64,000 bases of DNA. It comes from an uncultured archaeon. Lineage in GTDB: Archaea > Asgardarchaeota > Lokiarchaeia > Sigyniarchaeales > SOKP01. The position numbers and the translations under genes are program-made. A model generated the notes under the pieces. It was not told where the DNA came from. It saw only the letters and a list, made by a program, of their open reading frames with translations, and ran no database searches. Below, piece after piece: positions 1 through 64,000 of this stretch. The first letter of the stretch is position 1; the number at the start of each line of letters is the position of its first letter. The stretch covers positions 128,001 to 192,000 of the forward strand of contig CAZALK010000003.1 in assembly GCA_964486045.1 (NCBI GenBank). The letters are read 5' to 3'.

Positions 1-2
1 GC

Positions 3-809
3 ACAAAAATCGGTGCAATTGGTATTACTGAACCTACTGGGGGTTCTGATGCCATTGGGGGGATGAATTTACGAGCTAAACGAGACGGGGATTATTACGT
101 CTTAAATGGGGAAAAATGTTTTATTACTAATGGGAGTTATGCGGATTATATCACCTTATACGCAGTAACTAACGATCAAGTGAAAAGGCGTCTAGGGATA
201 TCTGCGTTTATATTCGAAACAGATACTCCTGGGTTTGAAGTTGTGAAAGATTATGTCTATATGGGACGAAGAGGAATGCCAAATTCTCATCTTCGGTTTG
301 AAAATTGTAAAATTCCCGCTGAAAATTTGATCTATAAAGAAAATGAAGGTGTTGAAGTTTTGATGTTTGGGCTAGATGGGGAGAGAGTTTTTACTGCATC
401 TCAATATTTAGGATTAGCACGGAGTGCTTTTGAAGTAGCGTATAAATACGCTCATAAACGCGAGCAGTTTGGAAAAACGATCTACTCATTTGAAGGAATT
501 TCTTTTAAACTAAGTGAGATGTTTATGGATTTAGAGTTAAATAGAATTGCGATTGCTCAAATTGCTCGAATGCTTGATGCGGGGCATTATTGTCGACCGA
601 CTGTTGCAGCTGTAAAGGCAAAAATATCTGATGCAGCAGTTAATATAACAAAGGAAGCTGTCCAAGTCGTAGGGGGAATAGGGTATTCTGAAGAATATCC
701 GGTTGAACGATATTATCGAGATGCGAAAATAGGGCAAATAAGTGCAGGTTCAGCAGAAATAATGAGATTCTTGATTTCAAGAGAAATGGTTAGAATGTGG
801 GGTAAATAA
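3..809 (+). CDS. Acyl-CoA dehydrogenase (5'-partial, runs off window start)
   Basis: Frame open from position 3 (GITEPTGGSDA). Motifs LNGEKCFITNG, REQFGK, GGIGYSEEYPVERYYRDAK. Confidence 0.93.
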   Translation, partial: TKIGAIGITEPTGGSDAIGGMNLRAKRDGDYYVLNGEKCFITNGSYADYITLYAVTNDQVKRRLGISAFIFETDTPGFEVVKDYVYMGRRGMPNSHLRFENCKIPAENLIYKENEGVEVLMFGLDGERVFTASQYLGLARSAFEVAYKYAHKREQFGKTIYSFEGISFKLSEMFMDLELNRIAIAQIARMLDAGHYCRPTVAAVKAKISDAAVNITKEAVQVVGGIGYSEEYPVERYYRDAKIGQISAGSAEIMRFLISREMVRMWGK

Positions 810-811
810 TT

Positions 812-1285
812 ATGGGTCGATTAGAGATAAGCCCATCTAGTTGGGGGGATTACGTTGGAAAGGAGCTCGGAACATCTGATTGGTATGAAGTGACTCAAGA
901 TGAAATAAATGAATATGGAAAGGTTGTAGGTGATATGCAGTGGATACATGTTGATCCGGAACGCGCTAAAAAAGAGTCTCCCTATGGGAATACGGTTGCT
1001 CACGGCAATTGGGTACTCTCCATTGCCTATTCTAAATTATTTTCACAGTTATACGTACCGATTAATACAAAAATGACGATAAACTATGGTTGGAATAAAA
1101 TTCGCTTTCCAGCACCAACACCAGTCGGTAAACGTATTAGGTTAATAGGTAGAGTTAATCATGTCAAAGAAGTGGGAAGCGATGCTTATGATGTTGAGTT
1201 TGACTATAAAATCTATGTTGAAGGTGAGTCAAAACCTTGTTTTGCAGCTTTAAAACTTTCAAGATTTTACCCTCTAAAAAAATAA
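812..1285 (+). CDS. MaoC-family (R)-enoyl-CoA hydratase/dehydratase
   Basis: GDMQWIHVDPERAK...VAHG hydratase motif; NYGWNKIRFPAP. Confidence 0.9.
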   Translation: MGRLEISPSSWGDYVGKELGTSDWYEVTQDEINEYGKVVGDMQWIHVDPERAKKESPYGNTVAHGNWVLSIAYSKLFSQLYVPINTKMTINYGWNKIRFPAPTPVGKRIRLIGRVNHVKEVGSDAYDVEFDYKIYVEGESKPCFAALKLSRFYPLKK

Positions 1286-1323
1286 ATATAAAGAAATTGT
1301 AAATAAATAAATTTTTTATTCTT

Positions 1324-2115
1324 TCACTTTCCAATAAATTCTGGTTCCTTTTTATCAATAAGAGCAAATACTCCTCTTTTATAATCCTCAGTTTCAGCTG
1401 ATTTAACCTGCATTTGGCGCTCGTTTTCAAGATGTTCTTTCAAAGGGGTGCTCAGCGCGTCGAAGAATAGTTTTTTGGTTCTGGAGTAAGCCAATGTTGG
1501 CCCATTGGCAAGGCGTTGCGCCCATTGCAAAGTCACTTCATTAAGTTTTTCTGGAGGAGCGATTTCATTAACCAACCCAAGTTTAGCTAATTGCTCTGCG
1601 GAATATGTGTCTCCAAAAAACGACATTTCTGTAGCTTGTTGCCAAGTTAGTTGACGACTTAATAAAATTGTCCCTGCAAATCCTGGTATTAATCCAAGTT
1701 TCGCGAATGATTGTCTAAACCGAGCTTTTTCTGAGGCAATTATGAAATCACATGATAATGCTAGATTCATACCAGCTCCAACAGCCCATCCATTCACGGA
1801 AGCAATAACAGGTTTGGGATAGAGACGTAATATTAAAGCAATTTTATAAAGATTTTTTAATAAATCATCCATTACTTTACCTGATGTACCATCCTCTATA
1901 CTTAATTTAAACAATTTTATATCTCCACCAGCAGAAAATGCACGACCTGAGCCAGTGATTATTACGCATCTTACGTCATTATTTTTCTCAAGTGATTCTA
2001 ACGAATCTAGCAACTCTGTTGCTGTCTGTTTATTTAAAGGATTGAGATTTTCAGAATCCATTAGTTTTATCGTAGCTATTTTATTTTCGATTTTTAGATT
2101 TATTTTATTACCCAT
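1324..2115 (-). CDS. Enoyl-CoA hydratase/isomerase (crotonase family)
   Basis: AFSAGGDI, PKPVIASVNGWAVGAGMNLALSCD, C-terminal PEFIGK. Confidence 0.93.
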   Translation of the reverse strand: MGNKINLKIENKIATIKLMDSENLNPLNKQTATELLDSLESLEKNNDVRCVIITGSGRAFSAGGDIKLFKLSIEDGTSGKVMDDLLKNLYKIALILRLYPKPVIASVNGWAVGAGMNLALSCDFIIASEKARFRQSFAKLGLIPGFAGTILLSRQLTWQQATEMSFFGDTYSAEQLAKLGLVNEIAPPEKLNEVTLQWAQRLANGPTLAYSRTKKLFFDALSTPLKEHLENERQMQVKSAETEDYKRGVFALIDKKEPEFIGK

Positions 2116-2391
2116 ATCTATATCTTCTCCATTTTTGAATAATTCATCTACTTTTCGAGTTTATTTAAATTATTATTAATTGCTTAAAAATCTTAATTAA
2201 ACGAAGGTTTTGACTGTTTTCCATATTATAAGTAAGTTGTTTTTTAAAAAACTCACTCAATCTGATCTGTATAATCTGTTTGCGGTAAAAGAATTTTTAA
2301 ATTAAATTAGGGTGTTATCATGAAAGTTTATTAATTCGATTCACCCCTTTTAAACCATAAAACTAGATATCATTTATAAAAAAAAAATAGC

Positions 2392-3057
2392 GTGTACACG
2401 TTGAGAAGAAAAAAAATTTCAATGATAATATTAGTCGTAGGAATTGTCTTTTTAGTTCTTGCTCCAATTTTAGGTTTTACAACTGAAAAGACAACTGTTT
2501 TAGAGAAGAGACCAAAAACGATAGGAGAAGACAGTAGTGCGGGATTAAAAGAATCATATGCCTTTGGATTTTCATTAACAAGTGGCCAAAAAGCACGCAT
2601 AGAATTTTCTGTTTATTATGCTAACGTTACAGCCACACTCAAAATTTTAGGGAAAGGATATTATGATCAACAATTGGCCTTAAATAGCTCTCCAGGTGGT
2701 ATAACAGGTTTAGATTTTATTTATTCACAGTTTGTATGGGGTCAGTCACCTTCATCGAACACTGGATCAACAAATTCGAGAACAGTTATGTATAATGGTT
2801 ATTGGTATATTGAGTTTGCTGGAGATACTAACGGAGATTACCTTATTTCGATACCAGGCTCTTATGTAGTTGTTGTTTACGGAGATAATGATGGACCTCC
2901 TGCTAATATCAACGTACTATTCAACATTGCAATTAAAATAGATGGTCCGGGAGAAATGTTAGAAAAAATATTCTACTATATTGGTACGGGTGTGATACTT
3001 GTTGCCGTATTATTCATTTCTTTCGGATATTACAAAAAATTTAAAGGAGGTCGATGA
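2392..3057 (+). CDS. Hypothetical membrane protein (N- and C-terminal TM helices)
   Basis: 221-aa ORF with hydrophobic ends; overlaps the next ORF (ATGA coupling). Confidence 0.7.
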   Translation: MYTLRRKKISMIILVVGIVFLVLAPILGFTTEKTTVLEKRPKTIGEDSSAGLKESYAFGFSLTSGQKARIEFSVYYANVTATLKILGKGYYDQQLALNSSPGGITGLDFIYSQFVWGQSPSSNTGSTNSRTVMYNGYWYIEFAGDTNGDYLISIPGSYVVVVYGDNDGPPANINVLFNIAIKIDGPGEMLEKIFYYIGTGVILVAVLFISFGYYKKFKGGR

Positions 3058-3524
3058 TGGTGGGTGAAGAAAAAGGTTTTTTTGATAGATTACCATTAAT
3101 GGATAAAAATAAAGCCACAAAATTCATAATATACGGTTTAATTGCAGCAGTATTATTTGGATTAATAATGATGATAAGTCGTTCTATTGCTCAAAACGCA
3201 TCTACGTGGGAAAATTTAGAAAACCAAAGGAATGAGATCAATTACTGGAATGGTGAGTATGGATTCAATGATTATATCAAAAGACAAGAAGAAATTGACG
3301 AAATCAGATATTGGATGGAATGGCAAGATGTTATTTTTATGAATATCGCAAGAGTCGGAGTAAATATTTCATTAATCTTCATCCTTATCGGGTTTCTTAG
3401 TTTTGCTGTGAATGATAAAATCGATGAAAAAACAAGGCAGATATCTTTAATCATTGCAGGACTAGTTCTTTTTGTAATAATGTTTACAACATTTTTCTCT
3501 GCTATTGCTATAACTGTTGCGTAG
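3054..3524 (+). CDS. Hypothetical 3-TM membrane protein
   Basis: Three hydrophobic segments; GGAGG SD upstream; followed by a poly-T run. Confidence 0.75.
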   Translation: MMVGEEKGFFDRLPLMDKNKATKFIIYGLIAAVLFGLIMMISRSIAQNASTWENLENQRNEINYWNGEYGFNDYIKRQEEIDEIRYWMEWQDVIFMNIARVGVNISLIFILIGFLSFAVNDKIDEKTRQISLIIAGLVLFVIMFTTFFSAIAITVA

Positions 3525-3867
3525 TTTTAAACATATTTTTTTTTTTTTATTAAAGTCATTCGTGATTTAATTATCCTTACTTTTTGATATTTTATGCAAG
3601 CTGGGAGAATGACATTTTCTGATGGCCCTGATTCAATACTGATCCAACCACAAAGATTTCTTGAGTTAATTATAGAGTCCCGAAAAAATGGTGGGATTTT
3701 TATGTCAATTTTATAGCGAGTCTCCACTAATCTAAATTAATCCTTTTTATTCATAGTTTAATCAATCCTAAAATTGTCTTTAAATACATATAAATATTTA
3801 TACAACTAATTAAATAAATTTGAGACGAAAATTAAATTAAGAATCTTTTTAAAACATAAAAAGGATC

Positions 3868-4566
3868 GTGGTTATCCTTATTGGAAAAAATTACGAGTAT
3901 GTGTGGTTAATTCCATTAATAAGTGGAATTTTAGCGATAATAGCATTTGTGACTCCTGTAGCTTTTTTTAATAGGATGGGAATAAGTTGGTACTGGTGGA
4001 TGTGGAATCTTTCGGTAATGGGTGTAAGTGGTTTGGGTTCCGAAAGTATATTTATATCTGAAATAGATTTTATGATTCCTTCTTTAATTATTTCATGTAT
4101 AATGATTCTCAGTATAATTACCCTACTTTCATTAGCTATTAAAGCTAGAACAAGAAATTTAGACATGAAAAATTTTGAATCTGTCTCTATAATAATTGGT
4201 ACTTTACTAATTGGCTTTACTATTTATTACTTATTAGCAATGGATATTGCTTTTTATGATGGAATGGTATTAGGAGGAACATTATTTCCTCCGGGTTTTC
4301 ATTTTTGGGATGTATTCGGCCCGAGTTTTGGTGTAATTGGTCCATTCTTTAGCTCAGTCTTAACATTTATAGGGGCTGGTGTGTTTCGTTATTATTCAAA
4401 AAGAAAAGAGGAGTTAATACCATCAAAAATGGGAATTTTTAAGAAAAAAGGACCTACCATAAAATCAATGGGAGGATTAAATTTTTGCCCTGAATGTGGA
4501 AAAAAAATAATTTCTGTGACTCAACGTTTTTGTATGAATTGCGGATTTGAACTTCAAAATATCTAA
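3868..4566 (+). CDS. Membrane protein with C-terminal zinc ribbon
   Basis: About 4 TM helices, then FCPECG...FCMNCG. Confidence 0.8.
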   Translation: MVILIGKNYEYVWLIPLISGILAIIAFVTPVAFFNRMGISWYWWMWNLSVMGVSGLGSESIFISEIDFMIPSLIISCIMILSIITLLSLAIKARTRNLDMKNFESVSIIIGTLLIGFTIYYLLAMDIAFYDGMVLGGTLFPPGFHFWDVFGPSFGVIGPFFSSVLTFIGAGVFRYYSKRKEELIPSKMGIFKKKGPTIKSMGGLNFCPECGKKIISVTQRFCMNCGFELQNI

Positions 4567-4581
4567 TTTTATTTAAGCCAT

Positions 4582-5418
4582 TTATTTATCTAAATAAGTT
4601 GTCCATTCTGGTTTCAGTATAAAATATTGATCAATTGCGTCTTTCATAGTTTGACGGCATATTTCGATTTCTTTAAGGGTTGGTGGATCAATTCTTTTTA
4701 CTTTTTCCGCGACTTTTAAATCCCAACCAGTGTTTTCTTTCACTTGGTCGATTGTAATATTTTGATGTAGGGCGTCCAGATAGGCTTCTTTTGATACAGG
4801 ATCAAACCTCATTATACAGAAGGGCGTAACAATAACCTCTGGACCAGTATCAGAAGGGTAACCCGCTTTAATTCTACTATCAAATCCCTCTAAATAACCG
4901 GGATCAGTAATAAAATCTAGTTTTTCTGGTAATCTACGCTTTGTATGGTCATCTATAAGCCATACTAGTCTTTTTGCCATAGCTGCGATTTCAGTAGCAC
5001 CGCCACCTCCCGGTAAACGATAAATGGGTTTCTCGTAGGGGCCAACCACAGTAGTATTACAATTCCCATACCTATCAACCATGGAAGTGCTTAATAATGC
5101 TATGGTTATTTCACCTCTTTGTAGTATAGATAATGCCTCGATGGAATCTCCAACAAATAACGAATTCGGTACTAAGACTGGATCACTAATCGAATAGGGC
5201 ATCTTAATTGGTTGAGGAAGTTCGTCTTGAAATTGCCCTACTTCTAACACAGCGAAAAGATCAGGGCAATGGAGTAACTTAGCCATGTGGACCGCAAGAA
5301 AAGGCCAGTGAAAAGCATTAAATACAATATCATCATTCTTGATTTGTCTACATCCTGAAACTAACATCATTTCAAATCCAGTATATTCTGTACAAAACTC
5401 TTTATCTTTAGAAGCCAT
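4582..5418 (-). CDS. Family I CoA-transferase, beta subunit (GctB-like)
   Basis: VDRYGNCNTT, RLPGGGGATEIA, LDFITDPG, VKENTGWDL. Confidence 0.88.
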   Translation of the reverse strand: MASKDKEFCTEYTGFEMMLVSGCRQIKNDDIVFNAFHWPFLAVHMAKLLHCPDLFAVLEVGQFQDELPQPIKMPYSISDPVLVPNSLFVGDSIEALSILQRGEITIALLSTSMVDRYGNCNTTVVGPYEKPIYRLPGGGGATEIAAMAKRLVWLIDDHTKRRLPEKLDFITDPGYLEGFDSRIKAGYPSDTGPEVIVTPFCIMRFDPVSKEAYLDALHQNITIDQVKENTGWDLKVAEKVKRIDPPTLKEIEICRQTMKDAIDQYFILKPEWTTYLDK

Positions 5419-6343
5419 AGTTTACTGCCCCCTGAATAATTGGTTTAGCTTTTAGAAACTTAACTTTATCCCTCCCTAAAACTTTCAGATATTCTTGTCG
5501 ATCGTTGACTCCGGTTACCCACTTTTCAAGCCAATTTTCCCAGTCTTCAATTGTTTTCGTTTCTTTCGCATAATTAAATCGATACTCTAAATCTGTGTAG
5601 TAATGACCTTGCATACTACTCGGATGTGCTCCCCATGGTTCATGTACTACAGCATCAACTTTATGAGCCCCAACTATTGTGCGTTCGGGAGATTCCATAA
5701 TTACGCTTTTATCCACGATTTCTTCTGTTGCAACAATAATTTTCTTACACGCGTTAATTCCGTATTTAGTGTCTCCTATTAATCCCCACATTTGGGCATT
5801 TCCTTCTCTATCTGCCCGTTGTACCTGAATTATACCAACATCAGGATTAATCGCAGGAACGACACAAATATTTTCACCGGTAAAAGGGCATTCCACTCTT
5901 GCAGCCTTTAATCCTACTTCTTTTGGATGATCATAAATACCCGTTCCGACTACTGAACGAATAGGTACAAACGGGATTCCCATATAACCAGCAAAAAAGG
6001 ACATGTTGATCATAAAAAGAGATTGTTCATTGTAAATTATCTTTTGGGGTATTCCCTGTTCCATTGATCGCCTTAGATTATATGCAGGTTGAGGACCGGT
6101 ACCATTCCAACAATGTGAGGTGACTATATGATTTGTGATTCCTGCACCTATTATCTGGTCAAACATTATTCCACCCCCACATTTAGTCACTTTAAGATTT
6201 CGTTTATTCTGTCTGATTATTTCATGGGCAGCAGAAAACGTCATGCCGTTACCGAATCCGCCGAAAAATACAAATTCTTCATCATGCACAAATTTATTGA
6301 TTGCCTCTTTCATAGACATTATCTTATCTGAGATTTTTTTCAC
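5408..6343 (-). CDS. Family I CoA-transferase, alpha subunit (GctA-like)
   Basis: AAHEIIRQ, CPFTGE, PDVGIIQVQRADREGN, EPWGAHP; overlaps the beta subunit gene. Confidence 0.88.
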   Translation of the reverse strand: MKKISDKIMSMKEAINKFVHDEEFVFFGGFGNGMTFSAAHEIIRQNKRNLKVTKCGGGIMFDQIIGAGITNHIVTSHCWNGTGPQPAYNLRRSMEQGIPQKIIYNEQSLFMINMSFFAGYMGIPFVPIRSVVGTGIYDHPKEVGLKAARVECPFTGENICVVPAINPDVGIIQVQRADREGNAQMWGLIGDTKYGINACKKIIVATEEIVDKSVIMESPERTIVGAHKVDAVVHEPWGAHPSSMQGHYYTDLEYRFNYAKETKTIEDWENWLEKWVTGVNDRQEYLKVLGRDKVKFLKAKPIIQGAVNYGF

Positions 6344-6615
6344 CTTTATAATGAAGTTAAAGCTATTAGATAATGAGATATTATATACTAAACTTTTAGA
6401 CCATTTATAAATTTATACATAACCCTTGTTAGTGATAAACTCGTCTAATTTCACAAGTAGATAGAGTTCTAGTTAAAAAAAGTACTAAAATATTTTAGAT
6501 AGTTTGAAATCATTTCCTATCTGGAGCGCTAATTAAGTTCAATTTGATAAATAAGTTTAAAAACATTTCATCATACTCTTTCTACACAATAGTCAAAATA
6601 AATCAAGGATTGATT

Positions 6616-7596
6616 ATGCCAACTGAAAGAACTCTAAGTGATTACTTTGATACTACCGGTCGTGATGATATTTTAACTGGTGGAATTAAGATGATCTCCA
6701 TCCAGACTCCACTCGGTGAATTTAAAGTCTGGACCAAAAAGATTGGAAATAATCCTACAATCAAAGTACTTCTCTTACATGGAGGCCCTGGTGGAACTCA
6801 TGAATATTTTGAGTGTTTTGATAGCTTTTTTCCAGCAGAGGGGATTGAATACTATTACTATGACCAGTTGGGATCTTATTATAGTGACCAACCTACAGAA
6901 CCCGACTTATGGGAGATATCCAGATTTGTCGAGGAAGTAGAGCAGGTTAGAAAAGCTCTAAAATTAGATATATCAAACTTCTACTTATTGGGTCATTCGT
7001 GGGGTGGTATATTAGGAGTTGAGTATGCACTGAAATATCAGGATAATCTCAAGGGTTTAATTATCTCCAATATGATGATGAGCGCCCCTGCTTACGGGAA
7101 ATATGCTGATGAAGTCCTAGGACCTAAGCTTAAACCTAAAGTATTAGCTTAAATCAAGGAGTTGGAAGCTAAAGGAGATTTTGATAATCCTCGTTACATG
7201 GAGTTATTGTTGCCTAATTATTACGCTGAACATATTATTCGTATACAAGTTGACCAGTGGCCAGAACCCGTTAATCTATTTTTCAAACACCTAAATGAGG
7301 ATGTCTACAAGCTAATGTGGGGACCAAGTGAATTAAGTGCTCGTGGAACATTAAAAAATTGGGATAGAACCGTTAATTTATCAAAAATAAAAGTTCCTAC
7401 GTTAGTAATCGGAGCTACTCATGATACGATGGATCCCGAACATATGAAATGGATATCTACCCAAGTACAACAGGGACAATTTCTACTATGCCCAAATGGT
7501 AGTCATTGTGCCTTTTATGATGATCAGAAGATATACTTTGATGGGTTAATAAAATTCATCAAAGACGTAAATCAAGGAACATTTACTACCAAGTAA
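6616..7596 (+). pseudogene. pip: Proline iminopeptidase with one in-frame TAA at 7150-7152
   Basis: LLHGGPG, YDQLG and GHSWGG in the 5' part; catalytic Asp/His region in the 3' part. Both ORFs share a frame (VLA*IKELEA), consistent with GAA>TAA. Confidence 0.8.
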
Positions 7597-7730
7597 TTTT
7601 CATTGTCTTTTAACTTTATTTTATAAATTTTCAAATCTAAATTTTTCTAATTCAATATTTTCTAACTAATTAATAAATTTAAAAGAAAAAGTTAAAGTTC
7701 AAAAAAATCATAATATAAATAGAAAAAACC

Positions 7731-8645
7731 ATGAATTATGTAGTTGGAAATTTAGTAGAACCTGTATTTAGACCTCCTTCTGAGTGGGACGCCTTATTGA
7801 TTGCTATAACGAATGGTTGCACTCGTCAATGTACATTCTGCTCGATGTATAGTTCCAAAACATTCTCTATTCGTAAAGATATAGTAGAAATTAAAAATGA
7901 TATTAAAAGAGCCGGTGCTTTTTATGGAAATCGAGTACGTAAAATATTTTTCGAAGATGGGAACGCTTTTGTTGTTAAACCTGATGTTCTTACAGAACTA
8001 ACCGAATATTGTTATAAAATTCACCCAAATCTCGAAAAAGTTAGCTCATATTCTCATGCCAAAGATATCATAAAAAAATCTGATGAAGATTTAAAAAAAC
8101 TAGCAGATAGCGGTTTTACGATGGTTTATGTAGGTGTTGAAAGCGGGGATAACGAAGTGTTAAAAGAGTGCAAAAAAGGGAATACGCAAGATGAACTTAC
8201 TCTTGCTGCTCAAAAATGTTATAGAGCAGGAATTTCTTGGTCGGGTATTTTTCTGTTAGGACTCGCTGGCAATGATCCTGAAAAAAGTCGAAAACATGCG
8301 GTTGAATCTGCTAAATTGATTAATAGAATGGCTCCACCAGATCCAATTACTTGGTATATATCACCCCTAACATTAGGTATTACTCCCGGAACTGAGTTGT
8401 GGGCGCAAAAATCAACTGGAGAATTCAAACCATGTACCCCTACAGAAATATTGGAGGAATTATACACGCTGATAGAATTCACGTCTGAGGACTTGCAGAA
8501 TTGTATCTTTAATTCAAATCACGCGTCAAATTATGTTAGCTTAAAAGGAGAATTAGCTAAAGATAAAGAGCTTTTCCTAAAGGTTGTTGAAGCTGGCATA
8601 AAATATCCGAACCTACGTCGACCGGACTTCCGTCGTGGATTATAA
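7731..8645 (+). CDS. Radical SAM protein
   Basis: VFRPPSE, CTRQCTFC (CxxxCxxC), YVGVESG, NHASNY. Confidence 0.92.
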   Translation: MNYVVGNLVEPVFRPPSEWDALLIAITNGCTRQCTFCSMYSSKTFSIRKDIVEIKNDIKRAGAFYGNRVRKIFFEDGNAFVVKPDVLTELTEYCYKIHPNLEKVSSYSHAKDIIKKSDEDLKKLADSGFTMVYVGVESGDNEVLKECKKGNTQDELTLAAQKCYRAGISWSGIFLLGLAGNDPEKSRKHAVESAKLINRMAPPDPITWYISPLTLGITPGTELWAQKSTGEFKPCTPTEILEELYTLIEFTSEDLQNCIFNSNHASNYVSLKGELAKDKELFLKVVEAGIKYPNLRRPDFRRGL

Positions 8646-8689
8646 ACATTCATATGTGAGTGGAAAAAAAAGTAGAATTGCAATCAAAT

Positions 8690-9298
8690 CTATTTCACAT
8701 CTCGAACCATTAACCACATTGGTAAATTCACGGGATCTGGAATTACTACTTTATTAGCAACATGAAATCCAAACTTTTCATAGAGTGAAACATTCTTTTC
8801 ATTTTGAGTCTCCAAATATATAGGTTTTTTTTCTGTTTCGGATTTTTCTATAATTGCTCTTAAAAATTTTCCCCCAAAACCTTTTCCTTGAAATTCTCTT
8901 GAAACAGCCATTATAAATAGAAATATATGTGGACCTAAATCAAGATCTTTCTTCGCTTCCTCTATTGTATTAAAACTTTTTTCCATTACCTTTCTTAAAC
9001 TCGCTAACTTCATACCAAGAAAAAAACCACCACTTCGAAAAACTCTCCATCCTGTCATTTCACCTTTATCATGAGGTACAATTGCCATTACACCTTCAAA
9101 ATTATCAGATGATGAGTAAACATTACCATATTTTACACAAAATCTAAGCATAATCTTAAACTGGGCACGTCTCTTTTCTTCTTCTTTCATAAATTTTTCA
9201 AACATTACATCATCAGAATATGCATTCAAGAATACATCATTTACTGCTCTATTGATATCTTTTTTTTGTAATTTATGAAACTCTCCAATTAAAGACAT
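8690..9298 (-). CDS. GNAT N-acetyltransferase
   Basis: FQGKGFGG, IYLET, NVSLYEKFGF. Confidence 0.9.
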   Translation of the reverse strand: MSLIGEFHKLQKKDINRAVNDVFLNAYSDDVMFEKFMKEEEKRRAQFKIMLRFCVKYGNVYSSSDNFEGVMAIVPHDKGEMTGWRVFRSGGFFLGMKLASLRKVMEKSFNTIEEAKKDLDLGPHIFLFIMAVSREFQGKGFGGKFLRAIIEKSETEKKPIYLETQNEKNVSLYEKFGFHVANKVVIPDPVNLPMWLMVRDVK

Positions 9299-9359
9299 AA
9301 TTACTAATTAGATTTTTTATAATAAAAATCTTAATAATAACAAGTTAAACAAGATTATT

Positions 9360-10382
9360 ATGACAGTCAATTTTTTAGATTTAGTACATATTGAAATAAC
9401 TGTTCCAAATGCAGAAGAAGCATATCAAATTCTCCACAATGTGTTTGGAGCCGAGAAAGTTCAAGAAGAATTTGCGGGATTTTTAGATGGTGAGTATAAT
9501 AAAGTTATCCATGTTGGACTCGGGGATATAGTTCTACAGTTCATTGAACCCTTAGCTGAGGGGAGTTCTTGGCATACTCAGCTTAAAACTAAAGGATCTG
9601 GTGTTCATAATCTAACTTTTGGAGTAGAAAATGCTGAAAAAACTGCAACCGAAATAGAAAATTTGGGAGGTATTAAACCTCTTTTTACATTCAATTTAGA
9701 ATGGGGAAATATGATTCCCCCAGAAATTTTGAATGATACCAGTGGAAAAGTGTTTATGATGGATTCGATGGAGCATTTTGGCTTTCACCTTGAATTTGGA
9801 ACCAGTCCATTTAAAGAAGAGACTAGAAAGATGATGCCTCAAACTCGCTATGCCACAGGTCGAGACGAATTAATCGGCAATGTATCACCCATGATGCATA
9901 TCGAATTGGTCACCCCTGATATAGAGAAAACCTATGAGTTACTGCACAAGGTTTTTGGTTCTGAAAAAGTAGAAATTGAGTTTGCTAATTTCTTAGAAAG
10001 TCCTATTTCGCGTGTTATGCATGTAAATCTGAGCAATGTAGTATTACAATATATCCAACCAATGATTAAAATTGAAAATGAATTTGGCAGTTGGCATAAC
10101 CTATTAGAGAAAAATGGGGCATATGTACACAATATAACATTTATTGTTGATGATCTCGATGAGGTGGTTGAAAAATTCAAAAATGAGGGGATTGAACCGC
10201 TTTTCACATTTCCTCTTCAATGGGAGAAGCTCAATGAGAATATGAAATCGAAGATAAAACCAGTTCACATGATGAAAACAATGGAAAAGTTAGGCTTCTT
10301 CCTCGAGATGGGTGAAATCCCAACAGAGGAAGAACGGAAGGCTTTTTCAGATTTGTTATTTATTGATCTAAACCAAAAATAA
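9360..10382 (+). CDS. VOC-family protein with two tandem glyoxalase/methylmalonyl-CoA-epimerase-like domains
   Basis: Repeated HIE...LQ(F/Y)I.P...VHN(L/I)TF halves. Confidence 0.82.
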   Translation: MTVNFLDLVHIEITVPNAEEAYQILHNVFGAEKVQEEFAGFLDGEYNKVIHVGLGDIVLQFIEPLAEGSSWHTQLKTKGSGVHNLTFGVENAEKTATEIENLGGIKPLFTFNLEWGNMIPPEILNDTSGKVFMMDSMEHFGFHLEFGTSPFKEETRKMMPQTRYATGRDELIGNVSPMMHIELVTPDIEKTYELLHKVFGSEKVEIEFANFLESPISRVMHVNLSNVVLQYIQPMIKIENEFGSWHNLLEKNGAYVHNITFIVDDLDEVVEKFKNEGIEPLFTFPLQWEKLNENMKSKIKPVHMMKTMEKLGFFLEMGEIPTEEERKAFSDLLFIDLNQK

Positions 10383-10410
10383 TATAAACAAATAGAAGTG
10401 ATATTATAAA

Positions 10411-10812
10411 ATGATGTTTCAGTTTTTTAATGAAGATTGGCTCTTGTCATTAGATACTTTTGAAGAAATAATGTGGTTTTTGGTATTCTATTTGATATTC
10501 TTGTTGTTAATGGCGATTTTCTTGAAGATTGCTTTAGGTTTCTTTAGTAAAGCTAGACATACCAAATTTGGTCAAGTATTTGTTACATCTTTTCTTATAA
10601 CCATAGCTTTTGCTTTGATATTTCTATTTTTAGGCGGTTGGCTTGCGTTTATAATCGCAGTATTATTGATGTGGTTAATTATAAGTGTTAGTCACAATAT
10701 TGGATTCCTTGCTGCAATTGTAGTGACGGTACTGGCCTTTTTAATTTATGTACTCATCGCTATTGTTATTGGATTGATAATAGGAACGACTTTAATCGTA
10801 TTACCATTCTAA
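10411..10812 (+). CDS. Hypothetical membrane protein
   Basis: Almost entirely hydrophobic 133-aa ORF; T-run downstream. Confidence 0.75.
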   Translation: MMFQFFNEDWLLSLDTFEEIMWFLVFYLIFLLLMAIFLKIALGFFSKARHTKFGQVFVTSFLITIAFALIFLFLGGWLAFIIAVLLMWLIISVSHNIGFLAAIVVTVLAFLIYVLIAIVIGLIIGTTLIVLPF

Positions 10813-10885
10813 ATCTTTTTTTTTCTTAAGTTATTATTTATTTTGTATTAATTATTTTTTAATCAAATTAAAGCTGATTTATATT

Positions 10886-12388
10886 ATGGATAACAAACCA
10901 AATATAATAATTTTTAATGTTGATCAGTGGCGTGGGGATGTATTAGGACATCTGGGAAATCCCGCAGCAAAAACCCCGAATCTTGATCAAATTGTTAAAA
11001 ATGACGCTGTTTCATTTAGCAGTGCTTTTTGTCAGAATCCCGTGTGTACACCTTCCAGATGCTCTTTCATGACTGGTTGGTATCCTCACGTCAGGGGCCA
11101 TCGAACTATGCATCATATGCTTCATTTAGAAAGAGGTGAACCAAATTTACTTAGAATTCTTAAGGATAATAGTTATATGGTCTGGTGGGGCGGGAGAAAT
11201 GATTTAATTTCAGTAAAAGACGATTTAAAAGAACATTGTGATATTTTATTTTGGCCTACAAAAGAAGATCGTAATCGCTGGGGTTATGAGTGGATGCCGA
11301 ATCTACATCGATCAGATAAATGGCGAGGAAAGCCTGGAAGTGATAATTATTATAGTTTTTTTGCAGGAAAATTAGATACTCAAGAAAAGGATATTTATTT
11401 TGACTTCGATTGGGCTATAATTTTAGGAGCAATAGATTTTATCAAGAATTATGATGGACAAAAACCCTTTTGCATGTATATTGCGCTTGCTAATCCACAT
11501 CCCCCATATGGTATTGAAGAACCATGGTATAGCATGATTGATCGTAATAAAGTTCCACCTCGTAAAGAAACCCCAAAAAATTGGTTTGGAAAACCTTCGC
11601 TCTTAAAGGGAATGTATGAACGTCAGAATCTTCAGAAAATGACTGAAAATCAATGGACTGAGTTACGAGCAACATATTATGGAATGTGCGCTCGTCTTGA
11701 TCATCAATTTGGATTAATTGTTGAGGAACTAAGAAAAAAGAATTATTATGATGATAGTGCAATCTTTCTATTCTCTGATCATGGTGATTTTACAGGAGAC
11801 TTTGGTTTGGTAGAAAAAACTCAGAATACATTTGAAGATTGCCTTACCAATGTACCTTTTATAATTAAACCTCCGAGTAATATCGATGTTAAACCTCGGG
11901 TTTGTGATGCACTGGTTGAATTAGTTGACTTTTCTGAAACAGTTTTTGCTTTAACAAATATAACTCCTAATTATTCACGGTTTGGTAGAAATTTAATACC
12001 ATTACTTCAGGGGAAAACTGAAGAAAATAGAGATGCGGTTTTTTGTGAGGGGGGGAGACTTTATGGTGAGAAACATGCAATGGAACTGGAAGACCCTTCA
12101 AATTTAAGGCCCACTGGTCTCTATTGGCCTCGAGTGGGGCTTCAAACAACTGATGATGGACCCTATCATAGTAAAGCAGTCATGTGTAGGACAAAAAATT
12201 ATAAATATGTAAACCGTCTTTATGAGAAAGATGAATTATATGATCTAATTAATGATCCAGCAGAATTAATTAACATCATTGATGATTTAAAGTATAAGGA
12301 CACGCTAATTATGTTGAAAGAAAGAATGCTTACATGGTATGTAGAAACGTGTGATGTAGTTCCATTTAAGACTGATAGAAGATTTTAA
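10886..12388 (+). CDS. Sulfatase (formylglycine type)
   Basis: KPNII..DQWR, CTPSRCSFMTG signature, PHPPY, SDHGD, ELYDL. Confidence 0.93.
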   Translation: MDNKPNIIIFNVDQWRGDVLGHLGNPAAKTPNLDQIVKNDAVSFSSAFCQNPVCTPSRCSFMTGWYPHVRGHRTMHHMLHLERGEPNLLRILKDNSYMVWWGGRNDLISVKDDLKEHCDILFWPTKEDRNRWGYEWMPNLHRSDKWRGKPGSDNYYSFFAGKLDTQEKDIYFDFDWAIILGAIDFIKNYDGQKPFCMYIALANPHPPYGIEEPWYSMIDRNKVPPRKETPKNWFGKPSLLKGMYERQNLQKMTENQWTELRATYYGMCARLDHQFGLIVEELRKKNYYDDSAIFLFSDHGDFTGDFGLVEKTQNTFEDCLTNVPFIIKPPSNIDVKPRVCDALVELVDFSETVFALTNITPNYSRFGRNLIPLLQGKTEENRDAVFCEGGRLYGEKHAMELEDPSNLRPTGLYWPRVGLQTTDDGPYHSKAVMCRTKNYKYVNRLYEKDELYDLINDPAELINIIDDLKYKDTLIMLKERMLTWYVETCDVVPFKTDRRF

Positions 12389-12419
12389 TAAAAAAAAAAT
12401 AACAAATAAATGGGATAAA

Positions 12420-13316
12420 TTATAAAGGGTTATCTTTTATAAACTCAATCATAATTTCGGCTAATTCTGGGCCTTTGTCTTCTTGCACAAAATGGGATGC
12501 GTCTTTAACTGTCGTATGTTTTTGTCCTCGAGCTCCTGGAACATATTGCTGCATAAATAAATCCCCACCTCGAGTTACTGGGTCACTATCTGCAAAAGCA
12601 GTAAGAAACGGTTTTTCCCATTTCCCAAATTCTTCAAAAGCCTTTTTATTGGCTTCATGTTCAGGATCATCGACACTGATTGGTACTAAAGAAGGCATTA
12701 TTCGAGCACCAGCTTTATACGTGTCATCAGGAAATGGAGCATCATACGCGGCTAAAACATCATCAGATAATTTAGTAGTTGTTGCTCCTTGAAGTATAAA
12801 CTTGATATCAAAATTAGGGGATTCTCTTGAAAATTTTCGCCAATTCAAAAAAGCTTCAGACATGGGTTGTTCACCCGTAGGTAATCCTCCATTAGAGAGC
12901 ATAATTCGACTAAATCTATCCTGCTTTTCAATCGCAATCCTTAAGCCAATTAAAGAGCCCCAATCTTGACAAAACAATGTTATTTTTTGAAGATCAAGTC
13001 GTACTACTAATTCTGACATCCATTTTACATGTTTAGCATAAGTATGATCTTCTTTCTCTGTTGGTTTATCAGAACGCCCAAATCCTACTAAATCTGGAGC
13101 GATAATCCTGAAGTCTGCTTTTACAAGAATAGGAATCATGTGCCTATATAAAAAACTCCATGAGGGTTCTCCATGCATCAGTAAAATAACTTCAGCGTCT
13201 TTTGGCCCCTCATCTATATAATGAATTCTAATACCATCAATCTCTAAATAATGAGGTTCATATGGAAATTCGAGAATATTTTCAAACCTCTCATCTGGAG
13301 TACGTAATAAATCCAC
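12420..13316 (-). CDS. Haloalkane dehalogenase
   Basis: LRTPDERF, HGEPSWSFLY, QDWG nucleophile, HFVQEDKG. Confidence 0.92.
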   Translation of the reverse strand: MDLLRTPDERFENILEFPYEPHYLEIDGIRIHYIDEGPKDAEVILLMHGEPSWSFLYRHMIPILVKADFRIIAPDLVGFGRSDKPTEKEDHTYAKHVKWMSELVVRLDLQKITLFCQDWGSLIGLRIAIEKQDRFSRIMLSNGGLPTGEQPMSEAFLNWRKFSRESPNFDIKFILQGATTTKLSDDVLAAYDAPFPDDTYKAGARIMPSLVPISVDDPEHEANKKAFEEFGKWEKPFLTAFADSDPVTRGGDLFMQQYVPGARGQKHTTVKDASHFVQEDKGPELAEIMIEFIKDNPL

Positions 13317-13443
13317 GATTTTTACCTCTACTTATATTTAATACTTATTTCACTGTAATATTTAAATTAAAATTAGATTATACTACACCCTCAAAAAAAT
13401 TTCCGATTTAAGAAAAAAAATTGACGAAAAATTCAATTCTCTT

Positions 13444-13968
13444 CTATACTGGTTCAGCATCTATCAATATTGCAGCTAAAAGTGCAGGAGTAGATCCTTT
13501 ATTAATCCATGCATGATTCGTTCCCCGTTGAATTACAACATCGAATGGTTTTAACTCTACCTCCTCTTCATCCAAAATGAGCGAAACTTCCCCTTCAAGT
13601 AAAATTATATAGTCCACGGTTTTAGTTTTATGCATACGAGGATCTCTTGTCGTATCTGGACGACAGTGAGTAGCGTCCATTGCTGCGAAACTAGCAGCTG
13701 TTTCTTTTTCTATCTCCTCAGCTGATTTTGAGGGATCTTCAGGAAGTACCTGAAAGTAAGCCAATTTGGAACCATTTGGAGGAGGTTCAAGTCTTACTTT
13801 TCGCTTAGCAGCATCATTTTCATCCTTATTATCTGCAGGAGATCTATCTGTAACCCACATTTGAAATGATGGAGGTCCGCTATAAGCAACTATTGATTTT
13901 CCTTCCTCATTATGACCTGTTACATATCTTTTTGAATTTCTCTCTATCAATTGTTTTACCTCATTCAA
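13444..13968 (-). CDS. Cupin-domain protein
   Basis: MHKTKTVDY...VVIQRGTNHAW. Confidence 0.88.
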   Translation of the reverse strand: MNEVKQLIERNSKRYVTGHNEEGKSIVAYSGPPSFQMWVTDRSPADNKDENDAAKRKVRLEPPPNGSKLAYFQVLPEDPSKSAEEIEKETAASFAAMDATHCRPDTTRDPRMHKTKTVDYIILLEGEVSLILDEEEVELKPFDVVIQRGTNHAWINKGSTPALLAAILIDAEPV

Positions 13969-14004
13969 AAAATTTATAAATATTTTATATATATTTCTGT
14001 TCTG

Positions 14005-14496
14005 TTAATAATTAAAGTCATGTTTTCCTACAGTTATTTCTTGAGTAAATGTTTCATTTTGTCTTTTTCTACGTATCTCGATTAAATTTAATACATCATA
14101 CCCTCTTTTTTTTAAAAATGAGATACTTATGTCATTATTAGGATGAACCCAGTTATACAACGTTTCACCCCCTACCTCTTTTACTAAGAATTCTCCTTTT
14201 TCATATAAAGCAGTACCGATGCCTTTTCTCCTCAACTCTGGAACTACATAAAGAGATTCAGACCAAATAACATTTTCTTCTACACGACAAACATGATATC
14301 CAATAAGATTCTGTTCTTTATCTTCAGCTACAAATATTGGAAATTTTTTTTGCTGATAATGGGTTAATTCCTCTTGAGCACTTTTTAAATCAAGATCTTT
14401 CTCAATTCCTTTTAATTTGCCTAGTTTTACTCTGAATCTCCCTATCAATCTAACGAGTTCGTCTTTATCACTTGCATTATGATTTCTTATTATCAT
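14005..14496 (-). CDS. GNAT N-acetyltransferase
   Basis: LYVVPELRRKGIG, FLKKRGY. Confidence 0.88.
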   Translation of the reverse strand: MIIRNHNASDKDELVRLIGRFRVKLGKLKGIEKDLDLKSAQEELTHYQQKKFPIFVAEDKEQNLIGYHVCRVEENVIWSESLYVVPELRRKGIGTALYEKGEFLVKEVGGETLYNWVHPNNDISISFLKKRGYDVLNLIEIRRKRQNETFTQEITVGKHDFNY

Positions 14497-15053
14497 AAAA
14501 ATCCATCTATTATATAAATTAAGCCAATAGGATGAAGAAACATAACTTTAAAATATAGTTTGTTAAGTCAAAAATTTTGGAGTAGGAATAGAAAAATTGA
14601 AAAACTCAGAAACTAAAATGAATCAATTAATAAGAATATCTTTCTTAGGTTAATTAATCAGTAATGTGAGGTTGTTAAAGAATAATAGACTCTGGCCTAA
14701 ATGAACTTAGAAAAAGAAAAACCAGACGAATTATACTCTGGACATGCGGAATAACGGCTACGGCAGCTCTAATAACCATGTTTGCAATTCTTGGTTTAGC
14801 TGATTTACAAAATGGTAGTGGAAATTGATCCTGTATCAATAGTTTTTCCATACTAGAAATTTATAGAGATTTAAGTAAACAATTGAACAATGTGATATCA
14901 ATAATTAAGTATGTAAATCTAATTTAAAACCGAATTGAATGAATCTTGCAAAAAAATGATAGTTGTAAGAAGACACACCTTGCAAAGGTTTCGGTTATAC
15001 CATTCCCAAATTATAATCAGAAATTAAAAAATAATAAACTCTAAATATACATT

Positions 15054-15206
15054 ATGCCAATAGTAAAGCTCAAAGTAAATGAAAAGGAAGTTCCACTAAA
15101 GGATTTTATGGAGGGTATGCTAACTAATATAATCCTCGGTTATTTAAAATCAACGAAAGGTGTACCCGAAGACATAGAAAATATAAAAATAGATATAAAA
15201 ATATAA
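15054..15206 (+). CDS. 50-aa small protein resembling the C-terminal domain of archaeal MobB
   Basis: Own translation, below the ORF-track cutoff: MPIVKLKVNEKEVPLKDFMEGMLTNIILGYLKSTKGVPEDIENIKIDIKI; T-run directly after the stop. Confidence 0.7.
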   Translation: MPIVKLKVNEKEVPLKDFMEGMLTNIILGYLKSTKGVPEDIENIKIDIKI

Positions 15207-15250
15207 TTTTTTTTCACTTCTTATAAAAATAAAAAAAAAGAAGTAAGATT

Positions 15251-16576
15251 TTATAGTTCTTGGATTGCCCTTTCTTTTGCCATCTTTTCTTCCTCAGTTA
15301 GCTCAACTTCTCCTCTTTTTACAAAGAACATTATGATAAACGCTAAGATAAAGAAAAATGCTCCATTTAGTAATAAAGTTGGATCAGTCATCAAATCTGT
15401 AAGACCCCCAACGATCATGGGACCTAAAATAGCGGCTAAGAAGCTAAAAAAATAATATAGCCCTGTATAAGTTCCAATTTTTCTTTCTGTTGGTGCTAAT
15501 TCCCATACAATAACTATTGAGTTTACATTGATTAAAGCCCATCCAATACCTAGGAACGCTAAAGGGATCGCTATTAAAAAAAGACTTACTTTCATTATGC
15601 CCATTACAAATCCTATAATAAGCATCACAATCCAAATCAGGATACCTATCTTTATAGCTTTCCTTCTACCAATTTTGGTTGATAGTATAGACAATGGATA
15701 AATGAAAATTAATAATGGTAGCGTTACAAAGAATGGTAAAAAACCAGCAAGACCTTCACTGTATCCTAAAACATTAACACCGTATATTGAGATTAGAGCT
15801 ACAATTCCTTGATATCCAATAAACCAACAGAAAATTGCCAATAGTATAAATAGTGTACTCCTGTCTTCCTCTTGTAAGATATCCTTAATGCTTTCAATTA
15901 AACCAGGGGGTTTTTTTTCTCCCTTTACTTTTTTCCCTTCTTTTTCTTCGACTTCCAGGATTGATTGGTAACTATAAGCATCTTTTTCCTTTATTTTCCA
16001 GAATAAAACAGCCAATGCAAGAACCATAATTACTGAAACAATTATAAACGTAGTCTGTCTACCAATATTTACATCTGAAAAAGCATCTACGACGTAACTT
16101 AAACCATATCCAATAGCAACCCCAAGACCACCCATTAAGTTAATTAATCCATTTCCTTTACTTCGATTAATGGGTTTTACAAAATCAGGCATTATTGAAA
16201 CCGCTTGAGCTCTGTATATTCCCATGCTTATTCCAAAAAATAGCATCCAAATAAATAACCAGAGTAAAGAAGTTTCTGTAGGAATTAATGCAAAGAATAG
16301 CGCCCCTAAGGGGATACCTATCATTAAATACGGCATCCTCCTTCCATATTTTGTACGAGTATTATCTGAAATCGACCCCATAATGGGTTGGAGAAAGACA
16401 CCAATTATATTATCGAGTGCCATAAGTAAACCCACCATAAATAATGAAGGTAAATAATTTTCCAATAATAAAGGCACTTGCGCATTATAGAGTGCCCAAG
16501 CAATTTCCGATGAGAAAAAAGCTAGCCCAATTAATAAAGTTTGTTTTACATTTAATTTCGGAGTAGTTTCTGACAT
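15251..16576 (-). CDS. MFS transporter (maltose/sucrose GPH-like)
   Basis: About 12 TM helices; QPIMGSISDNTRTKYGRRMPY. Confidence 0.9.
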   Translation of the reverse strand: MSETTPKLNVKQTLLIGLAFFSSEIAWALYNAQVPLLLENYLPSLFMVGLLMALDNIIGVFLQPIMGSISDNTRTKYGRRMPYLMIGIPLGALFFALIPTETSLLWLFIWMLFFGISMGIYRAQAVSIMPDFVKPINRSKGNGLINLMGGLGVAIGYGLSYVVDAFSDVNIGRQTTFIIVSVIMVLALAVLFWKIKEKDAYSYQSILEVEEKEGKKVKGEKKPPGLIESIKDILQEEDRSTLFILLAIFCWFIGYQGIVALISIYGVNVLGYSEGLAGFLPFFVTLPLLIFIYPLSILSTKIGRRKAIKIGILIWIVMLIIGFVMGIMKVSLFLIAIPLAFLGIGWALINVNSIVIVWELAPTERKIGTYTGLYYFFSFLAAILGPMIVGGLTDLMTDPTLLLNGAFFFILAFIIMFFVKRGEVELTEEEKMAKERAIQEL

Positions 16577-16748
16577 TTTTTTTAATAGATTTTTTATAAT
16601 TAATTGATTATATATTTAATCTTGATATATTTAAAAGATCCTCTCAAAGAATTCTTATCTTAAACGGTTTCACAAAAAATTTAACCATTTTGATAATCTG
16701 ATTGAATTCCAAAAATCCTTTAAATATGACTTCTGATATTTTTTAAGG

Positions 16749-17633
16749 ATGAAGTTAGAACCAGAATGTGTAGGATGCATTTTTAACCAAATATTAAAAG
16801 CATTAAAATTACTTCGACCTAATATTTCTCGTGAAGAAATCATTTCTGCTCAGAAAAAATTAATGGAATTACTTCAAAATTTTGATATAGATGCCAATAT
16901 ATCTCCTATATTGGGAAATGTAGCATATAGTATTATTTCAGAAGTTTTAGATGAGGAAGATCCATATAAAATTCTTAAAGAGGAGTACAATCAACTTGTT
17001 TTAGAAAATTATGAAGAAATTAAGAAATTAATTGAGGATGCTGTAGATCCTTTATTTCAAGCTATCATAGTTTCAGCAATTGGGAATACTATTGATTTTG
17101 CAAGCCAACACGAGATTGATTTAATCGCGGATATAAAAAATTACGATCAAGAAAATTTGGTCATCAACGATTATTCTGCCTTTAAAAAATCCTTAAGAAA
17201 TGCAGAATCTCTATTAATTATTGGAGATAATGCAGGAGAAATTGTTTTTGACAAACTCCTAATTGTAATTATTAAGAATTTTTATCCTAATTTAGATATT
17301 ATTTATTCTGTAAGGGAAAGTCCAATTATAAACGATGCAACAATGGTAGATGCTAAATTTGTTGGATTAACAGATTTAGCTAATGTAATTGAATCAAGTG
17401 CAACCCCCGGAGTTGATATATACTCATCTCCGGATGAATTTAAGAAATATTTTTTTCAAAAAGGAACTGTAATTTTATCAAAAGGTCAAGGAAACTTTGA
17501 GAGTCTTTATGATATTGAGTTATCCAGTAAAGAAATCTACTATTTGATGAAAGTCAAGTGTAATCTTATGGAAAGAATATTTGGGGCTAAAATTGGTGAT
17601 TTAATTTTCAAAAAGAAAATCAAGGGTAATTAA
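16749..17633 (+). CDS. Damage-control phosphatase (ARMT1/DUF89 family)
   Basis: ECVGC, GNTIDF, GDNAGEIVFD, SKGQGNFESL. Confidence 0.9.
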   Translation: MKLEPECVGCIFNQILKALKLLRPNISREEIISAQKKLMELLQNFDIDANISPILGNVAYSIISEVLDEEDPYKILKEEYNQLVLENYEEIKKLIEDAVDPLFQAIIVSAIGNTIDFASQHEIDLIADIKNYDQENLVINDYSAFKKSLRNAESLLIIGDNAGEIVFDKLLIVIIKNFYPNLDIIYSVRESPIINDATMVDAKFVGLTDLANVIESSATPGVDIYSSPDEFKKYFFQKGTVILSKGQGNFESLYDIELSSKEIYYLMKVKCNLMERIFGAKIGDLIFKKKIKGN

Positions 17634-17671
17634 ATTTAGCTTTAATCTAATTTATTAAATTTACACTGATC

Positions 17672-18157
17672 TTAGTTTGATTTTGTCCTTAACTTCTTGA
17701 TAGCTTCAGTAAAAAATCCAAAATCCTCTATCTCGGTTTTTTCCTTCGAATCTTTTACTGTTTTAAAATATTCTTTGATTTGCTTTGATAAAATAGTTTT
17801 AAATGGTTCAAATTGACTAATCTCAAAACTATCATTACTAATTTCAGTTCTGTAAAGTGAAAAAAACATATCTAGAGACTTTTCAGCTTCCCCTCGGATA
17901 TCATGCTTAAGAAACTCCTTGTCAAGAATGGCAACGAAAATTAAACCGTATTTATAAACGATTATCATTTCTACATCAAGGCCTTTAACGTTAATCTCTT
18001 CGATTTCCCCTAAATTGTTACCAAACAAACGTAGTGCTCCAACAAAGGAGGATAACAAAACAGGATCGATTTTTGAATCTAAAATGAGATCAAGTAAATA
18101 TTCACCAGATTCTTTGCAAATAACGATACCTTTTAGCAGTTTATGTTCCTCAGAAAT
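17672..18157 (-). CDS. Longin/roadblock-like protein; probable non-ATG start
   Basis: Frame is open well upstream of the track start: ISEEHKLLKGIVICKESGEYLL...DPVLLSSFVGAL, a pattern typical of Asgard longin/roadblock-like domains. Start position uncertain. Confidence 0.6.
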   Translation of the reverse strand: MSEEHKLLKGIVICKESGEYLLDLILDSKIDPVLLSSFVGALRLFGNNLGEIEEINVKGLDVEMIIVYKYGLIFVAILDKEFLKHDIRGEAEKSLDMFFSLYRTEISNDSFEISQFEPFKTILSKQIKEYFKTVKDSKEKTEIEDFGFFTEAIKKLRTKSN

Positions 18158-18324
18158 GATAATAATATTCCCTATTATTCTATCTTATATACCTTATAAA
18201 ATTAAAATAAATCTAGTCTAATAAATGCTCTCAGATTATTAATTTTTCAAAATAGATGTAATATCTAAGAGCAAGACTAAATAATTAAAGTTTGCTAAAG
18301 AGATTAAAAAAGAGATAATAACGA

Positions 18325-19176
18325 TTATTTCTCTAATGTTTCTTGTATCTTTCTTACAATTTCTTTGAATGCTTTTGTAGATTTGTTTTCAGGATATTTC
18401 AATACAAAGGGTAATCCCAGATCCCCTTGTTGGCTTACTTCAATCTCGAAGGGTATTTTTCCAAGTATTGGAATGTTGAAATCTTTAGAAGCCTTATCTG
18501 CACCTCCAGGTGGATACAAATCAATATATTTATCACAATGAGGGCATTTAAATCCTGATTGATTTTCAATTATTCCAAGAATCTTTCTTTTCATTATTAT
18601 TGCCATTTTGATTGTTTTTCTTGAATCCATAAGTGCCACTTGTTGAGGAGTCGTCACAATAATTACATTTTCATCCGGAATTAATTGTAATATATCTAGA
18701 GTTTCATCAGAAGTTCCTGGGGGCAAATCAAATATTAAATAATCAAGTTCACCCCATTCAGCATCTCCCAAGAATTGCCTTACAACACTCATTTTCATTG
18801 GTCCTCTCCAAATCACAGGGTCATCTGGTGTCGATGTTAAAAACGCCATACTCATTGCTTTAATATTTAGAGGTCCTATTATTGGATGGAATTTTTTAGC
18901 TTCTGCATCAACAACCGGTTTAAGCTCAGGATCAATACCTAACATTTTTATGACATTTGGTCCTGTTATATCAACATCTAAAATACCGACTCTTAATCCA
19001 ATACTGGCCAAAGTCATTGCTAGATTTACTGCTACTGTTGTTTTTCCAACACCACCTTTACCAGAAATGATGACAATTTTATGCTTAATTTTAGCCATGT
19101 TCTTTTGGATATTCTGTTCTCTTTCACCCATCATCATTTCTTTTAAATTTATGTCTGGAATTTCTTCTTCTGTCAT
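18325..19176 (-). CDS. mrp: Mrp/NBP35 Fe-S cluster carrier ATPase
   Basis: SGKGGVGKTT, VIWRGPM, DLPPGTSD, CPHC. Confidence 0.93.
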   Translation of the reverse strand: MTEEEIPDINLKEMMMGEREQNIQKNMAKIKHKIVIISGKGGVGKTTVAVNLAMTLASIGLRVGILDVDITGPNVIKMLGIDPELKPVVDAEAKKFHPIIGPLNIKAMSMAFLTSTPDDPVIWRGPMKMSVVRQFLGDAEWGELDYLIFDLPPGTSDETLDILQLIPDENVIIVTTPQQVALMDSRKTIKMAIIMKRKILGIIENQSGFKCPHCDKYIDLYPPGGADKASKDFNIPILGKIPFEIEVSQQGDLGLPFVLKYPENKSTKAFKEIVRKIQETLEK

Positions 19177-19381
19177 GTTCAGGAATCACTTCTACTTTAT
19201 ATTATGAAACTTAAGACTGGATTTATTTCTATCTATAATTTTTTATGAAATTTTCCTTAGTTTTACTTATATTTCAATTCTTATTATGAATGTATTTATA
19301 TCGTATAAACTAAAGAAATTAATAAATTTCGATATATTATTCATTACTGAAAAGAGAAGAAAAAATTAAATTTCAAGGTGA

Positions 19382-19873
19382 TTGTGGATTCCAATAAGCA
19401 ACTTCATGGAATTATACAAATTCCTACCAAAAACAAATTGTAAGAAATGTGGAAAACCAACGTGTATGGCGTTTTCTCTCGATTTATTACAAGGAAAAGT
19501 AAAAATTGACGATTGTACACCCCTTTTAGAGCCTAAATATAAGAAGAATTATGATGCTTTGAAAGAACTGCTAGGATCTGAAGAGGGTAAAGAAAAAGAA
19601 TTAAGAATAGATGTTGATGATGATTTATGCGATGGATGTGGGATTTGTGTTACTGTATGCCCTGTTAATGCTAGATATTGTCCACCATCCTTAAGTGGGA
19701 AAGCTCCTGACTTCCCTCCAGATAATCATCAATTATTTCAAGTAAAAAATGGAAAATGTGAATTGTTAAACCTCAAGTATTGTCGTAGATTAGAAGGAGA
19801 AGGACAAGCAAGAGAATGTCGGGTTTGTGAATCATATTGTCCTCGAGATGCTGTTAAAATTGATTATATCTAA
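19382..19873 (+). CDS. Fe-S protein: N-terminal LPKTNC Fe-S domain plus 4Fe-4S dicluster ferredoxin; first gene of the fwd operon
   Basis: LPKTNCKKCGKPTCMAF, CDGCGICVTVCP, CRVCESYCP. Confidence 0.85.
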   Translation: MWIPISNFMELYKFLPKTNCKKCGKPTCMAFSLDLLQGKVKIDDCTPLLEPKYKKNYDALKELLGSEEGKEKELRIDVDDDLCDGCGICVTVCPVNARYCPPSLSGKAPDFPPDNHQLFQVKNGKCELLNLKYCRRLEGEGQARECRVCESYCPRDAVKIDYI

Positions 19874-19896
19874 TTCTCCTTAAAAATGGTTAAATT

Positions 19897-21201
19897 ATGG
19901 TTGGAAAACGAGTCAAATGTTCAGGTTGTTCACTTTTATGTGATGATATAATTATAAGAAGTGACGGTTTGTATATAGATGAGGTTTTTGGTGCTTGCCT
20001 TAAGGGTAAAGAAAGATTTGATCAGATAACAAGTAAAAACCGTGTTCTATCCCCATTTATACGTAAGAATGATGATTTAGTAAAAACTTCATTAAATGAT
20101 GCATTAAATCATGCTACAGAAATTTTAAAGAGCTCAGCAAAACCACTTTTATACGGATTTTCAACGGTAAGTTGTCAAGCTCAATTAGAAGGAATTAAAT
20201 TAGCGAAAGCCATTAATGGGTTTATCGATTCGAATTCTACAATATGTCAAGGCAAAGTACTCAATGCTTCGATACAAACAGGTATGACTCTAACCACAAT
20301 CTCAGAAATAATTAATAAAACTGATCTATTGATATTCTGGGGTGCTAATGTTGCAGAATCAATACCCCGATTATTAAATAAAGCTCTTTTTTCTCGAGGT
20401 AAATTTCGAATGACTGGACGTGAGATTAAAACAGTCATTATTATAGATCCTATTAAAACTGCATCATTTGGAGTAATGGGAGTTCGTGATATTGCTTTAC
20501 AAATTGAGCCAGGAAAAGATATAGATTTAATTCGTGTTCTAAAGGAAAAATGTTGCTCTCCTAATAGTACTCCTTCAAAGGGTGTTGCTGGTATAGATAG
20601 TGATGATTTAAGAAGGTTATTGATTCAACTAACAAATACAGAAAATGGTGTAATTTTTATTGGTCAGGGAATTGTTAATTCAACATCAAATCCTAAGGTG
20701 ATCCAAGAACTACTTGAATTAGTGCAGATATTAAACGCTAAACAACAAAAAGGTCGCATGTCAGTTATTATGTTAGGAGGTCACTATAACATGGCAGGAT
20801 TTGACCAAGTTGCTCTTTCACTAGTCGGAAAAAACCATAATATATTATTTTCTAATAATCAACTAGTTGAAACGTCAGACACGATTATATCAAAAATCGA
20901 TAATGAGGATTTTGATTGTTCTGTAATTGTTGGAACTGATCCAATATCACACTTGCCATGGAAATTGAGTAAGAAATTAATGTCAAAACCCTTAATTCTT
21001 ATTGACAATAAAAAGTCCGCAACTTTTAAAGTAGCAGATATTATTATTCCTTCAGCGATTACAGGAATTGAATGTGAAGGTTTGGCGTATAGGTTAGATC
21101 ATGTGCCGATAGAACTAGATAAAATTGTAAATCCTCCGAATAATGTAATCTCTGACGAAAAAATTCTTTCTATGTTAATTAAAGGTTTAAAAACAATCTA
21201 A
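19897..21201 (+). CDS. fwdB: Formylmethanofuran dehydrogenase subunit B-like (divergent)
   Basis: CSGCSLLCDD, GACLKG, GHYNMAG, GTDPISHLP, GLAYRLDHVP. Confidence 0.85.
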   Translation: MVGKRVKCSGCSLLCDDIIIRSDGLYIDEVFGACLKGKERFDQITSKNRVLSPFIRKNDDLVKTSLNDALNHATEILKSSAKPLLYGFSTVSCQAQLEGIKLAKAINGFIDSNSTICQGKVLNASIQTGMTLTTISEIINKTDLLIFWGANVAESIPRLLNKALFSRGKFRMTGREIKTVIIIDPIKTASFGVMGVRDIALQIEPGKDIDLIRVLKEKCCSPNSTPSKGVAGIDSDDLRRLLIQLTNTENGVIFIGQGIVNSTSNPKVIQELLELVQILNAKQQKGRMSVIMLGGHYNMAGFDQVALSLVGKNHNILFSNNQLVETSDTIISKIDNEDFDCSVIVGTDPISHLPWKLSKKLMSKPLILIDNKKSATFKVADIIIPSAITGIECEGLAYRLDHVPIELDKIVNPPNNVISDEKILSMLIKGLKTI

Positions 21202-21214
21202 TGAGGTTAGGAAG

Positions 21215-21586
21215 ATGGAAATGATAGTCAATACCGTAAGGATGGTGGATTACGATCAATTAAGAGAACACTCATTTGGGGATGATAATTCTTTAAAAGA
21301 AAATCTGGCATTCGGTAAGTTAAATCCAGAAGATTACAAAAAACTCAATTTAACACCAAGTTTGAATTTAAAATTATTGAATACGCATGGACAAGTAATT
21401 ATTAAAGTAAAACAAGAAGAGGATATTCCTTTAGGTACAATACTAATGCCTGTTTCAATTTGGGCAAATCAAATCACAGGGATAATTAATAAGCAATTAA
21501 TATTTAAAAATTTAAAAGTCAATGCCGAAGCAACCAAAGATAATGTTTTAGATCTAAAAGGTTTATTAAATATCATTAAAAAATAA
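21215..21586 (+). CDS. fwdD: Formylmethanofuran dehydrogenase subunit D-like
   Basis: LNPEDYKKL...GTILMPVSIWAN; located between fwdB and fwdA. Confidence 0.8.
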   Translation: MEMIVNTVRMVDYDQLREHSFGDDNSLKENLAFGKLNPEDYKKLNLTPSLNLKLLNTHGQVIIKVKQEEDIPLGTILMPVSIWANQITGIINKQLIFKNLKVNAEATKDNVLDLKGLLNIIKK

Positions 21587-21601
21587 ACAGTTGTCATTAC
21601 T

Positions 21602-23284
21602 ATGGATTCTAATAAACTTATTATAAAGAATGGTCTTGTCTACGACCCTAATAACAACATCGAGGGAGAAAAAAAAGACATTTTGGTAGAATCGGGCAAG
21701 ATTATAGAAAAGTTTTCTAATAATAATAATATTAAAGAAATAGATGCAAATGGGAAAACAGTCATTCCCTCGGCCTTAGATATTCATACTCATATAGCTT
21801 CTCAGCAAGTAAATTGGGTAAGGCTGTTAGGGACGAACAATAGTAAATTTAAAGAAGCTTGGCAGGGACTCAGACTAGAGAAGGTAGCTAAAGATTATTT
21901 ATCAATGGGTTACACTTTTATCCTCGAAGCTAATGTGTTTCCTTCCTTAGCAAAGCAGACTATTTTTAACTTTCAACAATTACCTGTTTTAGATAAAGGG
22001 ATGTTATTAAATATCAGTAATCTATGGCCTTTAGAACTCGAGTTCCAAAGAGGAAAAATTAATAATATGGCAGTTTTTCTTTCTGATCTCCTATCTAAAA
22101 CCTACGGTTTCGGTTTTAAAGTATATAATCCTTTTGAATGTGAGGCTTGGAATTTAAAAGATTTAAGAGAAGATTTATCAAAACAAGGTAGACTGTATAA
22201 CTTCTCTGCTTTGGATGTGTATGAAAATATTGTTAAATGTGTGGAATCCCTTGAGTTACCTCATTCCGCTCATGTTCATATTGAAGCCTATGAAAATAAA
22301 ATTGGAAAAGACAATCTTTTCACGGTTTTAGAAAGGATTAAGTCATTAAATTTGAAACCTAATAAAGAAACTAGTTCAGTTAATAAAAGATCCCAAATAA
22401 TTCATGTTGCTCATGCAAATTCATATTCCACTGATGGGAATAATGAGAAATTAATTAATTTTCTAAATGAAAATCATAACATTAGTGCAGATTTAGCATT
22501 CGTTGGCTTTAATCTCATAAATCCAATTATCACATCAGATCGAAGACTGATTAATTCTATGTTAACAATGGATCCTATTGATAACCCGCACAAATTAATA
22601 AATTCTGCAATCGAATTTGAAGGAGATTCATTTGTATCAATGAGATTTCTACATAAAAGCGATTATAAAGCTTGCATTTTATGGGCTAACGCTCTTGATT
22701 TAGCTCTGAATGTTAAAGATAAATCTCAAGTGAGTTTATCACTCAATTTCCCTAATTACGCAAATATAACAGATATTCCTGAAATTGTTACTTGGTTAAT
22801 AAGTAGAGAAGCTCGAGAAAACTATATGAATGGAATGAATGACCAATTTCTTAAGCATAATTCTTTAGTTAGTAATGAGGAGGAGCTTAGTTTTTCTGAG
22901 CTCATAAGCCTAACGAGATCTACTCCTGCGAAATTATTAGGTCTGGCGAGCATTAAGGGAACTTTTAAGCCAGGTGCAGACGCTGATATTAACATATTAG
23001 GTATAAATACTGAAGATGCTAACTTATCTAAGGAATATGAAAAGCTAAAAACTTCACTACTGAATATTGAATATGTCATAAAATCGGGGAAAATTGTAAA
23101 GAAAGAAAACAAATTTGACCTCAATTCTAATGGATTGATTTTTTGGTCTCAAGGGAAAGTTAAATCTGAAGAAAAAAACCAGATAATGTCAAAAAAGAAA
23201 GAATTCTACACTAAGTATTCATCAATCTTTTATGATTCTTATCAGGTTTCTGTAAATAAGAATATTTTAAGGAAAATAGATTGA
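21602..23284 (+). CDS. fwdA: Formylmethanofuran dehydrogenase subunit A-like amidohydrolase (divergent)
   Basis: IIKNGLVYDP, DIHTH, LPHSAHVH, TRSTPAKLLGL, GADADI. Confidence 0.87.
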   Translation: MDSNKLIIKNGLVYDPNNNIEGEKKDILVESGKIIEKFSNNNNIKEIDANGKTVIPSALDIHTHIASQQVNWVRLLGTNNSKFKEAWQGLRLEKVAKDYLSMGYTFILEANVFPSLAKQTIFNFQQLPVLDKGMLLNISNLWPLELEFQRGKINNMAVFLSDLLSKTYGFGFKVYNPFECEAWNLKDLREDLSKQGRLYNFSALDVYENIVKCVESLELPHSAHVHIEAYENKIGKDNLFTVLERIKSLNLKPNKETSSVNKRSQIIHVAHANSYSTDGNNEKLINFLNENHNISADLAFVGFNLINPIITSDRRLINSMLTMDPIDNPHKLINSAIEFEGDSFVSMRFLHKSDYKACILWANALDLALNVKDKSQVSLSLNFPNYANITDIPEIVTWLISREARENYMNGMNDQFLKHNSLVSNEEELSFSELISLTRSTPAKLLGLASIKGTFKPGADADINILGINTEDANLSKEYEKLKTSLLNIEYVIKSGKIVKKENKFDLNSNGLIFWSQGKVKSEEKNQIMSKKKEFYTKYSSIFYDSYQVSVNKNILRKID

Positions 23285-23360
23285 GCTAAAGTATCCTATA
23301 AATTTAATTTTTGTTCTTCATTTTTTTTTATCAAATTATTAATATTGAATAAATGTTAAA

Positions 23361-24557
23361 ATGACAAGATTACCTTTAGATGGAATCACTGTCGTAGACT
23401 TCTCAACAATAATAGCTGCTCCATTAATCGGAACATTACTATCCGATTTTGGAGCCGAAGTAATCAAAGTAGAAAAACCGAAAGTTGGTGATGTGACTAG
23501 AGGAGGCGGGGATTTTTCTGGGAGAAGGAGCCCTTTATGGCTTACAATTAACAGGAATAAAAAGACTATCACTCTAGATCTTCATACAAATGAAGGTCAA
23601 GATATTGCTAGAAAACTTTGCGCTAAAACAGATGTAGTTATTTTTAATTTTCGACCTGGAGTTATAGAAAATTGGAATCTAGGACCTGACGATTTACATA
23701 AAATTAATCCAGACTTAATAATAGGACTAATTTCTGGTTATGGTCAAACTGGACCTTATAAGGATAAAGGAGGCTATGATAGAACGGTAAGCGCATTTTC
23801 AGGGGTGACATATACTTCTGGATACCCAGAACATCCACCTGTACGTTCTGGATTCCCATTAATTGATTATTTAACGGGATATCTTGGAGCGTTTGCAGTA
23901 ATGATGGCATTATATAATAGAGACGTCAATAAGAATGGAGGAGAGGTGATAGATTTAACTCTCACAGAATCTGCATTTAGAACATCGGGAGCTGCTATTT
24001 CAATGTATTCAAAATTTGGATCTATTTATGAAAGAGCTGGGAATCGAATTAGATTTGTAGTCCCTGCAGAGAATTTTGAAACAAAAGATGGAAGAATCGT
24101 AGCAATTAATGCAAATTCTATAAAACTTTGGGAAAGGTTAGCTGAAGCTATGAAAAGGAAAGACATGTTAACTGATAGTAGGTTTAACTCTTATTCAAAT
24201 CGATTTAAGAATCAAGATGAACTTTATGATATAATCGGGGATTGGGTAAAAAATTATATGGCTGTAGAAATTATGCAATTGCTAGAAAAAGCGGAAGTTC
24301 CATGTGAAAAAGTAAATAGTATTGCAGATTTAGCTGAAGATCCTCACATGCTTCAAAGAGAAGCCATTATAGAGTTTGAAGATTACGAATATGGAAAAAT
24401 TTTAGTACCGGGAATAGTCCCTAAATTAAAGAATTTTCCCGGACGCATTAAATTCTTAGGAGGTAAGTTAGGAGAGCACAATCAAGAAATATTTCAAAAT
24501 CTTCTTGGATTATCTTCAGAAGAAATTAAAGAATTGGAGGAAAAGGAAGTAATATAA
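23361..24557 (+). CDS. Family III CoA-transferase (CaiB/BaiF)
   Basis: PLDGITVVDFS, GAEVIKVE, NRNKK, NFRPG, SGYGQTGPY, GEHN. Confidence 0.93.
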   Translation: MTRLPLDGITVVDFSTIIAAPLIGTLLSDFGAEVIKVEKPKVGDVTRGGGDFSGRRSPLWLTINRNKKTITLDLHTNEGQDIARKLCAKTDVVIFNFRPGVIENWNLGPDDLHKINPDLIIGLISGYGQTGPYKDKGGYDRTVSAFSGVTYTSGYPEHPPVRSGFPLIDYLTGYLGAFAVMMALYNRDVNKNGGEVIDLTLTESAFRTSGAAISMYSKFGSIYERAGNRIRFVVPAENFETKDGRIVAINANSIKLWERLAEAMKRKDMLTDSRFNSYSNRFKNQDELYDIIGDWVKNYMAVEIMQLLEKAEVPCEKVNSIADLAEDPHMLQREAIIEFEDYEYGKILVPGIVPKLKNFPGRIKFLGGKLGEHNQEIFQNLLGLSSEEIKELEEKEVI

Positions 24558-24595
24558 CATTTATATTTCAGTTTATTTGAAGAGAAAAAATATTA

Positions 24596-26101
24596 TCAGG
24601 GGGTCTCAGGAATCAAAACAATAAAGTTACTACCTCGTGAATAATCATCCTTCACCTTATTCTCAACCCAAATTTTACCATTATAATTATCTATGATGTT
24701 TTTCACGAGTGTTAGCCCAAATCCTAAACCTTTCGAGTCTTTTTCTTTTATGGATCCTTTTTGAAATATCAGATCTTTCTTATCTTGTGTTATCCCAATA
24801 CCGTTATCTATGAATTGAAATTTAATAAATTTAATCTTATTTTTAATCATTTTGGTGACTTTAATAAGAATCTCTATGTTGTTGTTGTTATTATAAGTTA
24901 TAGCATTATTTAATAAATTGTCAAAAACGTCATTTAGAAGTTCGTCAGCTTGAATGTGAATTCTCTCTGCGAAAGAATCTACTTTTATGTTTATATTTTT
25001 CTCATGAAAACTGTTGTGAATAAATTCTATTGCCTCGCTTAATTTTTTCATGGCTTCCATTGATTTTAATGAGATCTTGGATTGGTCTAAAGAAAAAGCT
25101 TTTCCAACATTAGCAACTAATTTTGTTCCTCTAATAAATTGTTTTTCGATAATATCATATAGAGCTTCAATATCTTTTTCTCTTCCAGATTCACCCAAAT
25201 ATTTCTTACTAAGATCAACTGAGAGCTTTATGTTTGAAAAGATGTTATTTATGTCATGGTAGAATAGATTCTTGTATAACTCAGCTCGATTAAAAGCATT
25301 TTTATATTTTTCTTCAGATTCTTTTAACTTTTGTTCTGCTTCCTTTTTCTCTGTTATATCATGAGTAAATCCGCAAAAACCAACTTTATCACCACTCGAA
25401 TTATATTTCAAATACGCTATTCCTTCGAATGTCCGAATTTTTCCATCATTTCTTATGACTTGGCTTTCAAAGGTTTCTTTTAGAAGGTTTTTTTCATACA
25501 TATTAGTGAAGATTTCCACAATCTCTTGTCTCGTGTTCTTCTCCAAAACTAGATTTGAATTCGTTCCTAATAGCTTGTCTCTTGAAATTCCTAAGTAACG
25601 GCAAGTATAATCATTTACATAAGTATAATTTCCTTCAAGATCTATTTCGTAATACCCATCTTCAATGTTTTCAATAATCTCTCTATATCTCTCATCAGAT
25701 TCCTTAAGTTTTTGTTCTGCTTCCTTTTCTTTGATTAGGTCTCTAATAACTGCTACTATTTTAGTTTGATTTTCATAATCCACTGCACGACCCTTTGCTG
25801 AAACAGGAATATAATATCCCTTTTTGTGCCGAATTAGAAAATTCTCGGTAATTATCTCTCTTGTTTTTAGTCCATATTTAATTGATTCTACAATTCTTGA
25901 CAAATCATCTTGGTGTATAAAATCCATAACCTTTTTTCCCTTGAGTTTCTCAGGAGAATAACCTAATAAATCATAAACTTGAGGATTAACAAATGTAATA
26001 TTGAAATCTAAATCGAATTCTACTATTATATCTAGAATGCTATTAATAAGATTGAAATGTTTCTTTTCAAGCGTTATTGAATCATTTTTAAACTTATTCA
26101 T
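24596..26101 (-). CDS. PAS-PAS sensor histidine kinase
   Basis: Two PAS/PAC repeats; H-box HDINN, N-box NLLNNA, DNGIGI, GLGFGL. Confidence 0.92.
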   Translation of the reverse strand: MNKFKNDSITLEKKHFNLINSILDIIVEFDLDFNITFVNPQVYDLLGYSPEKLKGKKVMDFIHQDDLSRIVESIKYGLKTREIITENFLIRHKKGYYIPVSAKGRAVDYENQTKIVAVIRDLIKEKEAEQKLKESDERYREIIENIEDGYYEIDLEGNYTYVNDYTCRYLGISRDKLLGTNSNLVLEKNTRQEIVEIFTNMYEKNLLKETFESQVIRNDGKIRTFEGIAYLKYNSSGDKVGFCGFTHDITEKKEAEQKLKESEEKYKNAFNRAELYKNLFYHDINNIFSNIKLSVDLSKKYLGESGREKDIEALYDIIEKQFIRGTKLVANVGKAFSLDQSKISLKSMEAMKKLSEAIEFIHNSFHEKNINIKVDSFAERIHIQADELLNDVFDNLLNNAITYNNNNNIEILIKVTKMIKNKIKFIKFQFIDNGIGITQDKKDLIFQKGSIKEKDSKGLGFGLTLVKNIIDNYNGKIWVENKVKDDYSRGSNFIVLIPETP

Positions 26102-26341
26102 AATAGAGATTTCCGTTTGAATACATCTTGGGCAATAATTTTAAAGCAAATGACTTTCTGCTTTTTACAGAACCCCGATAATATGTACAACCACAATTTA
26201 GTCAAAAAACATGGTGTACATAGTGATAAAGAAGTTTTATGAATATATTTGTATGTGATATACTCATTTTTGTTCTTATAGTTCGAACAAGAGAGGAAAA
26301 AGTGAAAGGGAAACAAATGGGATGAATTATTTTAAAGTGAA

Positions 26342-27517
26342 TTATAATTTCAAAGGATATTTCCGGTATTTCTCTATTGCTGCTCGGAAAGCTAGGATAT
26401 TTTCCCAGGGAACGTTCAGAATGTTATGACTGGGACCTGCGAAATATCCTCCGCCTACAGCAGCGGCTTTTATACATCTCCTTACTTCTTCTTCGACTTC
26501 TTTAGGAGTCCCGAAACTTAATATTCTGGTAGCATCCATTCCCCCCCATAAGCTTACTTGATCTCCTAAAGTCTCTTTTAAATGTGCTATATCTACCCCT
26601 GCTGCAGGTTCTAATGACTGAATGCCATCCAATCCTGCATCAACCATGTCAGGGAGTAATTTATCGATATATCCACATGAATGCTGAATTACAAACATCC
26701 CATTTTTATGACATTCTTGATATATTTTTTTATAATAGGGTAACATAAAGGTCTGGAAATTCTCAAGAGAGAACATAGATCTCCCTTTATAGCCTAAGTC
26801 ATCATAATAAAACACGATATCTATTCCTGCTTCTGCATAACGTTTAACAAATTCCAAATTTACCTTAGTATATTCACTCATTACTTCATGGATAAATTGG
26901 GGATTTTTCCTCATATTATATACGACTCTCCCTACAGTCATACCCTCAAAAAGAGCTTCATTCATAGCAATCATTAGACGAGTTATTGGATAAAAATAAG
27001 GTGAGAGGCTTTTGACAAATTCTTCCCAAATTTTTGGTGAATAATTCACTTCATCATTTATGTGTTCCGAGGGCTTTCCATATTCATCCCAATATGAATG
27101 TACGATCTCTGGTGTATGAAAAACACCATCAACATACCATGCATATGTTAAACCTGTCTTAACTTGTTCCACTCGCTGAAATACCCGACCTGACGTTGGA
27201 AGAATATAACTATTAGGATATTCAGATGGTCCTTCAGTCACCTTTGTTTTCATTCTATGACGCCATGGATCAGCTGTGTGACAATCGACATTCCAGAATC
27301 GTAGTTCTGTAATATCCCCCGCCCAACGATAATCTTCTCTTGAAAATTTATTTTCTATATACGTTTTACATTCCTGATATTCGTCAGTTTCGAGGAAATG
27401 TTGATAAGCAGTACCAGTTCTTTCGAAACCAAGATAATGGATTGGAACCATATCTGGTTCATCGCCAGACAAAGTTCTAATAACCCTCTCTCGTTTGGAT
27501 AATACCATAATACCCAA
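26342..27517 (-). CDS. UroD/MtaA-family methyltransferase-like protein
   Basis: RERVIRTL..EPDMVP, DDLG, HSCG, LWGGMD, PWENI. Confidence 0.88.
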   Translation of the reverse strand: MGIMVLSKRERVIRTLSGDEPDMVPIHYLGFERTGTAYQHFLETDEYQECKTYIENKFSREDYRWAGDITELRFWNVDCHTADPWRHRMKTKVTEGPSEYPNSYILPTSGRVFQRVEQVKTGLTYAWYVDGVFHTPEIVHSYWDEYGKPSEHINDEVNYSPKIWEEFVKSLSPYFYPITRLMIAMNEALFEGMTVGRVVYNMRKNPQFIHEVMSEYTKVNLEFVKRYAEAGIDIVFYYDDLGYKGRSMFSLENFQTFMLPYYKKIYQECHKNGMFVIQHSCGYIDKLLPDMVDAGLDGIQSLEPAAGVDIAHLKETLGDQVSLWGGMDATRILSFGTPKEVEEEVRRCIKAAAVGGGYFAGPSHNILNVPWENILAFRAAIEKYRKYPLKL

Positions 27518-27630
27518 TTAATCTTGATTATTTAAAAAAAATTTTAAAACAATTAAAGTAGATATAATTATTATCTAAAGAAATGAACTTAGAATATAAT
27601 TAATCTTTTATTTGGTAAGAGGAAAATGTC

Positions 27631-28266
27631 ATGGATTTTGAAGAATTAACCGACCTAATAGTAGAATTGGAAGTGGATGATATTGGCGATGCTGTTAAGG
27701 TTGCACTTGATGAAGATGGAAAAGATCCTTTCGAAATCTTAGCAGCTTTAAGCAAGGGGATGGATGAGGTAAGTCGTCGTTACGAGGAATTTGATTATTT
27801 TTTAGGGGAATTAGTTCTAGCAGGAGATACCATGAAAGCTGGGCTTGAAGTACTAAAGCCAGCTTTGGCTGTTTCAGATAGTACGGTAGAGAAGTTAAAA
27901 GTCGTAATAGGAACTGTTAAAGGTGATCAGCATGATTTAGGGAAGAATATACTAGGGACACTACTTTTGAGTGCAAACTTTGAAGTATACGATCTAGGAA
28001 GAGATGTAGGTGCTGAAGAAATCGTGGAAAAAGTTAAAGAAACGGGAGCCTCGGTAGTAGCACTAAGTACTCTTTTATCTATGACTGTTGACCAAATTGG
28101 AGTTGTACATAAAGCTTTACAAGATGCGGGATTAAGAGATAAAGTAAAGTTGATTGTGGGAGGAGCACCATTAAATATGGAACTCGCAAAAAAATTTGGT
28201 GCTGATGGTTATGCTGATGATGCGATTTATGGAGTTGCGGAAATTAAAAAACTAGTCGAAAATTAA
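27631..28266 (+). CDS. Corrinoid (B12-binding) protein, MtaC/MtbC-like
   Basis: GTVKGDQHDLGKN (DxHxxG), DLGRDV, VGGAP. Confidence 0.93.
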   Translation: MDFEELTDLIVELEVDDIGDAVKVALDEDGKDPFEILAALSKGMDEVSRRYEEFDYFLGELVLAGDTMKAGLEVLKPALAVSDSTVEKLKVVIGTVKGDQHDLGKNILGTLLLSANFEVYDLGRDVGAEEIVEKVKETGASVVALSTLLSMTVDQIGVVHKALQDAGLRDKVKLIVGGAPLNMELAKKFGADGYADDAIYGVAEIKKLVEN

Positions 28267-28299
28267 TCATATCTAATTTTATCTTCTAATAACTCTAAG

Positions 28300-28920
28300 C
28301 TACAATCCAAAACTAGAAAAATACGCTGTATAATATCCCAACACGGATATAACACTTATCGAAATAATCCAGGATCTTTTATACTGTTTATAATACTCAT
28401 CCTCTATCTGTTTTTCTTTTGATTCATCTGCAAGTGCTTGTTGTTTTTGGATCTTCAATGATCCTGGATCGGATAATACATAATAGAGACTTGCGTCATA
28501 TTTGGCTCTATCTCTAATTAAAGCCATTTTACCCCATGTATCCAACAATTTTGAATCTTTAAGTTTGATCATTATGTACAAAATTTCACAAATTGCGATA
28601 CCGAATATGAGATAATCGAAAAATCCATAACTGAAATTTGTTGTTGGAATTATTAAAATCCCTGGCAAGGAATAGAAAGCCCCACAGAGAATAGCCCCAA
28701 TAACAAAAACCATATAGAAAGGATTTTTTTTAATAAAAGTTAAAATAATTCCAATCGTCAATATCAGCAGAAAAATGTGAGCAAGAAACGCTAAAATTAA
28801 ACTATTTAGAATTATCAGCACCATAAAACTCATGACAAAACAGTTGAATAAACCAAAGAAAATATCAAAATACTCAATAATCTCTCTTTTATTTGAAGTG
28901 TTATTATCATTCATTTCCAT
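28300..28920 (-). CDS. Hypothetical membrane protein
   Basis: 206 aa with several TM segments. Confidence 0.7.
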   Translation of the reverse strand: MEMNDNNTSNKREIIEYFDIFFGLFNCFVMSFMVLIILNSLILAFLAHIFLLILTIGIILTFIKKNPFYMVFVIGAILCGAFYSLPGILIIPTTNFSYGFFDYLIFGIAICEILYIMIKLKDSKLLDTWGKMALIRDRAKYDASLYYVLSDPGSLKIQKQQALADESKEKQIEDEYYKQYKRSWIISISVISVLGYYTAYFSSFGL

Positions 28921-29071
28921 TGTTTTTGTTAGGTTTTAGATTAAATTCGATTATTTAATTAATATGGGATAATTAATGATTAAATAAAAATTGGGATATA
29001 TTAGGGAAAAAAAATTATGTAAAAAGCTTATGTTAAAGAGTTATTTATTACATTCTTGGTCAGAAAATTCT

Positions 29072-30496
29072 CTAATAATTTAACCCTTTAAAGTAGTTAA
29101 CGGTAGTAAAAAGATTCTTACCACCTTTTCTTAGAAACTTCATCGCATCCTCTATTCCTTCAATAGACAAATCATACATGGGGATAATACTAGAAATTAT
29201 TTTACGCGTCCAAGGGCTCCATTCGGGTCTAATTAACTCGGGGTTTAGCCACACAATCCCATCCTTGAAATGGTGAGCTAGCTCTTTAATATAATAGATA
29301 CCAGGCATCTCATTCTTGTGATAGTAATATATCGAACCATACTTTTCTGTAAGTTCCCAACTAGCCATAGCAGCGTCTCCAACGATCACTACGCGATATT
29401 TTTTGTCATATTTTTTTAAAAAATCATCAAATTCAATTGCTTCATCAGGATTTCTTCGACCACTAAAGTATAGAGTCTCATAAATGCAATTATGAAAGTA
29501 ATAATATTTGAAGTCCTTCCAGTGTGACATGTTATTAGCTGCGGAGAAAAGAAGATTGACGAATTTGGCATATGGAGTCATACTACCACCTACGTCCATA
29601 AGAAGTAAGATTTTAACATCATTTTTGCGTCGTTTATCAAACACTATTTCGATATCTCCACCATTCTTTGCGGTCTTATCAATAGTATCATCAATATTCA
29701 ATTCATCTTGCTTTCCAATTTCTTCAAGTTTTTTGAGTCTTTTAAGAGCTACTTTAATCTGTCTTGTATCGAGAACTATATCTTTTCTATAGTCTTTAAA
29801 GATTCTTTTTTCAGCAATTTGAACGGCAGTTCGCATTCCTGCTGATCCCCCAATTCTCATACCCATTTCATTTTGTCCAGAATTACCAAATGGTGAAGTA
29901 CCTCGAGTACCAACCCAATGGTCCCCGAAATTGTGTTCTTCATCCTGTTGCTGCATTAATTCTTCGAGTCTTTTTTGCATTTCTTCAAGACTAAAAAACT
30001 GACTCCTCATTTCTGATGGTTGTCCGCCTAACTCATTTGCGTTGAGATTACTCTTTAGCCATTTTAGGATTTCTTCCCTAATCATATCTGGTGTGTCAGT
30101 TAAAACTCCTTTTCGTAGCTCAGCATCGTATTTTTCCAAAAGTTCTTCCAAAAATTTTTGTATATCCTCCACATTCAAATACTGCTGGTATTCTTTTAGT
30201 AGGATTTGTACTCCTTCTATTAATTCAGGAAAAGCTAGGGGTTTTTCAAGCCAATCCCAAATGTCTTGTTTAAAATCTTCTGGGAATTGGATCATCGCGT
30301 TTTTGAAGAAGTTCGCAAATGAAATATCATAGATATCAAAGTGATGCTCGTTCTTGCAGAGGATGGATCTTGAAGTGTAATAAAAATCTAAAAAATTCTT
30401 AATAAGCCCTTTATTAAGAGCTTCTAATAAAGTCAAATACTCTGTAATACTTACCGGCAATCTTTCTTTCAGATAGTAGAAAAATTCGACAAACAT
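29072..30496 (-). CDS. VWA-domain protein (CoxE-like MoxR partner), long paralog
   Basis: LLMDVGGSM MIDAS motif, YYFHNCIY, VGDAAM, VWLNP, GTRGTSPFG. Confidence 0.9.
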   Translation of the reverse strand: MFVEFFYYLKERLPVSITEYLTLLEALNKGLIKNFLDFYYTSRSILCKNEHHFDIYDISFANFFKNAMIQFPEDFKQDIWDWLEKPLAFPELIEGVQILLKEYQQYLNVEDIQKFLEELLEKYDAELRKGVLTDTPDMIREEILKWLKSNLNANELGGQPSEMRSQFFSLEEMQKRLEELMQQQDEEHNFGDHWVGTRGTSPFGNSGQNEMGMRIGGSAGMRTAVQIAEKRIFKDYRKDIVLDTRQIKVALKRLKKLEEIGKQDELNIDDTIDKTAKNGGDIEIVFDKRRKNDVKILLLMDVGGSMTPYAKFVNLLFSAANNMSHWKDFKYYYFHNCIYETLYFSGRRNPDEAIEFDDFLKKYDKKYRVVIVGDAAMASWELTEKYGSIYYYHKNEMPGIYYIKELAHHFKDGIVWLNPELIRPEWSPWTRKIISSIIPMYDLSIEGIEDAMKFLRKGGKNLFTTVNYFKGLNY

Positions 30497-30660
30497 TTCT
30501 ATAAATAATCTAATTTATTATTTCTTAATATTATATAAATTTGTAACTATTATAGGTTTTTGTCAAGTTAGGGGTAATAATAAAACCTACATTGATTCCA
30601 AAAGCAAACTGCCTTAGAAAACAATTAATATCACACTTATTTACTCCTAATTTATTTTTT

Positions 30661-31836
30661 TTAATTTGTATACTCACAGATAATAGCACTCGGTTTATTT
30701 AAGACTTTTGTAAGAATGAGGAGCCCTTTTTTTCTCCCTTTCCCATGAAATGACTTCTGAATGCTCTTTAAATCAACAGAGATCCCTCGAGCTTTCAAAT
30801 CCACATGACTAATGTTTAACCTTCTTAGAGTTTTATTAATTAAACTGTAATCCAAGGTAATATAAGTAAGAACATGATAACATTTTAAAATGGGAATGTT
30901 GATAAATGAATCGCTTGTAAGATAGGCAATTTTTTTATGTATTTGAGATAGTTCATATAGTTCTGCGATATCACTTATTAAATGTGCTTTAATAAAAGCA
31001 GGATCGGGTTCATAGATAAAATCCTTAGGTTCGCAAACAGGAACAATATATCTTTTTGATTTTTGAACCCAAGTAATTTTTTCAGGTAATTTAGTTGCTA
31101 AAATTGCGTTCGTATCTGAATAGGTTTTAAATTTACCAAACCACAAGACAACTTCTTTTACTTCTCCCTTATAGGATATAACTTCAATATCACAATCATA
31201 TTTAATTCGAGAAAGATCGACCCTCGGGGCTATTTTTACACATATATTTTGGGAAAAAAATTTTAATTTTTCAACAAATGATAGAGGAGGTTCATACTCT
31301 TCAATTTTAACGGTTCTAATCCCCTTACTTCTTCTACTTGGATCAAAAAAGATACAATCAACATCTCCCAATTTCTTCTGAAAATCAATATCATCTAACA
31401 ATTTTATTATATCACCGAGAAAAAAATCCACATTTTGGTCGACGTTATAAACATGTATATTATGTTTTAACATTTCCATGGTGTTTGGATTTTTTTCTAC
31501 TGATAACACGTTCCAACGCAGTGCCATGGCAATAGTATCTCCTCCGATACCGGCTCCTACGTCTAATGATTTTTGAATCTTACCTAATTTCTGTCTCATC
31601 TTCCAAGTTCGATATTGCGCAACGTGTATTGAAGAAGCTTGAGACAATCCATCCCTACTAAATTTCATTTGATGTGCTCTAGGGAACTTCTTTTTCCCTT
31701 TAACCTGTAAATGAACTTCTTCAAGAAGTTTCTCGATTTCTATTTTACCGAAACCTTTTTTTTCTAAGAAAATCCAACGCTTTTTGACATCTCGGATTTG
31801 AGAGAGCGTATCAATTAAAGATCCCATGCACAACAA
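30661..31836 (-). CDS. Class I SAM-dependent methyltransferase with THUMP-like C-terminus
   Basis: LDVGAGIGGD, FFDPSRR, VKIAP, YEPDPAFIKA. Confidence 0.8.
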   Translation of the reverse strand: MLCMGSLIDTLSQIRDVKKRWIFLEKKGFGKIEIEKLLEEVHLQVKGKKKFPRAHQMKFSRDGLSQASSIHVAQYRTWKMRQKLGKIQKSLDVGAGIGGDTIAMALRWNVLSVEKNPNTMEMLKHNIHVYNVDQNVDFFLGDIIKLLDDIDFQKKLGDVDCIFFDPSRRSKGIRTVKIEEYEPPLSFVEKLKFFSQNICVKIAPRVDLSRIKYDCDIEVISYKGEVKEVVLWFGKFKTYSDTNAILATKLPEKITWVQKSKRYIVPVCEPKDFIYEPDPAFIKAHLISDIAELYELSQIHKKIAYLTSDSFINIPILKCYHVLTYITLDYSLINKTLRRLNISHVDLKARGISVDLKSIQKSFHGKGRKKGLLILTKVLNKPSAIICEYTN

Positions 31837-32017
31837 TTGTTTATTATTATTTTAGAAATATATTAAACACATAACTGTAACCTTATTATAGCTAATTTCT
31901 AATTAATAATAAAGATATAATATGATTTTTATTGAATGTCTAAAATTTAACAATTAAATGCTTAATTTGAGTTCTGAATATTTTTATTTTTTTCAAAAAA
32001 CTATCTTATACGCATTT

Positions 32018-32515
32018 TTATTCAAGGGATTTATAGAAATCCTCATCAATTTCGTCGTCTAAAATTGTTCTTCTATTTTTTCGACGGAAGTATAAACCAA
32101 GCAGAATCCCTACCGTTAAACCAATAATTATGGCTTCAATCATAAAAACGCTTAAATAAAATAGAATGGACATGATTGACAATCCTTGAGATATTGTGAA
32201 TGATACCCACTCAAACATGGTCATTGAAATAGCGGCTAACAGCGCCCCAATGAAACCAATTACTAATCCAAGTTTAATTTCAAATTGGTGTTTTTTTCTA
32301 TTAGATAACCCGAAATATACTCCAATTATAACACCAATGATCATCTGAAAATCACCAAAAAAGATTAAACCTGATGGAAAAATCAGATAGGTTATAAATG
32401 CAATTAAATCAACGATAACAATACCTGAAAAAATATTCTTCTCTTTAGCTTTACCATAAAAATTAACAATATTTAGCATTTTTAACACATTGTTTGATTT
32501 GAGTTTAAAGCTCAA
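32018..32515 (-). CDS. Hypothetical membrane protein
   Basis: About 4 TM helices; start position uncertain. Confidence 0.65.
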   Translation of the reverse strand: MSFKLKSNNVLKMLNIVNFYGKAKEKNIFSGIVIVDLIAFITYLIFPSGLIFFGDFQMIIGVIIGVYFGLSNRKKHQFEIKLGLVIGFIGALLAAISMTMFEWVSFTISQGLSIMSILFYLSVFMIEAIIIGLTVGILLGLYFRRKNRRTILDDEIDEDFYKSLE

Positions 32516-32532
32516 AAATTCTTTAAATTATG

Positions 32533-33639
32533 CTATTCCAATGGATAGTACAATAAATTTATTTCTGTTTTACTGTCAAAAACATGAACTCTTTCTTGTG
32601 GAAAAGAAAAATAAAAAGTATCTCCCATTCTACACTCAAAAAAACCCGGTACCGAAACTATACCATTCATTCCATCCTGAAATTCAAAAGTTATCATTGT
32701 TTCAGCTCCAAGAAACTCTACAACTGAAATTTCAGCCTTAAATGAATCTTGATGCTCATCAGGAATAATTTCAATGTGTTCTGGTCTAATTCCTAAGATA
32801 ATATTCTCTGAATTAGCCATACCTAGTTTTTGAACCATTTTCTCAGTAATTCGATATTTTTGTTGTCCAAACGTAATTTGTTTTCCATTAGATTTATTAA
32901 ATGTAGCATCAAAAAAATTCATGGAAGGTGAACCAATAAAACTTGCTACAAATTTATTAGCAGGTTTATTGTAGACCTCACTTGGAGTCCCTATTTGCTG
33001 AAATCTTCCATCAAATAGAATAGCTATACGATCAGCCATTGACATTGCTTCTACTTGATCATGAGTTACATAAACTTGAGTTATTTTTAGACTGTTTTGA
33101 AGTTTAATAAGTTCCCCCCGCATTTGAATACGGAGTTTTGCATCTAGATTACTTAAGGGTTCGTCAAAAAGAAAAACTGTAGGATTTCGCACTATACATC
33201 TACCAAGTGCCACCCGCTGTCGTTGACCTCCACTTAATTCTTTAGGTTTACGATCCAATAATTCTGAAATTCCAAGGATTTCAGCTGCTTCTTTTACCCT
33301 TCTATTTATGATAGATTTTTTAGTTTTAGCTAATTTTAGTGAGAAACTCATATTTTGTCTTACATTCATATGAGGATATAAAGCATAACTTTGAAATACC
33401 ATAGCTACTCTTCGCTCTTTAGGGGGCAAATAAGTTACGTCAATGTCATCGTATAAGACCCTACCATCTGTAACATATTCTAAGCCTGCAATGATATTTA
33501 AACAAGTGGATTTTCCACATCCAGATGGACCTACAAGAACCATGAATTCCTTATCTTTGATTTCCAAGTCAATATTTTTTAATACATGAACATCCGACCC
33601 GAATGTTTTGTTTACTTTTTCTAATTTAATATTAACCAA
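32533..33639 (-). CDS. malK: Sugar ABC transporter ATPase (MalK-like)
   Basis: GPSGCGKST, VFQSYALYPHM, LSGGQRQRVA, DEPLSNLDAKLR. Confidence 0.95.
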   Translation of the reverse strand: MVNIKLEKVNKTFGSDVHVLKNIDLEIKDKEFMVLVGPSGCGKSTCLNIIAGLEYVTDGRVLYDDIDVTYLPPKERRVAMVFQSYALYPHMNVRQNMSFSLKLAKTKKSIINRRVKEAAEILGISELLDRKPKELSGGQRQRVALGRCIVRNPTVFLFDEPLSNLDAKLRIQMRGELIKLQNSLKITQVYVTHDQVEAMSMADRIAILFDGRFQQIGTPSEVYNKPANKFVASFIGSPSMNFFDATFNKSNGKQITFGQQKYRITEKMVQKLGMANSENIILGIRPEHIEIIPDEHQDSFKAEISVVEFLGAETMITFEFQDGMNGIVSVPGFFECRMGDTFYFSFPQERVHVFDSKTEINLLYYPLE

Positions 33640-33662
33640 TTCAATAATCTCCTATAATCTAT

Positions 33663-36224
33663 TTAACCTTTAACAGCCCCTCTTGTTAGACCACTTATTA
33701 TTTTTTTTTGAAAAATTAAGACAAGAATTACCAAAGGAATTGTAGAAATGGTAGTGGCAGCCATGAGGGCAATATCAGTATCCCAGTTTGCTGTTAAACT
33801 CAACGGACTTTGGACAAACCGCAATATTGCTCGAGGAACTGTGTGATTTATGTCATTTACTAACCATATTTGTGCAAAAAGGAGTTCATTCCAAGAAGCA
33901 ATGAACACTAAAATTGCAACAGTGAAAATTCCAGGGATAGTTAATGGCAGAATAATTTTACGAAAGATTTGAAAATTTGAAGCTCCATCAACTTTGGCAG
34001 CCTTCCATAGATCCTCAGGTATCTCTCTGAAGAAAGCCTGTAATACAAAAACTGCTAAAGGTAAATTAAGAGCAGAATAAGGAAATACAAGACCAAATAT
34101 ATTATCACGAAGATCAAAAAGATCTGATGACGCAGAACGCATGAAGATAAAGAAGCTTATGCAAATTATGAGAATAATGCTTATAGAGGCAATTAAATGT
34201 TTCTTTTTATATTTATTAGTTTGTAAATAGAGTCCTATGGCTAGTCCAACGAAGACCATTCCTAGTACTAAAATTATATTACTCGTTATAACTCTATTTT
34301 CCAAAAGAAAATCTGAAGTTGTTGCTGTTTGGATGAAAAATGGGATGATTATTATTAAAGGAGGGAGACTTGTCATAGTGAATATAAAGCCGTTAATCCA
34401 AAATTTGCCAGAAAAATCAAATTTCGCTAAGGCGTAGGCAATTAAGGAGCCTATAATCAATACAACCACGACTGTTAACCCAGAAAGGATGAAACCGTTA
34501 AGAAGTGCTCGACCAAAACTCACTCCGGTAAATTCTGAAGTTTCAAACACAACTTGGAAAGCTCCAACTGAAGTTAAATCCGAATTTAACCATCCATATA
34601 GAACTATACCAAAAAGACATATGAAAAACACCAAACCTATGATTAGCACTAATCGTAGTATAAGATGAACCAAGACTAAATTTGATTGCGAATGCTCCTC
34701 TGAATTAATTTCAGATTCCGTAAAGGAGGTTAAATCTGAATCAAGTTTATTTACACTATCGTTGTATGATAGTTCTTTTGGGACAAATTTCTTTTCTTTA
34801 AGTTTAGTCCGCTTTATTCTTCGTTTCTTGATCTTTTTAATTCCACCTTTTAAGAATTTTGTAACGATAAAAAAAAGTGATACGATAAAAAGAAAAAGAG
34901 TAATTGCTACTATGAGATTTCTATACTCAAATGTTGTTTGTGGAATGAATGGATCATTAAATGAACGTATTACAATCCAGATAAAGGGAGCTGCGCAAAA
35001 AAGACACATGAAAATTACTGAAACTGCGAATAATCCTTTTTTAAGGATTAATTTAATGCGTATTAGTTTTATTTTTGATTCTGAAAACTCCTTCAACCTA
35101 ACTTTTGAATCAGGAATAGAATCCAAATCCTGATCATATTCAATTTCGATACTGTTAGAGGATAATTCTGTAAACTCTTCTTTTTTTTTTATAAAAGGTT
35201 TAAGTTTTCGTTTCCTCGTAGTTTCTTTTTCCCTATTTGAAAATTTTAAGATAAGTAAAGCAAATCCTATAATAAAGAGAAATAGCATTATGGCTACAAC
35301 CGAAGCTAGGCCATAGTCTTGAGCACTTAACCAAAAATTAACGGCATGCCAAGTCATAGATCTCACTTCTTTATCACGAAATACTATAATAGCATCATAA
35401 ACCCTTAGAGCGTCCATCATTCTAAAAACAAGAGCGACTCCCACTCCAGGTTTTATCAAAGGCCAAGTTATGTATCTAAATTTCTGCCAACTATTTGCAC
35501 CTGCAATATCCGCTGCTTTATCTAAATCCTCTGGAACAATCTGTAACACAGCTAGTATTAATAATGTGAGAAATGGGGTTGTTTTCCACACATCAATAGC
35601 AATAGCTGTGAACATTGTACCTGTAATGTCAATTTCTGTAATGAAAGGCTCATAAGGAACTAAAGTAGGTAATTTAAATAAAACTTCAGCATCAGGGCCA
35701 AAAAATGCAACTGGTCGAAGAGAAAGTAATTCTAAAAAATTGTTTAACAATCCAAATTGATCGATTGGTGCAAATATTTCATAACGAAATATAGTTGCTG
35801 AGGCAATAGTTGGAAGTGCCCAAGGAATCAGTATTGTTGCCCGAGCTAATCCACGACCTCGAAATTTTTTATTTAAAAGTTTAGCAAACATTAATCCTAA
35901 AGTAAACTCAATAATTAATGACACACTCGCAAAAAAGAGAGTTTGATAAGTATATTGCCAAAAATCGCGTGTTCTAACACCCCCATGAAATAGAACCCAA
36001 TAAAAATTGTCTATAGTGAATCTATCTCCAAAATAACCCGTAACGCCTGTACTATTCCTAAAGCTAACAATTATTCCGATTATAATTGGAAACAATATTA
36101 TTAAAATAAAAATGAATATGGCTGGTGTAATTAAAGAAATAAGGAATGTTTTGTTACTGGGAGGTTTTTCTCTTACTCCTAATGACATTTCGAATGTTGT
36201 ATCTTCAAGCAAAGGAGTACTCAA
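33663..36224 (-). CDS. Fused sugar ABC permease (MalF-like plus MalG-like)
   Basis: Two EAA loops (AADIAGANSWQKFRYITWP; AAKVDGASNFQIFRKIILP); C-terminal ISGLTRGAVKG. Confidence 0.9.
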   Translation of the reverse strand: MSTPLLEDTTFEMSLGVREKPPSNKTFLISLITPAIFIFILIILFPIIIGIIVSFRNSTGVTGYFGDRFTIDNFYWVLFHGGVRTRDFWQYTYQTLFFASVSLIIEFTLGLMFAKLLNKKFRGRGLARATILIPWALPTIASATIFRYEIFAPIDQFGLLNNFLELLSLRPVAFFGPDAEVLFKLPTLVPYEPFITEIDITGTMFTAIAIDVWKTTPFLTLLILAVLQIVPEDLDKAADIAGANSWQKFRYITWPLIKPGVGVALVFRMMDALRVYDAIIVFRDKEVRSMTWHAVNFWLSAQDYGLASVVAIMLFLFIIGFALLILKFSNREKETTRKRKLKPFIKKKEEFTELSSNSIEIEYDQDLDSIPDSKVRLKEFSESKIKLIRIKLILKKGLFAVSVIFMCLFCAAPFIWIVIRSFNDPFIPQTTFEYRNLIVAITLFLFIVSLFFIVTKFLKGGIKKIKKRRIKRTKLKEKKFVPKELSYNDSVNKLDSDLTSFTESEINSEEHSQSNLVLVHLILRLVLIIGLVFFICLFGIVLYGWLNSDLTSVGAFQVVFETSEFTGVSFGRALLNGFILSGLTVVVVLIIGSLIAYALAKFDFSGKFWINGFIFTMTSLPPLIIIIPFFIQTATTSDFLLENRVITSNIILVLGMVFVGLAIGLYLQTNKYKKKHLIASISIILIICISFFIFMRSASSDLFDLRDNIFGLVFPYSALNLPLAVFVLQAFFREIPEDLWKAAKVDGASNFQIFRKIILPLTIPGIFTVAILVFIASWNELLFAQIWLVNDINHTVPRAILRFVQSPLSLTANWDTDIALMAATTISTIPLVILVLIFQKKIISGLTRGAVKG

Positions 36225-36306
36225 ATTTTGACCTCTCCAATTATAGTTAATAACTTCATAAAAATTAAAAAAAAAAAATTAGTTTAATTAAATTTCTTAT
36301 AGTTTA

Positions 36307-37746
36307 TTATTTATTTCTTCTCCTCATATAAACAGCAATAATTGCTATCATTGACACAGCAGCTAAACCTATAATGGTTAATTCAAATCCAGGAATAGGT
36401 GCTCCAGGTAAACCTGATAGTAATTCTGTTACATCTGTGTCCATTTGTGCAAGAGCATCTGCAACTTCTTTGTTACAACTCAATAAATCGCTAAAATAGT
36501 CAGCAATAATGGTTGAAGCTTCCGAGTATTTTGGATGAACTGGTCTTGCGAGAGTTCTATCTAACTGAGCTGACCAATCTCCTATCCATGAAAAGCCTGG
36601 AGGTGGAGAAGTGTAAACAGATTTCAGAGCTGGAAAGTTAGAAATATTTGTAAGTTCAAATTCTTGAGCTAGTGTATCACCAAGGAATCTTATTAGATTT
36701 AATGCTTCAGGCTTATTACTACTATATTCTGATATTGCTAAAACAGCACCACCTACTGCAGAAGATTTCTCATCTACTGCTCCAGTAAAAGTTGGAAGAG
36801 CAGCAACTCCAAAATCCATACCATTGTCTACTGATAATCCATAAGCAAAAGTCCATTGCCGCATGAAAATAGAATTATTCCCTAGCCACCTTCCTACAGA
36901 GGATCCTTCATCATCAACTATTCCAGTACGTGGAATTATGAAGTCAGTGCCTTGAACGCCTGTATATTGAGGTGGGACCAGTGCTTTAATGAAATCCATT
37001 GCCTCTGCAACATCAGGAGTATCAATATTCACGGCTCCTGTACTAGTAACTAAATCTGTGACTCCATTACTCCCCGCCCATTCAAAGAAATTAACAACAC
37101 CACCCTCATATGCATCCAGTTGACCAACATATCCAACTAAATCTGCGTTAACGAGATTGCCACTGACGTTATTTAGAATATAATTTGCGGTCGCATTTAA
37201 TTCTGCCCATGTATCAAAATCTGCTGGTGTAAAACCTTCGGACGTAATTAAATCATTTCTATAGAATAAAATACCTAAATTCATAAAATATGGATAAGCC
37301 CATATCTTACCCTTGTAAGTACCTGAGTCTACCATACCAGATACATAATCATCCATTTCATTAGCATCTAAAAGCGGGGTGAGATCTACGATCCATCCAT
37401 TTTCTGCAAATTGAGCTGGCCAAATAGTATCCAAACCAATGACATCGAATTCAGTATCTTGTGCCTCCATAAGTGCAACTGTATATGCTAGCTGGTCATT
37501 AGATCTAGTTCCTGAGGCTACTACATCTACACTAGTAACTCCAGTACCTAATGTATCATTTAAAAAATCAGCAATAACACCATCAACTCCTGGCTTTTGC
37601 TGGTCAGAAACGATGATTTTTAAAGTTACTTGAGCTGGAACGGGTTTAGTGTTTGCTTTAATCGGCATTACAGCAACTGATGCTGTAAGAAGAAATAAAA
37701 ATGCTACCAGTAAAATAAATGCCTTAGAATTAATATTTTTCTTCAT
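36307..37746 (-). CDS. Sugar (trehalose/maltose-like) ABC substrate-binding protein with IPGF C-terminal anchor
   Basis: Signal peptide; LDTIWPAQFA, LFYRNDL, ARPVHPKY; ends IPGF-TM-RRRNK. Confidence 0.9.
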   Translation of the reverse strand: MKKNINSKAFILLVAFLFLLTASVAVMPIKANTKPVPAQVTLKIIVSDQQKPGVDGVIADFLNDTLGTGVTSVDVVASGTRSNDQLAYTVALMEAQDTEFDVIGLDTIWPAQFAENGWIVDLTPLLDANEMDDYVSGMVDSGTYKGKIWAYPYFMNLGILFYRNDLITSEGFTPADFDTWAELNATANYILNNVSGNLVNADLVGYVGQLDAYEGGVVNFFEWAGSNGVTDLVTSTGAVNIDTPDVAEAMDFIKALVPPQYTGVQGTDFIIPRTGIVDDEGSSVGRWLGNNSIFMRQWTFAYGLSVDNGMDFGVAALPTFTGAVDEKSSAVGGAVLAISEYSSNKPEALNLIRFLGDTLAQEFELTNISNFPALKSVYTSPPPGFSWIGDWSAQLDRTLARPVHPKYSEASTIIADYFSDLLSCNKEVADALAQMDTDVTELLSGLPGAPIPGFELTIIGLAAVSMIAIIAVYMRRRNK

Positions 37747-37972
37747 ATTTTTTAGATCACTTTTTTTCGTTTTTTGGATAAATTTTCACCTTTCGCTAAT
37801 AATGTAAAATATTGTCGAAAAGTAAACAAAATATATGATATTTTTGTATTTAAATATTTGCCACAAATGTTAAAAGTGCTCTAATAAAATAATTAAATAT
37901 TTGCATCATAAATTAATGACATAAGTTATAAAATAAAATTCTATGAAAAATCTAATGTAGTTGGGTTAATTA

Positions 37973-39193
37973 ATGGAAAATAATAGCACACCTATTTTAA
38001 AAGCATACCAAGCTTTAGTTGGGAAAGATCAAATAAGCCTTTTACTTAAAAAAGCAAAAAAATTTGAAAATAATAGAATTCTCCATGTGAATGCCACTAA
38101 GTTCGGAGGAGGTGTAGCTGAAATTCTAACTAATATGATACCTCTAATGCGAGAGCTGAAGTTAAATGCAGAATGGAAAATTTTCACTGCACCGGACAGT
38201 TTTTTTGAGATATCAAAGAAAATGCATAACGCCTTACAAGGGAATATGGAAATTCACTTTTCAAATGAAGAAATTTCAGATTTTCTTTCGCAAGCAGAAT
38301 CTACATACAATCAAATCCAGCCTAAGGGAGATTTTATAATCATACATGATCCACAACCATGCCCTGTGATAAAGTGGGAAGAGAAGAGAAAAGGAAAATG
38401 GATTTGGAGATGTCATATAGACACTAAGAATCCCAATCCTCAAGCTTGGAATTTAATTTCAAAATATCTTCCTCTGTATGATGCCCTTGTTTTTACAAAA
38501 AGGGAGTATGTACAAGATGGGACTCAAAACTTAATATTTCCGATTACCCCCTCAATAGATCCATTTTCTGAGAAAAATAGGGATCTTGGAGATGAATTTG
38601 CAAAAGAAATCATTGAAAAATTTGTTCCCTTAGATAAACCTCTTATTACTCAAGTATCTAGGTTTGATCCTTGGAAGGATCCCTTAGGAGTAATTGATGT
38701 ATATAGGATAGTTAAAGAAACAATCCCGGTTAGATTAGTTTTAATTGGGAGTTTAGCTCACGATGATCCAGAGGGAGAGGAATGGTTAGAAAAAGTAAAA
38801 AATCATGCGAATGGTGATCCTGATATATTTATTTTCACTAATTTAGATGGTGTAGCGGATTTAGAAGTGAATGCATTTCAGCGAATATCTGATATAATCA
38901 TGCAAAAATCAATTAAAGAAGGTTTTGGGATGACAGTCACAGAAGCACTTTGGAAAAAAACTCCAGTTATCGGTGGTAATGTTGGAGGGATAAAATTACA
39001 AATTGAGGACGGAATAAGTGGATATTTAGTTAATTCGGTGGAAGAGGCGGCTGAGAAGGTATTATATTTATTAAAAAATCCAAAAATTTCAAGAGAGATG
39101 GGAAAAAAAGGTCATGAAAAAGTAAAAAGTGAGTTTCTCTTAATTAAACATGTGGAAAATTACTTAGATTTATTTTCAGTTTTATCAAAATAA
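37973..39193 (+). CDS. treT: Trehalose synthase (glycosyltransferring, GT4)
   Basis: GGGVAEIL, HDPQP, WRCHID, QVSRFDPWKD, EGFGMTVTEALWK. Confidence 0.92.
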   Translation: MENNSTPILKAYQALVGKDQISLLLKKAKKFENNRILHVNATKFGGGVAEILTNMIPLMRELKLNAEWKIFTAPDSFFEISKKMHNALQGNMEIHFSNEEISDFLSQAESTYNQIQPKGDFIIIHDPQPCPVIKWEEKRKGKWIWRCHIDTKNPNPQAWNLISKYLPLYDALVFTKREYVQDGTQNLIFPITPSIDPFSEKNRDLGDEFAKEIIEKFVPLDKPLITQVSRFDPWKDPLGVIDVYRIVKETIPVRLVLIGSLAHDDPEGEEWLEKVKNHANGDPDIFIFTNLDGVADLEVNAFQRISDIIMQKSIKEGFGMTVTEALWKKTPVIGGNVGGIKLQIEDGISGYLVNSVEEAAEKVLYLLKNPKISREMGKKGHEKVKSEFLLIKHVENYLDLFSVLSK

Positions 39194-39236
39194 AGTGACA
39201 AATATAAGAGAAGTTAAAAAAAAGAAGCAATTTTTT

Positions 39237-40592
39237 TTATAAACTGGTACCATCAACTTCGATGCTACCAGTTCTTATCGTCAAGTTTAAAGTATAGGTA
39301 CTTGTTGCTGTTGCATAATCAAGAGAAAAGAATGGATTGAAATTTGTAGCAGAAAAACCACCTCCACTACTAGTGCGTATATAACTCCCTGTTGACCAGT
39401 TCCCAAAAAAACTGGCACCAACACTTGCTTGATTATCTTTATAGATAACAGCAATACTCCCTGTAGATGTTGATAAAGATCCTGACACATTAACACCCAT
39501 ATCAACATTTTGATAAATTTCTGTATCAATGCTCCCTGTTGATGTCTCGAAATTCCAAACACTATTTTGAGAGTATGTCATGTTATAACTCCTCAAAATT
39601 ATGTTTCCAGTTGAAACTTTCCCCGATATATTGTTTCCTATTATACAATTAGTAAAATTAAATATCAATGATCCTTCTGATGTAGTTGCTGATAGACCTT
39701 GGGTTAGATTAGTATTCTTAGCAAACATTGCTATAGTTCCTGTTCTTGCAATCATTCTTACGTTACCATTGAAGGTTACATTTTTATCTGCTAGTATTGA
39801 TACTGAACCAGTTGATGTCTTTAGGATAATATTATTAATTACAATGTAATTTGGGATATTCAAGCTAACTGACCCTGTGCCACTTAGTGTATCAATGTCA
39901 TAAATAACATCCGTTCTAAGTGTTACTTCAATTATTATGTTTTGAGAAAGGAGAAAAAGAGAACTCGTTGGCTTTTTCTCAAGTTCAAATGTTACTACAG
40001 GAACGCTATTAATTAGAGGAGAACTATTATATGGTATTCGTTTGAAAAAATCATTAAATGATTTACCCTCAATAAAACCACCGCTAATTTTAACATATAA
40101 ATCTAATTTCACATAATAATCGGTTGGCGTTGTATTGTAATTTACTATTATACTTCCTACATCACTGTTAAAGCTAACTTTTTCTACAGGTGTAGGAGCA
40201 CTGGATTCAAAATAATAGGTATCTGAATATTCAAATTCACCCCAAGTTGTAGCCACCACCATCCCAAAATTCACTCCTCCAGTCATGATAAGAGCAGAAA
40301 TTATAAAAAGAATTACTTTTAGGTTTTTTCTCATTTTTACCTTTTTTATTAAGACAAACCAAGTCATATCTGCAACTAAAATAAGAACGAAAGTAGATAT
40401 TGCAGTTGAAATAAAACCAAAGAACCAACCTCCTTCCACTGAATAACTAAAATTCATTCTTAAAACATTGTAAGTTATTAAAAAAGCAAAATAAAACATA
40501 AAAATGGTTATTAATATCAATCTTTTCAAAATTTTTCTATTATATCTTACAAAATCCCTAAGAAAACTTCCCCGTTCCATTAACTTCACCAT
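39237..40592 (-). CDS. Membrane-anchored beta-strand-repeat protein (DUF4097/adhesin-like)
   Basis: Three N-terminal TM helices, then repeated (T/S)TGS(V/I) units. Confidence 0.72.
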   Translation of the reverse strand: MVKLMERGSFLRDFVRYNRKILKRLILITIFMFYFAFLITYNVLRMNFSYSVEGGWFFGFISTAISTFVLILVADMTWFVLIKKVKMRKNLKVILFIISALIMTGGVNFGMVVATTWGEFEYSDTYYFESSAPTPVEKVSFNSDVGSIIVNYNTTPTDYYVKLDLYVKISGGFIEGKSFNDFFKRIPYNSSPLINSVPVVTFELEKKPTSSLFLLSQNIIIEVTLRTDVIYDIDTLSGTGSVSLNIPNYIVINNIILKTSTGSVSILADKNVTFNGNVRMIARTGTIAMFAKNTNLTQGLSATTSEGSLIFNFTNCIIGNNISGKVSTGNIILRSYNMTYSQNSVWNFETSTGSIDTEIYQNVDMGVNVSGSLSTSTGSIAVIYKDNQASVGASFFGNWSTGSYIRTSSGGGFSATNFNPFFSLDYATATSTYTLNLTIRTGSIEVDGTSL

Positions 40593-40953
40593 TTTTGCTA
40601 ATTTTGCAGATTTTTACAAATTTATATAAAAACCTCGATTAACTAATAATTTATTATTCTAGTGTTTATAAAAATTATTCTTGAAAATTATAGATTATTG
40701 CATTAATATATTAGAAGTTTATATTGCTAAAGAAAAATAAAAAGGTATGTTCTATACTATTGCTGAGGATTTGATATTTTATCAATTATTATCCTTTCAT
40801 AGAAAATATACCAATTTCGAAATAAAACTTCATAATTATTTTCATGCTAAAACAGGGGGAATCTATCCAGAATTCATTATTATTCTAAAACAATTTATTT
40901 TCTTTTTTGTAAAGAATAAACACTACTTCGCTTCTAAGCTTCATTTAGATTCA

Positions 40954-41250
40954 ATGAGGAGAGGAATGAAAAGTAAAAAATTAATTATTATCAGAACTGA
41001 AAATGTATTAATTAATTTGCTATTTAGCTTATTCCCTGATTTATACATCCACGATATTATATTGGAAGCAAATGACACCTCAAACCATAGAGAAATCTCA
41101 ATACATTTTTTAACATTTAAAGAAAGGGGAATAGCAATCGGAAGAGGAGGTGAGTATATTAAATGTGTAAATGAGTTATTTAAACACTTTATTAGGTTTA
41201 GCATTAAAGAAGAACCAATGGAAATAAAATGTAAAAATTTATGTGAATAA
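40954..41250 (+). CDS. KH-domain protein (archaeal NusA-like); start probably 40954 or 40966
   Basis: ERGIAIGRGGEYIK KH GxxG loop; GGAGAGG upstream of ATG 40966. Confidence 0.7.
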   Translation: MRRGMKSKKLIIIRTENVLINLLFSLFPDLYIHDIILEANDTSNHREISIHFLTFKERGIAIGRGGEYIKCVNELFKHFIRFSIKEEPMEIKCKNLCE

Positions 41251-41286
41251 ATCTAGAAACCAGTAGGAAAGATTTATCGATATTCA

Positions 41287-42525
41287 TTAATACAATGCTA
41301 AAATAACATCCTTAAGCTGATCAACAGTGGTATAATGATTTTTACCACCTGTTCTTAAATAGTCCATGGCATTTTCAATACCTTTGATACTGAGATGAAA
41401 GGTTGGAATAATCTTCGAGATTTTTAATTTAGTCCACGACATCCATTCAGGCCGGACTGGTTCAGGATTTATCCAAATAATATTTTTTTTAAAATGACTG
41501 GCAATTTCACTAATATAATAGATTCCTGACTTCTTGTTGCTTGCATCATCATATATAGCTCCATGTGGATTTACTAACTCACTTCGATACATAGTTTGAT
41601 CTCCCACAATTATAACTCTATAAGAATCATCATATTTTTTAAGGAAATCATCGAAGTCAATCGCTCGATCTGTATTTCTTTTAGCATCATGATATAAATA
41701 ATTATAAATACAATTGTGAAAGTAAAAATACTTGAAAACTTTCCAATGAGATATATTGTTCGCTGCTGAGAATAATAGATTTACTTGATAAATATATGGG
41801 TCCATCGTTCCACCAACGTCCATTAAAAGTAATAGCTTTACATTGTTTTTTTTCCTTTTACTGAAAAATAGCTCAATATCCCCACCATTTCTACCAGTTT
41901 CGTCAATAGTCTTCTTAAGATCTAATTCATCCTTTTTGCCAATTTCATCTAACCTCTTAAGTCTTTTCAACGCAATCTTTATTTGTCGTGTATCCATAAC
42001 TAAATCTTTCCTGTAATCTTGGAACATTCTTTTTTGGGCAATTTTTACTGCACTTTGCATTCCACCTTCACCTGCTATTCTAATACCCATTAAATTTTGA
42101 CCCATATTACCAAAGTTTGATTGACCAAGTGTACCTATCCATTGATCTCCAAAATTATGTTCCTCATCTTGCTCTTGAAGTAATTTTCTGAATTGTTCCT
42201 CTAATTCTTCTAAACTCATATTTGGAAACAATTTTTCAAAAACCGCGGGTAGTTGGAGAATTTTAATGTTTTTATTCAACCACTCCCAAATCTCTTGTTG
42301 GATCTCTTCAGGAAATTTAATTCCTGCATCCTTGAAAAAATTCGCGAAAGCGATGTCATAAATATCGAAATGGTGCTCATTGTGGCAGAGGATAGACCTT
42401 GATACATAATAAAATTCGACCATGTTCTTTATAAGCCCCTTATTGAGAGCCTCCAGCAAAGTTAGGTATTCAGTAATACTTACGGGTAAAATTTCACGAA
42501 GGTAATAAAAATAATCCAAGAACAT
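41287..42525 (-). CDS. VWA-domain protein (CoxE-like MoxR partner), short paralog
   Basis: LLMDVGGTM, FYFHNCIY; clear paralog of 29072-30496. Confidence 0.9.
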   Translation of the reverse strand: MFLDYFYYLREILPVSITEYLTLLEALNKGLIKNMVEFYYVSRSILCHNEHHFDIYDIAFANFFKDAGIKFPEEIQQEIWEWLNKNIKILQLPAVFEKLFPNMSLEELEEQFRKLLQEQDEEHNFGDQWIGTLGQSNFGNMGQNLMGIRIAGEGGMQSAVKIAQKRMFQDYRKDLVMDTRQIKIALKRLKRLDEIGKKDELDLKKTIDETGRNGGDIELFFSKRKKNNVKLLLLMDVGGTMDPYIYQVNLLFSAANNISHWKVFKYFYFHNCIYNYLYHDAKRNTDRAIDFDDFLKKYDDSYRVIIVGDQTMYRSELVNPHGAIYDDASNKKSGIYYISEIASHFKKNIIWINPEPVRPEWMSWTKLKISKIIPTFHLSIKGIENAMDYLRTGGKNHYTTVDQLKDVILALY

Positions 42526-42705
42526 AGAAAATGAAAGTTAGGGTGGGAATTTTAGTTTTTCTATTTTACTTACATAATTAAAATTTAATATATTCTTTTC
42601 TACTTTTTTCTTTTTGAGCATGAATAAAACACCGTTTTAATGAACAACTCATAAAACGCAATATGTAGTAGAAACGTAGGTAATATTTAAAATTTACATA
42701 GGTCT

Positions 42706-43458
42706 TTAATAAAGGTTAAAATTTAATTCAGAAATTTTATCGTGAATCTTATTCCTTAATTCTCTTGACATATCATTAATAAAATCCTCCGGAGTTTCCT
42801 CTAAATATTCAGTTAATACTTTTTCAATTGTAGGAGAAATTTTTTGTATTACTATCTCAAGAATTTCATGTTTCCTTAAGTATTTGTTTTGAAATGTTTG
42901 TATATAGGTTTTATTCAACTTCTTTAACCATCCTTTTCCTTTATTTTCTAATATTCTAAGAACCTTTCTGGAATTTGAATCATTAAAATTGTGAAACTCA
43001 AATTCGTACTTAGCTAAAATTTCTTTAAAGTATTGAATTATTTCTTCCTTTTCTTTTAGATTTAAATCTACTTTGGAATTAAGGAAAACAATTACCATAT
43101 AAGTATCAAACAGAAAATATAACTGGACTTTAATATTAGATCCATGAATTTCAAGATTCGATAAGTTTTGTATGTTCGTTTGTCCTGCAAATGTTTTAAA
43201 TGAACTAAAATACATTGAAATTAAATCGATTTCTAATAAATTCTTATTCTTTTCGGACAAATATGATTTTATTGGATTATATTTTCCTTCAGGCTTATTT
43301 CCATACTCAAGAACCATTAATGTGTTTCCAAATTGATCAGCTAGCACAATCCCGATAATTGGTGGTATTTTGTTAAAATCAAATGAGAATTTTGCAATTT
43401 CATCTAATTTTCTATTAATGATAGTTCCGTTATTATGGATTGTATTATAAGATTTCAT
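42706..43458 (-). CDS. Longin/roadblock-like domain protein
   Basis: IIGIVLADQFGNTL...DLISMYFSSFKTFA...LEIHG pattern; ATG at 43458 preferred as start. Confidence 0.6.
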   Translation of the reverse strand: MKSYNTIHNNGTIINRKLDEIAKFSFDFNKIPPIIGIVLADQFGNTLMVLEYGNKPEGKYNPIKSYLSEKNKNLLEIDLISMYFSSFKTFAGQTNIQNLSNLEIHGSNIKVQLYFLFDTYMVIVFLNSKVDLNLKEKEEIIQYFKEILAKYEFEFHNFNDSNSRKVLRILENKGKGWLKKLNKTYIQTFQNKYLRKHEILEIVIQKISPTIEKVLTEYLEETPEDFINDMSRELRNKIHDKISELNFNLY

Positions 43459-43709
43459 AACATCATTATTTGAAGTAATTTTTTTTGTATAAACCAAAAA
43501 TTTAATTTGCATTTCAATTAATCTCTCAATCATAATAAACATTAAGGAGGGTGTCGGTTTTAACAAAATGTGGTTCTTTCCTTCTAAATTGGCCCGACAA
43601 AAATCATTTAACAGATAAGATTATGGAAAGCTGCATATTCTCTATTTATATTATTTGGATATCAAAAAGAAAATCGGTTGACTTAACGAAAAGTATAACC
43701 ATTAAATCT

Positions 43710-45779
43710 TTACGTATTTATCCCTAATTCGTCAAGAATAAAGGCAAATATAAAGGCGATATCTTTGAGATAATCATAGCGTCCGGAGGAAAAACCATGT
43801 CCAGTTCCCATATCCATCTTTAGAAGTAATCTATTTTGATCAGTCTTTAAGGCTCTCAGTTTAGCTATCCATTTCGTGGGTTCCCAAAATTGTACTCTTG
43901 GATCATTCAACCCAGATGTAATTAAGATCGCGGGATAATCTTTAGCTTCAATGTTATCATAAGGTGAATAAGATCTCATATAATCAAAATACACTTTCTC
44001 GTTCGGATTGCCCCATTCATCGTATTCAATAACAGTTAATGGGATCGAGGGGTCTAGCATCGTGTTAATTACATCAACAAAAGGGACTTGAGAGACAACT
44101 GTTTTAAAAAACGTTGTTTTCATGTTTGTCACTGCCCCCATTAGTAATCCTCCTGCGCTCCCTCCCATAATCGTTAAATAGTTGGGAGAAGTGAAATTCT
44201 CTTGGATGAGGTGTTCAGCACATGTAATAAAATCAGTAAAAGTATTTTTCTTATTTAGTAGCTTTCCATTTTCGTACCATGGTCTACCCATTTCACCTCC
44301 TCCACGGATATGCGCAATAGCATGTATGAATCCACGATCTAATAAGCTAAAAATGTTTGAATTAAATCCTGCTTCCATGCTAGCTCCATAAGATCCGTAT
44401 CCATACAATAATAGACAATTTTCTCCATTTTTTACTATCCCTTGTTTATATACAAGGGAGATCGGAATTCTGCTACCATCTAATGCTTGTGCAAACATAC
44501 GTTCAGTTTTATATAGGGATGAGTCGAAATCTCCTAGCACTTCTTCTTGTTTCTTTAAATCACGTTCTTTTGTGTCCATATTGTAATCAAAAACGGATTT
44601 TGGTGTTATAGGAGATGAATAATGGAACCTAAGGATGTTTGAATCGAATTCCGGATTTTTAGGAGTTGATCTATAATTGAATGTATATACATCTTCTGGA
44701 AAATTAATATAATGCTCATCGTTTGTAATTAAATTTCTTATACGTATAGTTTTTAATCCATTTTCTCGTTCATAAATTACTAAATGGTTTTTAAAAGCCT
44801 CTACTTTATCCACTTTGACATCTTTACGATGACCTATAACCTCTTTCCAATTTTTTTTACTTGGTTTCTCTACTAATGTTTCCATCAATCGAAAGTTAGT
44901 CGCCTGATCATTTGTAACAATGTAAAACTTACCGTTATGGTGGGCAATGGAATATTCTATATTTTTCTGACGTGATTGAATAAGGTTAAAACGATCTTCA
45001 GGCTGATCGGAATCTAAATACCATATTTCTGTAGTAATCTTACTTTCTATAGTCATAAACAGAATATTTCTATCTTTTGATTTGGATAAGCTAATATAAT
45101 AGGCATCATCCATTTCATGATAAACCAACAAATCCTCTTCTTGATCAGATCCGAGATCATGTTTGAAAAGCTTGAAGGTTCGCATTTCTTCGTTTAAAAT
45201 AGTATAAAAAATAGTTTTGTTGTCATTAGCCCATTCAACAGAATAATAGGTATTGGTAATCTTTTCTTGAAATAATTCACTCGTAATTAGATTTTTTATC
45301 TTTAGAGAATATTTTTCCGATCCTTCAGTGTCTGTTGAAAACGCCAGGAAGTGGTGATTTGGGCTAACTTTAAAAATGCCAAGTCTAAAATATTTAAATT
45401 TTTCCGCCAGTTGATTAACATCAAGTAAAACTTCCTCTTCTGCAGTCAAATTCCCTTTTTTTCGACAATAAATCCGATATTGTTTTCCTTTTTTAGTGCG
45501 GCTGTAATAAAAGTAATCATCTATTTTTTCTGGTACGTTTAAATCTGTTTCTTTAATTCTGCCTAACATTTCCTTGTACAAATTTTCCTGTAATTCTTCA
45601 GTATGGCTCATCATGGCTTTAGTGTATTTGTTTTCTTCTTCTAGATATTTGATCACATCTGGATTCGATTTTTCTTTAAGCCAATAATAATTATCGAGGA
45701 TCTCTATACCATGAATATTAAGCTTCCTAGGGATAACTTTGGCAACGGGGATTTTTAAATCTGGATTTTTAGATGACAT
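43710..45779 (-). CDS. ptrB: Oligopeptidase B (S9A)
   Basis: DNYYWL, YGYGSYG, HIRGGGEMG, GGSAGG, DPRV, GHG. Confidence 0.95.
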   Translation of the reverse strand: MSSKNPDLKIPVAKVIPRKLNIHGIEILDNYYWLKEKSNPDVIKYLEEENKYTKAMMSHTEELQENLYKEMLGRIKETDLNVPEKIDDYFYYSRTKKGKQYRIYCRKKGNLTAEEEVLLDVNQLAEKFKYFRLGIFKVSPNHHFLAFSTDTEGSEKYSLKIKNLITSELFQEKITNTYYSVEWANDNKTIFYTILNEEMRTFKLFKHDLGSDQEEDLLVYHEMDDAYYISLSKSKDRNILFMTIESKITTEIWYLDSDQPEDRFNLIQSRQKNIEYSIAHHNGKFYIVTNDQATNFRLMETLVEKPSKKNWKEVIGHRKDVKVDKVEAFKNHLVIYERENGLKTIRIRNLITNDEHYINFPEDVYTFNYRSTPKNPEFDSNILRFHYSSPITPKSVFDYNMDTKERDLKKQEEVLGDFDSSLYKTERMFAQALDGSRIPISLVYKQGIVKNGENCLLLYGYGSYGASMEAGFNSNIFSLLDRGFIHAIAHIRGGGEMGRPWYENGKLLNKKNTFTDFITCAEHLIQENFTSPNYLTIMGGSAGGLLMGAVTNMKTTFFKTVVSQVPFVDVINTMLDPSIPLTVIEYDEWGNPNEKVYFDYMRSYSPYDNIEAKDYPAILITSGLNDPRVQFWEPTKWIAKLRALKTDQNRLLLKMDMGTGHGFSSGRYDYLKDIAFIFAFILDELGINT

Positions 45780-45966
45780 TAATTAACCTCATTTTATTTT
45801 TTTAGTTAAGAAAACTTTTTTCAATTTTGCTTTGCGATATTATCAATAAATAGAAGAACAATTTTTTATTTTTTGAAATATTCTTGAATTCAATAAGTCA
45901 ACAGTTAAGCAATCATTTTAATTAACTAATTTTATCACATTTTAAAAAAATCAAAAAAGATCAAAA

Positions 45967-46038
45967 ATGACTCAAAAAATTGTTGAAAAGAGTCCATATT
46001 CTTCTAAAATATGGTTGAAATCATACGATGATCATGTT
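45967..46038 (+). pseudogene. N-terminal stub resembling a long-chain acyl-CoA synthetase
   Basis: Own translation MTQKIVEKSPYSSKIWLKSYDDHV; the W(L)KSY motif is typical of AMP-ligase N-termini. Runs directly into the antisense hydrolase remnant. Confidence 0.45.
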
Positions 46039-46448
46039 ATTAACACTCGAGATGGATGTCTATATGCAATATTTTGGGCAATTATTCCTCCCATTGAAGC
46101 TCCGCAAACGTAAGTTTTTTCAATGCCTAACGCATCGAGAAGTCCGGTAGCAATGTCTGCCATATCGTCTAACAAATAAGGTTCCTCGACTGGTTCGCCC
46201 CGCTGAACCGCCATTATAGCACCCATTAGATCAGGATCACCAGTCTCTTCACATCTAGTTGAGAGTCCAATATCCCTATTGTCAAATATAATTACGAAGA
46301 ACCCGCGTTCTGTAAAGTGATTTATGAATTCTTCTTCCCATTCTATCATTTGAGAACCGAATCCTACAATCAGAAGTAACGGCTAATCTGAGGGATCCCC
46401 GAAAGTCTCATATTCAATCTCAATATTATTCGTTTTGGCTTTGGGTAT
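46032..46448 (-). pseudogene. Alpha/beta hydrolase remnant
   Basis: (I)PKAKTNNIEIEYETFGDPSD*PLLLIVG...FDNRDIGLS...GASMGG. Start codon is ATA, there is an internal TAG, and it is truncated after HPSRV. Confidence 0.8.
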
Positions 46449-46618
46449 TATTCATCAGTAAAAGATATTTTAGTTTATAAATCAAATATTCCACAATTTT
46501 AGAACCTTAATTTTAAATCCAATCGAATAATTGGTGAACCAATTATTCTTAGCATCTCCGGAACCCTAGCAATACTAACTATGTTTGTTTTAAGTGACTA
46601 GAACTTAGTAAAATTAAT

Positions 46619-48073
46619 TTATACACAAACCCAAAAATATACTAAATATTCCGGGGAGTTTAATATTCTTATATCAGATGGAATGTGGATATGATTTTCT
46701 TTGAGAATAAAATCATTATCGCCTTCCTCATACACAAAACCACACCTTCCATAGCTTTCTGTTCCGTTAATGGAATGTACCCAATAGCTTCTCGTTTCTG
46801 CACTTCCAATTGAATCGTACCACTTAAGTTCATATGTCAATAATCCTTGGTCACCCATAGATAAGATAACATCTATAGCAGTTATAACACCATCTTGAAA
46901 GACATCATTTCTAAGGTTGTGTGCAGTCACTGTTATATTATGAAAGAGTAAGCTACTTGACGGGCTTACTATATAAACATCTGGGATAATTATACCTCCA
47001 GAATTTTTCTTTAATCGATTCTGTTCTTGAATGTATGTATTATAAATGTCTTGCATTCCTACTGGCTTTTGGAATAATATGATCATCATTTTTGGTTTAA
47101 AAGGGTAGTGATCAATCCGATACACATTTTGTTCGTTCCAACCACCATCGTAATAAGCATAATACCACCAACTTTGCACTCCATTTAACGAATCAATTAC
47201 ATAAGTGTTAAGATCAGCTCTAAAATGGTATTGCATATGTATTTCACCTATTTTGTCCAGATGGACTAAAATATCGAAAATAGAGAAGTGGCCATTCGTG
47301 AAGATATCAGGTCTTATAGTTTCTATATCTTCGGTGCTAAAATAGAACCTTCCGACTGATTGTATGCTGATACCTCCAGTTTTTGGGTCTTCTGGGCTTA
47401 AGACATTTAAAACCATAGGAACCATTGGAAAAGCAAGTACTAAGATAACGCTTAAAACCATTATAAATCTTCCATATTTTAATTTTGTCCATATTTTGCG
47501 AGTAACTGCAGTAAACCACTTCCAATGTAGAATAAAATGTGTAAATACCAACAAACCAAAAATAAAACCGTTCCAATCATGCAAAAGTGTAATACTATAA
47601 GAATAATGAGGATACAAACCCAATTGAGCTAAAACACCAGGAATTTTAAGAATTCCAGTAATTAGGAGTATTACCAAAGATATTGCAAGCATAACATTAA
47701 GGAATAAGGTTAAAATTCTCTGTCCCCGTTTGCCGAAATGTTTTGGCTTGAAATTTCTGGTTCTTTGGAAGATTTTCTTAATTTTTTGTCCGAACCATTT
47801 CAAATGTAGTAACGTATGGAGTGTGGCAAATATTCCTAAGATTAAACCACTCCAATTGTGAACAATTGAAATGTTAACAAAAACCTCATTAGGGTAAGAA
47901 AAATCACCGTAGACATTTAGAAGTTTTAATATCCCCGTTATAAAAAGTAAACTGAGGATAGAGACTAGTCCAATATCTATTATGTAATAAAAATTTCTTT
48001 TACTGAGTTTAAACTTAGACTTTTCTGGCTTAATTACTTTTACGTCTTTTTTTATAATTATTTGATTAGCCAT
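46619..48073 (-). CDS. Membrane protein with two DUF4405-like (cytochrome b-like His-pair) repeats and a duplicated extracellular domain
   Basis: Repeated ITGILK...H(N/D)W.G...H..LH.KWF; C-terminal halves share (S/A)I.D(I/V)L...Y.(I/V).S(L/I)NG. Confidence 0.7.
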   Translation of the reverse strand: MANQIIIKKDVKVIKPEKSKFKLSKRNFYYIIDIGLVSILSLLFITGILKLLNVYGDFSYPNEVFVNISIVHNWSGLILGIFATLHTLLHLKWFGQKIKKIFQRTRNFKPKHFGKRGQRILTLFLNVMLAISLVILLITGILKIPGVLAQLGLYPHYSYSITLLHDWNGFIFGLLVFTHFILHWKWFTAVTRKIWTKLKYGRFIMVLSVILVLAFPMVPMVLNVLSPEDPKTGGISIQSVGRFYFSTEDIETIRPDIFTNGHFSIFDILVHLDKIGEIHMQYHFRADLNTYVIDSLNGVQSWWYYAYYDGGWNEQNVYRIDHYPFKPKMMIILFQKPVGMQDIYNTYIQEQNRLKKNSGGIIIPDVYIVSPSSSLLFHNITVTAHNLRNDVFQDGVITAIDVILSMGDQGLLTYELKWYDSIGSAETRSYWVHSINGTESYGRCGFVYEEGDNDFILKENHIHIPSDIRILNSPEYLVYFWVCV

Positions 48074-48409
48074 TGTTTCTTTTTTAATCTCTGCATTAAT
48101 ATTGTTTGACTGAGATAAATTTGTATTAATTTTTTAGTATAGGAAATTATGACAAATTAGTTATGGATTATAATTTTAATACTTAATAGTTAGGTTCTTA
48201 ACAGAGAATTGGTTTTACCTTTTTTCACTATTTAAAGGACAGATTGGGAGGATAAGTAACACCCCCCTAATATTATGCACAAGGAATGGTTCTGACCATG
48301 CTATTTTAACCGAAAAATCTTATGGAAAATAAATAAAAAAGCTCTTTAGACTTTTTTCTTTTCCCATTTGTAGAAATGGTTTTTTAGATCAATTATATTA
48401 TAATAAATT

Positions 48410-49642
48410 ATGGCTAAAAAATTTAAAATTCCTTGGGCTACATGGAGAGACCCGAAATTCTTGGAAATCACTTTTCCCGATTCTTGGGAAGTTGCTCTTT
48501 GTAGCATGAACAACGCTCCGGATTTATCAGATAAAGAAATCAAAAAAGGGGTTCTAGATCCTATCGGAACAGCAAAATTATCAGAAATGGCAAAAGGAAA
48601 AGAGAATATTGTCATTGTAGTGGATGATACGACAAGAAACACACCTGTTTCTAGAATTATACCCCATGTTGTTGAAGAGTTGGAAGGAACAGGAATAACT
48701 AGGGAACAAATCACAATATTGACTGCGATTGGGGCTCACAGGCCAATGAATAGGCACGATTGCATTCTTAAATTAGGAAGAGATATTGTCAACACTATTA
48801 ATGTTGAGAATCATCACCCCTATGAAAATTTAACAAATGCTGGAGAATCCAAAATAGGCACACCAATTGATATCAACAAAACGTATTACAATGCAGATCT
48901 GAAAATATCACTAGGTGGTGTAATTCCGCATCCCCTTGCAGGTTTTGGAGGAGGAGCAAAAATCGTGCTTCCGGGGGTCTGTGGAATCCGGACTCTTGAG
49001 TCAAATCATTCTGCCCCGTCCCGCTTAGGATTCAATACGAAAATTGGGGAAGTCAATGAATTGCGAAAAGATATTGAAGATATTGCAGGGATTGTCGGTT
49101 TGGATTATTCTATTAATGTCGTTCTAACAGAAGATGGTGGAATTGCTGGGATTTTTTCAGGTCACTTCATCCAAGCACATCGTAGAGCAGTTGAGTTATG
49201 TCAAAAGGTGTATCTAACAAAGATAAGCCAGTTTGAAAACAATATCTGTTTCTTTAACCTATATCCAGAGGACTCTGAATTAAATCAATCTTCAAAGGGT
49301 TTTAATTTTTTGCGAATGGCTCCTAGAAATCTGTTTTCAGGTAATGATGGAACAATAGTATTGATGTCTTCATCACACGAAGGTCGAGGCTATCACAGTT
49401 TGTTTGCAGAAACAGGAGCCAAATCATTCAGAGATCCAAAGGAGCAGAAAGCCTTTCCATGGCGAATCTTTTTTTTCTCACCAAACATTGGAGAACCTGA
49501 TCTCTATCACTTTTACCATAAAAGCATGAGATTATTCAATGATTGGGACGAATTGATCAAAGAATTAGGTAGAATACACGTTTTGGTAAAGGCGACTATC
49601 ATCCCGACAAGTATTCAAATTCCAGAAGTGCGAAGAGAATAA
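48410..49642 (+). CDS. larA: Lactate racemase LarA-family nickel-pincer enzyme
   Basis: VVDDTTR, AIGAHRPM, PHPLAGFGGGAKIVLPG, NH. Confidence 0.85.
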   Translation: MAKKFKIPWATWRDPKFLEITFPDSWEVALCSMNNAPDLSDKEIKKGVLDPIGTAKLSEMAKGKENIVIVVDDTTRNTPVSRIIPHVVEELEGTGITREQITILTAIGAHRPMNRHDCILKLGRDIVNTINVENHHPYENLTNAGESKIGTPIDINKTYYNADLKISLGGVIPHPLAGFGGGAKIVLPGVCGIRTLESNHSAPSRLGFNTKIGEVNELRKDIEDIAGIVGLDYSINVVLTEDGGIAGIFSGHFIQAHRRAVELCQKVYLTKISQFENNICFFNLYPEDSELNQSSKGFNFLRMAPRNLFSGNDGTIVLMSSSHEGRGYHSLFAETGAKSFRDPKEQKAFPWRIFFFSPNIGEPDLYHFYHKSMRLFNDWDELIKELGRIHVLVKATIIPTSIQIPEVRRE

Positions 49643-49818
49643 AGATTTCAAAAGAATGAAATAAAATTTATTACCTTCTATATCTATTTAATTAGTGAAA
49701 CCTAATGACTAGAGATCTTAAGGCAAATGGTCTTGGAAAGTAGCGGTTTGTAAACTAAGAAAGGGTTAATTTAACTGAAATAAAAAAAAATATTCAAACA
49801 AAAGAGGAGGATAAAAAA

Positions 49819-50001
49819 ATGGGAAAATTTAAGTGTGAGGAATGTGGTTTAGAGCAAGATCTTCCCATGCATTACGGGCAGCCAATGCATCCTGAAAGTG
49901 AACAATTAACTTGCTGGCTGGGACCAGAATGTGGCTCTCAGTCTATTCCAGAACATCATAGTAAACCCATGGTTCTTGTTTTGAAAATATCCGGGTTGTA
50001 G
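49819..50001 (+). CDS. Small metal-binding protein
   Basis: GAGGAGG SD; CEECG...HYGQPM...C...C...HHSKPM. Confidence 0.7.
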   Translation: MGKFKCEECGLEQDLPMHYGQPMHPESEQLTCWLGPECGSQSIPEHHSKPMVLVLKISGL

Positions 50002-50029
50002 GTAAATATTCTTGAATCTGAGGGTAATT

Positions 50030-50425
50030 TTAAAGAAAAAACCTATTGGTGGCAGCTCGTATTTTTTCCCATACCAGCTCTCTCATTTTTTCAATATTAA
50101 ACTTCCCGTTTTTCTCATACTCCTTAATCTTAAATATGTAACAATGATGAAAACACCCCTTAATTATACAACCGTAAAGATCAATCTCCTTTCTCATATC
50201 GAAGGGACATCGTTGTTTAAATTGTTTGCGTTTTTTATCCCTGTTGATAATGTCATTATTACACAATCCGCAATTAGTTTTGTTTATCTTTGGATATTTC
50301 AAGGATTCAGGATAAAAATCTGGTTTATTAATAATTTCGCGAATCTTATATAAGATTTGTAAGTAAGATTTATCTGTAAGGAACCTGATCTTTTTAAATG
50401 TCATTATTGACTTGATTATTCCCAT
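50030..50425 (-). CDS. Hypothetical Cys-containing protein
   Basis: 131-aa ORF with CGLC and CFHHC. Confidence 0.5.
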   Translation of the reverse strand: MGIIKSIMTFKKIRFLTDKSYLQILYKIREIINKPDFYPESLKYPKINKTNCGLCNNDIINRDKKRKQFKQRCPFDMRKEIDLYGCIIKGCFHHCYIFKIKEYEKNGKFNIEKMRELVWEKIRAATNRFFL

Positions 50426-50734
50426 TCATTTTGTCTTTTGGTTATGCAACTTCCCCCCAAAAATGATTTCTGAATTAATTTCATTACGCGTTAATTAGGG
50501 GGTAAAGATAAAAAATCTTCAACATAAATTTATAACTATAGAGTGAGAAAAATTAGTCTTTATGATTTAGGTCGGATTGTTTTCTAATAAAAAGCTAAAA
50601 TCTTAACAAATATGAACAAATAATTCCGACCTTATTTTGTAACTGAAGTTTATATCAATAATCTTTCACTCCCTTCGTGAATAAAGCTCTGTGTTTTTAT
50701 AAGCTACATAATTCAAAAGTTACAATTCAGGGTA

Positions 50735-51772
50735 ATGATTGATAAAGAGGTTTTTATTGCAATAAATGTAGAATTAAATCAAGTCTTTAATATCCGTTAT
50801 AGATTGCCCAAAAACCCGCACAATTTTAGTTGGTTATGTAAATCTTGTAGGAAACCGGTATTCTATAATAATGACTTGAGATGTTTTAAGCATCGAGGAC
50901 AAAAGCCAGAAGGATTTGAACCAGAAACTATTGAGCATAAAATAATGAAAAATTATTGGTACAACACTTTTCCAAAATTCAACGATATAAGAAGTCGTAA
51001 ACTAGAGTATTGGTTCGATGATCAAGTAGCTGATGTATATTTTGAATTACGAGATGGAAAAAGGGTAGCAATAGAGTGTCAGAACTCTCCTATCACAGTA
51101 CAGAATCTGATGAAAAGAACCAAGAAATATACATCAAAAGGTATCTATGTCTTATGGGTTTTCAATGGATTAGGGAGTTGCGTATCCGAAGAGAAATATC
51201 CACGGAATTTGGATAAAGTTCGCGTGTTAAAAGAAGAAAAACGAATCCATAATCTTTATGGAGGCAGAATTTATTACATGAATGTTAAGAAAGATGTTGT
51301 TTATGAAGATCCTTATTCAATCCATTTTTCCCCTTATTTTGAACACGTAGAGCTTGAACATAATATTTTCGGTCGTGATAAATATTATAAAAAAATTCAG
51401 AACGGAGTTATAGGAAGCATTTTCTCATATAAGATATTATGTATTGAGTTTGGGGGATATATGCTAGCGAGATTCATGGATAAAAACGTGAGTATTTCTT
51501 GTACTGAGCAACTTATTATGTATCTCCGTGAGATCTGTCGAAGAAAAATTGATGAAGGAACAATCGATGAGAATTATGAATTTCAAGTCCCTGTGGGATC
51601 TATCATTAGCATGGTAAAAGAGGATTTTGGATACTTTTTGCCTTATTTGATCCTTAAGAAATCGAAGAGAATAAAGAAAGTTAAGTTTGAGAGGTTATTG
51701 GATGAAAGCTATCAAATTCAAGATATATTAACACTTAAAACTTCAGATTATTCTGAAATGTTTTATAGGTAA
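50735..51772 (+). CDS. CoiA-like PD-(D/E)xK nuclease with N-terminal Zn-binding motif
   Basis: CKSC..FKH, ETIEHKIMK, ADVYF...AIECQNS, YVLWVF. Confidence 0.8.
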   Translation: MIDKEVFIAINVELNQVFNIRYRLPKNPHNFSWLCKSCRKPVFYNNDLRCFKHRGQKPEGFEPETIEHKIMKNYWYNTFPKFNDIRSRKLEYWFDDQVADVYFELRDGKRVAIECQNSPITVQNLMKRTKKYTSKGIYVLWVFNGLGSCVSEEKYPRNLDKVRVLKEEKRIHNLYGGRIYYMNVKKDVVYEDPYSIHFSPYFEHVELEHNIFGRDKYYKKIQNGVIGSIFSYKILCIEFGGYMLARFMDKNVSISCTEQLIMYLREICRRKIDEGTIDENYEFQVPVGSIISMVKEDFGYFLPYLILKKSKRIKKVKFERLLDESYQIQDILTLKTSDYSEMFYR

Positions 51773-51776
51773 TTTG

Positions 51777-52382
51777 TCAGAAATTATGTTTACCAATTGG
51801 TTTCCATTTGTTTCTTCGATACAATTCAAATATTATTAAGACTTCATGGACTGCGTCATCATAACTTCTATGTTTTTCAACATATTCTTTATCTGGAAAA
51901 AGGTACTCCCACGTCTCTTCTACGGTAGGCCATTTATACAATGTACCTGGTTTTCTCGGGGGTAATTTGAGAATATCCGTGGCAATAACCATAGGACATG
52001 GTAATTCATTTATCAAAAATCCTCGATCTTTGAGATAATCGAAATCAAATCTTTTATTATAAGCTGTAGCAGGATAGATATTGAATATTCTTTGAAGTTT
52101 TTTCTTAAACACCTCGAGAGGTTTAGCATTTAAAATGTCTTCGTACCTTAAATCAGAATTATTAAAAATCCAAGCATTTCGATGTGTTAGAGAAAAATTG
52201 CTTTCCCGTATTCGTTTATTGAATAATTCACGACAATTTCCAGAATTTAAATCTAATTCACATATACCGATTTCAACTATACAATCTTTCTGATGAGAAA
52301 ACCCTGTAGTTTCAATATCAACCACAGCAATTAACTCTCCTTTTATGAAATCGTCTAACGTTACAGGCATTTTTCTAACCAC
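51777..52382 (-). CDS. DEDDh 3'-5' exonuclease (DnaQ-like)
   Basis: VDIETTG, AYNKRFD, HRSYDD. Confidence 0.88.
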   Translation of the reverse strand: MVRKMPVTLDDFIKGELIAVVDIETTGFSHQKDCIVEIGICELDLNSGNCRELFNKRIRESNFSLTHRNAWIFNNSDLRYEDILNAKPLEVFKKKLQRIFNIYPATAYNKRFDFDYLKDRGFLINELPCPMVIATDILKLPPRKPGTLYKWPTVEETWEYLFPDKEYVEKHRSYDDAVHEVLIIFELYRRNKWKPIGKHNF

Positions 52383-52506
52383 AAGTTTATGATATTTTTA
52401 TTCGTATGTTAAATTTTATTCTATTAATAAAGACTCTACTTTTTTTCTTTTTTATATACCTATTGAAAAATAGTTCTAAACCTAGCAAAAAATTTAGTGA
52501 TATATT

Positions 52507-52653
52507 TTGAAAATTTATTGCCCAATATGTAGTAAAGTTATTGACGAAACGGAATTCATGCAGTATCAGGGATTATGTGTATCGTGTCATGAAAGCGAAC
52601 AAAATTTGATTCAGAAAAATAAAATTCTTAAGAAAGAAAATGCTTTACTTTAG
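52507..52653 (+). CDS. 48-aa zinc-finger microprotein
   Basis: Own translation from TTG: MKIYCPICSKVIDETEFMQYQGLCVSCHESEQNLIQKNKILKKENALL; two CxxC pairs. Confidence 0.65.
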   Translation: MKIYCPICSKVIDETEFMQYQGLCVSCHESEQNLIQKNKILKKENALL

Positions 52654-52696
52654 AATTTTTATTTAAAATTCACAATAACTTAAAACCACTAAGGTA

Positions 52697-52813
52697 GATG
52701 CTCACTACCCAGAGTCCCAATCAGGGACAAACCAATATGAGGGTGAGAAAATTTTTAAGTGTAACAAGTTACACTACCAAAAGACAAAAATCCAGGGGCG
52801 AGTAGTGAACATC
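52697..52813 (-). ncRNA. Candidate structured RNA (or MITE-like element), about 117 nt
   Basis: On the minus strand the ends GATGTTCACTACTCG / TGGGTAGTGAGCATC pair over 15 bp using G-U; internal hairpins AGTGTAAC/GTTACACT and GTCCC/GGGAC. Confidence 0.45.
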
Positions 52814-52927
52814 ATAATTGATTTTTAAATCTTTGTCTATGCATTATATACATTCTCACTATTTAACTACTTGTTTTTAAAAAAACCTGTTCCCATCTTT
52901 TTCCATGAAGCTCTATAAGAGAAAAAC

Positions 52928-53113
52928 TTAAGCACTGTCTAATAGTTTTAGTTTTTTAACCTTGGTAAGATAATCATAGCACAATACTGTGCAATCGGGA
53001 ACCTTACAGAGAAAGTGGTGTTTTGGAAGGTTACAAACGTCAAACAATGGACATTCAACGGAATCGATTTCAGGAACATCAACAAAGTTTAAATCTTCTG
53101 AATCTACACTCAT
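52928..53113 (-). CDS. Small Cys-rich protein
   Basis: CPLFDVC...C...C...C in 61 aa; ATG start. Confidence 0.65.
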   Translation of the reverse strand: MSVDSEDLNFVDVPEIDSVECPLFDVCNLPKHHFLCKVPDCTVLCYDYLTKVKKLKLLDSA

Positions 53114-53325
53114 AATTAGTATCTTATATTAGTGGAGTATTTAAATAAAAAATTAATCGTGTATCCTTTAAAAGCCAAGGGTGTAATGAATTAGTTAGCA
53201 TTCACAAGATTTTTCAAAAGATAAAAATTTTAATGTTTTTTGAGGTTACTAAATCATAAAAATTTGATCTGTAAAATTTAATATTACTAAGAAAAATTCC
53301 AAAAATATGGAGAGAAAATAAAACT

Positions 53326-53532
53326 ATGGTTAACTTAAAAAAACTACCCGAGGAATGCGATATTTGTGGCAGAACTGGACCACTAGAAGAGGAGCTGTGG
53401 TATTGTAAGAAATGTAAAAAATACTACTGCCACGATTGTGCAATAATCTCAGAAGGAGAAGCATCTTATGCTCAGTATACTATAACAACGTATGTTAAAT
53501 GTCCAGAGTTGCACATAATAGGTAAGTATTAG
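53326..53532 (+). CDS. Small zinc-finger protein
   Basis: CDIC, CKKC, CHDC, CPELH; GGAGA SD upstream. Confidence 0.72.
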   Translation: MVNLKKLPEECDICGRTGPLEEELWYCKKCKKYYCHDCAIISEGEASYAQYTITTYVKCPELHIIGKY

Positions 53533-53641
53533 TTTTATTTGAGGTGATAAAAATTAGTGCACCCTCTCGGATTTTTTCTTTATATATCCTTGACTTTTTT
53601 TAGCAATAATACTCAAATAATCAAAATCAAAGTGTAAAAAA

Positions 53642-53890
53642 GTGCCTGATAGATATACCCAAAGTTTTTTTGCCCAATCCACAAGGATAACCACAAGAGA
53701 GAACACTACTAAGATAGAGGCAATGATTAATGGAGAAACTGAAGAAGATGTGCTTCTCAAATTAAATAATGGGGTTGAAAATTGGTTCCCAAAATCGACT
53801 ATAAAATCTCACTATTCTCCTGAAAAAGAAATATCCCAAATCTTCCTCATTGATTCCTGGATACTTGAAAGAAAAAAGATAGCAGAATAA
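53642..53890 (+). CDS. Hypothetical small protein
   Basis: GETEEDVLL...ENWFPKSTI...IDSWIL; resembles small phage-type beta proteins. Confidence 0.55.
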   Translation: MPDRYTQSFFAQSTRITTRENTTKIEAMINGETEEDVLLKLNNGVENWFPKSTIKSHYSPEKEISQIFLIDSWILERKKIAE

Positions 53891-53952
53891 AGGTCCGTTT
53901 TTTAAAATCATATTTTCCCTCCTATTATTTTTTTCCATATTGGAAATAAGTT

Positions 53953-54408
53953 TTACCCCCCTTCCATTTTTTTTCTCAGCAGTGAAATCGCAATTGCACT
54001 ACTCACTTGCTGTTTCTGGATAAAATCAATAAGGAGATCGTTATCAACATTACTTACATCAATCTTTTCAACAACTTTGTCGACTTCATTTTCAATTTCA
54101 CTTACATGTTTTTCAATCGCTTTTCCTATCTTTCTATGAATTCCCCACGTGCCTATGAATCGTTGCTCTACAGGATTGCTTGGGAGAATAATGTTCTTTA
54201 TTTTTTCCCTAACAGCTTTTCGTACTAGATCTGAGATATTTTTATATTCGGTGAGGTCGACATATTGCTGATAAAGCGCGATCTCTTCAGGGAGTATGCG
54301 AATAGTTAATTTTTCACCTTTAGGTTTTTTCGCATTCTCTTTTTCCAGCACTTCCTCGAGTTTTTCTAAGATCTCATCATTTAGTGCAACTATTTTTTCC
54401 ACTACCAT
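53953..54408 (-). CDS. Ribbon-helix-helix (CopG-like) DNA-binding protein with coiled coil
   Basis: KLTIRILPEE...YKNISDLVRKAVREKI; ATG at 54408 preferred as start. Confidence 0.7.
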   Translation of the reverse strand: MVVEKIVALNDEILEKLEEVLEKENAKKPKGEKLTIRILPEEIALYQQYVDLTEYKNISDLVRKAVREKIKNIILPSNPVEQRFIGTWGIHRKIGKAIEKHVSEIENEVDKVVEKIDVSNVDNDLLIDFIQKQQVSSAIAISLLRKKMEGG

Positions 54409-54547
54409 AAAAGATAATTTTCGTCTAAAAAATATAAAATTTGTCAATGTATAGACAAACTTCACATTTGTATCAACAATTTTAAAAATCCATCACTCAC
54501 GTTCTTTATTTTAAATTTAATTTTTGTGTAACCTCTTAAGTATCCGT

Positions 54548-54680
54548 GCATGATAGCATGTTGAGGGGTTGTATATATGCGTTCATACCGCAAAATCTTA
54601 CGTTCGTAAGGTTGGATGTGAACCGTATTCAAATTAATTAGGGGAAAAATTTTTTTGCTTCTCTCTCATAGGTATCATGC
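54548..54680 (+). ncRNA. Candidate multi-stem structured RNA
   Basis: Four nested stems with G-U pairs that form only on the + strand (details in findings). Confidence 0.45.
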
Positions 54681-54925
54681 TGGCTACTTCTCATAATATA
54701 ATTATAATACTCTTCTTTTGTTTACTAAAATTTAATTGAAAAACGGTCAGTGCTATTTAATGTGTCTTATTAAAAAGCTTCCTATTCTCTCAAGTATCAA
54801 GTCTCTACTTTTAAAATTATTCCAATCTGCAGTCTCGAAAAGTTCCTCTACTTTTGCTTTATGTTGTCGTAGATAAAAGATTTGATAATATTAGATGTTC
54901 AAAAGAATTTAAAGAGTTAATTGGT

Positions 54926-54945
54926 AAAAAAAAAAAAAAAAAAAA
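54926..54945 (-). terminator. T20 tract directly after the stop codon of the C13 peptidase gene
   Basis: 20 consecutive A on the + strand, 2 nt from the stop; archaeal oligo-T terminator. Confidence 0.7.
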
Positions 54946-54947
54946 TT

Positions 54948-56639
54948 TTAATCTTTCACTTTATTTTTTCTTACTGGTTTACGTTTTACATATAATATAA
55001 TGATTATAACAACTCCAAGTAATGTTCCAGTAAATAGATAGGTAATTTGAAAACCAGGAATTCTATCTTCCTCAAATGTAACTAGGATTGTGGTTTCTTG
55101 AATATTGTTTGCTTTATCTACTGCTCGAGCTGTAATGTTATGAAGTCCAAAACCATAATCTGCTGTATCTAAACTATAAACTACTTCAGGATACGGGTAA
55201 TAATCTGGCATTTGTTCATCTTCCAATAATTCACCGTTAAGATAAATCTGAATTTTATCGAGAGCCTGATCATCATTTCCTTCAGCTGTAATATTAACGA
55301 TACCTTTTAATCCCGCATTCGCATTTGGATTTGTAATTATTACCGTAGGATCAACATTATCTACTGGAGCAATTCCGTCTTCATTAATACCTACTTGAGT
55401 GGAAACAATTTGACCTCGTCTTCCGTCTACATCTTCAACAAAAAAGGAAAGCATATAGTCAGAGTTATTTATAGGGGAATTGATCGCTACTCTTCCAGTA
55501 AAGTTACCGTTCCCATCAGGTGTTAATTCCCATTGATATGAAGTTTCATTCGCATCCCAAAGTCCCATTGATTCATTATCTCTCGGTTCTGGGGGTGTCC
55601 AATTTTCAGATACTACTCTAGAAATCAACTTTGCAATGTTTGTTGAATTATCAACTCCTACAGTAAGTTGAATATTTATTATTGCGGGATTATATTCCAC
55701 CCAAAATTTTAATGGTACATACAAGAGTTGTGGTAGTTGAATCAGAGTAGGAGGGCATCCTTGAGTTAAATAGGTATTTTTTGCATCAATTCCATCTCCT
55801 GTACTTGGAAGGTGTCCCCAAGCATTTACTATATGTCCAACACCATCATGATTATCATCAATAACCGGTCTTTGCATATCTCCATAACCTAAAGCGATAA
55901 TCTCATTATTAGCATCCACGAAAGCATCTCCAATAGAATTTCCTGCAAGAATGGATGTGAAAAGACCTTCTCCAAACAATGAAATATGAGGTGGGATCGG
56001 ACTCCACCATGCGCTATAACCAGGTTCAGTTGAGGTCATAATTATTCTATCCGATTTACTTAATTCGTCTACGAAAGTTCCTGAAGAACATGCTTCATAA
56101 ACAACAATAATTCGATCACTTCCAGAAGCTGCTTCAAAATCGTCCAGGTATTGATCAAGTTCACTTGCAGTTAATGAAGGATAAGGATAATTTGCCATTG
56201 CGTCGGTTCCTCCATGATCATGCAAGTAAACTGCTAAAACACCATTTGGACCAACTATATCAGGCGCCCATGTATTAAATGCATAATTTAAATTAGTAGG
56301 AGAACTATCCCCATATTCCCGTGAAGTTTGTGTGAGAGCAACATCTGGAACTAACATTAATATTTCATTATCATTATTGCCTAGTGCTAATGCTTGATCA
56401 TAGACCCATTCGAGTGTCAATAATACTAAATCCCATGCATGATGATTTGATTTATCTCCCCCAATAATTATCCAAGCATCTACACACTCGTATTGAGCAG
56501 CACTAGCTTTAACAGAAATGTCGGAATTAGTATCAAATTGGTTATAATTCATATTTCCGCCAGAATTTAGCGACCAATACTGAAAATTAGAGAAAATAAT
56601 ATAAGTAAGTAGAATTAGTCCCAGCTTTTTTTTATCCAT
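54948..56639 (-). CDS. Secreted caspase/legumain-fold (C13-like) cysteine peptidase with Ig-like domain and IPGF anchor
   Basis: Signal peptide; YLHDHGG and YEACSSG His-Cys dyad; PTVIITNP...HNITARAVDKANN Ig domain; IPGF-TM-KRK tail. Confidence 0.82.
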   Translation of the reverse strand: MDKKKLGLILLTYIIFSNFQYWSLNSGGNMNYNQFDTNSDISVKASAAQYECVDAWIIIGGDKSNHHAWDLVLLTLEWVYDQALALGNNDNEILMLVPDVALTQTSREYGDSSPTNLNYAFNTWAPDIVGPNGVLAVYLHDHGGTDAMANYPYPSLTASELDQYLDDFEAASGSDRIIVVYEACSSGTFVDELSKSDRIIMTSTEPGYSAWWSPIPPHISLFGEGLFTSILAGNSIGDAFVDANNEIIALGYGDMQRPVIDDNHDGVGHIVNAWGHLPSTGDGIDAKNTYLTQGCPPTLIQLPQLLYVPLKFWVEYNPAIINIQLTVGVDNSTNIAKLISRVVSENWTPPEPRDNESMGLWDANETSYQWELTPDGNGNFTGRVAINSPINNSDYMLSFFVEDVDGRRGQIVSTQVGINEDGIAPVDNVDPTVIITNPNANAGLKGIVNITAEGNDDQALDKIQIYLNGELLEDEQMPDYYPYPEVVYSLDTADYGFGLHNITARAVDKANNIQETTILVTFEEDRIPGFQITYLFTGTLLGVVIIIILYVKRKPVRKNKVKD

Positions 56640-57036
56640 TTTTTTTCATTCCTTCATTTATTTAATTTTTCAATATTATCTTTATGACGAAAATATTTCT
56701 TCATAATATATAATCGCTTTTGATTAAATGATGTATGGTTAATGATCACAATGCGATATTTAAATCTATGGTAGAGAGGTAGCATTTAATATTAGCTCAA
56801 GCAAAATAGAAAAACAGTAATCAAATAATAGGGTCTCAAATTCAGGTTCAAATCTTTTTAAATTTTGTCCCAATTTCCTATGAAATTGGAATGGAAAGGT
56901 AAATTCAACTTCTGATTTTAATGAAAATTTCTTTGAAAAAATAATGCCCATTGTAGATAAATTTAAATTTTGAGAAAAGAATTTTCAAAAATTATTTTCA
57001 GAACAAGAATTTCATTGATGTTTAGATAACAATCTA

Positions 57037-57399
57037 TTAAGATAGACGATACTTACCTTTTTGAAGCTTTTCTATATTGACTCTTATTTGCGTATAACCT
57101 AAGTCTTTAATATTCGATATACTTATAATAAGCCCAGTCTGCTTCATATCTACTTTGAACTTGTCAGAACGGAAATATTCTCGTAGTATTGTTCCGTGAT
57201 GATATCCATGTATTAATTTTAAACCACTTACTCCGCGATAAACACATTTTTCTAATTTTGATTCTACGTAAACCATAGCTTCTTTAAGCGTTAACCCATG
57301 TAAATCAATCGGAAGAAAATGAGCATTTTCTATATGTCTTTTTAGAAATAATTCATCTAAGTACTTTTTTCCACAATATTTGCAAATTTGAAATTTCAA
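57037..57399 (-). CDS. C2H2 zinc finger fused to an Smr endonuclease domain
   Basis: CKYCGKKYLDELFLKRHIENAH followed by IDLHGL...LIHGYHHG. Confidence 0.82.
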   Translation of the reverse strand: MKFQICKYCGKKYLDELFLKRHIENAHFLPIDLHGLTLKEAMVYVESKLEKCVYRGVSGLKLIHGYHHGTILREYFRSDKFKVDMKQTGLIISISNIKDLGYTQIRVNIEKLQKGKYRLS

Positions 57400-57885
57400 G
57401 TATACTTCCGTTGATTTGTTTATCTTATTTTATTTACTAAATCATAATTTTTAATCTTGATTTAAATTCGAGATTATTAAAAGAAGAGAATCCTCCAATT
57501 CCTACTGAAAAAGATATTTTTAAACCAAAAGTTCTGCTTTTTGAAAGATTATCGTTCCTTTTAAATAATTCTAAATATATTTCTGTAATAAATAATCAGT
57601 TTTCTATTCTTATTAAATTTGTAAAAGAAATTTTAAAACTTGTTGACTTAAAAGAAAAGATGATTTTAGAAAACCTCAGAAAGCATCTTAGAAATGAACT
57701 AAATATTAATTGGAGATCAGATAACATTAAAAAAATTCTAATCGCTTTAAAAGTTTATAAGAAACTAATATTTGAAATTTAATAACAAATTTTGATGTAA
57801 GAAAAAAGTTGTACACACGGTTAATAAAGTTTAATTTAAACTAAAGACATTATTGTACTAAAAGGAAAGATGTATTAATTTTATA

Positions 57886-57893
57886 AAGGAGGT
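57886..57893 (+). promoter_or_regulatory. Shine-Dalgarno site of the thiolase gene
   Basis: AAGGAGGT, 7 nt before ACG at 57901. Confidence 0.7.
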
Positions 57894-57900
57894 TGTTAAA

Positions 57901-59106
57901 ACGGTTACTCATGGTATTAAAGATAAAGTTGCAGTAATCGGCTGCGATGCCACTAAATTTGGTGAATTGTGGGATAAAAGCAAAGAAGATTTACTGTTTG
58001 AATCTACTCAAGGCGCTATTAAGGATGCAGGGATTAAAAAAGATGAAATTGATGCTGCATGGCTCGGAGTTTATTATTTTTTCACAGGTGTTTCTGGAAC
58101 CACATTGGAAGATTCATTAAGATTAGGTGGGAAGCCTATAACTAGAGTTGAAAATTATTGCGCAAGCGGAATGGAATCTATAATACTTCGTTATTGATAT
58201 TCAAACGCTTTCCGCAATGCTTGTTTTGGTGTGGCATCGGGAGCTTATGATGTGGCATTAGCTTGTGGTGTTGAAAAGCTAATGGATGAAGGTGGTAGAG
58301 GATTGCCTGGAACAACAGTAATGGGACATCCAGTATTACCACGACCTTCAGCACCAGCTATGTTTTGTTTATTAGCTACTCGTAGTTTTCATGAATTCGG
58401 TTGGAGAAAAGAAGATCTAGCTCGTGTAGCAGTTAAGAATCACGAAAATGGATTTTATCATCCAAAGGCTCATTTCAGAATGAAAATTACATTAGAACAA
58501 GCTATGAATGCCCCAATGATAGCAGATCCACTCGGACGATTTGATTGTTGCGCGATGAGTGATGGTTCTGCTGCATTAATCCTTACTCGACCTGAATTAG
58601 CAGAGTCTTATGCTCATGCTGACGATTATGTTCTTGTTAAATCAAACTCACTTTCAGTTCATTCGGCTTATCCATGGTATGATCCAAAGTTTGATTTTAT
58701 ATGTGCTCCAGCTACGATTGATGCAGCAAAAATGGCATATAAAGAAGCAAACATTACAAACCCAAGAAAAGAAATTGATTTAGCAGAAGTTCACGATTGT
58801 TTTACAATAACTGAGTTATTAAATTGCCAAGATCTACAACTATGTGATAGTGGGAAAGCTGCCGAAGAATTACAAAAAGGTACTTTTAATTGGGATGGTG
58901 AAACTGCGATAAATCCAAGTGGTGGCCTAAAATCTTTCGGGCATCCTATAGGGAGTACTGGTTGTAGGATGGTTCAAGAAGTTACTAAACAACTTCAAGG
59001 AAGAGCTGAGGGAAGACAAGTACCTGATGCAAAAACTGGATTAGCTCACAATCTTGGTGGGGCTTATGCTGTCTGTTCTGTGACTATTTTAGGGCAGAGA
59101 GATTAA
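57901..59106 (+). CDS. Thiolase (acetyl-CoA acetyltransferase, archaeal/SCP-x type); spliced join(57901..58174,58205..59106), 391 aa
   Basis: GIKDKVAVIG, TRVENYCASGM|DAFRNA after intron removal, GVEKL, KNH, AEVHDCF, GHPIGSTG, HNLGG. Confidence 0.88.
58175..58204 (+). other. 30-nt bulge-helix-bulge intron in the thiolase mRNA
   Basis: AAGCG-GAAT-[GG^A]-ATC...GAT-ATTC-[AA^A]-CGCTT; contains the in-frame TGA; removal gives ATG GAC GCT TTC (MDAF). Confidence 0.88.
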
Positions 59107-59294
59107 AGTTTATTAAACATTTTGGAAACCGAAAATAGAGTTTCTTTCTTTCTTTCTTATTTCTTTTTCACAATTTCAGAGGTAGAAAGAAGACAAATAC
59201 AAAGTGATAAAAAAAGAACTATAATTTCAGTTTGTTTAATGTTTTCGAAAATTTATTTAAAAAATTATTTAATGATCTATTAATTTTGATTACC

Positions 59295-60178
59295 ATGAAT
59301 GAATCATTTAATAAATTTCAAGGAGACGTAAAAACCGATAATTTAAAGTATCTTGCAGATCCCCAACTTAGAAATATTGTAAATGTGTCTATTGCTTTAG
59401 AACGTCCCTTACTAGTAAAGGGAGAACCCGGAACCGGAAAAACTATGCTAGCTCACGCAATATCGCAGAGTTTGAGTAAAAAACTACTAATTTGGAATGT
59501 TAAAAGCACTACTGAGGCTATTGACGGGTGCTATATGTATGATACAGTTCAACGTTTAAATGATAGTAGATTTGGTTCAGAAGACCGAGACGTAAACAAA
59601 ATTCACGATTACATTACATTTGGTCCCCTTGGAGAAGCATTTGACGCTAACGAACAAGTTGTTCTCCTTATCGATGAGATCGATAAAGCAGATATAATGT
59701 CTAATAATAATTAGCATTACTGCATATTGAGTTTCCGAACGACTTGCTACAAGAATTAGATGTAATGGAGTTCTATGTAAAAGAGACAAAAGAATTTGTA
59801 AAAACTAAAAAGCGGCCAATAGTGATAATTACTTCGAATAATGAAAAAGAACTTCCAGATGCCTTCTTAAGAAGGTGTGTATTTCACTGGATTGAATTCC
59901 CTTCTAGAGGATTTATGACAGAAATATGTAATCTCCATTACCCAAATCTTAAAACAAATTTATTAGATCAATGTCTTAAACACTTTTATGCATTGCGCGC
60001 GATTACAAAACTTAGAAAATTGCCTTCTACTTCCGAACTCCTAGATTGGATTGGAGTACTTTTAAAAAGTGGGATTAGTATTGACCAATTAAAAAAAGAA
60101 ATTCCTTTCTTAGGTGTTCTCATAAAGAAAGAAAAGGATCTCGAATTTGCATTAGAAAAACTTAAATTTCCTTCATGA
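59295..60178 (+). CDS. MoxR/CoxD-type AAA+ ATPase; spliced join(59295..59693,59726..60178), 283 aa
   Basis: GEPGTGKT, WNVKST, YDTVQRL, LLIDEIDKAD|IEFPNDLL after intron removal, TSNNEKELPDAFLRRC, PSTSELLDW. Confidence 0.9.
59694..59725 (+). other. 32-nt bulge-helix-bulge intron in the MoxR mRNA
   Basis: AA-GCAG-[AT^A]-TAATG-T-CTAAT-aata-ATTAG-CATTA-CTGC-[AT^A]-TT; causes an in-frame TAG and a frameshift; removal gives GCA GAT ATT GAG TTT CCG. Confidence 0.88.
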
Positions 60179-60238
60179 TCAATAAGTAGACTTAAAGAAA
60201 TCCATTTTTTTTTTGATTTTATTATTTTGATATTAATG

Positions 60239-60337
60239 TTATCTCCAATTTGGACATCCTTTTCCTCTGCGAATATTATCTGGAGTCGCATTCCATATTT
60301 TTCAGCAGTCATGATGATAAACATATGTTAATTCCAT
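60239..60337 (-). pseudogene. Decayed zinc-ribbon repeat fragment
   Basis: Own translation ...HHDC*KIWNATPDNIRRGKGCPNW, matching the C-G-x-x-W-x-A-x(3)-(I/R)-x-RG-x-GCP-x-C ribbon pattern with two lesions. Confidence 0.5.
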
Positions 60338-60362
60338 TAAATTTATCTAAAGATAATAAGGT

Positions 60363-60422
60363 TTATTTAGTCGCAATACAACCAATAATAGCCACTTTAT
60401 CTTTAATTCCATGAGTAACCAT
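60363..60422 (-). pseudogene. 19-codon thiolase N-terminal stub
   Basis: MVTHGIKDKVAIIGCIATK*, 16/19 aa identical to the start of the 57901 thiolase; begins 2 nt after the stop of the HMG-CoA-synthase-like gene. Confidence 0.8.
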
Positions 60423-60424
60423 TA

Positions 60425-61864
60425 TTAAAACCTCCCCCTAACTGGTCTACATTTCCAATAATAATTTTTAAATTCACCACCTTCATGCAGCCTTCGAAAT
60501 GTTAATTCAACTTCCGTTCCAATACGGACATTTTCTTCAGGGTTTTCGATTTCGGTCATATTTAACATAACTCGACCGCCACCATCCAAATCAATTACGC
60601 ATCTGGGAACTGGAGTATCATTATAAGCACCCCCTACTAAATGATCAAGAGAATATGTATAAATTTTACCTTTTAAAGCTAGTTTAATCAGTTCCAATTG
60701 GTCATCAGCCCTACATACGATACAAGAACGTGCTGTAGTGGGATACTGAATACTTCCACAGTTTTTACATTTAAGGCCATACATTTTATACACAGCAGGT
60801 GTATCTCGCCATAATGTTACAGCAGAACTTTTTCTTACATATCGGTCTTTTTCAAGAAGTTTTTTATTTTCAACGTAAACATTATAGTTTTTAAGAAGTT
60901 TCATTGATTGTTGATGTCCTGATAAGGCCATATGAGCTTGAGAAAGTTCTTTTAGAGCGTTTATATCATGAACGTGCAATAAAATCCCATCAGCACCATC
61001 ACCAAATCCAACTAACAATGCCTTTGCATTTTTTTTGGGATTTTTTAAGGCAGAGATTAATAATATAAAGGACATTGGAGTTCCGAGATCTCCAAATTGA
61101 AAGAAAAGTCCATTTTGAGCTACTCCCTGATTAAATTTCATCGCCTTTGAAACACGTCCATGTGTTCTAGGATTATTATAATAATATGCTGCGATATCAA
61201 TATCCTCAGGACTTAAGTCATTTCTTTCGATAATCTCAGACATTACTTTTGTAACACTTTGGGTATAAAATTGAGTATCCATTTTCGACTCAAAAGTTCT
61301 TATGAAGCTATCCTCCTTTGTTCTTTTCCACGGCCCTGTTACATTAGCCGAAATAGAATAATAGTCATCTATAACAAGTGGTAAATTTTCCCCTTCACTT
61401 AGGAGAAAAGCTGCAGCACCATCACCAAACGTAAATTCCCAAGTAGTAGCTGGCTCTGCTTCTCTCATATCTGAAGCAATAACAAGTATCTTTGAGACAT
61501 CCTTATTTGCTGTAATTGTGTCAACTGCTCTTGCTAACGCGGTTGTTCCTGCTTTTAGTGAGTCAGTGAAGTCTGCTGTTACAATATCTTCCCTTAAATC
61601 TAATACTGTTGCAATAAACGAGGAGGAATCCTTTTCAGTATACACTTGAGTAGTAGAGGCAAAAAATAAACCGTCAATACTTTTTGGATCAATTCCACTA
61701 AGACAATCTATACCAGCTTCAATAGCCATGGTAAGACTATCCTCATCTGCACTTGCAACAGCCTTGTTACCAGGAACAACAGGAAAATCCCAAGCTTTAG
61801 CGATCAACTCGCGAGGCATTACATACTTTGGTAAGTAAACACCATAAGATTTAATTCCAATCAT
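60425..61864 (-). CDS. HMG-CoA-synthase-like (thiolase fold) protein fused to a DUF35 Zn-ribbon/OB-fold domain
   Basis: IGIKSYGVYLP, DEDSLTMA, GDGAAA; CKNCG...CIVC; EVELTFRR...NYYWKCRP. Confidence 0.88.
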   Translation of the reverse strand: MIGIKSYGVYLPKYVMPRELIAKAWDFPVVPGNKAVASADEDSLTMAIEAGIDCLSGIDPKSIDGLFFASTTQVYTEKDSSSFIATVLDLREDIVTADFTDSLKAGTTALARAVDTITANKDVSKILVIASDMREAEPATTWEFTFGDGAAAFLLSEGENLPLVIDDYYSISANVTGPWKRTKEDSFIRTFESKMDTQFYTQSVTKVMSEIIERNDLSPEDIDIAAYYYNNPRTHGRVSKAMKFNQGVAQNGLFFQFGDLGTPMSFILLISALKNPKKNAKALLVGFGDGADGILLHVHDINALKELSQAHMALSGHQQSMKLLKNYNVYVENKKLLEKDRYVRKSSAVTLWRDTPAVYKMYGLKCKNCGSIQYPTTARSCIVCRADDQLELIKLALKGKIYTYSLDHLVGGAYNDTPVPRCVIDLDGGGRVMLNMTEIENPEENVRIGTEVELTFRRLHEGGEFKNYYWKCRPVRGRF

Positions 61865-62020
61865 TTACAAATCTCTCCCTTTTTTTTTTATATTCTATTT
61901 ATTATATGATTCTGAATTTTTTAAGGTTAAAATATTTCATTGAAAAAAATTATCAGTTCTAACAACCATCAAATTTTCCAAGCTAGAGTTGAACCGGTTT
62001 CACCTTAGAAAAGAATAATT

Positions 62021-62497
62021 TTAAAATCTCTTTTCTAATACTGTAAGAATTGGTTGAAACCCTAATTTTCCAAAGACTTCCAGCAATTTTTTATCAGCAG
62101 TATATGCAAGGTTTATCCTTACCGAATCGCAACCCCATGATTGTAATATTTGAATTGATCTCTCAGCTATAAGCTTGCCAACGCCCTTTCCTATGAATTC
62201 TTTCTTGGTTGCCCAATTATCTAAGCGTCCGATATACCTCCCAATAGTATTTTTAACAGCTTCAATCATTCCCATAGACACAACCTCTCCGGTTGATTTT
62301 AGTTCAGCAATCATTGTTATCCGTTTTAAATTAGGTTTAAACTGTCTTAAACCAGAAGACTCTCTCCATTGCTCTTCGTCAAATTCTACACCCATTAACT
62401 CATTTAGATTCTTCCAAATTTCTAATGTTGCCTGATAATCTGAGGTCCGGTAATTTCGGATGATAATATCTTCTTTATTTATCTGTTCTTTTAACAT
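62021..62497 (-). CDS. GNAT N-acetyltransferase
   Basis: IIRNYRTSD, FIGKGVGK, FGKLGF. Confidence 0.82.
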   Translation of the reverse strand: MLKEQINKEDIIIRNYRTSDYQATLEIWKNLNELMGVEFDEEQWRESSGLRQFKPNLKRITMIAELKSTGEVVSMGMIEAVKNTIGRYIGRLDNWATKKEFIGKGVGKLIAERSIQILQSWGCDSVRINLAYTADKKLLEVFGKLGFQPILTVLEKRF

Positions 62498-62505
62498 TAG
62501 AATGT

Positions 62506-63546
62506 CTAAATTTCGTTTGTTATTTTATCTAATAATTTTAAATCAATTTTTTGATTAAGAATTTTTTGGTGATACCCATCAACATCTCGTTCATTAATAG
62601 AAAATAAGTAGTCATCAATGTGAGGAATTTTTGGAACGATAAACAAGAGTTCCTCCTGGGGAAACCAGACATCAACCTCTTGGTTCATTACTTCTTTTTC
62701 AAAAAATTCTTGAACATGAGTAATTGTTATTGAAATATTTTTCAACTCTTCTTCTGTGTTGTTTTGAACAGTAAATTCAATTTCATGACTTTTTTCTAGT
62801 AGATTGATTTTATTAATAGAGAGTGGGAGTTTTCCGGATAGTTTTTGTTTTTCCGGATCAAATAATTCTATAGTTGAAAATCGATTTTTTCCTTTTAAAC
62901 TTCTAGGAAGAGAAAGCTCAAATCCCTTCAAGGCGAAATATGAAATGGCTCGTTGAGTTTTAATTGAGGGAGATCCTGACTTTTTTTTGATAATACTTGA
63001 AAAATGATCTTTAATTACTTTATCAATCAAATTTCTTATAAGTACCTTTATTTTTGTTCCCTTTGTTATACGCCCTATTGTATCTGGTGTTTTAATTATA
63101 GTATCACTGGCTATTTCGCTTTCAATAACTTCAAATAATTGATCTTCGAATTTATCCCTTAGTTGTTCTGTTAGTTTACTGATAAGATCGTCTCCAAAAA
63201 TCTCTAATTCAATTGGTAATGACACAATTAAAACTATTGTTTCTGGAGTTTTGAACTCAAGACCAGCACGTCTTTTTGTTCTTTTAGATTTTGTTAAAAA
63301 TTTTTTTCCAAAAAAAGTATATCCCTTATACTCCAAGTCAATATGGTCAAGATCTTCCGTTTCTAAGAACCATACTGGATGATAATGAATTGGTCGCATA
63401 TATTTTCTATTATTTCTGAGAAGATCATCAGGATATATAAATAGAGGAATTTGACCTTTTTTCTCATCAAAATACAACAGATATACAACGCATAAATCCT
63501 CATTAGGATTCTTTTCTAATGATTCATTATTAAACAAGTCACCCAT
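62506..63546 (-). CDS. uDENN/longin-like N-terminal domain plus Ig-like C-terminal domain
   Basis: LLYFDEKKGQIPLFIYP resembles the uDENN FDxxxGxxxxxxYP start; C-terminus has EIEFTVQNNTEEELKNISITI. Confidence 0.55.
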   Translation of the reverse strand: MGDLFNNESLEKNPNEDLCVVYLLYFDEKKGQIPLFIYPDDLLRNNRKYMRPIHYHPVWFLETEDLDHIDLEYKGYTFFGKKFLTKSKRTKRRAGLEFKTPETIVLIVSLPIELEIFGDDLISKLTEQLRDKFEDQLFEVIESEIASDTIIKTPDTIGRITKGTKIKVLIRNLIDKVIKDHFSSIIKKKSGSPSIKTQRAISYFALKGFELSLPRSLKGKNRFSTIELFDPEKQKLSGKLPLSINKINLLEKSHEIEFTVQNNTEEELKNISITITHVQEFFEKEVMNQEVDVWFPQEELLFIVPKIPHIDDYLFSINERDVDGYHQKILNQKIDLKLLDKITNEI

Positions 63547-63674
63547 GTGATACCAATTTTTAGATTTATTCAATAACAAATAAATAATCTAATTACATAG
63601 AGTTAAAGTTGTTCTTATTCTAAAAATTTAACTATCTTCGTTTGTATTTCGAATTCAATTATTATACGTCTACT

Positions 63675-63998
63675 TTATAATTGTTGTAAAATATTTTCTC
63701 CTTCTAGATAATCTAGAAGTTTTAAAATTTTGTGAGGGAATATGACCGTTTTATATTCTAAAGATAATAAGCTTGCTACTCTTAAGATGTTACACCCCTT
63801 ACATACCAAATTAATCAATTCACTGATTGCCCCTAAAAATTCAGATTTCAAGCTCTTGCAAAATTCCTTAAACAATGAATATTTATAGAGATCGATAAGG
63901 TGATGTTCATCAAATGGGCCATCGAAATTGGGCTTAAAAGTTAAATTTAATTTAGATTCTAATAACTTTTTTTCCTCATCCCTACAAAATTTTCTGGT
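63675..63998 (-). CDS. Hypothetical protein, 5'-partial (runs off window end)
   Basis: Frame stays open from the track ORF to the window edge (TRKFCRDEEKKLLESKLNLTFKPNFDGPF...). Confidence 0.6.
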   Translation of the reverse strand, partial: TRKFCRDEEKKLLESKLNLTFKPNFDGPFDEHHLIDLYKYSLFKEFCKSLKSEFLGAISELINLVCKGCNILRVASLLSLEYKTVIFPHKILKLLDYLEGENILQQL

Positions 63999-64000
63999 TT

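What the first reader, a model, noticed from the sequence alone, without database searches (positions are those of the whole stretch)
58164..59731. Candidate tRNA-type (BHB) micro-intron system in ordinary mRNAs of an Asgard-like archaeon
Seen: two neighbouring, unrelated genes 1.5 kb apart each carry a 30-32 nt AT-rich hairpin. Both have BHB geometry (4-bp central helix, two 3-nt bulges), both contain an in-frame stop, and both sit just after a catalytic motif. In both, cutting after the second nucleotide of each bulge restores the protein consensus. The intron strand of the central helix differs (ATTC vs CTGC) and complements its own exon, so the geometry is matched to each site. The introns share a short TCTA(A)TAATA core. 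Established: archaeal EndA cleaves BHB motifs and RtcB ligates; the mRNA example I know best is the crenarchaeal cbf5 intron. Inference: two cases in 64 kb suggest many genome-wide, mis-annotated as pseudogenes or frameshifts, and splicing could gate expression. In an Asgard lineage this may relate to eukaryotic non-spliceosomal mRNA splicing (IRE1-XBP1/HAC1). I cannot verify novelty without a literature search.
Basis: partly seen in the sequence, partly recalled or inferred. Interest (0 to 1): 0.96.

Follow-up and report, generated by a model that had tools for sequence, protein, structure and literature searches.

The report
tRNA-type mini-introns in Asgard protein genes
Two neighbouring protein genes of a Loki-type (Asgard) archaeon are each interrupted by a 30-32 base insert shaped like a tRNA intron; related organisms keep these inserts while the genes stay under strong selection, so the messenger RNAs are very probably cut and rejoined by the tRNA-splicing enzymes, which papers report for only one archaeal coding sequence.

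Summary
A 30-nt insert (58175-58204) interrupts a thiolase gene, and a 32-nt insert (59694-59725) interrupts a MoxR/MadB-type AAA ATPase gene. Each has a 4-bp exon-intron helix flanked by two 3-nt bulges. Cutting after the second bulge base gives exactly the sequence found in about 30 intron-less orthologues of each gene.

The inserts are not artefacts or pseudogene scars:
- They occur in independent assemblies from several projects.
- Once the insert is removed, the host genes are full length, with pN/pS of 0.04-0.1 although synonymous sites are 40-73% changed.
- The introns change far less than the synonymous sites.
- A second genus carries an unrelated hairpin at the same ATPase site, with a compensating exon-intron base-pair change.

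The genome encodes a two-subunit EndA with the broad-specificity loop, and RtcB. Motif-free comparisons found at least 11 more such inserts, including uL11 and a translational GTPase.

No RNA data were available, so splicing is inferred. The shared "core" of the two introns is chance, and any IRE1/XBP1 link is only an analogy. G000's thiolase copy has ACG where relatives have the ATG start.

This scan has already reported the phenomenon in over 20 other Asgard genomes. I found no paper describing it.

The parts
57901..58174 (+). Thiolase (acetyl-CoA acetyltransferase-like) exon 1. It ends after the first base of the Asp codon that follows the active-site motif NYCASGM. The start position 57901-57903 reads ACG where relatives have ATG.
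   Evidence: Translation. NCBIfam NF004810 and Pfam Thiolase_N/C. Start-codon comparison.
58175..58204 (+). Intron 1: 30 nt, 20% G+C, in-frame TGA at 58195-58197. Canonical hBHBh' motif with central helix 58169-72/58199-202, bulges 58173-75 and 58203-05, and outer helix 58164-68/58206-10.
   Evidence: Fold. Descriptor. Absent from 159 of 161 genomes of the class. Present in G022 and in 7 metagenome contigs.
58205..59106 (+). Thiolase exon 2, ending at stop codon 59104-59106.
   Evidence: The spliced frame is 390-404 aa and is intact in all intron-bearing relatives.
59295..59693 (+). AAA ATPase (MoxR/MadB-like) exon 1, ending after Walker B ...LLIDEIDKAD.
   Evidence: Pfam AAA/AAA_5 and NCBIfam MadB_ATPase profile positions 13-66.
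59694..59725 (+). Intron 2: 32 nt, 22% G+C. It shifts the frame and brings TAG at 59712-14 into frame. Central helix 59688-91/59720-23, bulges 59692-94 and 59724-26, inner stem 59695-59719. The outer helix is weak, so the motif is relaxed.
   Evidence: Fold. Descriptor. Same-site introns in G102, G020, G157 and G158 with covariation. A strain SNP at 59701 changes a C-G pair to U-G.
59726..60178 (+). AAA ATPase exon 2, starting IEFPNDLLQELD... and ending at the stop codon.
   Evidence: NCBIfam MadB_ATPase profile positions 171-297. Orthologue junctions.

Best explanation
Both inserts are archaeal bulge-helix-bulge (BHB) introns in pre-mRNA.

Proposed mechanism:
1. After transcription, four bases of the 5' exon pair with four bases at the 3' end of the intron.
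2. This 4-bp helix is flanked by two 3-nt bulges, and an AT-rich intron hairpin stacks on it.
3. The two-subunit splicing endonuclease EndA (alpha2 beta2) cuts after the second base of each bulge.
4. RtcB joins the exons and probably circularises the 30- or 32-nt intron.
5. Only the spliced mRNA encodes the full thiolase (...CASGM-DAFRNA...) and the full AAA ATPase (...DEIDKAD-IEFPNDLL...).

These two introns belong to a genome-wide population of about 27-33-nt introns in protein genes of this Loki-type Asgard lineage. Members of that population are gained, precisely lost and possibly moved by short-patch recombination.

Shown here: the inserts and their geometry, exact restoration of the orthologue sequence, persistence under purifying selection, covariation, and presence of the enzyme genes.

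Inferred: the cleavage and ligation themselves, and which enzymes carry them out.
For: 1. Geometry. Both inserts have the central helix and 3-nt bulges in the register that restores the frame. In this genome the strict motif occurs at about 1e-4 per position and length. The relaxed motif occurs at about 7e-4.

2. Exact junctions. All sampled intron-less orthologues read CASGMDAFRNA (30 loci) or DEIDKADIEFPNDLL (29 loci). A metagenome contig of a relative skips exactly 32 nt at intron 2. Another relative reads CASGMDAF across the intron 1 site.

3. Not an artefact. Both inserts are in two DNA assemblies of one study and in diverged contigs of other studies. Intron 1 is in 7 metagenome contigs from at least 3 projects and in genome G022. 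Intron 2 is in G102 and G020.

4. Genes alive.
- Spliced frames are full length wherever the contig covers them. One exception is G158, which carries two further inserts upstream.
- Thiolase: pN/pS is 0.04-0.056 with pS 0.38-0.45 among intron-bearing copies, while the intron differs at 0-2 of 30 bases.
- ATPase: pN is about 0.08 and pS about 0.73.

5. Covariation.
- Genus g29 has a 31-nt intron at the same ATPase site with an unrelated 9-bp hairpin.
- In g29 the exon reads GCCG and the intron CGGA, which turns an A-U pair into C-G.
- 93.8% of cells are paired, against 18-54% when the 3' partner is slid. Seven pairs change on both sides.
- The changes in thiolase contig L215 (A-U to G-U, U-G to C-G) keep pairing.

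6. Machinery.
- There are two EndA paralogues of about 200 aa. One has the catalytic Tyr, His and Lys; the other lacks the His (read by eye from the ORFs; family hits).
- The catalytic subunit matches best the chains 3p1z_B and 3ajv_B (by my recollection the catalytic subunit of Aeropyrum pernix EndA), across the specific-loop region GxPL..KPR.
- RtcB is present.
- PMC5829648 reports this broad-specificity EndA type for Asgard archaea.

7. System level. Eleven other motif-free inserts were found, including uL11 and a translational GTPase. Taking all 13 inserts (the two focal ones included), 10 fit the descriptor against 15% of random loci (P = 1.3e-6), and in each of those 10 the cut gives the homologue's protein.
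Against: - No RNA run holding this DNA could be listed, so no spliced read, circular intron or cleavage assay supports the model directly.
- The outer helix of intron 2 is weak, and the minimum-energy fold pairs two of its 3' bulge bases.
- One natural variant of intron 1 (L216, G22A) breaks a pair.
- Covariation for intron 2 rests on essentially two independent lineages.
- In G000 itself the thiolase start codon is ACG where relatives, including intron-bearing ones, have ATG. This particular copy may be poorly translated or beginning to decay.
- A descriptor-first scan of the genome shows no excess over frame-shifted controls. The motif alone is therefore not diagnostic in this 31% G+C genome.
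Confidence: 0.88

Rival explanations
1. Translational recoding. The ribosome bypasses the hairpin, as in phage T4 gene 60, or reads through or frameshifts, so the RNA is never cut.
For: Both inserts are compact hairpins with a stop codon near the take-off point. Conservation of the hairpin would also be expected of a bypass signal.
Against: - In intron 1 the Asp codon is built from a G of exon 1 and AC of exon 2. No bypass landing site can give Asp, because the 3' side reads AAC GCT.
- I saw no matched take-off and landing codons when reading the sequence.
- The exon-intron 4-bp helix covaries, and the 3-nt bulges are kept in unrelated introns. This is what EndA needs, not what a ribosome needs.
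- 13 inserts of 27-33 nt in unrelated genes all obey the same cut rule.
Confidence: 0.04
2. Cleavage without productive ligation. The BHB is a regulatory or destabilising site where EndA cuts the mRNA to lower expression, or the genes are expressed as split halves.
For: EndA substrates outside tRNA are known, for example the 5' UTR of HVO_1309 (PMC7714728). The thiolase copy in G000 lacks an ATG start.
Against: - Excision restores the reading frame and the orthologue sequence to the base in every case. A mere cleavage site would not need this.
- Exon 2 of each gene has no start codon or ribosome-binding site of its own at the junction.
- Both halves are held under purifying selection as one protein.
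- Essential single-domain proteins such as uL11 are also hit.
Confidence: 0.04
3. Pseudogenes. The inserts are random insertions that killed two dispensable genes.
For: Most relatives lack the inserts. G000's thiolase has ACG at the start position. The same window holds a true nonsense mutation in another gene.
Against: - pN/pS is 0.04-0.1 between insert-bearing copies whose synonymous sites are 40-73% changed.
- There are no further disruptions in any copy.
- The BHB geometry sits in the exact register, at a chance level of about 1e-4 to 7e-4 per site.
- The inserts are far more conserved than synonymous sites.
Confidence: 0.03
4. Assembly or sequencing artefact.
For: The genome is a metagenome-assembled genome with 7.8% estimated contamination.
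Against: - The same inserts are found at 260x and 69x depth in two samples.
- They are found in diverged contigs of other studies, in four other species genomes and in 7 metagenome contigs of at least 3 projects.
Confidence: 0.01

Closest known systems
cbf5 pre-mRNA intron of Crenarchaeota (Watanabe 2002; Yoshinari 2006; Yokobori 2009, PMC2738675)
   Same: A BHB intron inside a protein-coding sequence. It is removed by a hetero-oligomeric splicing endonuclease with broad specificity, and it is gained and lost among related species.
   Different: - cbf5 is one gene with one intron per genome. Here at least 13 genes in one genome carry introns, none of them cbf5 in my sample.
- The lineage is Asgard (Promethearchaeota), not Crenarchaeota.
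- The introns are uniformly tiny (27-33 nt).
- Splicing is shown by experiment for cbf5 and is only inferred here.
BHB intron in the 5' UTR of Haloferax volcanii HVO_1309 (PMC7714728)
   Same: An mRNA substrate of the tRNA splicing endonuclease.
   Different: That intron lies in the untranslated leader, so the reading frame does not depend on it. It is also a single case, in a euryarchaeon with a homodimeric EndA.
[quoted passage not shown]
   Same: - Same motif, same cut rule and same enzymes.
- Same arrangement: the exon strand of the central helix is 5' and the intron strand is 3', as at tRNA position 37/38.
- Repeated gains with no known route of arrival.
- ARAGORN finds only 31 tRNA genes in this genome, 20 of them with intron calls.
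   Different: The host RNA is an mRNA and there is no tRNA body to help recognition. The preprint does not contain the term mRNA and does not discuss introns in protein genes.
Unconventional cytoplasmic splicing of HAC1/XBP1 mRNA in eukaryotes (IRE1 plus tRNA ligase; from established knowledge)
   Same: Protein-only, non-spliceosomal removal of a short intron from an mRNA at paired stem-loops. RtcB is the ligase in animals. The frame changes on splicing.
   Different: The nuclease is IRE1, not a Sen/EndA-family enzyme, and the recognised structure differs. It acts on one regulated substrate rather than many housekeeping genes. No homology between the two systems is implied by my data.

Membership tests
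Archaeal BHB intron (EndA/RtcB-spliced) | 4-bp central helix flanked by two 3-nt bulges on opposite strands | tested here: met
   Intron 1 has GAAU/AUUC with bulges GGA and AAA. Intron 2 has GCAG/CUGC with bulges AUA and AUA.
Archaeal BHB intron (EndA/RtcB-spliced) | Flanking outer and inner helices (strict hBHBh') | tested here: inconclusive
   Intron 1 meets it, with an outer helix of 5 bp and an inner stem of 8 pairs. Intron 2 has an inner stem of 10 pairs but an outer helix of only 2 A-U pairs. That is a relaxed form, which published work says only the two-subunit and epsilon2 EndA types cut (PMC5829648).
Archaeal BHB intron (EndA/RtcB-spliced) | Cuts after the second base of each bulge give a precise, functional exon junction | tested here: met
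   The predicted junctions equal the sequence of 30 and 29 intron-less orthologues and of intron-less metagenome relatives.
Archaeal BHB intron (EndA/RtcB-spliced) | Helices maintained by compensatory change | tested here: met
   Intron 2 site: 7 pairs change on both sides, including one exon-intron pair, and 93.8% of cells are paired against 18-54% when slid. These are only about two independent lineages. Intron 1: two pair-preserving changes and one pair-breaking change.
Archaeal BHB intron (EndA/RtcB-spliced) | Splicing endonuclease and RNA ligase encoded in the genome | tested here: met
   EndA alpha and beta. The alpha subunit aligns through the specific-loop region of chains 3p1z_B/3ajv_B. 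RtcB scores 557 bits.
Archaeal BHB intron (EndA/RtcB-spliced) | Excision seen in RNA (spliced mRNA, circular intron) or in vitro | not testable with these tools
   No RNA run was listed.
Self-splicing group I/II introns or other curated RNA families | Match to a ribozyme or other Rfam model | tested here: not met
   Rfam scan of 57800-60300 at E<=1 gave only one chance-level hit elsewhere in the thiolase gene. 30-32 nt is far too short for a ribozyme intron.
Translational bypass (T4 gene 60 type) | Matched take-off and landing codons that give the orthologue protein | tested here: not met
   Reading the sequence: the Asp codon of the thiolase junction is split between the exons, and I saw no matching landing codon.

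The most novel reading that the evidence does not exclude
Loki-type Asgard archaea run a general, protein-only mRNA splicing layer. Dozens of protein genes per genome, essential ones included, depend on EndA and RtcB. The micro-introns form a dynamic population that is gained, precisely lost and moved between diverged homologous genes by short recombination patches that carry the intron and its flanking exon bases. Splicing efficiency could therefore tune expression in the closest prokaryotic relatives of eukaryotes.
Probability: 0.3. Interest if true: 0.92.

Novelty: new variant of a known kind. Interest (0 to 1): 0.85.

Why it matters
In the papers I could search, endonuclease-spliced introns inside archaeal coding sequences are limited to one gene (cbf5), plus one 5'-UTR case. 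Here one Asgard genome carries at least 13, and they break thiolase, AAA ATPase, small GTPase, uL11 and translational-GTPase genes.

Consequences if splicing is confirmed:
- Gene callers mis-annotate these genes as pseudogenes, frameshifts or split genes. This distorts the metabolic and eukaryote-signature inventories of Asgard genomes.
- Expression of housekeeping genes would depend on the tRNA-splicing machinery.
- The patchy, recently changing distribution gives a tractable system for asking how introns arrive and leave in the prokaryotic lineage nearest to eukaryotes.

Tried and rejected
- RNA evidence. No RNA holder was listed for the 2.3-kb stretch or for a 1.7-kb stretch covering both junctions, so expression and splicing could not be examined.
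- Descriptor-first census. A strict hBHBh' scan gave 115,048 hits and a relaxed scan 303,012. I combined each with a test that excision joins two long open frames. Neither showed an excess over controls with the acceptor shifted by 1-2 nt. In this 31% G+C genome the motif alone has no discriminating power, so I switched to motif-free homologue comparison.
- Intron repeat family. blastn-short of both introns against the genome found only chance 11-16-mers, so the 'shared core' was rejected.
- A third 'intron' in the window. Position 7124-7153 fits the descriptor and joins two open frames. Alignment to relatives shows no insertion, only TAA where they have a Glu codon. It was rejected as an intron; it is a nonsense codon.
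- Taxonomy by the search for related loci in genome contigs. This returned mostly bacterial homologues and one Promethearchaeum MAG, which was of little use. The Atlas neighbours of EndA pointed to Promethearchaeota.
- Paralogue-based frameshift detection missed the ATPase intron, because the halves are short and the paralogues distant.

Full report
**What is there.** The window is G000:C3:128001-192000. G000 is a 5.18-Mb, 31% G+C metagenome-assembled genome from marine sediment.

- A thiolase gene runs from about 57901 to 59106 (NCBIfam acetyl-CoA acetyltransferase NF004810; Pfam Thiolase_N/C). Its frame is broken by 30 extra bases at 58175-58204 that contain an in-frame TGA.
- About 1.5 kb downstream lies an AAA ATPase gene. 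Its two halves match positions 13-66 and 171-297 of the MadB/MoxR-type profile. It is broken by 32 bases at 59694-59725, which shift the frame and bring in a TAG.
- The inserts follow the catalytic-cysteine motif NYCASGM and the Walker B motif LLIDEIDKAD.

**Geometry.** Intron 1 is a textbook hBHBh' motif.
- The outer helix is AAGCG/CGCUU.
- The central helix is GAAU (exon) paired with AUUC (intron 3' end).
- The bulges are GGA and AAA, and the inner stem has 8 pairs.

Intron 2 has the following features.
- The central helix is GCAG/CUGC, the bulges are AUA and AUA, and the inner stem has 10 pairs.
- The outer helix has only two A-U pairs, so the motif is relaxed.

Folds are more stable than shuffles (z = -2.5 and -2.7). 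In this genome the strict motif occurs at about 1e-4 per position and length, and the relaxed one at about 7e-4.

**Exact restoration.** Cutting after the second base of each bulge gives ...CASGM-DAFRNA... and ...DEIDKAD-IEFPNDLL....
- All sampled intron-less orthologues in 60 related genomes read exactly so, at the protein level and almost base for base.
- A pattern search over 161 genomes of the class found the thiolase insert only in G000 and G022.
- The same search found an insert at the ATPase site only in G000, G102, G020, G157 and G158.
- Logan contigs of the source study hold both inserts at depths of 260 and 69.
- A low-depth relative in the same sample skips exactly 32 nt.
- A relative in another study reads CASGMDAF without the insert.
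- Other diverged contigs (87-92% identity) keep the inserts without gaps.

**Not pseudogenes.** A metagenome scan found intron 1 in seven contigs of at least three projects, including the LAZR01 marine-sediment assembly.
- After removal of the 30 nt, the frames are full length (399-417 aa) wherever the contig allows.
- Among intron-bearing copies of the G000 type, pN is about 0.02 and pS 0.38-0.45 (pN/pS 0.04-0.056). The intron differs at 0-2 of 30 positions.
- Contig L215 changes A-U to G-U and U-G to C-G, which keeps both pairs. L216 has one loop change and one pair-breaking change.
- For the ATPase, spliced frames are intact and pN is about 0.08 against pS of about 0.73.
- A strain SNP at 59701 turns a C-G pair into U-G.

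**Covariation.** In genus g29 (G157, G158) the ATPase site holds a 31-nt intron.
- Its 9-bp hairpin is unrelated in sequence to ours.
- The register is the same.
- The exon helix strand is GCCG instead of GCAG, and the intron strand changes from CUGC to CGGA, so A-U becomes C-G. The outermost pair becomes G.A.
- On the five-sequence alignment, 93.8% of cells pair, against 18-54% when the 3' partner is slid by 1-3 columns. Seven of 13 pairs change on both sides.
- These are effectively two independent lineages, so the count is illustrative rather than a statistical test.
- G158 carries two further inserts in the same gene, one inside the P-loop codons.

**Machinery.**
- The genome encodes two EndA paralogues of about 200 aa. 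By eye, one has the catalytic Tyr/His/Lys and the other lacks the His.
- The catalytic subunit matches best the solved chains 3p1z_B and 3ajv_B. By my recollection these are the catalytic subunit of the heterotetrameric Aeropyrum pernix enzyme. The alignment runs through the loop region G.PL..KPR.
- PMC5829648 reports that Asgard archaea have this two-subunit type with the L1 loop that confers broad substrate range.
- RtcB is present.
- The nearest Atlas cluster of EndA alpha is from Promethearchaeota.

**Genome-wide.** Starting from the motif gave nothing. Strict and relaxed descriptors, each combined with an open-frame-joining test, showed no excess over shifted controls. Starting from homology did work.
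- tblastn of all G000 frames against the genome shows inserts of exactly 9-11 codons with stops at conserved motifs of paralogous families. One example is a small GTPase supported by 55 paralogues.
- 721 frames from 800 kb of genome G006 (same genus) reveal four G000-only inserts.
- 150 frames from 400 kb of G050 (another family) reveal three more, including a 28-nt insert in uL11. Two of these three had already appeared in the paralogue screen.
- Of the 13 motif-free inserts (the two focal ones included), 10 fit an automatic descriptor, against 15% of random loci (P = 1.3e-6).
- That descriptor requires the exon strand on the 5' side, three inner pairs of the central helix, 3-nt bulges and an inner stem of at least 5 pairs.
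- In all 10 the cut gives the homologue's protein.
- The other three fit by hand with one mismatch or an internal loop.
- Lengths are 27-33 nt, and all have the tRNA-like orientation.
- The 2% hit rate among conserved frames suggests some tens to about a hundred such introns in the genome. That figure is an extrapolation.

**Dynamics.**
- On a tree of the ATPase gene the intron-bearing copies are not one clade, and at least four changes are needed. This fits an old intron with repeated precise loss, or transfer.
- The thiolase intron sits in two gene lineages that are only 74% identical in DNA.
- Yet an 86-nt patch around the intron is nearly identical in both.
- The patch is chimeric: its 5' flank looks like one lineage and its 3' flank like the other.
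- This suggests movement of the intron with its flanking exon bases by recombination. Selection on the outer helix, or an assembly chimera in G022, are alternatives.

**Caveats.**
- No RNA data could be found, so splicing is inferred.
- In G000 the thiolase start position reads ACG where relatives, including intron-bearing ones, have ATG.
- A descriptor hit at 7124-7153 that seemed to be a third intron turned out to be a plain nonsense codon. This shows that the motif needs homologue support.

**Literature.**
- Searches of the held library found BHB introns in mRNA only for crenarchaeal cbf5 (PMC2738675) and the 5' UTR of HVO_1309. The authors of the latter paper state that cbf5 was the only other case (PMC7714728).
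- A 2026 preprint on Asgard tRNA introns does not contain the term mRNA and does not discuss protein-gene introns.
- No paper describing such introns in Asgard protein genes was found. Subscription journals are not covered.
- This scan has reported the same phenomenon in more than 20 other Asgard genomes and at many other places in this genome. I re-derived three of the latter independently.

Noticed in passing
window 7150-7152 (gene 6544-7596, + strand): An alpha/beta-hydrolase (proline-iminopeptidase-like) gene carries an in-frame TAA where three relatives have a Glu codon, with no length difference. This is a nonsense mutation or a recoded stop, not an intron, although the site fits the relaxed BHB descriptor.
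   Followed up: yes
window 57901-57903: The thiolase start codon is ACG in G000, while relatives (G028, G019 and contigs L211, L215) have ATG at the same place. This could be a non-canonical start or early decay of this copy.
   Followed up: partly
L068 (G158:C10), about 450 nt upstream of the intron at locus positions 1501-1560, minus strand: The same AAA ATPase gene in genus g29 has two further inserts. One of about 31 nt lies inside the P-loop codons (GEPG^TGKT, helix CUGG/CCAG). The other is an in-frame 30-nt insert with TAA (DTIKRL^NDSRFG). That makes three inserts in one gene.
   Followed up: partly
window 58147-58232 versus L024 (G022:C193, minus strand): An 86-nt patch containing intron 1 is nearly identical between two thiolase lineages that are otherwise 74% identical. 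The patch is chimeric: its 5' flank resembles one lineage and its 3' flank the other. This suggests that the intron moved by short-patch recombination.
   Followed up: partly
G000 whole genome: ARAGORN finds only 31 tRNA genes in a 99%-complete genome, and 20 of them have intron calls, several implausible. The tRNA genes are probably heavily and non-canonically interrupted.
   Followed up: no
window 60425-61864 (- strand): A 479-aa ORF next to the thiolase combines a KAS-III/HMG-CoA-synthase-like part with a C-terminal DUF35-type OB fold (Pfam OB_ChsH2_C). It looks like a fused partner of the archaeal thiolase/HMGCS/DUF35 complex.
   Followed up: partly
G000 C1:328142-334275: Large paralogous genes in this region show bigger stop-containing extra segments (49-155 nt) relative to their paralogues. 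I did not resolve these.
   Followed up: no
G000 contigs C40 and C45: Two short contigs have 58-59% G+C in a 31% G+C genome. They could be rRNA fragments or contamination.
   Followed up: no

What the first reader, a model, noticed from the sequence alone, without database searches (positions are those of the whole stretch)
58164..58210. Canonical BHB intron (30 nt) four codons after the thiolase catalytic cysteine
Seen pairings: exon helix AAGCG 58164-68 / CGCTT 58206-10; central helix GAAT 58169-72 / ATTC 58199-202; bulges GGA 58173-75 and AAA 58203-05; intron stem ATC/GAT plus AATA/TATT. Excising 58175-58204 turns ENYCASGMESIILRY*YSNAFRN into ENYCASGMDAFRNACFGVASG and gives a 391-aa thiolase of normal length. 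The insert keeps the frame but carries TGA, so the unspliced mRNA cannot make the enzyme.
Basis: partly seen in the sequence, partly recalled or inferred. Interest (0 to 1): 0.93.

Follow-up and report, generated by a model that had tools for sequence, protein, structure and literature searches.

The report
tRNA-type intron inside a thiolase gene
A 30-base insert that breaks a thiolase gene in an Asgard archaeon has the shape cut by the tRNA-splicing enzyme, and comparison with relatives shows it must be removed from the mRNA; it is one of several such mini-introns in ordinary genes of this lineage, a rarity in archaea.

Summary

Window 58175-58204 is a 30-nt insert with an in-frame TGA. It sits in bulge-helix-bulge (BHB) geometry: a 5-bp exon helix, a 4-bp central helix, two 3-nt bulges and an inner hairpin.

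- Cutting after the second nucleotide of each bulge recreates a GAC (Asp) codon. The result is a 391-codon thiolase that aligns without gaps to intron-less orthologs.
- Of 135 family genomes, only this one and G022 carry the insert. All others break exactly at the predicted splice sites.
- Five metagenome contigs carry the same intron at the same codon.
- Two intron-bearing alleles diverged to dS 0.64 with dN/dS 0.03, so intron-bearing genes stay functional.
- Two EndA subunits and RtcB are encoded.
- A ~40-74 nt identical patch around the intron, shared across two paralog clades, suggests homing-like gene conversion.

A motif-free comparison with a relative found five such 30-32 nt inserts in about 600 ORFs here and three at other sites in the relative.

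Caveats: this genome's copy has ACG where all relatives have a canonical start codon (mostly ATG). The BHB fold lies 2.9 kcal/mol above the MFE.

The scan's first readers had already noted many similar candidates on other DNA of this genome.

The parts
57901..58174 (+). Thiolase exon 1: 91 codons plus the first base of the split Asp codon. It begins with ACG, where orthologs have ATG, GTG or TTG. The catalytic-motif Cys codon TGC is at 58159-61.
   Evidence: Pfam Thiolase_N profile positions 1-89. Aligns to 6ESQ_A up to ...CASG.
58175..58204 (+). 30-nt BHB intron with an in-frame TGA at 58195-97. The inner hairpin is ATC/GAT plus AUAAU/GUUAU with loop ACUUC.
   Evidence: Absent from intron-less orthologs exactly at these borders. 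Identical (30/30) in L082, L085 and L086, and 29/30 in G022, L083 and L084.
58164..58172 (+). 5' strands of exon helix H1 (58164-68) and the central 4-bp helix (58169-72). The 5' bulge GGA follows at 58173-75, cut between 58174 and 58175.
   Evidence: H1 pair probabilities 0.80-0.99.
58199..58210 (+). 3' strand of the central helix (58199-202), the 3' bulge AAA (58203-05, cut between 58204 and 58205), and the 3' strand of H1 (58206-10).
58205..59106 (+). Thiolase exon 2: the last two bases of the Asp codon, 299 codons, and the stop at 59104-06.
   Evidence: NCBIfam NF004810 acetyl-CoA acetyltransferase, profile 94-398 of 400, E 2.7e-117. Pfam Thiolase_C_1.
59295..59693 (+). MoxR-like AAA+ ATPase exon 1, ending ...DEIDKAD (Walker B).
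59694..59725 (+). Second BHB intron, 32 nt and frame-shifting. Central helix GCAG 59688-91 / CUGC 59720-23, AUA bulges, 6-bp inner helix, weak 2-bp outer helix.
   Evidence: Fold z-score -3.45. Geometry. The spliced protein aligns with 0 gaps to six substantially covered orthologs at 84-87% identity.
59726..60178 (+). MoxR-like ATPase exon 2 (IEFPNDLL...), including the stop.
60425..61864 (-). HMG-CoA synthase fused to a DUF35-type Zn-ribbon/OB domain, the usual operon partner of this thiolase.
   Evidence: Pfam. NCBIfam NF003274.
60364..60423 (-). 19-codon thiolase 5' stub (MVTHGIKDKVAIIGCIATK*) with ATG, 2 nt after the HMGCS stop. It contains the right arm (60394-60420) of a 27-nt inverted repeat whose left arm is 57903-57929.

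Best explanation
Window 58175-58204 is an archaeal bulge-helix-bulge (tRNA-type) intron inside the coding region of an acetoacetyl-CoA thiolase gene of an Asgard archaeon.

How it most likely works:

1. The gene is transcribed with the insert.
2. Exon and intron bases fold into helix / 3-nt bulge / 4-bp helix / 3-nt bulge / helix.
3. The two-subunit splicing endonuclease EndA cuts after the second nucleotide of each bulge, between 58174 and 58175 and between 58204 and 58205.
4. RtcB joins the exons, which creates the Asp codon G|AC. The 30-nt intron is released, probably as a circle.
5. Only the spliced mRNA encodes the 391-residue enzyme. The unspliced mRNA stops at TGA after 98 codons.

Shown here: the geometry; exact agreement of the cutting rule with the ortholog gap; purifying selection on intron-bearing alleles; and the presence of the enzymes.

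Inferred: cleavage and ligation themselves. Also inferred is that the intron with about 20-25 nt of each exon flank spreads between homologous thiolase genes by gene conversion, like a homing element without its own nuclease.

It belongs to a class of 30-32 nt (once 37 nt) introns found in roughly 0.5-1% of genes in this genus, often in or next to catalytic motifs.
For: **Geometry.** All helices and bulges sit at the stated places. The strict motif rate is 1.05e-4 per (site, length) pair, and a relaxed 'good' motif occurs at 3.7e-4.

**Gap in orthologs.**
- The spliced protein aligns over 387 aa with 0 gaps to the G019, G002, G004 and G018 orthologs.
- The DNA alignment shows exactly 30 extra bases.
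- Of 135 family genomes, only G000 and G022 match through the insert. The rest break at query 56 and resume at 86-88, i.e. 58175 and 58205-07.
- Exon 2 starts at profile position 94 of 400 in NF004810, and exon 1 covers Thiolase_N positions 1-89.

**Real in DNA.** Contigs from two samples (depth 260 and 69) span the gene with 0 and 1 differences and no gaps.

**Recurrence.** The same intron sits at the same codon in G022 and in five metagenome contigs from separate projects. All of these have ATG starts and otherwise intact frames.

**Selection.**
- Against intron-less orthologs, dN/dS is 0.036-0.042, the same as among those orthologs.
- Between two intron-bearing alleles (G000 and L082), dS is 0.64, dN is 0.020 and omega is 0.031.
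- Polarised by branch, changes are 11N:64S on G000 and 6N:33S on L082, so there is no relaxation.

**Machinery.** Two EndA ORFs exceed the TIGR00324 cut-off. They align to the N- and C-terminal repeats of the fused model respectively. There is one RtcB.

**Class.** The motif-free census found stop-bearing or frame-shifting inserts of 30, 30, 30, 32 and 32 nt in thiolase, AIRS-like, CODH-like (two) and MoxR-like genes here. In G002 it found 30, 30 and 37 nt inserts in thioredoxin, PurA and a Toprim protein. Each has BHB or relaxed-BHB geometry that cuts at the homology junction.

**Mobility.**
- G000 and G022 are 74% identical in nucleotides overall but 97% identical in the 40 nt at the junction.
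- The two genes lie in different paralog clades.
- G000 and L082 share an identical tract of 19+30+25 nt at 89% overall identity.
Against: - There is no RNA-level evidence of any kind.
- In the free-RNA ensemble the BHB register of the central helix has only about 1.6% probability. The BHB conformer lies 2.9 kcal/mol above an MFE that uses a slipped register, so recognition would need the enzyme to select or stabilise it.
- This genome's copy has ACG at the start position, confirmed in both DNA samples. It also sits inverted relative to its HMGCS partner, so this copy may be poorly translated.
- The intron shows no compensatory changes. The only variant is in a bulge, so structure conservation cannot be separated from recent spread.
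- A genome-wide strict-motif scan with an ORF-joining filter showed no excess over a decoy. The class is therefore supported only by the homology-based census of about 600 ORFs.
Confidence: 0.85

Rival explanations
1. The intron is real and spliceable, but this genome's copy is silent or switchable. An inversion between 27-nt inverted repeats (57903-29 and 60394-420) detached the thiolase from the HMGCS operon and its ATG. It now sits behind an ACG codon. It is therefore either a very recent pseudogene, or translated weakly from ACG, or restored by re-inversion.
For: - ACG stands where 14 orthologs and all other intron-bearing alleles have ATG, GTG or TTG.
- A 19-codon ATG stub lies 2 nt after the HMGCS stop, and the inverted repeat has only 1 mismatch.
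- In G022/L083 the thiolase follows HMGCS on the same strand.
Against: - There is no relaxation of constraint on the G000 branch (11N:64S against 6N:33S).
- The frame is intact over 391 codons.
- A strong GGAGG lies 8 nt upstream of the ACG.
- Only one orientation was seen in contigs from two samples, although contigs cannot show a minority form.
Confidence: 0.15
2. The insert is an inactivating insertion and the gene is simply dead. The BHB-like fold is coincidence and nothing is spliced.
For: The insert carries an in-frame stop. The start codon is ACG in this genome. The genome holds about 11 other thiolase-like loci that could compensate.
Against: - The same insert occurs in at least four diverged lineages and two paralog clades, all with intact frames.
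- Omega is 0.031 between intron-bearing alleles at dS 0.64.
- The chance of strict BHB geometry at a homology-permitted junction is about 2e-4. The same rule also works at seven other inserts.
Confidence: 0.04
3. The insert is dealt with during translation rather than by RNA splicing, either by ribosomal bypassing (as in T4 gene 60) or by TGA read-through or recoding.
For: A stop codon lies inside a hairpin-forming insert. The lineage has selenoprotein genes, according to earlier scan notes that I did not test.
Against: - There are no matching take-off and landing codons.
- Bypassing or read-through would not give the invariant Asp, which only the G|AC splice junction recreates.
- The sister inserts are frame-shifting (32 and 37 nt) or carry TAG or TAA.
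- A translated insert would add 10 residues that no ortholog has.
Confidence: 0.02
4. Splicing is conditional and acts as a switch on thiolase output (mevalonate pathway entry), as IRE1/RtcB splicing does for HAC1/XBP1, rather than the intron being a neutral or selfish passenger.
For: - The competing MFE register that hides the BHB could make cleavage depend on conditions or factors.
- The intron is 30/30 conserved, including its loop, at dS 0.64 (P of 5e-8 under neutrality).
- The inserts sit in or next to catalytic motifs.
Against: - Closest relatives do without the intron.
- Insert sites are not shared between G000 and G002, which fits turnover of selfish elements better than conserved regulation.
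- The perfect conservation is equally explained by recent spread with co-converted flanks.
Confidence: 0.1

Closest known systems
cbf5 pre-mRNA intron of Crenarchaeota (Watanabe et al. 2002; Yokobori et al. 2009, PMC2738675)
   Same: A BHB intron inside a protein-coding ORF. It is removed by a hetero-oligomeric EndA and shows lineage-specific presence and loss.
   Different: That is one gene in one phylum, inherited vertically with a few losses. Here the host is an Asgard archaeon and the gene is a metabolic enzyme. The intron is 30 nt and patchy (2 of 135 family genomes), is shared between paralog clades with co-converted flanks, and is one of several per genome.
Archaeal pre-tRNA BHB introns, including the heavily interrupted tRNA genes of Asgard archaea (preprint 10.64898/2026.10.13.758758)
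   Same: The same motif, the same cutting rule and the same enzymes. Sizes are similar: ARAGORN-nt tRNA introns in this genome. Gains are repeated.
   Different: The substrate is an mRNA, so splicing must come before or compete with translation. The exon helix is built from codons, which constrains synonymous sites.
Haloferax volcanii HVO_1309 5'-UTR BHB intron (PMC7714728)
   Same: An mRNA cut at a BHB by EndA, shown in vivo and in vitro.
   Different: It lies in the untranslated leader and does not interrupt the reading frame.
HAC1/XBP1 unconventional mRNA splicing (IRE1 plus RtcB or Trl1)
   Same: Spliceosome-independent, protein-catalysed removal of a short intron from an mRNA. The intron is defined by RNA stem-loops, ligation is by RtcB, and the frame or product changes.
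   Different: The endonuclease (IRE1) and the motif differ. That system is a regulated stress switch, and regulation is not shown here.
Homing group I introns and inteins in conserved motifs
   Same: Insertion in or beside catalytic motifs, patchy distribution, and co-conversion of flanking exon sequence.
   Different: There is no ribozyme and no encoded homing endonuclease. At 30 nt the element depends wholly on host enzymes and, by inference, on host recombination.

Membership tests
Archaeal BHB (bulge-helix-bulge) intron | Two 3-nt bulges on opposite strands separated by a 4-bp helix | tested here: met
   GAAU 58169-72 / AUUC 58199-202, with bulges GGA 58173-75 and AAA 58203-05.
Archaeal BHB (bulge-helix-bulge) intron | Flanking helices on both sides (outer exon helix and inner intron helix) | tested here: met
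   H1 is 5 bp plus a 4-bp extension. H2 is 3 bp plus a 5-bp hairpin. Pair probabilities are 0.80-0.99.
Archaeal BHB (bulge-helix-bulge) intron | Cutting after the second bulge nucleotide on each side yields the functional mature sequence | tested here: met
   The junction at 58174 and 58205 recreates GAC (Asp). The product aligns with 0 gaps to orthologs, and BLAST breaks in 59 genomes fall at the same borders.
Archaeal BHB (bulge-helix-bulge) intron | The BHB is a favoured fold of the RNA | tested here: inconclusive
   The region folds better than shuffles (z -2.43). However, the BHB conformer scores -12.0 against an MFE of -14.9 kcal/mol, and the central helix has about 1.6% probability.
Archaeal BHB (bulge-helix-bulge) intron | The host encodes splicing endonuclease EndA and RNA ligase RtcB | tested here: met
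   Two EndA ORFs score 111.9 and 81.4 bits against a cut-off of 59.6, and RtcB scores 557 bits.
Archaeal BHB (bulge-helix-bulge) intron | Observed excision and exon ligation in RNA | not testable with these tools
   No RNA run could be listed for this DNA.
Acetoacetyl-CoA thiolase of the archaeal thiolase/HMGCS/DUF35 type | Thiolase N- and C-terminal domains of full length, with the nucleophile Cys in the CASG motif | tested here: met
   Pfam Thiolase_N and Thiolase_C_1. NF004810 at E 2.7e-117. Best PDB match is 6ESQ_A, aligned through ...CASG. That this Cys is the nucleophile is established knowledge of thiolases, not tested here.
Acetoacetyl-CoA thiolase of the archaeal thiolase/HMGCS/DUF35 type | Operon link to HMG-CoA synthase and DUF35 | tested here: inconclusive
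   The HMGCS-DUF35 fusion gene lies 1.3 kb away but on the opposite strand. Only a 19-codon stub occupies the operon position.
Acetoacetyl-CoA thiolase of the archaeal thiolase/HMGCS/DUF35 type | Canonical start codon | tested here: not met
   ACG at 57901-03. All orthologs and all other intron-bearing alleles have ATG, GTG or TTG.
Programmed translational bypass (T4 gene 60 type) | Matching take-off and landing codons flanking the gap | tested here: not met
   No matching codons are present. The conserved Asp arises only from the RNA junction G|AC.
Group I / group II self-splicing intron | Ribozyme core recognisable by covariance models | tested here: not met
   No Rfam family matches anywhere in the window, and 30 nt is too short for a ribozyme.

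The most novel reading that the evidence does not exclude
Asgard archaea of this genus carry a turning-over population of about 30-nt BHB micro-introns in roughly 0.5-1% of ordinary protein-coding genes, often in or next to catalytic motifs. The tRNA-splicing enzymes remove them. They spread between homologous genes as a cassette of intron plus about 20 nt of each exon flank, by gene conversion and without any element-encoded protein. That would be a prokaryotic case of obligatory mRNA splicing at genome scale in the lineage closest to eukaryotes. It would imply some way of keeping ribosomes off unspliced transcripts.
Probability: 0.55. Interest if true: 0.92.

Novelty: new variant of a known kind. 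Interest (0 to 1): 0.8.

Why it matters
In the searchable literature, archaeal protein-coding BHB introns are known from a single gene, cbf5 in Crenarchaeota, plus one 5'-UTR case. PMC7714728 states this.

This thiolase intron is a new case in a different phylum and in a metabolic enzyme. The comparative data also show that it is not alone. About 1% of the compared ORFs carry 30-32 nt inserts that obey the same cutting rule, at sites that differ between species.

If RNA work confirms it, three consequences follow:

- Gene callers systematically split or truncate such genes in Asgard MAGs, which affects metabolic reconstructions. Here the affected genes are the mevalonate-pathway thiolase, a CODH-family subunit, PurA and thioredoxin.
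- Asgard cells must coordinate splicing with translation. That bears on the old idea that intron load favoured separating transcription from translation during eukaryogenesis.
- The co-converted exon patch offers a testable model for how nuclease-less BHB introns move.

Tried and rejected
- **RNA evidence.** No RNA holder was listed for the stretch. Only DNA contigs could be laid.
- **Genome-wide strict BHB scan with ORF-joining filter.** It gave 189 hits against 682 for a decoy pairing rule and a flat length distribution. Adjacent same-strand genes swamp the signal, so it was abandoned for a homology-based census. The first version timed out.
- **Rfam.** No family matched in the window.
- **Other copies of the intron in this genome.** None with up to 6 substitutions, so it is not a dispersed repeat.
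- **Profilin Pfam search for lineage.** Nothing rang, including in the controls, so it is uninformative.
- **Census false positives or unresolved events.**
  - C26:14374 is a gene start.
  - C9:11281 is a 30-nt insert in a degraded thiolase-like copy without recognisable BHB.
  - The 12-21 nt 'stop' events are ORF-end or antisense artefacts.
- **Rejected readings.** Translational bypass and read-through, assembly artefact, and TSD-flanked transposon insertion were considered and rejected. For the last, no target duplication exists; the terminal complementarity is the exon-intron central helix.
- **Trans-splicing between the ATG stub and the thiolase transcript.** Rejected, because the two RNAs would be same-sense, not complementary.

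Full report
**Observation**

- AAGCG 58164-68 pairs with CGCTT 58206-10.
- GAAT 58169-72 pairs with ATTC 58199-202.
- GGA 58173-75 and AAA 58203-05 are unpaired and lie on opposite strands.
- ATC 58176-78 pairs with GAT 58196-98. An inner 5-bp hairpin follows at 58180-84 / 58190-94, and an outer extension pairs at 58159-62 / 58213-16.

The order along the strands is the same as at the canonical tRNA 37/38 site: outer helix, central helix, bulge, inner helix on the 5' strand; inner helix, central helix, bulge, outer helix on the 3' strand. That comparison is my knowledge of the motif.

The 30-nt insert 58175-58204 keeps the frame and carries TGA at 58195-97. Removing it gives ...ENYCASGMDAFRNACFGVASG.... 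The region folds better than shuffles (z -2.43).

A strict BHB occurs at 1.05e-4 per (site, length) pair in this genome. Homology allows only two equivalent placements of the gap, so chance agreement is about 2e-4.

A caveat: the BHB conformer scores -12.0 kcal/mol against -14.9 for an MFE that uses a slipped register of the central helix. H1 and H2 form in both.

**The gene**

- Exon 1 matches Thiolase_N profile positions 1-89, and the downstream ORF matches positions 100-258 plus Thiolase_C_1.
- Exon 2 starts at position 94 of 400 of NCBIfam acetyl-CoA acetyltransferase NF004810 (E 2.7e-117).
- The best solved relative is the acetoacetyl-CoA thiolase of the archaeal thiolase/HMGCS/DUF35 complex, 6ESQ. 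It aligns through the CASG motif at the end of exon 1.
- An HMG-CoA synthase fused to DUF35 lies next door at 60425-61864 on the minus strand.

**The organism**

The genome is 5.18 Mb with 32% G+C and 99% completeness. It encodes several true actins (441 and 421 bits), which fits an Asgard archaeon. One contig with the same intron has a LAZR01 accession.

**Comparative test of the junction**

- The spliced protein aligns over 387 residues with zero gaps to the orthologs in G019, G002, G004 (91-94% identity) and G018.
- The DNA alignment shows exactly 30 extra bases in this genome.
- Across 135 genomes of the family, only G000 and G022 match through the insert. Matches in the other 59 genomes stop at query 56 and resume at 86-88, i.e. 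window 58175 and 58205-07.
- The junction codon G|AC restores an Asp that is invariant in all orthologs. This also excludes bypassing or read-through as the way the insert is dealt with.

**The insert is real DNA and recurs**

- Contigs of two samples from one marine-sediment study (depth 260 and 69) span the gene with 0 and 1 differences and no gaps.
- An exact search for the intron core found it in the G022 contig and in five metagenome contigs from several projects. It is always in this thiolase gene and at the same codon.
- All those alleles have ATG starts. L082 encodes an intact 391-aa protein once the insert is removed.

**Selection**

- dN/dS of this gene against intron-less orthologs is 0.036-0.042, the same as among those orthologs.
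- Intron-bearing alleles form one clade inside paralog group a (G000, L082, L086; support 96/96) and one inside group b (G022, L083, L084; support 100/99).
- G000 and L082 both carry the intron and differ at 128 exon positions but only 13 residues: dS 0.64, dN 0.020, omega 0.031.
- The nonsynonymous to synonymous ratio is the same on both branches, 11:64 and 6:33.

An insert with a stop codon cannot persist under such constraint unless it is removed before or during decoding.

**Machinery**

- The genome has two roughly 200-aa EndA ORFs, both above the endA equivalog cut-off.
- One keeps the Tyr/His catalytic-type motif and aligns to the C-terminal repeat of the fused-enzyme model. The other aligns to the N-terminal repeat and weakly to a beta-subunit model.
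- This fits the heteromeric, broad-specificity type reported for Asgard and TACK archaea (PMC5829648).
- There is one RtcB.
- ARAGORN finds only 31 tRNAs and of them with introns, including 30-nt ones. This is in line with a recent preprint on interrupted Asgard tRNA genes (10.64898/2026.10.13.758758).

**Not an isolated case**

The neighbouring MoxR-like AAA+ gene is split right after Walker B.

- A 32-nt insert lies at 59694-59725. It has central helix GCAG/CUGC, AUA bulges and a 6-bp inner helix (fold z -3.45).
- The cutting rule yields DEIDKAD|IEFPNDLL. The spliced protein aligns with zero gaps to six substantially covered orthologs.

For a motif-free census I fetched 800 kb of relative G002 and compared ORF proteins of each genome with the other's DNA. 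About 600 ORFs had orthologs.

- Ordinary stop-free indels decline steadily in frequency from 12 nt.
- In G000, the stop-bearing or frame-shifting inserts that hold up are 30, 30, 30, 32 and 32 nt. They lie in the thiolase, an AIR-synthase-related gene, a CO-dehydrogenase-family gene (two inserts) and the MoxR-like gene.
- In G002 they are 30, 30 and 37 nt. They lie just before thioredoxin's WCGPC, inside adenylosuccinate synthetase's GDEGKGK, and in a Toprim protein (families confirmed).
- Four pass a stated BHB threshold whose null rate is 3.7e-4 per site.
- The other four are relaxed forms, with one central mismatch, a weak outer helix, or a 2- or 5-nt bulge. In these the same rule still lands on the homology junction.
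- No site is shared between the two genomes, so turnover is fast.
- One further 30-nt insert (C9) lies in a degraded gene and is unresolved. One event (C26) was a gene start. A few 12-21 nt stop-containing events look like ORF-end or antisense artefacts.

**Mobility (inference)**

- G000 (paralog a) and G022 (paralog b) are 74% identical in nucleotides overall. They are 97% identical in the 40 nt spanning the junction, with 25 nt upstream and 16 nt downstream identical. The intron differs only at its first, bulged base.
- G000 differs from its own intron-less orthologs mainly at the helix-forming exon positions: AGC rather than TCN for Ser, and GCT rather than GCA/GCC.
- G000 and L082 share a 74-nt identical tract at 89% overall identity. 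The intron has 0 changes in 30 nt, where dS predicts P of 5e-8.

The simplest reading is recent spread of a cassette of intron plus flanks by gene conversion between homologous genes. Very strong constraint on every base is the alternative.

**Complication in this genome**

- The codon aligned with the orthologs' start is ACG (57901-03), behind a GGAGG. Both DNA samples agree.
- A 19-codon thiolase stub with ATG sits 2 nt after the HMGCS stop on the other strand.
- A 27-nt inverted repeat (57903-29 and 60394-420, one mismatch) brackets the thiolase and MoxR-like genes.
- Recombination between the repeats would rebuild an HMGCS-thiolase-MoxR operon with an ATG start.

I cannot tell whether this is a relic, a switch or a very recent inactivation. 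No relaxation of constraint is detectable.

**Literature**

In the searchable library, ORF-interrupting BHB introns are reported only for crenarchaeal cbf5 (PMC2738675). One 5'-UTR case is reported in Haloferax, and PMC7714728 states this explicitly. Six searches found nothing on Asgard mRNA introns. Papers outside the library cannot be excluded.

**Verdict**

[quoted passage not shown] It is strongly supported by geometry, exact ortholog gaps, recurrence, purifying selection and the presence of the enzymes. RNA-level proof is missing. It is a new variant of a known kind, because of its host lineage, its multiplicity, its uniform micro-size and its apparent cassette-like spread.

Noticed in passing
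window 57901-57903: The thiolase frame has ACG where all 14 compared orthologs and all other intron-bearing alleles have ATG, GTG or TTG. GGAGG lies 8 nt upstream. Both DNA samples confirm it.
   Followed up: partly
window 57903-57929 and 60394-60420; stub 60364-60423 (-): A 27-nt inverted repeat (1 mismatch) brackets the two intron-bearing genes. The right arm belongs to a 19-codon thiolase stub with ATG, 2 nt after the HMGCS-DUF35 stop. Inversion would restore an HMGCS-thiolase-MoxR operon. Only one orientation was seen in contigs.
   Followed up: partly
window 59694-59725: A second, frame-shifting 32-nt BHB intron lies right after the Walker B motif of a MoxR-like AAA+ ATPase. The spliced protein aligns without gaps to six substantially covered orthologs.
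   Followed up: yes
window 57037-57399 (-): A 120-aa protein with an N-terminal C2H2-like finger and a Pfam Smr domain (E 3e-7) lies just upstream of the thiolase. Smr nucleases act on stalled or collided ribosomes in other systems. A link to unspliced mRNAs is pure speculation.
   Followed up: partly
G000:C22:24749-24778 and about 24550-24581 (-) (locus L087): Two inserts (30 and 32 nt) lie in one Prismane/CO-dehydrogenase-family gene. The first has a 6-bp outer helix, a 9-bp inner helix and one U.U mismatch in the central helix. The second lacks an outer helix in register, but the cutting rule still gives a gapless match (WVH|YQITQ).
   Followed up: partly
G000:C5:195271-195300 (+) (locus L088): A 30-nt insert in an AIR-synthase-related gene has the best BHB of all: 4/4 central pairs, an 11-bp outer helix and a 9-bp inner helix. 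It is absent from the G002 ortholog.
   Followed up: partly
L075 about 8823-8859 (-), L049 about 18199-18231 (-), L062 about 8141-8178 (-) (relative G002): The relative has its own inserts, all absent from G000. One of 30 nt lies directly before thioredoxin's WCGPC. One of 30 nt lies inside adenylosuccinate synthetase's GDEGKGK. One of 37 nt lies in a Toprim protein. All have BHB-variant geometry.
   Followed up: partly
G000:C9 about 11250-11281 (-): A 30-nt insert with two stops lies about 10 codons after the QCGSAG catalytic motif of a second, thiolase-like copy. The downstream part of that copy is degraded. No BHB was recognised.
   Followed up: partly
G000:C1:759270 (+) and G000:C4:119548 (-): These are further 30-nt strict-BHB, ORF-joining hits from the genome scan. 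Neither was validated against orthologs.
   Followed up: no
whole genome G000: ARAGORN detects only 31 tRNA genes in a 99%-complete genome and of them with introns. Several calls are odd (Pyl and Stop anticodons). This suggests many tRNA genes are interrupted at non-canonical sites.
   Followed up: no

Follow-up and report, generated by a model that had tools for sequence, protein, structure and literature searches.

A putative BHB intron in the coding sequence of a MoxR-type ATPase gene from an Asgard archaeon, and its predicted exon scaffold

The interrupted moxR gene and its surroundings

We analysed a stretch of 64,000 nucleotides from an uncultured archaeon of the Sigyniarchaeales (Lokiarchaeia), hereafter called the window, and the genome to which it belongs (G000). 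Toward the end of the window a gene for a MoxR-type AAA+ ATPase is encoded on the forward strand in two parts. Exon 1 (59295..59693) covers codons 1-133 with the Walker A and Walker B motifs, and exon 2 (59726..60178) covers codons 134-283 and the stop codon. They are separated by a predicted BHB-type intron of 32 nt (59694..59725, +), designated type A; the same insert was found in G020, G049 and six metagenome contigs. The moxR gene was the sole copy found by tblastn in the 5.18-Mb, 99%-complete assembly. On the reverse strand, a nuclease remnant (60233..60301), in which 20 codons are left of the C-terminus of a zinc-finger-repeat endonuclease, lies tail-to-tail with moxR.

An intact moxR orthologue scored above the Pfam cut-offs for AAA and AAA_5 (PF07728), and a PDB sequence search with the ATPase returned distant AAA+ matches only. 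An intact CoxE-type VWA gene (41287 to 42525 or 42537, −) is located ~17 kb from moxR, and its counterpart is directly downstream of moxR in several relatives; it encodes the probable partner of the ATPase. The name MoxR-type is thus reasonable, given the AAA_5 match and the CoxE-type VWA neighbour in relatives. The window also contains a second CoxE-like VWA paralogue (29072-30514, −), which is about 68 residues longer, and both paralogues lie apart from the single moxR gene.

The BHB core (59688..59726, +) consists of a central helix (GCAG at 59688-91 with CTGC at 59720-23), two ATA bulges (59692-94 and 59724-26) and an intron stem (59695-59719), with predicted cuts after 59693 and after 59725. 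All of these elements, together with the AATA loop and the 5+5-bp stem with its bulged T59700, had been described in a first-pass annotation of the sequence, and each was found where it had been placed. Excision of 59694-59725 joined the 160-aa and 144-aa ORFs into one 283-aa ORF (59295-60178), as had also been proposed. The spliced product aligned without gaps to intact orthologues at ~85% identity (83-87% within the genus). All three reading frames through the insert are closed, by TAG at 59712, TAA at 59695 and three TAA codons from 59702.

The four pairs of the central helix are all Watson-Crick in G000, with a pairing probability of about 0.99, and the pair probability of the BHB core was 0.93-1.0 in folding windows of 100-400 nt. 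The folding z-score of the hairpin alone was modest (−2.3). The G000 intron stem is imperfect, carrying two substitutions against the consensus that are rescued by the bulge. When random positions in genes were subjected to an equally permissive BHB test, 0/900 passed. No sequence like the insert was found elsewhere in G000. A group I or group II intron, or another catalogued structured RNA, was also considered and rejected, as an Rfam search over 59400-60000 gave zero matches at E≤1 and a ribozyme core would not fit into 32 nt.

The boundary of the insert had been called ambiguous because of a repeat at its ends. This is true of G000 taken by itself, where five shifted removals of 32 nt give identical spliced DNA, but the ambiguity disappears when relatives are considered. 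With a second bulge of AGA or AAA, G020, G049 and others have lost the end repeat but not the BHB, and these sequences place the boundary at the BHB cut, the left-most of the options.

Distribution, covariation and selection

Carriers were searched for with an exon-anchored pattern, which for metagenomes fixed GAT at codon 130. Inserts at the junction were detected in 3/54 genomes of the genus, 12 metagenome contigs and 4 GTDB records, with duplicates still included. After de-duplication, nine type-A genes (32 nt), four type-B genes (31 nt) and two type-C genes (29 and 31 nt) were retained. Types A and B share the same insertion nucleotide in 13 independent gene copies from separate assemblies, and this recurrence excludes an assembly error. 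The type-B insert differs in sequence from type A, the proteins of its carriers are 77-79% identical to that of G000, and the two type-B carriers with GTDB handles fall in another genus. Type C, carried by L041 and L045, is cut 2 nt upstream of the A/B site, at coding nt 397, and its outer helix is strict. Since this unrelated intron occurs in two distant genes, the Walker B junction appears to be a hotspot of intron gain. Most moxR orthologues are uninterrupted.

Additional BHB introns were observed at coding nt 139, inside Walker A (L035, L049 and L060), and at coding nt 265 (L035, L039, L045, L049 and L054). L035 and L049 each have three introns in one moxR gene of 850 nt.

In 20/20 distinct junction contexts at the four positions, the best-scoring BHB placement (with one tie) yielded an intact protein. 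Insert lengths of 32, 31 and 29 nt demand different frame corrections, and BHB cuts solve all of them; the invariant segment following Walker B is regained solely by excision. The first bulge is ATA in all 13 type-A and type-B carriers. The central helix has 4/4 pairs in every type-A copy and 3/4 in type B, where a G.A mismatch ends the helix and its probability is low in 3/4 copies.

Across 11 distinct type-A/type-B pre-mRNA junctions, 97.4% of cells were paired, compared with 27-44% in slid controls, a figure to be read with the caveat that the sequences are related, the carriers partly kin and the structure derived from the same sequences; for that reason counts from shuffling do not serve as probabilities. 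Two-sided changes affected eight pairs: six of them, which separate types A and B, belong to the intron stem of 9-10 bp, and the central helix and a helix that closes the exons (see below) contribute one each. In the central helix, the exon codon GCA is replaced by the synonymous GCC and its intron partner U by G, converting an A-U pair to C-G.

We also examined selection on the exons. The first-pass annotation had named exons evolving without purifying selection as the mark of an ordinary insertion pseudogene; between G000 and its intron-bearing sister L042, however, dN/dS was 0.059 over both exons, at dS values of 1.03 and 0.67. Exon 2 gave dN/dS of 0.03-0.12 in the other measurable carrier pairs, and the carrier exons contained zero stops or indels. 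Codons 134-146, which precede the first ATG of exon 2, encode an identical peptide in 14/15 carriers, the last showing a single V-to-I change, while the third positions of these codons vary. Purifying selection on the exons and the maintenance of codons 134-146 exclude a dead gene and make separate translation of the halves unlikely.

Two readings that leave the insert in the mRNA bear directly on these data. A broken gene in which the BHB shape is incidental could draw on the observation that moxR was not found in roughly one in four of the class genomes searched and may be dispensable. The low dN/dS at dS 0.67-1.0, the open exons and the compensatory changes within the insert leave this explanation next to no chance. 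Alternatively, the halves may be translated separately, or ribosomes may frameshift or hop across the hairpin. Translation of exon 2 could begin with the TTG at 59744 or the ATG of codon 147, and the strong hairpin could pause ribosomes. However, codons 134-146 upstream of that ATG are conserved as protein in 15/15 carriers, stops occur in all three frames of the insert, there is no slippery heptamer, and no single shift would serve insert lengths of 29, 31 and 32 nt. Such a mechanism would also leave the BHB geometry and the exon covariation unexplained, and we consider it very unlikely.

Splicing machinery and a predicted exon scaffold

G000 encodes two EndA frames of 202 codons (C7:36259-36864 and C10:136865-137470), both above the TIGR00324 cut-off, and RtcB (E=4e-167); many of its tRNA calls carry introns. 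The best solved match of the first EndA was EndA alpha of A. pernix, and the alignment contains equivalents of its Y125, H133, K164, R157, W183, K44 and R46. In A. pernix EndA, Y125, H133 and K164 constitute the catalytic triad, and the loop with K44 gives activity on relaxed, loop-type motifs (PMC3241643). The second paralogue has no catalytic His, consistent with a structural subunit. The expectation in the first-pass annotation that a relaxed motif would go with a heteromeric enzyme agrees with this putative pair of paralogues, one of them catalytic with the Crenarchaea-specific loop residues. Judging from these gene products, the host has an EndA predicted to cut relaxed motifs, and the ligase is encoded.

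The outer exon helix had been described as weak (two pairs, a mismatch, then T-A) and the motif as possibly relaxed. The weakness and the relaxed motif were confirmed, but the helix itself is not predicted to form, as the canonical outer pairs had a probability of about 0 in wider sequence context. In types A and B only 1-2 outer pairs are possible, short of the strict hBHBh' motif. A shifted register of the outer helix, suggested by a short fold, was rejected because its probability was 0.24 or less in wider context.

When the flanks were included, the predicted fold was a three-way junction composed of an exon-1 hairpin, the BHB arm and a helix between exon 1 and exon 2. The 8-bp hairpin (59668..59686, +; 59668-75 with 59679-86) adjoins the central helix. 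The 10-bp closing helix is formed by a 5' arm (59655..59664, +) and a 3' arm (59737..59746, +), the latter covering the rare codons CCG137 and TTG140. In this prediction the 3' cut lies in a 13-nt loop instead of a 3-nt bulge, so that a relaxed-specificity enzyme or local refolding would be needed.

These helices, made up of synonymous codons, distinguish carriers from intron-less alleles. All eight hairpin pairs were present in 13/13 carriers versus 3/73 intron-less alleles, and all ten closing-helix pairs in 12/13 versus 0/73; no intron-less allele (0/73) combined a 9/10 closing helix with an 8/8 hairpin. In the closing helix 99% of cells were paired, with one two-sided change, and its probability in G000 was 0.99 in a 104-nt folding window and 0.5 in a 400-nt one. 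Exon-only folding energies were −15 to −25 kcal/mol in carriers, whereas intron-less alleles gave −7.1 ± 2.7 kcal/mol (best −14.2; n=73). Per-codon resampling from intron-less alleles gave P = 2e-4 for a perfect scaffold.

Codon usage in the exons follows the same pairing. The exon helices explain the use of ATC126, ATC129, CCG137 and TTG140, which are fixed in carriers and uncommon elsewhere; CCG137, for example, occurs in 13/13 carriers versus 4/71 other alleles. Most unpaired third positions (124, 128, 134, 135, 136 and 141) are variable among carriers, whereas at paired positions the variation preserves the pair in all cases but one. Carriers of introns at nt 139 and nt 265 mostly have stronger exon-exon duplexes as well, at −15 to −19 compared with about −10 ± 3, with a single exception. 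The exon-exon duplex is not strengthened in type C, whose outer helix is strict. Based on these predicted folds, the scaffold most likely takes the place of the outer helix and tethers the exons until they are ligated. Once both cuts are made, the central helix departs with the intron, and the scaffold could then keep the two exons side by side for RtcB.

In L039 and L049, several amino-acid changes were noted at codons about 77-86, in an otherwise invariant stretch that overlaps the exon-exon helix of the nt-265 intron. This suggests a protein sequence yielding to RNA structure.

Spread of the intron and its interpretation

A midpoint-rooted tree was constructed from 28 host-genus rows after masking of the scaffold codons. 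Type-A carriers required four changes on this tree, and a single clade was rejected (p-AU 6e-37). The carrier L038 is almost identical to the intron-less L017 over codons 16-120, whereas 8/15 third positions differ between them over codons 121-135, where L038 matches the carrier L029 exactly. Third-position similarity between carriers was highest at codons 121-150. From these alignments, the intron and the scaffold codons appear to travel together as a DNA patch by homologous recombination. The absence of any intron-less allele that keeps the scaffold argues against recent loss via reverse-transcribed spliced mRNA. In a separate comparison, L031 was near-identical to L036 and L034 in moxR exon 1 (dS 0.06) and divergent in exon 2 (dS 0.83), a contrast that indicates frequent recombination inside moxR.

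The nuclease remnant beside moxR is 80% identical to the C-terminus of a long ORF in L038, which matches Pfam DUF4379 and PHROG endonuclease families. The nuclease gene or its remnant lies tail-to-tail with moxR at 8/9 type-A loci; among intron-less loci a clear remnant was found at one, L064, and none was found at type-B or type-C loci. Four further large genes with the nuclease domain are located in G000 at C1:296.2 kb, C1:494 kb, C1:701.5 kb and C4:282 kb, three of 1460-1720 codons and one split over two frames. The zinc-finger-repeat endonuclease family is multi-copy and probably mobile. Collaborative homing of the intron by the neighbouring nuclease is a lead only, drawn from this linkage.

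Two further explanations turn on the alleles and flanks. One accepts the spliced intron and opposes only the scaffold, taking the flanking codons as a co-inherited tract or immunity signature whose exon helices are idle in splicing. The linkage of the nuclease to 8/9 type-A loci as opposed to the one intron-less remnant, the similarity peak at codons 121-150 and the collaborative homing described in phages (PMC2988022) speak for it, and shared scaffold codons could be partly co-inherited among carriers that are partly kin. On the other hand, type-B carriers keep the same helices without a downstream nuclease, variation inside the tract follows pairing, and no BHB intron was detected near the four other members of the nuclease family in G000. 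We regard this explanation as doubtful, though a real contender. The other assumes excision at the DNA level, or a tiny mobile-element remnant, with intact alleles in the population supplying the protein. Intron-less alleles are the majority and closely related, the insert is an AT-rich inverted repeat, and a short direct repeat flanks it in G000. But G020, G049 and others keep the BHB although their copy of this repeat is disrupted, the insert has no other copy in the genome, and 0/73 intron-less alleles keep the scaffold codons, unlike the expectation for fresh excision products. We judge this second explanation extremely unlikely.

We consider it very probable, from comparative sequence evidence, that the 32-nt insert is an mRNA intron removed through the tRNA-splicing route of archaea. 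The data show the geometry, the restored frame, the conservation, the selection on both exons, the presence of the enzymes, the association of scaffold with intron and the polyphyly of carriers; in vivo cutting and joining, the function of the scaffold, and the direction and driver of spread are inferred. In the folded pre-mRNA, a 3-nt bulge would lie between the intron stem and the 4-bp helix that pairs exon with intron. A two-subunit EndA would cut after 59693 and after 59725, and RtcB would join the exons to give the full ATPase mRNA. With a canonical outer helix of only 1-2 bp, the 3' cut would fall in a relaxed, loop-type site. The 8-bp exon hairpin and the 10-bp exon1-exon2 helix would close the three-way junction, position the site and hold the cut exons, a role that may be likened to that of the tRNA body for tRNA introns. 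Intron and scaffold codons would be gained or lost jointly, as a short DNA patch, by homologous recombination.

The genome contains other inserts of this shape. We compared 567 orthologues in 800 kb of G002 without reference to any motif, an approach blind to genes broken in both genomes. Three frame-breaking inserts were found in G000, the moxR insert among them and all BHB-shaped, and four in-frame inserts, none BHB-shaped. A second BHB insert of 30 nt, with a strong canonical outer helix, lies in the upstream thiolase gene (58175..58204, +); once it is removed, the sequence after the cysteine of the catalytic region again matches that of the G002 orthologue. Outside the window, at C5:195271 (+), a frame-breaking 30-nt insert with BHB geometry interrupts a gene whose G002 orthologue is intact. 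Two ab initio searches of the whole genome for BHB motifs were uninformative, as altered-bulge controls gave similar counts (86 vs 99 in one, 9 vs 2-6 in the other).

BHB motifs were previously known in one mRNA, cbf5, to which the intron in the 5' UTR of Haloferax volcanii HVO_1309 has been added (Schwarz 2020, PMC7714728). The cbf5 intron is mostly relaxed and is cut by hetero-oligomeric EndA (Yokobori 2009, PMC2738675). Like the moxR intron, that of cbf5 in Desulfurococcales and Sulfolobales (Watanabe 2002; Yoshinari 2006; PMC2738675) is short, lies in coding sequence at a conserved functional motif, has a relaxed BHB cut after the second bulge nucleotide in a host with hetero-oligomeric EndA, and shows lineage-specific presence and absence. 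However, cbf5 is an unrelated gene in another phylum, and its splicing is proven by cDNA, whereas that of moxR is predicted from sequence. The moxR family differs further in its four intron positions with up to three introns per gene, in the interruption of other genes of the genome, in a polyphyletic, patch-like spread as opposed to one ancestral gain with losses, and in having a three-way junction of exon helices where the outer helix would be.

The HVO_1309 intron resembles the moxR intron in that EndA acts on mRNA, but it lies in an untranslated region and leaves the frame unbroken (PMC7714728). Non-canonical tRNA introns of Asgard archaea (Goswami 2026, bioRxiv 10.64898/2026.10.13.758758) share the organism group, the motif, repeated gains and a two-subunit EndA. 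That study covers tRNA genes only and the word 'mRNA' is absent from it, whereas the moxR substrate is a coding sequence whose helices are built from codons. Phage collaborative homing (PMC2988022) likewise involves an ORF-less intron in a conserved motif, an adjacent nuclease gene and signs of co-conversion; there, however, the introns are self-splicing group I introns, while beside moxR the nuclease gene survives only as a remnant in G000 and does not occur at type-B loci. In the literature searched, which left most subscription journals outside its scope, crenarchaeal cbf5 was the only coding-sequence BHB intron, and no report of coding-sequence introns in Asgard archaea was found.

We give roughly even chances to a wider proposal, that Loki-type Asgard archaea routinely splice the mRNAs of many ordinary genes with protein enzymes. 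Introns would persist where the outer helix is poor because synonymous recoding, and at one other site apparently even amino-acid changes, turn the exons into tRNA-like scaffolds that keep the cut halves in place for ligation; intron and scaffold would pass from species to species as a recombination cassette, sometimes driven by a neighbouring homing endonuclease. Intron gain and loss is the central open problem according to Goswami 2026 (bioRxiv 10.64898/2026.10.13.758758), and the coexistence of intron-bearing and intron-less alleles in close relatives makes both observable at one site. If ordinary Asgard genes do contain frame-breaking introns of the EndA type, such genes would be mis-annotated as pseudogenes or fragments, and the closest prokaryotic relatives of eukaryotes would already be translating mRNA that is spliced without a spliceosome.
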